DNA from: a virus
IMG/VR virus record: IMGVR_UViG_3300008807_000868
Coordinates: 1-5,911 of that record
Length of the DNA stretch: 5,911 nucleotides
Strand: one strand, 5' to 3'
Positions 1 through 5,911 of this stretch are shown in pieces (within the stretch, counting starts at the first letter, position 1; each line of letters starts with the position of its first letter). The position numbers were made by a program, and so were the translations under genes. The notes beneath the pieces were generated by a model that saw only the letters and a program-made list of their open reading frames with translations, was not told the DNA's origin and ran no database searches.

Positions 1-99
1 GGCCTTTGCGCGGATGCGGGAGCAATATCAGGGCCTCGATGATGACCATCTGATTGACCTCCTGATGGAGGGCATCAGGGTGCCCGAAGAGGCGATGAA
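1..99. repeat. Left copy of an exact 99-nt terminal direct repeat, most likely the overlap left when a circular genome is assembled as a linear contig
   Basis: Read base by base, nt 1-99 (ggcctttgcgcggatgcggg...gaggcgatgaa) are identical to nt 5813-5911, an offset of 5812. The repeat lies inside a coding sequence, and the reading frame is preserved across the junction. Confidence 0.95.
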
Positions 100-766
100 G
101 CAGCCGATCCTTCTGGATCGGAAATCCACGATTTTCGGGTACACCGAGAGGCATGCCACCGACGGCGCCAGCCTCGATCAGTCCGTAACGACCGGCTTGA
201 CCGAATTGGAACTGTCGTTCCGGACTCCGCCGATGAATACCGGCGGCGTGATCTTGGTCACGGTGGAAATCGTCCCTGAGGCGCTTTTTGAGCGGATGAA
301 AGACCCGTTCCTCGGTGTTACCGACCCGTCGGTCCTTCCGAATTTCATGCGCGATTTCCTTGACCCCGAAAAGGTCAGCATCGTCCGCAATGATTACGTG
401 GACGTGGAACACGCGACCCCGGCGGGGACGTTCGGCTACGCGCCGCTCAATCACGAGTGGAAGCGTTCGCTTACGAGGATCGGTGGCCGGTATTACCGGC
501 CCAATCCCGATACCTTCGTGGAGGACCGGCAGCGGTTCTGGAGCGTCGAGCAACTCAATCCGAGTTTGACCACGGATTTCTACCTCGTCGGCAACTTGCC
601 CCATTCGGTCTTCGCCGACTCGGCGGTGGCGCCGTTCGAGATCCTGACCATCGGCGCCGCCGAGATCGTCGGGAACACCGTCTTCGGGAAGGTGCTCGAA
701 GAGGACAACGGGCATTTCGATGCCGTGGATGCGCAGGTCGACAAGACCCGCATCGTGCAGCCGTAA
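2..766 (+). CDS. Microviridae major capsid protein (VP1 / F-like), C-terminal part. It continues from 4962..5812 across the circular junction. The M at nt 14 in the ORF track is an internal Met, not the start.
   Basis: The frame starting at nt 2 is continuous with the ORF that opens at ATG 4962 (5826 = 14 + 5812, and 5826 - 4962 = 864 = 3 x 288). The combined length is 1617 nt, or 538 aa, typical of gokushovirus-like VP1. The C-terminal region (YAPLNHEWKRS...FYLVGNLPHSVFADS..PFEIL) resembles the conserved end of microvirus capsid proteins. GC3 is high. TAA stop at 764-766. Confidence 0.9.
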   Translation, partial: AFARMREQYQGLDDDHLIDLLMEGIRVPEEAMKQPILLDRKSTIFGYTERHATDGASLDQSVTTGLTELELSFRTPPMNTGGVILVTVEIVPEALFERMKDPFLGVTDPSVLPNFMRDFLDPEKVSIVRNDYVDVEHATPAGTFGYAPLNHEWKRSLTRIGGRYYRPNPDTFVEDRQRFWSVEQLNPSLTTDFYLVGNLPHSVFADSAVAPFEILTIGAAEIVGNTVFGKVLEEDNGHFDAVDAQVDKTRIVQP

Positions 767-776
767 GGAGGGCCGA

Positions 777-1271
777 ATGGGACGTTTCGTGATGGGCGGC
801 TTGGCCGATTGGGAGCCGCTCGCCGTCGGCGAGCTTCTCGATTTCCGCGTTGTCGGGAATTTTCGGGCGGTCGCCTTTGACTTGATCGCCGACCGTCAGG
901 TCGCGGTCTATGCCGTGTCCCCGGTTCTCGGGGAACGGCTGGTTGCGGTCGGTTTCGGCCTCATGGCCGTTTCCTTCTCCGCGTCGGAGGACTGCGCCGT
1001 GAGCGTGGTTGGTGATCCCGATGCCGCGATCTATGTTCGCGGGCGTGTCAAGACGCAGTTGATGCCCGAGAGCGGCGATGCGTCCTTCACGCGCATCGAG
1101 CCGCGGCAGACGGGCACGAGTGATGAGGTCCGGCGCATGATGGTCATCATGCGGCTCAATGCTGAACGGCGCGAGGCGGCGCTGCGCGGCGAGTTCGAGG
1201 CGCGGCTTGCCGCTCGGGAGGCTCCGCCGCCCGATGCAGTCGTCGAGCCTGAACCCCCGGCGGAGGCGTGA
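777..1271 (+). CDS. Hypothetical protein, 164 aa, of unknown role. The N-terminal ~100 aa look beta-rich, followed by a charged helical tail (RRMMVIMRLNAERREAALRGEFEARLAARE) and a Pro/Glu-rich end.
   Basis: Strong SD AAGGAGG at 765-771 lies 5 nt upstream of ATG 777, so the ORF-track start at 720 is probably too far upstream. GC3 is high throughout. The TGA stop at 1269-1271 overlaps the next gene's GTG (GTGA). Confidence 0.7.
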   Translation: MGRFVMGGLADWEPLAVGELLDFRVVGNFRAVAFDLIADRQVAVYAVSPVLGERLVAVGFGLMAVSFSASEDCAVSVVGDPDAAIYVRGRVKTQLMPESGDASFTRIEPRQTGTSDEVRRMMVIMRLNAERREAALRGEFEARLAAREAPPPDAVVEPEPPAEA

Positions 1272-1846
1272 AGGTCGACCTTCGGCGGCTGGTTCAACGG
1301 TTCACGCGGCGGGGGTTTGCTCCTCCTCCGTCGCGTGAGCTTGGCGGGGGGTCTCCCCTCGCTCGGCTGCCGCTCGATTATCGCGAGGCCGCGGCGCGGC
1401 TTCGCGATATGTCGGTGATCCGGTCCCAGTTGTTTCGGGACCGGGCGTTTCGCGTCTCGTTTGATGGCTGCCACCCCGACTTGATCCGCTTCAAGCGGGT
1501 GTTTCTGGCCGATCTGCATCGGGCCGGGATGCCGTTTTTCGTCTTTCAGGCGATGCGAAGTCGTGAGGATCAGGACCGGGCTTTTGCCTCCGGCGTGAGC
1601 AAGGCGAAGGGTGGGCAGTCTGCCCACAACTTCGGCATGGCGATTGATGTCGTTCATTTCCCGAGGTTTTGGGATTTGACGACAAGGGAATGGGACGTCA
1701 TCGGGGCAATCGGCGCGGATGTCTCGCGCCGGTTGTCTGTCCCTGTCGTTTGGGGCGGGTCGTGGGAATTCTACGATCCGGCCCATTGGGAATTGGCCGA
1801 TTGGAAGGTCAAGGCGGGGCTCGTCCCCGCAAAGGCGCGCGCGTAG
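1268..1846 (+). CDS. Zinc D,D- or L,D-peptidase of the M15 / LAS superfamily (VanY / phage T5 endolysin-like), a putative endolysin
   Basis: Zinc-ligand signature S-A-H120-N-F-G-M-A-I-D127 (H-x6-D, codons at 1625-1648) plus D-P-A-H173-W-E (H codon 1784-1786). Upstream segment MRSREDQDRAFASGVSKAKGGQS is typical of M15_3/M15_4 domains. The GTG start at 1268 overlaps the upstream stop (GTGA). ATG 1409 (M48) is an alternative start that keeps the whole catalytic domain. TAG stop at 1844-1846. Confidence 0.85.
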   Translation: MKVDLRRLVQRFTRRGFAPPPSRELGGGSPLARLPLDYREAAARLRDMSVIRSQLFRDRAFRVSFDGCHPDLIRFKRVFLADLHRAGMPFFVFQAMRSREDQDRAFASGVSKAKGGQSAHNFGMAIDVVHFPRFWDLTTREWDVIGAIGADVSRRLSVPVVWGGSWEFYDPAHWELADWKVKAGLVPAKARA

Positions 1847-1864
1847 GTTTATCCTACGCGCGCG
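1836..1864 (+). other. Perfect 12-bp GC-rich stem-loop spanning the peptidase stop codon, in the leader of the Rep gene
   Basis: 1836-1847 (cgcgcgcgtagg) pairs perfectly with 1853-1864 (cctacgcgcgcg), leaving a 5-nt loop tttat. No clean T-tract follows (tcacgtgcgcgcttctt), so it is not a canonical intrinsic terminator. Confidence 0.6.
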
Positions 1865-1922
1865 TCACGTGCGCGCTTCTTGGTCAACTATGCGTTTAGT
1901 GACACCACCCCGGAGGCGGAAG

Positions 1923-2699
1923 ATGTGCCTTGAGCCTGTGAAGCTGAAAGATGGATCGCTCGTAGCGTGTCGTGGGTGCCGGGTTTGCCGGGATAACCGC
2001 GTGAACGATTATGTCGGTCGTTGCTTGGCTGAGGCGAAGGTTTCGGACGGGGTGGTGGCGGTAACGCTTACTTATCGCGGCGATGGGTTGGATACGGTCC
2101 TCTTGGACTATTCTGACGTGCAGAAGTTCTTGAAGAGGCTTCGGAAGGCTTATTCGGTGCGATATATTGTTGCCGGGGAGTATGGCGCCAAGAAGGGGCG
2201 TGCCCATTGGCACTGCATCCTGTTCTTCAAGGGCGCCGTTCCCCCGGTTTCTTTCGACCGAAATTTTATGTGGTCGTTCTGGCCGCATGGTTTCTCGTAT
2301 TTCCAGCGGCCGGATTATGGCGGTTTCGCCTATGTTTTGAAGTATCTCCTGAAGGGCTCGCCCGAGGGGTATTCCAAGCGGTTTCAGCTTTCTAAGAAGC
2401 CTCCGCTTGGTCTCGTCTATCTGTCGTCGGTCATTGATGAGATGATCGACCGGGGCATTCCGCTTGCGGATTGGTCCTATAGGTTCGCAGATGTGAAGGA
2501 CCGGCAAGGCCGTGTCCGTGAGTTCTTCATTCCTCGCGGTCGCGTTCGCGACTTGGTGATGGATAGGTATTGGTCGGGCTGGATAGCCCGTTACGGCTCT
2601 TGGCCACCTTCGACGCCTGCCGTAGATGACTACAAGTCATCGCTCGGCGTCGATGATGATTTGTCTCTGGGAGGCTTTGATGGCGAGCAAGAGATTTAA
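1923..2699 (+). CDS. Rolling-circle replication initiation protein (HUH endonuclease, Microviridae VP4 / gpA-like), 258 aa
   Basis: SD GGAGG at 1912-1916 lies 6 nt upstream of ATG 1923. The N-terminus MCLEPV...CRGCRVC is a Cys cluster typical of VP4. Motif I is VVAVTLTY (2052-2075), motif II is the HUH sequence HWHCILFF (2205-), and motif III is the catalytic Tyr motif YVLKYLLK (2331-). TAA stop at 2697-2699. The ORF-track extension back to 1719 overlaps the peptidase gene and has no SD. Confidence 0.92.
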   Translation: MCLEPVKLKDGSLVACRGCRVCRDNRVNDYVGRCLAEAKVSDGVVAVTLTYRGDGLDTVLLDYSDVQKFLKRLRKAYSVRYIVAGEYGAKKGRAHWHCILFFKGAVPPVSFDRNFMWSFWPHGFSYFQRPDYGGFAYVLKYLLKGSPEGYSKRFQLSKKPPLGLVYLSSVIDEMIDRGIPLADWSYRFADVKDRQGRVREFFIPRGRVRDLVMDRYWSGWIARYGSWPPSTPAVDDYKSSLGVDDDLSLGGFDGEQEI

Positions 2700-3129
2700 G
2701 CGGCAGCGTCGTCGTGAGATTGTCGAGGCGCGGTTTCAATCCGTCGCTTCGGCGGCGGGTCTTCCCGCGTCGCCTGGGCGATCCGCTGATCTGGGGGGTT
2801 CTCGGGGTGTCCCCGTCGAGCCGAAGCCGCTTCGAGCAAATGTTGCTCGTGTGGGTGCGTCGGGCCTCCGTGCCAGCGGCTCGTTGGTTGTTTCTGTGCC
2901 CTTGCGCTCTGGTGTGGGGGGTGTGGGGGTCTCTCCCCCTTCTCCTGCCCGGCGGCGTTCCGTTGCTGTTGTGGAGTCTTTGCCCGGGTCTCTCCGGTCG
3001 GGTGTTCTCGTCTCTGACAAGGTTTCCCCGCGCTTGACTCCTTCGTGCAAGGAACGTCCTTCTGGCCGGGCTGATGGTTCGGGCGCTGGCGGCGGTCCTC
3101 GCCGCTTCGTCCCGTGGTGCAAGGGGTAG
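2680..3129 (+). CDS. Very basic, low-complexity hypothetical protein, 149 aa. Possibly a DNA-binding or internal virion protein. Its coding status is uncertain.
   Basis: SD GGGAGG at 2669-2674 lies 5 nt upstream of ATG 2680, which overlaps the Rep 3' end by 20 nt. The N-terminus is Arg/Lys-rich (MASKRFKRQRRREIV) and the rest is Ser/Gly/Val/Pro/Arg-rich. The T-rich third positions resemble the Rep gene. The next ORF starts 3 nt after its TAG (3127-3129). Caveat: the region is nearly A-free, so every frame is open and ORF length alone is not evidence. Confidence 0.45.
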   Translation: MASKRFKRQRRREIVEARFQSVASAAGLPASPGRSADLGGSRGVPVEPKPLRANVARVGASGLRASGSLVVSVPLRSGVGGVGVSPPSPARRRSVAVVESLPGSLRSGVLVSDKVSPRLTPSCKERPSGRADGSGAGGGPRRFVPWCKG

Positions 3130-3132
3130 CTT

Positions 3133-3237
3133 ATGAATTTTTTCGGCGGTCTCGTGATCTTGGCGGTTGTCTTCGTCCTGTTCGTTGCGCTCGCTGTCCT
3201 CGTCGTGCGCATTGTCTGGAACGTGGGCCGCAAGTGA
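3133..3237 (+). CDS. 34-aa single-pass membrane peptide (MNFFGGLVILAVVFVLFVALAVLVVRIVWNVGRK), a candidate holin-like or membrane-active protein
   Basis: Not in the supplied ORF track, probably because it is too short. I translated it by hand: ATG 3133 to TGA 3235-3237. SD-like AAGGGG at 3121-3126 lies 6 nt upstream. An uninterrupted ~25-residue hydrophobic core is followed by a basic C-terminus. GC3 is roughly 75%, like the neighbouring genes. Confidence 0.55.
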   Translation: MNFFGGLVILAVVFVLFVALAVLVVRIVWNVGRK

Positions 3238-3241
3238 TCTC

Positions 3242-3323
3242 GCAAGGGGGCTAAGCTGCGGCGTCCCTCCCGAATGGTTCTTCACCATTCGGGGGGGATG
3301 CCTAGCGGCGAGCGCCCCCTTGC
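3242..3323 (+). other. Nested long stem-loop (10-bp outer stem plus 18-bp inner hairpin) in the major non-coding region. It is a candidate ssDNA structural element such as a complementary-strand priming site, an origin or a terminator.
   Basis: Outer stem: 3242-3251 gcaagggggc pairs perfectly with 3314-3323 gcccccttgc. Inner hairpin: 3261-3278 pairs with 3284-3301, giving 18 bp of which 16 are Watson-Crick and 2 are G-T (3268/3294 and 3263/3299). The perfect 10-bp core is cccgaatggt/accattcggg and the loop is tcttc (3279-3283). Confidence 0.7.
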
Positions 3324-3503
3324 TAGGGCAGTCAAGGGTTCCCGCAGGCCACCCGGAGCCACGCGCAGCCCGCAGGGCGAGCATGGCGAGGATGGCCGAG
3401 GACAACCCTTGATGGCCCGTCTTCTTCTCTCGTTTTCGCATTATGCGAACGTGAGGTGTGTTTCAGGATTGGGCTCTAGCTGTTGTGGTCGTCCTGTTGC
3501 GTG

Positions 3504-3581
3504 TTCGCAACATTTCGGCGCTGCCGCTAGATTTTGTGAAGCTCGCGGCGGTTTTACACTTTACCGATTATCGGATATGTG
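3504..3581 (+). promoter_or_regulatory. Least GC-rich patch of the genome, with two weak sigma70-like promoter candidates upstream of the 3623..766 gene block
   Basis: Candidate 1 is TTCGCA (3504-3509), an 18-nt spacer, then TAGATT (3528-3533). Candidate 2 is TTTACA (3553-3558), a 17-nt spacer, then TATGTG (3576-3581). The patch also holds the palindrome CCGAT-T-ATCGG (3564-3574). These are pattern matches only, and host promoter rules are unknown. Confidence 0.2.
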
Positions 3582-3622
3582 CCTTTGATTTCTCCGTGGG
3601 GCGTGTCGCTCCCGGAGAGGTC

Positions 3623-3757
3623 ATGATGTCCAAGACTGTTCTTCTCGCGATCCTGTCGCGATTTGCCCCTGTTCTGCTCGGCGTCGTCGGCGGCCTCGTG
3701 GCCACCACGTGGCCGGTTGTGTTCGGTGCGTTCTGCACCGCCGGGTCGTCGTTGTGA
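3623..3757 (+). CDS. 44-aa hydrophobic, Gly-rich membrane peptide (MMSKTVLLAILSRFAPVLLGVVGGLVATTWPVVFGAFCTAGSSL)
   Basis: SD GGAGAGG at 3614-3620 sits directly upstream of tandem ATGs at 3623 and 3626. GC3 rises sharply from this point compared with the upstream part of the 3458..3757 track ORF. There are one long or two short hydrophobic segments. The TGA stop at 3755-3757 overlaps the next GTG. The 99-aa version starting at GTG 3458 is possible but has poor SD spacing. Confidence 0.6.
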   Translation: MMSKTVLLAILSRFAPVLLGVVGGLVATTWPVVFGAFCTAGSSL

Positions 3758-3999
3758 GGTCGCAGCGCGACCGCGAGCCCGTCGCATCCCTCGCGGATGC
3801 GATTGTCTGGCTTTGGAGCTACTCCAAGCCGGAAGACTGGCTCGACGGTGACCAGCCGATGCCGCTTGAGGCTCTGCTCGTCGCCGACATGTTCTGGCTC
3901 AATGAGCGCGATCTGCGCGCCACCATGGCGCGCGAGTGGCGCTCTGTTCTGACGGGAGCGCGGCAGGGCGCCCGCCGTAGCTTCGGCGAGGCGGCGTGA
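3754..3999 (+). CDS. Hypothetical acidic protein, ~81 aa (...SLADAIVWLWSYSKPEDWLDGDQPMPLEALLVADMFWLNERDLRATMAREW...). Its start is uncertain.
   Basis: GC3 is very high, roughly 85% by eye, which indicates real coding. GTG 3754 overlaps the upstream TGA (GTGA), the same arrangement as at 1268. The TGA stop at 3997-3999 overlaps the pilot gene ATG (TGATG). The ORF-track start at GTG 3709 is an alternative, and neither start has a clear SD. Confidence 0.55.
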   Translation: MRSQRDREPVASLADAIVWLWSYSKPEDWLDGDQPMPLEALLVADMFWLNERDLRATMAREWRSVLTGARQGARRSFGEAA

Positions 4000-4877
4000 T
4001 GCCCGGCTTTTTGGGCGGCCTTCTCGGTGGCGTCGGGCGGTTGGTTTCGTCCGTCGCCCCCTCCTTGGTTGGTGGTATGTTCGGCCTCGCGCAGCAGCGT
4101 GAGGCGAACAAGGGCACCGATCTTGTCCAGCTTCGCGACTCGGCTTTGCGGGCTGGTTTTAACCCGTTGACGGTTCTGACCGCGACGGGTGGCGCCGGGT
4201 TCCAGCGGAATTTCTCGCCCGATTTGGCATCCGGCGCCTTCGTCGCCGATGCCGTCGCGCGTGGTCTGGATACGGTGTTCAATCGTCCTTCGGTTGATCG
4301 CGCTGCCGAGCAGATCAGACAGAGCCAGTTCCGCCGCGATGCGGCGGCGGTCTCGGCGGTCAATCGGCTGCCGCGACCGTTCGGCTATTCGCTGACCTCC
4401 GAGGTCGCCGGCGGCGGCGGTACAGGCGCCGTATCGCCGGCTTTGTCCGGTGTTTTCAGCCCGAGGCCTGTTTCTCGTCCCGTGACGGTCCACGATTACG
4501 CGACGGGGCGCGATATGAGCATTCCCTCGCGTGTGGCCGAGCGGCTGGGTCTTTCTAATGGAGACGCCATCATTGCCGAGGACTTCGAGGCTATCGGTGG
4601 TGACCTTGCGGGTGAGGCTCAGGGTCTGATTGGCGCCGTTGGCAGCGGCGGTTCGTTCGGGCTTCGCACCAACCCGCGCAGTGCGGACGACGCCCCTTGG
4701 GCTCTTGCCGATGGCGCGCGTTCTCTGGTGACTGGGCGGGCGCCGGGTGCTTCGTCCGGTTCGTCGTCCGGTCGCGATCCGTGGCAGCGTCCCGCCGGAT
4801 GGCGTGGTTTCGCGGAGGGACTGTTCTTTCCGTTTGGTTTGACGCCCGCCCTCGCTCGTGGGTGGCGTCCGTGGTGA
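3999..4877 (+). CDS. DNA pilot / minor capsid protein (Microviridae VP2 / H-like), 292 aa
   Basis: Gly-rich hydrophobic N-terminus MPGFLGGLLGGVGRLVSSVAPSLVGGMFG, followed by LRAGFNPL (4146-4169), which matches the AG(L/I/F)NP motif I recall from gokushovirus VP2 proteins. The rest is long, Gly/Ser/Ala-rich and low in complexity. The gene sits immediately upstream of the capsid gene. ATG 3999 overlaps the upstream stop, and GTG 3996 is an alternative start. TGA stop at 4875-4877. Confidence 0.7.
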   Translation: MPGFLGGLLGGVGRLVSSVAPSLVGGMFGLAQQREANKGTDLVQLRDSALRAGFNPLTVLTATGGAGFQRNFSPDLASGAFVADAVARGLDTVFNRPSVDRAAEQIRQSQFRRDAAAVSAVNRLPRPFGYSLTSEVAGGGGTGAVSPALSGVFSPRPVSRPVTVHDYATGRDMSIPSRVAERLGLSNGDAIIAEDFEAIGGDLAGEAQGLIGAVGSGGSFGLRTNPRSADDAPWALADGARSLVTGRAPGASSGSSSGRDPWQRPAGWRGFAEGLFFPFGLTPALARGWRPW

Positions 4878-4897
4878 CCCGTCGCCGCTGTCACGTG

Positions 4898-4930
4898 TGC
4901 CGCGTAGCTCGCCGCGCGGCAGTTTTTCTT
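4898..4930 (+). terminator. Intrinsic-terminator-like hairpin followed by a T-run, between the pilot and capsid genes
   Basis: tgccgcg (4898-4904) pairs with cgcggca (4915-4921), a 7-bp stem with 6 GC pairs and a 10-nt loop. It is followed by g-ttttt-ctt (4922-4930). Confidence 0.4.
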
Positions 4931-4961
4931 CGTCGCAAACTTGGCCTGAGGAGGGCCTGAA

Positions 4962-5911
4962 ATGAAGGTTGTCGAAAGTATCTCGGCTGAGCCGATCCCG
5001 GTGCAGAAGTCGGTCAGGGGCGATGAAATCCGCTCCCTGACGACGTGCTTTGCCGGGAAGATCGTGCCGGTGGCCTATATCCCCCTGCTCCGTGAGGACA
5101 GGGTTTCGAGCGGGCGTCTGCGGATGCGCTTGCAGATGGCCGAGACGGTGCATCCCTTGATGAACGCGGTGAACGTCACGGCCTATGTCCATTTCATCCC
5201 GTTCCTCGCGTTCGAGCGGTTCTCGGGTATGGACAGCCTGAACAAGTCCTATCAGGGCGTGAAGGAGCGCGCAGCCGATGCGGCGCCGGTCCCGTTCGTC
5301 ACGACCATCAACTTCGACAAGGCCGCCGAGTTCTGGAAGACGCTCGGTGTCCATTGGAAGCAGGGGCAGCCGATCAATGCGGCTTTGGTCGAGGCCTACA
5401 ATGTCCTCGTGAACTTCCGCCGGGCGGCGCGGTCGGATCGGCTCGCGCGTCGGACGCTGACCGATACGACGCTTGCGGCGGCATTCTGGAGGAACCCCAA
5501 TCTCTGGCACATCGTTCCCGATTTCGATCAGGCCGCGATCGATGGTGAGGTCGATTTGGTCCTTCCTCCGACTCAGCTTCCGGTGAAGGGCATTGGGCTG
5601 AATGTGACCGGGCAGACGGCCGCGGCGGCCACTACCTTCCGTGAGACCGGGGGCGCTGCCGGTGTTACGGCCAATGCGTGGACGTCTCAGAGCTACGCGG
5701 GTTCTATTGTCATCAAACAGGGCAGCGGTAACTTCCCCGGTATCTTCGCCGAGTTGGCAAGTACCGGCGTGAAGCTGTCGCTCGCGAATATCGAGCTAGC
5801 CAAGCAGACCGCGGCCTTTGCGCGGATGCGGGAGCAATATCAGGGCCTCGATGATGACCATCTGATTGACCTCCTGATGGAGGGCATCAGGGTGCCCGAA
5901 GAGGCGATGAA
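4962..5911 (+). CDS. Microviridae major capsid protein (VP1 / F-like), N-terminal part. It is open at the window end and continues at nt 2 after circularisation.
   Basis: SD GGAGG at 4950-4954 lies 7 nt upstream of ATG 4962. I translated it by hand with no stop before the window end. The N-terminal pattern ...AGKIVPVAYIPLLREDRVSSGRLRMRLQMAETVHPLMNAVNVTAYVHFIPFLAFERF matches the conserved G-x-IVP...P...V-x-V....F-x-P architecture of microvirus capsid proteins. The last 99 nt duplicate nt 1-99. Confidence 0.9.
   Translation, partial: MKVVESISAEPIPVQKSVRGDEIRSLTTCFAGKIVPVAYIPLLREDRVSSGRLRMRLQMAETVHPLMNAVNVTAYVHFIPFLAFERFSGMDSLNKSYQGVKERAADAAPVPFVTTINFDKAAEFWKTLGVHWKQGQPINAALVEAYNVLVNFRRAARSDRLARRTLTDTTLAAAFWRNPNLWHIVPDFDQAAIDGEVDLVLPPTQLPVKGIGLNVTGQTAAAATTFRETGGAAGVTANAWTSQSYAGSIVIKQGSGNFPGIFAELASTGVKLSLANIELAKQTAAFARMREQYQGLDDDHLIDLLMEGIRVPEEAM
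5813..5911. repeat. Right copy of the exact 99-nt terminal direct repeat (circularisation overlap)
   Basis: Identical to nt 1-99. Confidence 0.95.

Follow-up and report, generated by a model that had tools for sequence, protein, structure and literature searches.

The textbook microvirus lyses its host by means of a single protein that blocks cell-wall synthesis, as phiX174 E does, and encodes no wall-degrading enzyme. The stretch of DNA analysed here, 5,911 nucleotides of the IMG/VR virus record IMGVR_UViG_3300008807_000868 and hereafter called the window, carries a gene that a first-pass annotation had read as an M15/LAS zinc peptidase of the endolysin type in a microvirus, with no export signal. 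The locus poses the question of whether the enzyme is an endolysin, and if so by what route it would reach the murein.

A 99-nt terminal repeat identifies the window as a circular genome of 5,812 nt, with the genes in the order VP2 (3996-4877), MCP (4962 across the junction to 766), ORFX, peptidase and Rep. This matches the published order for peptidase-bearing alphaproteobacterial microviruses of the proposed Occultatumvirinae and Tainavirinae, in which VP2, VP1, peptidase and VP4 follow one another on a single strand of a ~5-6.6 kb circle (PMC11499846). GC content is 59-68% over most of the window. ORFX (777 to 1271, plus strand; 164 aa from the ATG at 777) is a conserved gene flanked by those of the capsid protein and the peptidase, with homologues found by tblastn in 52 of 84 loci and always in the same position. 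In the window and in six relatives its overlap with the peptidase gene measures 4-29 nt; since the ORFX stop overlaps the peptidase start, the two are probably coupled in translation. ORFX may be a VP3-like scaffolding protein; it had no Pfam or PHROG match and no homologues in a word-index search, and its single-sequence AlphaFold model (pLDDT 42) was unusable and was discarded.

The putative endolysin gene, identified by profile, alignment and fold, spans positions 1268 to 1846 (plus strand) and encodes 192 aa, from a GTG that overlaps the ORFX stop codon (GTGA) to a TAG at 1844-1846. Two starts had been proposed, GTG 1268 and ATG 1409; comparison with relatives, in which the N-terminal peptide is conserved, establishes that the GTG is the real one, and the ATG was set aside. 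The zinc-ligand motifs lie at the residues originally assigned to them. The first, S118-A-H120-x6-D127 (1619 to 1648, plus strand), reads S118-A-H120-NFGMAI-D127, and the second, D170-P-A-H173-W-E175 (1775 to 1792, plus strand), holds the catalytic Asp D170 and the third zinc ligand H173. Together they conform to the M15 signature, an H-x(3-6)-D followed by a C-terminal His with an Asp three residues before it (H120-x6-D127 and D170-x2-H173). In an alignment with Serratia marcescens ChiX all five active-site residues are paired, R97, H120, D127, D170 and H173 corresponding to R47, H68, D75, D120 and H123 (ChiX numbering from PMC5778951); Arg97, the active-site arginine, is encoded at 1556 to 1558 (plus strand) and is family-invariant. 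The proposed metal ligands H120, D127 and H173 are among the nine positions invariant across 40 aligned homologues, the others being R97, Q102, G116, S118, A125 and D170.

Profile searches and the structural model confirmed the ORF as an M15/LAS zinc peptidase of the T5/ChiX endolysin type, in agreement with the first-pass annotation. The protein matched Pfam Peptidase_M15_4 (PF13539) at E 1.9e-6, with 28.8 bits against a cut-off of 25, and PHROG 465 'endolysin' at E 2.7e-17, scores well beyond chance. PF13539, of the Pfam clan Peptidase_MD, is also the precomputed assignment of 39 of 41 homologues, P0038 and P0039 being the exceptions; NCBIfam profiles gave no match for the peptidase, for Rep or VP2, or for the small membrane proteins TM34 and TM44 considered below. 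Searches of the PDB returned E values of 9e-12 to 1.6e-8 with the sequence and of 2e-21 to 3.4e-12 with the family profile (LysB4, Ply500, LysECD7, RB49 and ChiX). The AlphaFold model (pLDDT 93) has the LAS fold, with helices packed against a central antiparallel sheet, and matched 8q2g, 5opz, 2vo9 and 6akv in Foldseek with probability 1.00 and target-normalised TM-scores of 0.63-0.74, of which those normalised to LysECD7 and ChiX were 0.72-0.74; Hedgehog N-terminal domains appeared lower in the list, as the LAS group predicts. Because every sequence or profile match at E <= 1e-8 is to a solved L-Ala-D-Glu endopeptidase, the protein is most probably, as judged by these matches, an L-alanyl-D-glutamate endopeptidase like the T5, RB49, LysECD7, ChiX and Ply500 enzymes (subgroup M15C), a specificity that has been demonstrated for ChiX (PMC5778951) and that for the other matches is the depositors' naming.

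EndoT5, RB49 (PDB 23ri) and LysECD7 (PDB 8q2g) resemble the window enzyme in the LAS fold, in the SxHxxGxAxD and DxxH motifs, and in being soluble, single-domain, signal-less enzymes from phages of Gram-negative hosts. The window peptidase is 31-33% identical to the T5-type enzymes, from which it differs by ~64 extra N-terminal residues, and it belongs to a 5.8-kb ssDNA phage, whereas they come from large tailed phages with an annotated holin. EndoT5 is subject to calcium regulation.

The gene itself is not new, and the earlier caveat that it was not unprecedented was, if anything, understated: M15 peptidases in microviruses were reported in 2012 (PMC3394797), and the gene is a documented, near-core 'lysis protein' or 'endolysin' of the subfamilies that infect Alphaproteobacteria (PMC9753089, PMC9512667, PMC11499846, PMC9865509), although some relatives lack it, among them subgroups 6 and 7 of the 232 published Occultatumvirinae genomes (PMC11499846). 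The order MCP-ORFX-peptidase-Rep held without exception in the 84 related viral loci that were compared and in 28 prophages, and all 28 microviral prophages found were in Alphaproteobacteria, the closest being those of a Paracoccaceae MAG (47% identity in the peptidase and 53% in MCP), Roseovarius and Albidovulum. The best peptidase match was 48% identical in the annotated phage collection and 51-55% among metagenomic proteins. Homologous M15 genes (30-48% identity by tblastn) are present in the isolates of Roseobacter (CRPss-151, 152, 153, 155 and 251), Rhizobium (RHph_TM24, X92 and N25) and Sulfitobacter (ICBM5), and in tortoise, bat and rat microviruses; they share with the window a length of ~165-190 aa, an N-terminal extension, the MCP-ORFX-peptidase-Rep position and the overlap with the upstream ORF. 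Unlike these, the subclade of the window combines an RR-x2-QRF-x-RR helix with TM44 and TM34 in place of the pair of small proteins famA and famB2. The human-gut Gokushovirinae and Alpavirinae also acquired a LAS-clan peptidase that is a proposed endolysin, but theirs is of the M15_3 family (PF08291, against PF13539 here), belongs to phages of other host phyla, and represents independent acquisitions (PMC3394797). The window is probably an Ebor-like temperate microvirus of Alphaproteobacteria, with a putative host in the order Rhodobacterales.

The claim that the enzyme has no signal or SAR segment was borne out by hydropathy, both for the window protein and for 75 ORFs of the family. The highest 19-residue Kyte-Doolittle mean, 1.05, falls at residue 144 within the catalytic core, and all windows across residues 1-60 are <= 0; family-wide the N-terminal 15-residue maximum is 1.59, so that none of the 75 ORFs reaches 1.8. 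By this measure the peptidase lacks a signal of the Sec, Tat, lipoprotein or SAR kind; the arginine pair (RR) at residues 6-7 was considered as a Tat signal and rejected, as it is followed by no hydrophobic h-region. The companion claim, that the export route of a microviral endolysin is uncharacterised, stands within the limits of the searchable literature, in which we found no holin named for these microviruses. ChiX is likewise signal-less, and its access to the periplasm depends on ChiW, a small holin-like membrane protein (PMC5778951, PMC4259817); a Sec signal fused to ChiX removes that dependence (PMC5778951). The parallel has its limits, given that ChiX is part of a cellular secretion system that does not lyse the cell, unlike the putative endolysin here, and that ChiW has three predicted transmembrane domains (PMC5778951) where the candidates in the window have one.

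Two small ORFs of the window are candidates for such a membrane protein. The leading one, TM44 (3623 to 3757, plus strand), encodes a 44-aa single-pass protein (MMSKTVLLAILSRFAPVLLGVVGGLVATTWPVVFGAFCTAGSSL) preceded by a Shine-Dalgarno-like GGAGAGG at 3614-3620; a Pro and a Cys are invariant in the alignment of its family, and the family is related to Gp1 of Rhodobacter phage Ebor (hhalign probability 97.6%, E 3.5e-12). The second, TM34 (3133 to 3237, plus strand), encodes a very hydrophobic 34-aa single-pass protein whose C-terminal tail is basic (MNFFGGLVILAVVFVLFVALAVLVVRIVWNVGRK; Kyte-Doolittle mean 3.58), with a Shine-Dalgarno-like AGGGG 6 nt 5' of its ATG, and has homologues in five related loci (L085, L086, L087, L089 and L145) that likewise follow the Gp10-like gene. 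Neither matched a holin family, TM34 matched no family of any kind, and for PF23987 (Phage_holin_10) there was no match at E <= 1 for TM34, TM44 or 15 members of the TM44 family. Characterised holins are not known to be as small as these proteins of 34-44 aa. One or both may act as holins; alternatively, they could function in DNA delivery with the product of the adjacent VP2 gene or in superinfection exclusion.

Most relatives carry at the equivalent position famA, a ~60-aa protein, 13 of whose 35 members match PF23987 (the Pam3 gp28 family) below threshold, with a best E of 8.4e-6. Among 152 peptidase-bearing loci, famA was present in 94 and the TM44 family in 18, and the two never occurred together, an exclusivity that may reflect phylogeny instead of shared function; homology between them (hhalign probability 10%) is not claimed. 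Small membrane ORFs lie upstream of VP2 in 53 of the 54 loci that have room for them there.

Ebor itself, of the proposed Tainavirinae, has the same order of a Gp1-like gene (TM44 in the window), a Gp2-like gene, VP2, MCP, unknown ORF(s), a wall hydrolase and Rep. Both genomes also encode a Gp10-like basic protein with an FVPWCK end and have a dif-like attP just 5' of the Gp1-like gene. That of the window was found by comparison with the annotated attP of Ebor; a search for the general pattern of dif sites, CGCATAA-N6-TTATG, yielded only a palindrome within ORFX, which was discounted. Ebor differs in having a methylase and no TM34-like ORF. Its hydrolase, Gp7, is the sole microviral wall hydrolase tested enzymatically and has proven murein-degrading activity (PMC11980548). 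Gp7 was rejected as an experimentally verified homologue of the window peptidase because it is unrelated to M15 (hhalign probability 0.16%); it looks amidase-like.

Given these observations, we infer that the window peptidase is the holin-dependent endolysin of an Ebor-like temperate alphaproteobacterial microvirus, a reading, covering both the lysis role and the dependence on a holin, to which we assign a probability of roughly 0.6. The peptidase would be made late, coupled in translation to ORFX directly 3' of the capsid gene. Lacking a signal or SAR sequence, it would build up in folded form in the cytoplasm. It would reach the murein only once a small phage membrane protein, TM44 and/or TM34, permeabilises the inner membrane; in the other clade this part would fall to the Phage_holin_10-like ~60-aa protein at the equivalent position. 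Cleavage of the stem peptide at L-Ala-D-Glu would then detach the cross-links, and the cell would burst. By analogy, the unrelated murein hydrolase that Ebor carries at the same position supports a lysis function for this slot (PMC11980548).

This reading assigns a possible part to the N-terminal extension as well, which comprises residues 1-64 (1268 to 1459, plus strand) and has no counterpart in the ~130-aa T5/ChiX-type enzymes. In it, a cationic amphipathic helix at residues 4-16 (DLRRLVQRFTRRG) is joined by a Pro/Gly linker (17-29) to a small helical subdomain at residues 30-60 that bears the family motif LP-x-(T/D)(H/Y)-x-x-AA, kept in the subclade of the window. The AlphaFold model has helices at 5-16 and 30-60, with a pLDDT of 67 for the linker and 87-89 for the cationic helix, whose hydrophobic moment is 0.7-0.79 and whose net charge is positive. 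Its motif, RR-x2-QRF-x-RR, is strongly conserved in the subclade, including the prophages L145, L146 and L151. All 13 non-microviral genomic matches align from peptidase residue 55 or later. In the holin-dependent scheme the helix may aid docking on membrane or murein, or may destabilise the outer membrane, the latter role being proposed because no spanin is encoded. In its fullest form, which we put forward only tentatively, the proposal is of a complete minimal Gram-negative lysis system of <1 kb of coding sequence at two loci, with TM44 and/or TM34 as holins of a new class, unusual for its small size, the helix of the M15 endolysin providing membrane targeting or disruption of the outer membrane in place of spanins, and the TM44/Gp1 holin shared across unrelated endolysins (M15 here, amidase-like in Ebor).

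The same helix suggests that no holin might be needed: it could itself cross or disturb the inner membrane, or, once the wall is cleaved, disrupt the outer membrane in place of spanins, with the small ORFs serving otherwise. Its amphipathicity, charge, confident modelling and conservation fit this, as does the fact that no spanin-like gene was seen in the list of ORFs of the window, and phiKT gp28 is a known cationic phage peptide that replaces spanins (bioRxiv 10.1101/515445). However, the helix motif is present in only about one third of the peptidase family, and the Rhizobium and many marine enzymes start later and lack it; moreover, the specificity of RR-x2-QRF-x-RR suggests a defined binding partner over generic membrane activity. 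We consider a holin-independent endolysin unlikely.

Less probable again is that the peptidase serves entry, a few copies being packaged, perhaps through the basic N-terminus on the ssDNA or the capsid interior, and opening the murein locally at delivery in the manner of the lytic enzymes of phages phi6 (P5) and PRD1. The location of the gene within the structural block, coupled to ORFX, and the basic character of the N-terminus are consistent with such a role. On the other hand, model microviruses deliver their DNA with the pilot protein alone. The unrelated hydrolase in the same slot of Ebor is found in purified virions, yet in trace amounts and with no density seen (PMC11980548), and an entry function is also hard to square with the absence of the gene from some relatives (PMC11499846). 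The two roles are not mutually exclusive, and an entry function would be compatible with the lytic one.

More doubtful still is lysis by one gene, in which TM34 or TM44 would act as a wall-synthesis inhibitor like phiX174 E or as a membrane disruptor, and the peptidase would be an accessory that speeds lysis, extends it to more hosts or growth phases, or remodels murein. Small phages are known to use this strategy, as with E and the Sgl proteins of ssRNA phages (PMC12596118), and TM34 and TM44, both conserved, are similar in length to Sgl proteins; relatives without the peptidase still lyse, CRPss-154 having been isolated through lysis of the host culture (PMC11499846). But neither TM34 nor TM44 is homologous to E or to a lysis family, the peptidase is kept almost universally despite a strong constraint on genome size, and CRPss-154 lacks both families of small membrane ORFs as well as the peptidase. 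It is the sole informative peptidase-less genome: a 191-aa ORF at the peptidase position was considered as an M15 enzyme and proved unrelated, with no Pfam match. Of two further loci first taken to be peptidase-less, one (L083) has the gene by tblastn and the other (L101) is a contig that ends exactly at the peptidase slot. A scan with the capsid alignment returned 80 loci, nearly all peptidase-positive, and one with the CRPss-154 capsid protein alone returned no matches.

Finally, it is very improbable that the enzyme is a D,D- or L,D-carboxypeptidase of the VanY or LdcB type that trims stem peptides: Pfam labels M15_4 a D-Ala-D-Ala carboxypeptidase family, and VanXY and LdcB structures are among the fold-search matches, but the VanY profile, proposed earlier alongside M15_4, fell below its cut-off (16.9 bits, E 0.0056), carboxypeptidases matched far more weakly (Foldseek E 3e-4 or worse for VanXY and LdcB, with TM-scores of only 0.39-0.45 and rmsd of 5-8 A, and one profile match, YodJ, at E 5e-4), and the strong matches by sequence, profile and fold are all to L-Ala-D-Glu endopeptidases of phages or the ChiX system.

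The microviruses of Alphaproteobacteria, abundant in the sea and in soil, depart from the textbook rule of lysis by a single protein with no wall-degrading enzyme, and the window genome is one more example. The peptidase gene itself adds little; what is gained is a set of named candidates for the passage of a signal-less endolysin across the inner and outer membranes, namely TM44, a relative of Gp1 of the culturable Ebor, TM34, the cationic N-terminal helix of the peptidase, and the Phage_holin_10-like 60-aa protein of cultured Roseobacter and Rhizobium microviruses. If the holin-dependent reading is correct, these would rank with the smallest known holin-endolysin systems, would offer compact components for lysis engineering, and would help the annotation of lysis genes in thousands of metagenomic microvirus genomes.

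The 3' end of the peptidase gene also has features of its own. An ORF at 1719-2699 would make Rep overlap the peptidase, but this overlap is probably not real because the conserved Rep N-terminus, 'MCLEPVKL', begins at the ATG at 1923. A 14-bp GC-rich hairpin (1834 to 1866, plus strand; dG -22.5 kcal/mol, z -4.96) spans the peptidase stop codon and is followed by a second terminator-like stem (1857-1876). The hairpin lies where the late genes give way to Rep, a place at which strong hairpins were present in three of the nine relatives checked.

On its sequence, the open reading frame at 1268-1846 (192 aa) encodes an M15/LAS enzyme whose active-site signature is complete. The first-pass annotation had proposed this family from two zinc motifs; the ORF, both motifs and the residue numbers all held, and a profile search supported the family with a score of 28.8 bits against Pfam Peptidase_M15_4 (cut-off 25), the VanY profile, also suggested as a check, remaining below its threshold. 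The protein further matched PHROG 465 'endolysin' (E 2.7e-17) and, as a single sequence, the solved structures of five enzymes, the RB49 peptidase (23ri), LysECD7 (8q2g), LysB4 (6akv), ChiX (5opz) and Ply500 (2vo9), with E values of 9e-12 to 1.6e-8. A 40-homologue profile recovered the same five structures (E 2e-21 to 3.4e-12) together with a single, far weaker carboxypeptidase match (E 5e-4).

In ChiX, an L-Ala-D-Glu endopeptidase of Serratia marcescens, His68, Asp75 and His123 bind zinc, Asp120 is the catalytic acid/base and Arg47 lies in the site (PMC5778951). At these positions, taken in the same order, the HMMER alignment places H120, D127, H173, D170 and R97 from the window protein, each invariant in 40 of 40 homologues. 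In an AlphaFold model built on the 40-homologue alignment (pLDDT 93, pTM 0.80), the predicted fold was closest to the same L-Ala-D-Glu-type enzymes (TM-scores 0.63-0.74, normalised to the target); next came the carboxypeptidases VanXY, LdcB and VanY, none stronger than E 3e-4, and then, lower down, the N-terminal domains of hedgehog proteins, as the LAS group predicts. The enzyme would almost certainly degrade murein and, judged by the type to which all its strong relatives belong, probably cuts the L-Ala-D-Glu bond; the rival assignment, a carboxypeptidase, draws on the weaker profile and fold matches.

Two possible N-termini had been put forward, GTG 1268 and ATG 1409. The first stands and the second falls, since homologues on independent contigs and prophages (MLIDIRKLFQRFMRRG, MQVDFRRVVQRLLRR, MLDLRRIAQRFIRRG, MMQHIRRIIQRFIRRG, MLKIDPRRLVQRFDRLFRR) open with the same peptide as the window protein (MKVDLRRLVQRFTRRG). 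GTG 1268 overlaps the stop codon (GTGA) of ORFX, the conserved gene between the capsid and peptidase genes, and the sole Shine-Dalgarno-like sequence at this start, GGAGG, ends 1 base ahead of it, too close for independent initiation. Given that ORFX and peptidase also overlap by 4-29 nt, as annotated or gene-called, in six relatives, the peptidase is likely expressed by translational coupling to ORFX.

The ~130-aa enzymes of the T5/ChiX type lack any equivalent of residues 1-64. The model predicts a helix at 5-16, a low-confidence Pro/Gly linker and a small helical subdomain at 30-60, whose motif LP-x-T-H/Y-x-x-AA is kept throughout the microviral family; 13 non-microviral genomic matches align only from residue 55 on. 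The absence of an export signal was borne out by hydropathy: the highest 19-residue Kyte-Doolittle mean, 1.05, falls in the catalytic core, N-terminal windows are all at or below 0, and the family as a whole shows no N-terminal hydrophobic segment (15-residue window maximum 1.59). A Tat signal at an RR pair in the N-terminus was rejected because no hydrophobic region follows the pair. A rival to phage-assisted export is that the peptidase exports itself through its first helix; this helix is cationic and amphipathic (hydrophobic moment 0.7-0.79) and is limited to about one-third of the family.

A 99-nt exact direct repeat at the window ends (1-99 and 5813-5911) shows that the genome is a circle of 5,812 nt; all credible genes lie on the + strand. 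The major capsid protein (MCP) gene runs from ATG 4962 across the junction to 766, followed by ORFX (777-1271), the peptidase gene and Rep (Pfam PF23343). A Rep ORF from ATG 1719, inside the peptidase gene, is probably an ORF-calling artefact: the conserved Rep N-terminus (MCLEPVKL; MC-x-x-P...) begins at ATG 1923, so the resulting 128-nt overlap is probably not real. Beyond Rep lie an Arg/Pro/Ser-rich ORF (2626-3129), the 34-aa membrane ORF TM34 (3133-3237), a non-coding stretch (3238-3622), the 44-aa membrane ORF TM44 (3623-3757), an ORF within 3709-3999 and the pilot protein gene VP2 (3996-4877). The Rhodobacter phage Ebor shares this architecture (PMC11980548). The C-terminus of the Arg/Pro/Ser-rich product, GGGPRRFVPWCKG, matches Ebor Gp10, which mass spectrometry has confirmed as a virion protein, and is also kept in CRPss-151, RHph_X92, RHph_TM24 and locus L088; the product is probably an internal protein that neutralises DNA charge. 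The ORF at 3709-3999 is homologous to Ebor Gp2, with the pattern ...WL...PED...DMFW... in common, and has homologues in prophages L145, L149 and L166-L172; the ORF probably begins 3' of position 3709.

By tblastn, peptidase homologues occur in 202 phage records, with the best matches, up to 48% identical, in faecal microviruses of rat, tortoise and bat. The cultured matches were the Roseobacter phages CRPss-151/152/153/155/251 (annotated 'M15 family metallopeptidase'), the Rhizobium phages RHph_* ('endolysin protein') and Sulfitobacter phage ICBM5. IMG/VR holds at least 136 relatives, and the protein database 41 homologues beyond the window's own, nearly all on contigs below 9 kb and about half on contigs of 5.5-8.4 kb. 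The order MCP-(ORFX)-peptidase-Rep was found in 84 of the 84 loci first examined. A bacterial search with one genome per species gave 41 matches, 28 of them microvirus prophages that keep the phage gene order. The hosts of these prophages are without exception Alphaproteobacteria (Paracoccaceae, Roseovarius, Albidovulum, Devosia, Mesorhizobium, Agrobacterium, Paracoccus, Rhodobacter and others), and a Paracoccaceae MAG carries the closest one. In Tortoise microvirus 70 the peptidase spans 2193-2765, of which GenBank annotates the C-terminal half only (2472-2765, 'hypothetical protein'), and in several records for tortoise and bat microviruses the gene is broken up into 2-3 CDS features.

The literature already describes such genes, so the window peptidase is one more member of a documented family and not a new one, as the first-pass annotation had indicated. 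M15_3 peptidases of gut microviruses were proposed to be endolysins (PMC3394797), mcp, rep and lys were named as basic to the gene content of Rhizobium microviruses (PMC9512667), most Occultatumvirinae have an M15 metallopeptidase in the order VP2-VP1-peptidase-VP4 (PMC11499846), and even the 4.2-kb phage vB_RpoMi-Mini has an M15 peptidase-related gene (PMC9865509). The peptidase-less relative CRPss-154 has in the peptidase position a 191-aa ORF (5145-5720) that resembles neither M15 nor any Pfam family.

Ebor Gp7 (3581-4021 in the Ebor genome) has been described as the first wall hydrolase from an ssDNA phage to be verified by experiment (PMC11980548). It was rejected as an M15 homologue (hhalign probability 0.16%) and had no Pfam-A match at E <= 0.1; by eye it carries T7-lysozyme-like amidase motifs (…GYH…HNDYAAKLCPG…), in agreement with the published HHpred match (PMC11980548). 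In the slot that M15 fills in the window, Ebor seems to carry a divergent amidase. Since the slot holds unrelated hydrolases in related phages, it behaves as a typical endolysin module; on a less likely rival reading, the window peptidase would be carried in the virion and act at entry.

The literature we found names no holin or export route for microviral M15 enzymes. When the window was scanned for hydrophobic ORFs, TM34 and TM44 stood out as strong candidates between Rep and VP2, both with properly spaced Shine-Dalgarno-like sequences and both kept in the closest relatives; one or two small membrane ORFs lie upstream of VP2 in 53 of the 54 loci with room there. Profile HMMs defined four families. 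The famA proteins (60-67 aa) have two hydrophobic segments, a basic tail and the motif KP..RR.GT...DL..SH..R, and are encoded just upstream of VP2 in CRPss-151 (1434-1619), RHph_X92 (4781-4981), RHph_TM24 (1881-2126) and ~90 more loci, being annotated 'hypothetical' in isolates. The famB2 ORFs (28-32 aa, e.g. MRKHFTDIAHGLVAGTIISVVVFGPTVLGWY) accompany famA in 63 loci; they overlap the famA end and abut VP2 in CRPss-151 (1616-1711, absent from that record's annotation) and 73 other loci. The famB1 proteins (36-50 aa), which include TM44, have one helix and, within a P-x2-H-x-A-F-C tail, an invariant Pro and Cys, and the famA2 proteins (31-34 aa, one ORF perhaps 56 aa from an upstream start), which include TM34, have one helix and a basic tail.

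Thirteen of 35 non-redundant famA proteins match Pfam PF23987 ('Bacteriophage holin Pam3 gp28 family', Phage_holin_10; best E 8.4e-6); the matches seen in full cover most of the 52-position profile, and the individual scores seen fall below the 27-bit cut-off. By sequence comparison famA is likely a holin that has gone unrecognised in microviruses with the peptidase. In a set of 152 peptidase-bearing loci, famA occurs in 94, famB1 in 18 and the two together in none, an exclusivity that could reflect phylogeny; most of the 39 loci without either family are truncated contigs or bacterial genes of non-viral origin. The window lacks famA, its TM34 and TM44 matched no holin family, and famB1 compared with famA unconvincingly (hhalign probability 10%). 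TM44 is clearly related (hhalign 97.6%, E 3.5e-12) to Ebor Gp1, a protein of 45 aa labelled 'putative membrane protein'; Gp1 is the only predicted membrane protein of Ebor besides VP2, and the Ebor hydrolase is signal-less. These facts fit a holin role and leave TM44 and TM34 as candidates. Out of frame inside Rep, at 2207-2395, lies a 62-aa ORF that starts at TTG and has one hydrophobic stretch (Kyte-Doolittle mean 2.04), a position recalling gene E within gene D of phiX174; it is probably due to chance, as it shows no evidence of conservation.

The M15/LAS signature, the lack of an export signal, the late-gene position and the conserved small membrane ORFs are the observed basis for our reading that the peptidase would act in lysis at the end of infection (probability about 0.75). 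The original observation is thereby confirmed and its interpretation supported. Whether the enzyme would reach the periplasm only through a phage membrane protein, TM44 being the first candidate and TM34 the second, we regard as evenly balanced by analogy with known systems. The T5 endolysin requires its holin. ChiX requires the holin ChiW for periplasm access (PMC5778951, PMC4259817). Alternatively, and less probably, a small membrane protein might lyse the cell alone, with the peptidase as an accessory. CRPss-154, the only peptidase-less genome available for a co-occurrence comparison, is missing all four membrane-ORF families, with none of these ORFs ahead of its VP2 gene. For peptidase-driven lysis, the remaining interest lies in the export and outer-membrane steps, for which testable candidates can now be named, TM44 having its Gp1 relative in a culturable model phage. 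No spanin-like gene is apparent in the window's ORF list; speculatively, the cationic N-terminal helix might take the place of a spanin, much as the cationic peptide gp28 of phage phiKT disrupts the outer membrane (bioRxiv 10.1101/515445), or, equally speculatively, might bind the enzyme to membrane, murein, DNA or capsid.

The window phage is probably temperate. A dif-like XerCD attachment site at 3551-3583 shares 21 of 28 bases with the annotated attP of Ebor, including an identical core, TTTACNGATTATNGGATNTGTGCC (0 expected, 200 shuffles), and in both genomes lies ~40 nt upstream of the TM44 or Gp1-like gene. Similar motifs, 2-4 mismatches away from the core, occur on both flanks of the Rhodobacter capsulatus SP36 prophage (L172: 2084, 8512) and at 2440 in L145, ahead of a TM44-like ORF. 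A 14-bp GC-rich hairpin at 1834-1866 (dG -22.5 kcal/mol, z -4.96) takes in the stop codon of the peptidase gene and is followed by a terminator-like stem at 1857-1876; similar hairpins lie 3' of the peptidase gene in L088 and CRPss-151 and, weaker, in L089, and the element may act as a terminator, stabilise the mRNA or belong to an origin. Two further repeats were seen, a 19-nt inverted repeat past TM34 in the non-coding stretch (3260-3302; 89% complementary, with a loop of 5 nt), and a perfect 20-nt palindrome, CGCATGATGGTCATCATGCG, at 1134-1153 within ORFX, which surfaced in a generic dif-pattern search.
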